Virus record (IMG/VR): IMGVR_UViG_2537561937_000008
From: a virus
Lineage: Duplodnaviria; Heunggongvirae; Uroviricota; Caudoviricetes
Reading direction: 5' to 3' (one strand)
Length of the DNA stretch: 8,757 nt
This document shows, in pieces, positions 1 through 8,757 of this stretch; position 1 is the stretch's first letter; each line of letters starts with the position of its first letter. A program made the position numbers and the translations under genes. A model generated the notes under the pieces. That model worked only from the letters and a program-made list of their open reading frames with translations, ran no database searches and had not been told where the DNA came from.

Positions 1-1519
1 CCTGCATAGGGGAGTTAACATTATATCCAGCACCACCAATCAGACTTATGTAAACCACGGAACTGGCTTGTGGCATTGTTACAGTTGCCAGTTTGAACCA
101 TCCAGCACCACCACTAAAAGACATGGTTGTTGAATTTGTTGTGCCGATATTACGCAGGAATAGTTTTTTATCGGGAATATCTGCGCCGTTCTGGTTTTTC
201 TGTAATGCGCCAGAAGCCTGATTTACCGTTTCCTGCAAACCGAGGTATTCGATAACGGCAGCAACGGTCGATTTCGCAAGAATATCCCGCCCGACTTTTG
301 TCAGGGTTGCCAGGCTGGCGACATCATTCCCCGTAAAATACGGAAACTTGTCTGCCGCAGTAGCAAGCCCGGCCAGCGCCGTCAGGGTGGCATCTTTCGG
401 TTGCTTACCCGCAAGCGCGTTAGTCATGGTGGTCGCAAAATTCGGGTCGTTTCCCAGCGCCGCCGCTAACTCGTTCAGCGTATTCAGTGCGTCAGGTGAC
501 GAATCTACAAGGGCGGCAATCGCAGCCATAACGAAAGCCGTGCTTGCGATTTGGGTATTATTCGTTCCCTGTCGCGCAGTTGGCGTTGTTGGCGTTCCGG
601 TCAACGCAGGACTGTTTAAGGGCGCTTTCTTGTTCGTTTCATCCATTACCGCCTTAACCGCTTTCGATGTCGCGGCCAGTGTTTCAGACGTGCTGTTGGT
701 GGCACTACTGAGCTGGACTATCCCTTTTTGTGCCGTCGTAGCGTCCTGAGCGGTATATTTTGCGTTAGCAAGGTCATACGCGGCCTTTACTGCTTTCGGC
801 GTTGCAGCCTGCGTTTCAGACGTGCTGTTGGTGGCGCTACTGAGCTGGACAAGGCCTTTTCGCGTCGTGCTGGCATCCTGCGCAGTATATTTACCGTTAG
901 CAAGATCATACGCGGCCTTTACTGCTTTCGGCGTTGCAGCCTGCGTTTCAGACACGCTGTTAGTGGCGCTACTGAGTTGAACAAAGCCTTTTGCGGTCAG
1001 CGAGGCGTCCGGGTGACGTCGTGACTGTTCATGCTCTTTCAGTTTGTCATCCACGTAATCCACTGTGGCCATCACCATGGTGTTATCCACGGTAAGCGCC
1101 ACGGTGGCAGTGCTGGATACGGTCAGAATGGTGCGAAATGTTTGTGCACGACCGGACCCTTCGGCAACGGCTGGCTTGTAACTTTCGGCAGTATTTCCCA
1201 CCGCGATTAAATCGCCGTGCTCATCAAATACACCAATTTCCCGGATCCAGAATCCGCCCGTTTCAGGAGGAATAACTAGCTCCGCAATAATGCGGTTCTG
1301 ATGTGTTGCGTCCAGGATGACGCGATTAACAGTATGTCGCCACACCTCATGCACCAGACGGGTCTGCTTACTGTCTGGTGTGGGCAACGTGCCGCCACCG
1401 TCGCCCACGGCCATATGAGTCAGGCGGACAGGCTTACCATCTGGCGCGGCTGCCTGAGCTAATTTTTTTGCACCCGTATCGGTGATAACGGTTTTAAATT
1501 TTCGTGTTGTGGTACTCAT
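1..1519 (-). CDS. H: Tail fiber protein (P2 gpH-like), N-terminal 506 codons; C-terminus lies beyond the left window edge
   Basis: ATG at 1519..1517, 2 nt downstream of the gpI stop. My translation (MSTTTRKFKTVITDTGAKKLAQAAAPDGKPVRLTHMAVGDGGG...LVHEVWRH...) runs open to position 2 and resembles the P2 gpH N-terminus as I recall it. Absent from the ORF track, presumably because no stop lies in the window. Confidence 0.85.
   Translation of the reverse strand, partial: MSTTTRKFKTVITDTGAKKLAQAAAPDGKPVRLTHMAVGDGGGTLPTPDSKQTRLVHEVWRHTVNRVILDATHQNRIIAELVIPPETGGFWIREIGVFDEHGDLIAVGNTAESYKPAVAEGSGRAQTFRTILTVSSTATVALTVDNTMVMATVDYVDDKLKEHEQSRRHPDASLTAKGFVQLSSATNSVSETQAATPKAVKAAYDLANGKYTAQDASTTRKGLVQLSSATNSTSETQAATPKAVKAAYDLANAKYTAQDATTAQKGIVQLSSATNSTSETLAATSKAVKAVMDETNKKAPLNSPALTGTPTTPTARQGTNNTQIASTAFVMAAIAALVDSSPDALNTLNELAAALGNDPNFATTMTNALAGKQPKDATLTALAGLATAADKFPYFTGNDVASLATLTKVGRDILAKSTVAAVIEYLGLQETVNQASGALQKNQNGADIPDKKLFLRNIGTTNSTTMSFSGGAGWFKLATVTMPQASSVVYISLIGGAGYNVNSPMQ
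626..991 (-). repeat. Tandem in-frame repeat inside the tail fiber gene, about 132 bp (44 aa) unit, about 2.8 copies
   Basis: Near-identical protein units KGFVQLSSATNSVSETQAATPKAVKAAYDLANGKYTAQDASTTR / KGLVQLSSATNSTSETQAATPKAVKAAYDLANAKYTAQDATTAQ / KGIVQLSSATNSTSETLAATSKAVKAVMDETNKK. The DNA repeat is visible directly at about 640-1000 and explains the internally repetitive antisense ORF 728..1024. Confidence 0.85.
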
Positions 1520-1521
1520 GC

Positions 1522-2052
1522 TTAATCGCCTGGATAAATGGTAATAACTTCACCGTCATAAGTTGCCGCCGCTGCGAAAATATCCCCCGGAATTTCCTGA
1601 ATGATATTCAGCCCTGTCATGTGGCGGCTGACCGGGCGGGCATCAGCAATCAACCGCTCCATTTCCAGATACATTTCCTCCGTCACGCCACTGTCCAGCG
1701 TGCCGACTTCAACGGTAAATGTTCCCGGTTCTCCGCCGAACTCCCACCACTCAGACACGCGAATGAGGTATCCCAGCGGCTCAATGGCCCGGCGCAGTGC
1801 GCTGATGGTCCCTTTGTGTCGGTGTATCAGCCATGCATCACGAATAACCTGTCGCTTTGTCTCTTCCGGCCAGTTGCGATCCCAGCGGTCAACGGAAAAC
1901 GCCCAGGCGAGATAAGGCAGCAGATGCACCGGGCAGGTGTCCGGCGACCACAGCGTGTTGAGGTCTACCGGAATGTCTGTAATGCGTGTTCCGACGGCTT
2001 CGGCACAACGCATGAAATTGCTGGCTGATGGTGGTAACAACGAATTACTCAT
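1522..2052 (-). CDS. I: Baseplate assembly protein (P2 gpI-like), 176 aa
   Basis: Track ORF 1522..2085 trimmed to the internal ATG at 2052..2050 (MSNSLLPP...), giving 176 aa, the length I recall for P2 gpI. Conserved stretch ...LWSPDTCPVHLLPYLAWAFSVDRWDRNW...HKGTISALRR... Overlaps the gpJ stop by 8 nt. Confidence 0.85.
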   Translation of the reverse strand: MSNSLLPPSASNFMRCAEAVGTRITDIPVDLNTLWSPDTCPVHLLPYLAWAFSVDRWDRNWPEETKRQVIRDAWLIHRHKGTISALRRAIEPLGYLIRVSEWWEFGGEPGTFTVEVGTLDSGVTEEMYLEMERLIADARPVSRHMTGLNIIQEIPGDIFAAAATYDGEVITIYPGD

Positions 2053-2941
2053 TGCGTCCACCTTCGCTGATGGTGAACGACTCACAGCGCGCCGCCTGTA
2101 TGTCGCTGATGGCCATATTCTGTGTGGGTTCGATTATCTCCACGCGTTGCACACCGTGCACATGCAGTGCGGCAGCAATGGCGGACAACGCCACGTCCTG
2201 ACCGATAAGCCCCTGCTCAGCCAGCCACTTCCTGAACGACGATTCCGCCGCAGCCAGAATAGGTTCGGATTCCGGGCCGGGGTAAAAGTACAGTTTTGCA
2301 TTCAGCCGCCATGTCACGATTCTGGCACTCTGTACGGTCAGGCGGTCGGCCACAGGGCGGGTATCCTCTGCATTCAGAACGGCGCGAACGGTATTAAGCA
2401 ACGCCTCCGTTGCTGTGCCGTCGCCTTCAGTGGACAGGATGGAAACCGTCACATTTGCCGGAGACGGACTGATAGCCCGCGCATCACGCACCAGACCGCT
2501 GGCGCTGCGGGCAAAATACTCGTATGCACCTGACGGGCCAGCAACACTCAGGCCGTCGTACGCCCGTTGCGCCCGCAGTCTCAGCGAGGTGTCGCTTTCC
2601 ATCACCGCGTCGGTGGTATCCGTTGCCGGAGTGATAACCAGGCGCTTTGTGTTCATATTGCCTGCGAGGTTGTCCAGGTCTGTCCCTGAGCTGTGGCTTA
2701 ACATGCAGGCGCGTGCACCCTCATTGACCCGCTGGCGTAACAGCATTTCACGAAACGACATGGTTTGAGCGATAACGTTAAGGGGTTCCGATTCCAGCTC
2801 CAGCGCGGCGGAAACGGCTTCACGCTGTTCGGCGGGATAGGACGCAATCATCATGGCTTTTGTGTCAGCCAGAATTGCTTCAAAGTCAGGCTCCGCGATG
2901 ATGGCGGGTTCCGGTAACTGGGAAAGGTCAACGGCGGGCAT
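2045..2941 (-). CDS. J: Baseplate assembly protein (P2 gpJ-like), 298 aa
   Basis: ATG at 2941..2939 preceded by GGGAG. N-terminus MPAVDLSQLPEP... and overall length match P2 gpJ (about 302 aa). Confidence 0.88.
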   Translation of the reverse strand: MPAVDLSQLPEPAIIAEPDFEAILADTKAMMIASYPAEQREAVSAALELESEPLNVIAQTMSFREMLLRQRVNEGARACMLSHSSGTDLDNLAGNMNTKRLVITPATDTTDAVMESDTSLRLRAQRAYDGLSVAGPSGAYEYFARSASGLVRDARAISPSPANVTVSILSTEGDGTATEALLNTVRAVLNAEDTRPVADRLTVQSARIVTWRLNAKLYFYPGPESEPILAAAESSFRKWLAEQGLIGQDVALSAIAAALHVHGVQRVEIIEPTQNMAISDIQAARCESFTISEGGRNE

Positions 2942-2944
2942 GAT

Positions 2945-3295
2945 TTACTCCCTCAGCGTGATGGTTAACTCAACATTCTGCATGGTCTGCATGACAGTGC
3001 CCGACAGTGTCACCCCGGCGTGGCCTCCCGCTTTCCAGACAACGTCGATGGCATCCAGGGCAATGCGGGGTTCCCATCGTGTCAGCGCAATCACGGCAGC
3101 ACTCATGCATTGCAGACGCGTGGTGTTATTCATGGGTTCGTCAATCAAATCAGGCACAAGGCTGCCATATTCCCGTCGCATAACCCGGCTTGCCAGCGGG
3201 GTGGTCAGGATGTCCTTGACTGACTGTTTCAGGTGCTCCATATCGTTCAGGTTTCCCGTCCCGTCCGGGTTCATTCCTGTGTAGCGGGTTGTCAC
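2945..3295 (-). CDS. W: Baseplate wedge protein (P2 gpW-like, gp25-like family), 116 aa
   Basis: N-terminus MTTRYTGMN... resembles P2 gpW and the length fits (115 aa). Start appears to be GTG at 3295..3293 overlapping the gpV TGA (GTGA junction); an ATG at 3274 is the alternative. Confidence 0.8.
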   Translation of the reverse strand: MTTRYTGMNPDGTGNLNDMEHLKQSVKDILTTPLASRVMRREYGSLVPDLIDEPMNNTTRLQCMSAAVIALTRWEPRIALDAIDVVWKAGGHAGVTLSGTVMQTMQNVELTITLRE

Positions 3296-3873
3296 TGCGG
3301 GCCTCCTGTCGAATCGCTGCCACCTTTAACGCCACCGTGTTTATGCGTATGCACTGTGATGCCGTTTGAGGTGAAATCGCCGCCGCTGTGCGTGATATTG
3401 CCGCTCATCTTTCCCCCTTTTGTGACGTCAATCTCGGCTGTTCTCAGAAGGTTTGTGCATTCCACGACGGGCGTGTCCAGTGTCACGCTGACGGATGCCT
3501 GTAAAGTGGCCGTTTTCATGCCGCTGGCGCTCAGTGCGCCTGCGTCCGCGTCGTAGCGGAACACCGCGCCATCCGGCGCGCTGACCACGATTTCTTTCAG
3601 GCTTTTGCCGGGTGCCGGAATGGCATCACTCCACAGGCTGCCAATTATCATGGCGGTTTCCGGGTTGCCGCCAATGCAGGCAATTGCCACCTGTTCGCCT
3701 GGTGATGGCGGCAGCCACACATTGAAGGCTCCCGCGCGCGTGGTGTTCCAGCGCAACCAGCCTGTTTCCAGTTCGCCGCTGCGAACGCGCACGCACCAGG
3801 ATTCCTCATCAACTTCAGAGATGATCCCGGTGCGGATGATGTTGCTCAGCAGTCGCATGAGTTCTGCGCTCAC
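3292..3873 (-). CDS. V: Baseplate hub/spike protein (P2 gpV-like), 193 aa
   Basis: Motifs ...IRTGII...GEQV...C-terminal ...GNITHSGG...SNGITVHTHKHGG... match P2 gpV as recalled. GTG at 3873..3871 overlaps the S stop TGA; ATG at 3858 is the alternative start. Confidence 0.85.
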   Translation of the reverse strand: MSAELMRLLSNIIRTGIISEVDEESWCVRVRSGELETGWLRWNTTRAGAFNVWLPPSPGEQVAIACIGGNPETAMIIGSLWSDAIPAPGKSLKEIVVSAPDGAVFRYDADAGALSASGMKTATLQASVSVTLDTPVVECTNLLRTAEIDVTKGGKMSGNITHSGGDFTSNGITVHTHKHGGVKGGSDSTGGPQ

Positions 3874-4505
3874 CGTACAGCCTCCGCAATCCGGCCCAGC
3901 ACCGTGTTATAAATCAGGCGCTCATCTGCCTGGCTGATACCCAACAGCTCACGTACCGGGTAATCGGTGAAAATGCCCGGCGCAACCTGATCGCGCTCAC
4001 CGAACTGATGAACGCGGGCAATACGTGCGGCCACGCCGCTGTAACCCACCGTCACACCGGAAGCATCTGCACGGGCTTTCAGGTAGCGGGCGGTGCGCAG
4101 TTTTACGAACATGGGGACGCGCTTTGTGCTGTCCTGGTTGATGCGCCGGGTGCGTATTTCCAGAAAACGGTCGATGTCATCCCGGTAAAACGTGCGGATA
4201 TTGTTTTTATCCTCATCCCACCCGGTAATGGTTCGCCCGTATTTCCCCGTGTCGTGATGCCAGTTTTTCAGCGTGCGTGCTTCGTTATTCCAGATAAAGC
4301 GAATGCGTTCCTGTATCCGGGTTACGCGGCGTCTGCGTGGTGTCCACGCGGTCCCGTCCGGCGCTTTCTGTGACCGGATACGTGCCTGCTGGGCGCGGCG
4401 TAAATCCTGTGCCAGCTTTCTGGCGATGTTATTGATGGCCTGCTGATTCAGGCTGTCGCGGATAGCCTCAAAGGTTTCATCCACGCGGGTGAATGCCTTA
4501 TCCAT
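3870..4505 (-). CDS. S: Tail completion / virion morphogenesis protein (P2 gpS-like), 211 aa, about 60 aa longer than P2 gpS
   Basis: Track ORF 3870..4514 begins with GTG; first ATG at 4505..4503. N-terminal ...ARKLAQDLRRAQQARIRSQKAPDGTAWTPRRRR and C-terminal ...MFVKLRTARYLKA...ARIARVHQFGERD...VRELLGI... are typical of the gpS family. The central segment has no counterpart in what I recall of gpS. Confidence 0.75.
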   Translation of the reverse strand: MDKAFTRVDETFEAIRDSLNQQAINNIARKLAQDLRRAQQARIRSQKAPDGTAWTPRRRRVTRIQERIRFIWNNEARTLKNWHHDTGKYGRTITGWDEDKNNIRTFYRDDIDRFLEIRTRRINQDSTKRVPMFVKLRTARYLKARADASGVTVGYSGVAARIARVHQFGERDQVAPGIFTDYPVRELLGISQADERLIYNTVLGRIAEAVR

Positions 4506-4965
4506 CGCTTTCACCCCACGTCACATCCTGGAATACATGCGACCAGTCGCCTTCGGAAGATGGCAGGCGGGGTTTTGGCTCAGGCAGGTGTTCTGCCTGC
4601 GGTGTGCCCTGACTGCTGCGCGTGATGCGAACGCGTTCCCGCAGGGGGAGCGTAAACAGGAGATCGGCGCTGTCATCGTCATTGATAACGGCGGAGAATT
4701 TGATGTCCTGATTACGCTCAGGGTTGAGCAACAACTGTGGCTGATTTTCGGATAACCACGCCAGCAGCGGCAGCGTGAGGTCGTCCAGCTCCCCGGCGTA
4801 ATCCATGACAAACATCACCATCTGATAGCGGTAAACAAACGAGGGAGTTTCTCCGGTCGTTTCAATGTTGCCGCTCTCCACGAAAATGGTGAATTTTTCC
4901 GGGTTAGCCTGACACCATCGGCATGAACGGGTCATGGCTTCACGCAGGGAATCAGTTTTCAGCAT
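4498..4965 (-). CDS. R: Tail completion protein (P2 gpR-like), 155 aa
   Basis: ATG at 4965..4963 preceded by GAGGA. 155 aa is the P2 gpR length, and N-terminus MLKTDSLREAM... resembles it. Confidence 0.85.
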   Translation of the reverse strand: MLKTDSLREAMTRSCRWCQANPEKFTIFVESGNIETTGETPSFVYRYQMVMFVMDYAGELDDLTLPLLAWLSENQPQLLLNPERNQDIKFSAVINDDDSADLLFTLPLRERVRITRSSQGTPQAEHLPEPKPRLPSSEGDWSHVFQDVTWGESDG

Positions 4966-5272
4966 GGTTGTTGTCCTCGTTGTTCAGTCGTTGCAGCCTG
5001 CGCTGTTCCAGTAATTCAATGGCCCGTTTATCAGCGTTACAGGTTTCCAGTGCATCCAGAAGGCGGTCGCCCCATATACCGAGATTTCCCCATGTGGGAG
5101 TGTCAGGGAAGGGGGGAGGCGTTACCGGTATGGTCAGCGTCTGCGGTATAAGCCGGACTGACGGCGCTGGCAGTGGCGCGTTCTGCGTGCCTGCGCAGCC
5201 TGTCAGTAAAACGAGCGTCAGGCAAAGCGTGGGCGCATTCATCTTTTGCAATATCGTTGCGTAGCTGTTCAC
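4952..5272 (-). CDS. lysC: o-spanin (Rz1 / LysC-like outer-membrane lipoprotein)
   Basis: Different frame from the i-spanin; starts inside it and runs past its stop. Signal peptide with lipobox LLTG|C and a Pro-rich mature region (PLPAPSVRLIPQTLTIPVTPPPFPDTP). Start is either GTG at 5272 (preceded by GGAGAGG) or ATG at 5242. Confidence 0.7.
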   Translation of the reverse strand: MNSYATILQKMNAPTLCLTLVLLTGCAGTQNAPLPAPSVRLIPQTLTIPVTPPPFPDTPTWGNLGIWGDRLLDALETCNADKRAIELLEQRRLQRLNNEDNNHAEN

Positions 5273-5510
5273 GTCTTACCTCTCCGTCCTGATTGCGTTG
5301 CTGATTTTCCACGCGGAGTTGCGCCAGCACCTGCTGCATATCCTGTACCCCGGCGCTGATGATATTCAGGGTGTCGGCGGTACTTTTCAGGGTGCTGGCC
5401 TGCGCTTCGTTTCTGGCGTTCTCCCGGCCCAGCGACCACGACAGACGCATGGATGTTCCCCATGCGGCAATCAGAAGGAAAGCGACGCCAAGCGTGGGCC
5501 AGAGCTTCAT
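5103..5510 (-). CDS. lysB: i-spanin (Rz / LysB-like), 135 aa
   Basis: Internal ATG at 5510..5508 of track ORF 5103..5654 forms an ATGA overlap with the endolysin stop. N-terminal TM segment (KLWPTLGVAFLLIAAWG), then a charged Q/R/E-rich periplasmic region. Confidence 0.75.
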   Translation of the reverse strand: MKLWPTLGVAFLLIAAWGTSMRLSWSLGRENARNEAQASTLKSTADTLNIISAGVQDMQQVLAQLRVENQQRNQDGEVRREQLRNDIAKDECAHALPDARFTDRLRRHAERATASAVSPAYTADADHTGNASPLP

Positions 5511-5899
5511 GCCGGATAGGCTCCGTGTGGTAACTGAAAATGCGGTCCGTCTTTCAGAGTCTTCCAGTCGCCGCCCCATTCCACCGGAATATTCAGTTCC
5601 CGGCTGGCCTGTCTGAATGCTGCTGCGATTTTTTCGTACAGCGGCCATTCCCATGACACCTGGCTGCCGATATAAGCCACAACATCCACGGCATGTCCCG
5701 TAAGGTGGCGGCTGTTCATGGTCTGGCTCTTACCCGTGGCCACAAGTTGCTTCTGGCGGTAACGACTGCGCAACCCTTCGGTGATACCAAAATCCACTTC
5801 CGAAATTTCCAGTGCCCGTCGGGTCACTTTCACCAGATCAGGATTTACGCCCTGCAAATTCTTTTCGCTCCGGCTGCTGAATTTAAATGTGTTGCTCAT
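5507..5899 (-). CDS. Endolysin, peptidase M15 family (T5-type L-alanyl-D-glutamate endopeptidase-like), 130 aa
   Basis: ATG at 5899..5897 overlaps the holin stop (ATGA). Zn-ligand pattern SRHLTGHAVD ... DGPHFQL and N-terminal SEKNLQGVNPDL resemble the T5 endolysin as recalled. No signal peptide. This is not a P2 gpK-type lysozyme. Confidence 0.82.
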   Translation of the reverse strand: MSNTFKFSSRSEKNLQGVNPDLVKVTRRALEISEVDFGITEGLRSRYRQKQLVATGKSQTMNSRHLTGHAVDVVAYIGSQVSWEWPLYEKIAAAFRQASRELNIPVEWGGDWKTLKDGPHFQLPHGAYPA

Positions 5900-6219
5900 T
5901 CGTCCTTCTCCTTCACCCTGCGATTAAAGGCTGCAATAACCTTGTCGCGTGCTTTCTCTGCGCCCATAAAACCGATTGATGCGCCGATAAACGTCACGGC
6001 ATCTTCAGGAAAACCGAAGAAGCGCAACGACCCGGCCACGGCCATGGCAAGAACGCCGCACGCCAGCGATCCCGTTACGGTCTGAACCAGTGTTCGTCCG
6101 TCATAAAGACTCATCAGCGCGGAAATGCTGACCGCCGCGCCTACTGCATACACCGTTGGCAGGTGGTCAAAGAGCCACGCAATAACCTGCTCTGTGATCC
6201 CTGTTTGAATGGTGCTCAC
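5896..6219 (-). CDS. Putative holin, 3 predicted TM segments, 107 aa
   Basis: In-frame GTG at 6219..6217 with SD GGGGGGAG upstream, 2 nt after the gpX stop. Three hydrophobic segments and a charged C-terminus (EKARDKVIAAFNRRVKEKDE). Sits directly upstream of and coupled to the endolysin. The first 73 codons of track ORF 5896..6438 overlap gpX out of frame and are rejected. Confidence 0.65.
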   Translation of the reverse strand: MSTIQTGITEQVIAWLFDHLPTVYAVGAAVSISALMSLYDGRTLVQTVTGSLACGVLAMAVAGSLRFFGFPEDAVTFIGASIGFMGAEKARDKVIAAFNRRVKEKDE

Positions 6220-6221
6220 TG

Positions 6222-6422
6222 CTACTCCCCCCACAACTGAATCATTTCTCGTTTCTTCTTCTCCGGCTCCGGCATCTCCACTTCCTGCCCGGCGTCCAGA
6301 AATACCTGCTGACAGAGTCCGGGGTTGGCATCCAGCACCTTTTCGGTGACGCCCTGCGTCGTGCCGTAGTACCGGAAACAGAGCGAATCCACGGTGTCGC
6401 CTTCCAGTGCCTTCACTTTCAT
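6222..6422 (-). CDS. X: Tail protein X (P2 gpX-like, LysM-like), 66 aa
   Basis: Internal ATG of track ORF 6222..6455 gives MKVKALEGDTVDSLCFRYYGTTQGVTEKVLDANPGL..., matching P2 gpX (67 aa) in length and motif. Its ATG overlaps the gpL stop by 1 nt (TGATG). Confidence 0.85.
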   Translation of the reverse strand: MKVKALEGDTVDSLCFRYYGTTQGVTEKVLDANPGLCQQVFLDAGQEVEMPEPEKKKREMIQLWGE

Positions 6423-6916
6423 CAGCACAACTCCGCAAAGATTCGCGGGCGGCACAGAATGTCAGAGATGGCCCAGCTCACATCGCGCCACAAATCCGAT
6501 GTCTGTATATCCAGTGCGTCCGCCCGGCGGTCGCCCTTGTCCGTTGTGTCTGCATCACGATAACGCTCCAGAATCAGGGCGCGCGTGGCGGTATAAACAG
6601 CATTGCGCCAGTGCCAGAGATTGACGCTTTCTCCGTTAATTACGGGTGCCGGAACATCGGCCAGCGTCTGATGGCCAGCTGCCTGCTGTTCCTGCTGCCA
6701 CGCTTCCAGCTCGCGGGTAACGTGTGCCACGGCCCCGGTGGCGGTATGCAGCAGGCGGGAGGTGGTCACACGTCCCGGCAGTCGTACCGCCAGACGCAGT
6801 TCACGCAGCACAATATCCGGCCAGAATGCACCCGCTGAAATACGGGTATCGCCATCATCGGTATCGGTGATGTCGTCCTCTGCGGGTCTGGGTTCAGTTC
6901 TGGCAACCATACTCAT
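6422..6916 (-). CDS. L: Head completion / stabilization protein (P2 gpL-like), about 164 aa
   Basis: Track ORF 6422..6925 starts with GTG; ATG at 6916 has CAGGAG 8 nt upstream. Conserved ...LADVPAP..GESVNLWHWRNAVY...ERYRDADTTDKGDRRADALD...LWRD... as in gpL (P2 169 aa). Confidence 0.85.
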   Translation of the reverse strand: MSMVARTEPRPAEDDITDTDDGDTRISAGAFWPDIVLRELRLAVRLPGRVTTSRLLHTATGAVAHVTRELEAWQQEQQAAGHQTLADVPAPVINGESVNLWHWRNAVYTATRALILERYRDADTTDKGDRRADALDIQTSDLWRDVSWAISDILCRPRIFAELC

Positions 6917-6930
6917 GGGGTTCACTCCTG

Positions 6931-7002
6931 AAAAAAATCGGGCGGTGGGTGCGCGGTGTAAACGGTCACGGAGTTAAACCGGAACACCGCGCACGCCGCC
7001 CG
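6931..7002 (-). terminator. Candidate intrinsic-terminator-like hairpin in the M-L intergenic region
   Basis: On the minus strand: CGGGCGGCGTGCGCGGTG - about 26 nt loop - CACCGCGCACCCACCGCCCG, then A and TTTTTTT, immediately before the L ribosome-binding site. About 17 bp GC-rich stem with a small bulge. The loop is unusually long for a canonical terminator. Confidence 0.35.
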
Positions 7003-7018
7003 CTGACGGGGTCAGTCG

Positions 7019-7819
7019 TTAACCGCGCTTCGCCTTCTGCGTCGCGGTGGTTTTTCGTGTTGCAGGCTTCCGCGTTGTCTTTTTACTTTTGCTGCTTTCG
7101 TCCTGCGCCTGCTGTGCGCTGGCGTCTTCTGGTGCGGCTGCGGAATCGGCTTTTTTCAGGGCGCGGGAAAGGGTTGCAATCTCGCGTTTCACACCTGCGT
7201 TCGGGTTCAGGTGCATTGCTTCGCGCAGCAGCTTCAGTGACAGGGCCATGCTGTCCGCATCACTCAGGCCACGGCGGGCAAAGGCGCACGCTTTGCATAA
7301 TTTGGCGCGCACTTCGTCCGGCATGTCCTGGTCGGTGACAATCTCCCGGAGGGTGTCCAGTGGTTCGATAAAGGCGGATAAATCCGCGTCGGCATCCGTC
7401 CCGGCCTGCGTCAGTACCGGATTACAGATTTCTTCGGTCAGTACCGTGGCAGCAGTACGGCCAAAGTTATCCGGCATGATGAGGTTGTGACGGACCACAT
7501 ACGCGCCGATACGCAGCGCAAGCGGAAGATCGCCACAGTCAATCGCCCACACCATCAGCGTGGCAATCACTTCATCCTGCTGCCCGCCGTCAGCCTCCAG
7601 CGTTCCCTCAATCCAGCCGGAAAAATCCGGCAACAACTCTTTTTTGATGGCGGCTTTCGCGCTTCTGGCCTGTACGCCCTTAAGCCGGGCCTGTGCCAGA
7701 CGCAGACGATACAGCACCTCTTCATGCGCGGTACGCGCGGCGTGGTCCACGCCTTCATTCGCCCGGCCTGCGCGCTGTGCCATCACGTTCTGCCAGTGTT
7801 GCTGTGCAGGAGTAATCAT
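7019..7819 (-). CDS. M: Terminase small (endonuclease) subunit (P2 gpM-like), 266 aa
   Basis: ATG at 7819..7817 with GGAGAG 6 nt upstream. Length and sequence fit P2 gpM (247 aa). Lys/Thr-rich basic C-terminal tail. Confidence 0.85.
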   Translation of the reverse strand: MITPAQQHWQNVMAQRAGRANEGVDHAARTAHEEVLYRLRLAQARLKGVQARSAKAAIKKELLPDFSGWIEGTLEADGGQQDEVIATLMVWAIDCGDLPLALRIGAYVVRHNLIMPDNFGRTAATVLTEEICNPVLTQAGTDADADLSAFIEPLDTLREIVTDQDMPDEVRAKLCKACAFARRGLSDADSMALSLKLLREAMHLNPNAGVKREIATLSRALKKADSAAAPEDASAQQAQDESSKSKKTTRKPATRKTTATQKAKRG

Positions 7820-7836
7820 TTGTTCTCTCCGTTACT

Positions 7837-7855
7837 GGCGGGCATGATGCCCGCC
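7837..7855. repeat. Perfect 9+9 bp palindrome GGCGGGCAT-G-ATGCCCGCC in the N-M intergenic region
   Basis: Seen directly between the N stop (7865) and the M ribosome-binding site. No U-run follows on the minus strand, so it is not a canonical terminator. Confidence 0.5.
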
Positions 7856-7864
7856 GTGAGTTGA

Positions 7865-8757
7865 TTAGCTGTCGGCGAACTTCAGGCCAGTGACCATCGC
7901 GCACTTGCCATAGTCTTCAACGACATAAGCGTCATTGATGGACTGGTAGGTGGCGATGCGGTTGTATTCCGGCTCGTCTTTCATCAGGCGACGCATTGAA
8001 CCTTTCTGCCAGTAAATCGACAGGTTGTTGAACGAGGTGATCAGCATCGTTGCATCCGGGAAGAACGGCGCAAGGAATACATCCAGCCCGCCAATGGTGC
8101 GCGATGACAGGATGAGCTGTCCGGCGAGTAATTCCGCATTGGGATTCTGGCCGCTGATGCTGTTCAGCACGGGCAGCGAGCGAGTTAAACAGGTTGCGCC
8201 CCATAATCACCACGAGGTCGTCAGCTTCCTTGTGCCATTCATCCAGCAGGGATGACGGCGTCCTGTACCAGTGCATCAGCGTTCGCATACTTACCCGCGT
8301 GCGCCACGGTGTTGTCCATGTTGCGGGAGGTCAGCGTCACGTCATTCATAACGCGTTCGCTGGCGTCGGTTCTGATGTGCTCCAGCCAGCCCACGTTAAC
8401 GTCCTGAAGCAGCTTGTTGGTGCTGAAGTTGGACTCATCCGCGTGAGACGTGCCGTTGAAACCGATCATGATGCGGTCAAGCGCCACCTGTCGGGCAATC
8501 TGTGCGCTGATGCGGGACTGAAAATCAGGGTGTGCCGACCAGGCATCAAGCTGCGGATACGAAATAAACGTGTCGTAGTTCACCTGTTCGCACTGGTATT
8601 TGCGGTTTTTCAGATCAACCACGTTATTCGGGTTACGGCGTTTTGTGCCGTCATAACTGGTATTCGTGCGCGCAATTGGCCCGGTGGTATCCAGGAGGAT
8701 TTTTTCGCCTTTCTGGTCGGTCACGCCGATCACGTTAATTCTTTTTGTAAATTCGGT
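7865..8757 (-). pseudogene. N: Major capsid protein (P2 gpN-like), N-terminus beyond the right edge, reading frame broken by two frameshifts
   Basis: Three consecutive minus-strand ORFs in three different frames (8239..8733 and on to the edge, 7932..8288, 7865..8170) each match successive parts of gpN: ...GVTDQKGEK...IMIGFNGT...VGWLE... / ...DEWHKEADDLVVIMGRNL... / ...LITSFNNLSIYW...YVVEDY.... Frame switches are at about 8248-8253 and about 8174-8186. Confidence 0.6.

Follow-up and report, generated by a model that had tools for sequence, protein, structure and literature searches.

Frame breaks in the major capsid gene of a P2-like E. coli prophage contig as a probable consensus artifact of two collapsed prophages

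The closest described relatives of the sequence studied here are the P88-like (Gemsvirus-Xuanwuvirus) prophages of E. coli, with which it shares the late-gene order N...H. The analyzed stretch, hereafter the window (8,757 nt), is the entire contig AQEF01000006.1 from GCA_000356125.1, the 2013 draft of ETEC E. coli 199900.1. Its genes all lie on the minus strand: reading from 8757 down, the major capsid gene N is followed by M (small terminase), L (head completion), X (tail protein), the holin, M15 endolysin and LysB/LysC genes, and then by R, S, V, W, J, I and the start of the tail-fiber gene H. The N gene is 98-99% identical at the nucleotide level to intact genes of phages 500465-2, 503458 and P88 and of many E. 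coli prophages, annotated as “phage major capsid protein, P2 family”. Unlike the intact P88-like gpN genes, however, it lacks four bases, and is annotated solely as a 101-aa C-terminal fragment. We propose, with a probability of roughly 0.93, that its frame breaks are a consensus artifact of draft assembly, in which two co-resident prophages would have been collapsed into a single contig, and that they do not mark a pseudogene.

Capsid gene N and the late region

The window contains codons 53-350 and the stop codon of gene N (7865..8757, minus strand), as read from a three-frame translation; the 5′ end of the gene is truncated by the contig end at 8757, which leaves codons 1-52 off the contig. 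By sequence, it belongs to the P2 gpN family (PF05125), which is matched both by the 101-aa product and by the intact 350-aa neighbors. Its place in the operon is the expected one as well, flanked by O (scaffold) and M (small terminase): M is located directly 3′ of N, at 7819-7019, and O is found 5′ of N in all homologous loci, its position in the window falling past the contig end. The gpM protein is very common, with 9,406 blocks in a protein look-up.

The first-pass annotation, made from the letters of the window, had described N as split over three reading frames by two breaks, and both the three-frame translation and the alignment to homologs bear this out: as deposited, the gene lacks a continuous ORF spanning about 350 codons. 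In the minus-strand translation, frame A encodes gpN residues 53-219, then reads ...ALVQDAVIPAG and is closed by a TGA at 8239..8241, which does not fall in the reading frame of intact N; frame B encodes ...SSLLDEWHKEADDLVVIMGRNLFNSL; and frame C encodes (V)LNSISGQ..., ending at the natural stop at 7867-7865. The annotated 101-aa ORF (7865..8170, minus strand) begins with a GTG codon corresponding to Val251 of intact gpN, and an exact protein look-up identifies it as GenBank EMZ90008.1, “phage major capsid, P2 family protein”.

An inverted repeat rich in G+C (CGGCGGGCATCATGCCCGCC) occupies 7835-7860 on the minus strand, after the capsid stop and before gene M; it resembles a terminator or attenuator hairpin, and is kept in homologs. 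A 180-aa TTG-start ORF (5896-6438, minus strand), mechanically listed over the X/holin region, is probably not a gene, since relatives annotate only a 107-aa holin there. Within the tail-fiber gene H, a 132-bp tandem repeat at 651-992 (2.6 copies, 85% match) probably reflects repeated fiber-shaft modules.

Four missing bases at positions discordant between two natural alleles

Alignment with intact N from phage 500465-2 and from E. coli O121 RM8352 shows the window gene to be 4 nt short, the deficit being divided between two places, and the intact homologs allowed us to locate the exact missing bases at both of them. Site 1 (8255..8258, minus strand) reads GACGC·CG·TCA, with gaps at 8258/8257, where a purine is missing (R; G in type A and A in type B, the two natural alleles defined below), and at 8256/8255, where a pyrimidine is missing (Y; T in A and C in B); these losses correspond to the third positions of Ala219 and Arg220. 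Site 2 (8176..8179, minus strand) reads CT·CG·CTG, with gaps at 8179/8178 (G missing relative to type A, or A relative to type B) and at 8177/8176 (T or C, respectively), corresponding to the third positions of Leu246 and Arg247. The close spacing of the two sites had been recognized in the first-pass annotation; its placement of the first break at 8248-8253 gives way to the gaps listed here, and its interval of about 8174-8186 for the second needs a small correction.

Most parsimoniously, the aligned sequences represent four separate single-base omissions, GAC GC[G] CG[T] TCA and CT[G] CG[T] CTG. The lost bases are single and non-adjacent, and all four fall at synonymous third codon positions. 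Each site carries a net change of -2, and therefore the three frames differ pairwise and the indels do not compensate each other, as had been claimed. Repair with the four bases of either allele, all of them synonymous, yields one open frame covering residues 53-350, and the repaired gpN differs from natural alleles by 1-2 amino acids. Among complete genomes, AH20J067 is the closest (99.0% identity throughout the window), and comparison with it reveals no further indel across the 8,757 nt. No intact homolog examined is broken at these junctions: the reading frame runs through both in about 1,058 complete E. coli genomes, in 16 phage-record matches of full length and in about 50 IMG/VR loci, an observation which the first-pass annotation itself had named as speaking against a real defect.

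Site 2 had also been thought to lie in a slippage-prone context, a twofold repeat of TCGC. This repeat is absent from intact alleles, which read CTCGCTGCGTCTG or CTCGCTACGCCTG there, and therefore it provides no pre-existing slippage context; it is created by the omissions, and the change consists of two single-base losses with no loss of a repeat unit, so that slippage at TCGC was rejected. A motif-specific error at GCGT was likewise rejected, as the other GCGT/TGCGTC sites in gene N are intact, and so was a templated quasi-palindrome mutation, for which no template explaining both sites could be seen by eye.

We sought the natural alleles that differ at the missing positions. A first SNP-drop test against 15, and then 52, common alleles accounted for site 1, both GCG/GCA and CGT/CGC being frequent variants there. 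At site 2 it failed for the G of CTG, invariant in the 67 alleles. The second allele was reached via the W protein of the window, a rare allele present on 63 contigs: three contigs encoding this same protein, L100, L104 (an independent Logan assembly) and L105, contain intact 350-aa capsid genes. Type A, found in AH20J067 and most others, reads GAC GCG CGT TCA at site 1 and CTG CGT CTG at site 2, while type B, found in L100, L104 and L105, reads GAC GCA CGC TCA and CTA CGC CTG. At both sites, the window equals the bases shared by A and B minus exactly the four discordant positions. The type-B capsid allele is absent from complete E. coli genomes, in which its best match is 98.3%, and hence no finished genome with A and B side by side could be shown.

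Mosaic structure of the window and its recurrence in sister drafts

With L003 as the reference for haplotype A and L100/L104/L105 for haplotype B, the 7.15-kb comparable part of the contig (1609..8757) is a fine-grained mosaic in which two natural prophage haplotypes alternate. A and B are discordant in 210 of 7,153 columns (2.9%); the window agrees with A at 121 of these and with B at 85, switching from one to the other 28 times, and at most of the discordant positions other than the four a base has been emitted and not omitted. Outside the two sites, position 2717 is the sole one in the 7.15 kb compared that is neither A nor B. The capsid gene itself contains a type-B patch (8078..8120, minus strand), defined by A8120, A8082, T8081 and A8078 and resulting in G279D, which lies within a stretch of the gene that is otherwise of type A.

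Both baseplate proteins V (193 aa; 3292-3873, minus strand) and J (298 aa; 2045-2941, minus strand) are singletons among about 15 billion proteins, and at every variable position of either protein the state is known from natural alleles. Judging from this allelic composition, V and J are probably chimeric products of a mixed consensus and not natural variants, and singleton status is what would be expected of such products.

The deletions were found in none of the approximately 1,058 complete E. coli genomes with gene N, and in the best complete-genome match to a 141-nt query, its 141 bases are aligned to 145. In a collection of about 15 billion proteins, the exact 101-aa fragment comes from a single contig. 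An exact scan with both shortened strings yielded one other IMG/VR contig, the 17.9-kb L097 (IMGVR_UViG_2534682093_000007, from IMG genome 2534682093), and no occurrence of the shortened site strings in 185,579 GTDB representative genomes. L097 is identical to the window at both sites and 98.35% identical to it over 7.15 kb, although its A/B mosaic is different. Its capsid gene is in at least four pieces, with fragments identical to proteins deposited in GenBank for E. coli 178200 and P0304777.7,.5 and.11, and the alignment of its positions 3026-13164 to a complete genome has 26 gap openings in 10 kb. The additional deletions include CCG[C/A]AG, GA[A/G]CGC, GG[G/A][C/T]GT[G/A]TT and GGG[G/A]CTT. 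A triple cluster at 8082, 8081 and 8078 is dropped in L097 and is represented by type-B bases in the window, showing that two assemblies of one clone resolve the same columns differently.

These patterns can be described by a drop model, which allows three outcomes per discordant column (A, B or omission) and is scored in 100-column blocks. It fits 70 of 71 blocks for the window and 70 of 71 for L097, and accommodates all L097 deletions in the 7.15 kb tested. When applied to five natural control sequences, 19-44 blocks failed; the option of dropping rescues only 0-1 block in such controls, and the model is therefore not trivially permissive. By our own arithmetic, the chance of four independent deletions all falling on discordant columns is of the order of 1e-6.

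Haplotypes A and B diverge sharply from gene I on (1609-2000), where I encodes 176 aa in one and 202 aa in the other, and the fiber genes are different. From gene I onward the window follows A and L097 follows B, which suggests that the assembler split two prophages only where they differed strongly. In a contig with a neighboring WGS prefix, L102 (AQEN01000027.1), a 1-nt deletion at about 930 leaves an M15 endolysin of 96 aa versus 130; its position is not A/B-discordant in the reference pair.

The strain 199900_1 is listed as AQEF00000000, ST423 and CS17 (Sahl et al. 2017, Table S1, PMC5469772), and the three strains 199900_1, 178200 and P0304777_2 are Bangladeshi ETEC of type ST423/CS17, for which 100-bp HiSeq reads and Celera Assembler were used (PMC5469772). 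The authors of that study re-assembled the genomes with SPAdes, Celera Assembler being said to remove contigs with anomalous coverage (PMC5469772). Three elements of a collapsed-repeat consensus artifact are found together in this material: the assembler used derives its consensus from multi-aligned reads, the natural haplotypes A and B differ exactly at the four missing positions, and the contig combines their states in a chimeric fashion, with next to no variation of its own.

Origin of the frame breaks

From the allelic states in the window, we infer that types A and B are co-resident in 199900.1. The strain would carry two P2-like prophages (P88/Xuanwuvirus-Gemsvirus-type) with late regions about 97% identical, the type A copy resembling the AH20J067 prophage and the type B copy resembling L100/L104/L105. 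An overlap-layout-consensus assembler would have pooled the 100-bp reads of SRR446718 from both copies into one contig, and at most discordant columns the consensus would have taken one allele, giving rise to a chimeric mosaic. At the two closely spaced SNP pairs [G/A]CG[T/C] in codons 219-220 and 246-247, no base would have been emitted, at a cost of four bases, probably because each allele had been given a column of its own opposite gaps and the gap had won in every such column. The real capsid genes of the strain are most probably intact, and the short contig ending inside phage genes fits a repeat-induced break. Of the two outcomes between which the first-pass annotation had left the choice, a truly defective prophage is disfavored, and an assembly or sequencing error is strongly favored.

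It is improbable that the frameshifts are real, with the capsid of an ST423 ETEC prophage inactivated by small deletions and the element rendered defective while its lysis and tail genes stayed intact. Prophage pseudogenes are common, and both sites are present in contigs of at least three ST423 assemblies, as inheritance would give; since the three affected assemblies represent one clone, recurrence alone could also reflect an inherited real mutation. However, four separate 1-nt deletions would be needed, each of them at an allele-discordant position, which is very unlikely to happen by chance, and this in 8.7 kb without any other indel. The lesion-bearing assemblies share not only the clone but also a single center and a single assembler, and complete genomes, as described above, are free of the deletions. 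Furthermore, L097 drops discordant positions which are kept in the window, and its mosaic differs, which fits assembly noise and not shared descent. The chances are smaller still that the deletions are real and arose through in vivo recombination between prophages, by an unknown process that would excise mismatched heteroduplex bases at allele-discordant positions.

Equally slight is the probability of read-level sequencing errors having been carried into the consensus of a single prophage. Draft assemblies do contain such errors, and for one of the four missing bases an alignment to a TT dinucleotide is possible, but deletions are rare in Illumina reads, and three of the four positions are outside homopolymers. 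Errors made at random would neither fall on A/B-discordant columns nor recur identically in another assembly, and the motif TGCGTC is intact elsewhere in gene N. Finally, programmed recoding, in which two ribosomal frameshifts would join the three frames into a complete capsid protein, can be dismissed, as it has in its favor only the continuity of homology across frames, while all homologs are single-frame with four extra bases, which contradicts recoding, no slippery heptamer or stimulatory structure was found by inspection, and the repeat at site 2 is missing from intact alleles.

As products of two prophages collapsed into one consensus, the frame breaks would almost certainly be ordinary, and not a biological feature. 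AQEF01000006.1 should not serve to call the prophage defective, EMZ90008.1 would be a fragment created by assembly, and the V and J proteins of this contig should not be taken as natural variants. Further errors of this kind are present in other drafts of the batch, namely E. coli 178200 and P0304777.x. The signature, in which single bases are missing where two natural alleles differ, within a fine allele mosaic, may serve as a simple read-free flag for false pseudogenes in old consensus-based drafts.

Comparison with known systems places the window closest to the collapsed-repeat consensus errors of Celera Assembler with short reads, in which near-identical copies are merged, the consensus is a mosaic, and discordant bases are lost; the contig is also short and ends within repeated phage genes. 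It differs from them in that the dropping, rather than miscalling, of mismatch columns is known here via the A/B comparison alone. Genuine prophage decay usually proceeds by one-off events spread along the element, among them homopolymer slips, IS insertions and larger deletions. With genuine capsid pseudogenes the window has in common an interrupted structural gene in a late operon that otherwise looks complete; in contrast to them, it exhibits four point omissions confined to allele-discordant wobble positions, in an element with no other lesion.
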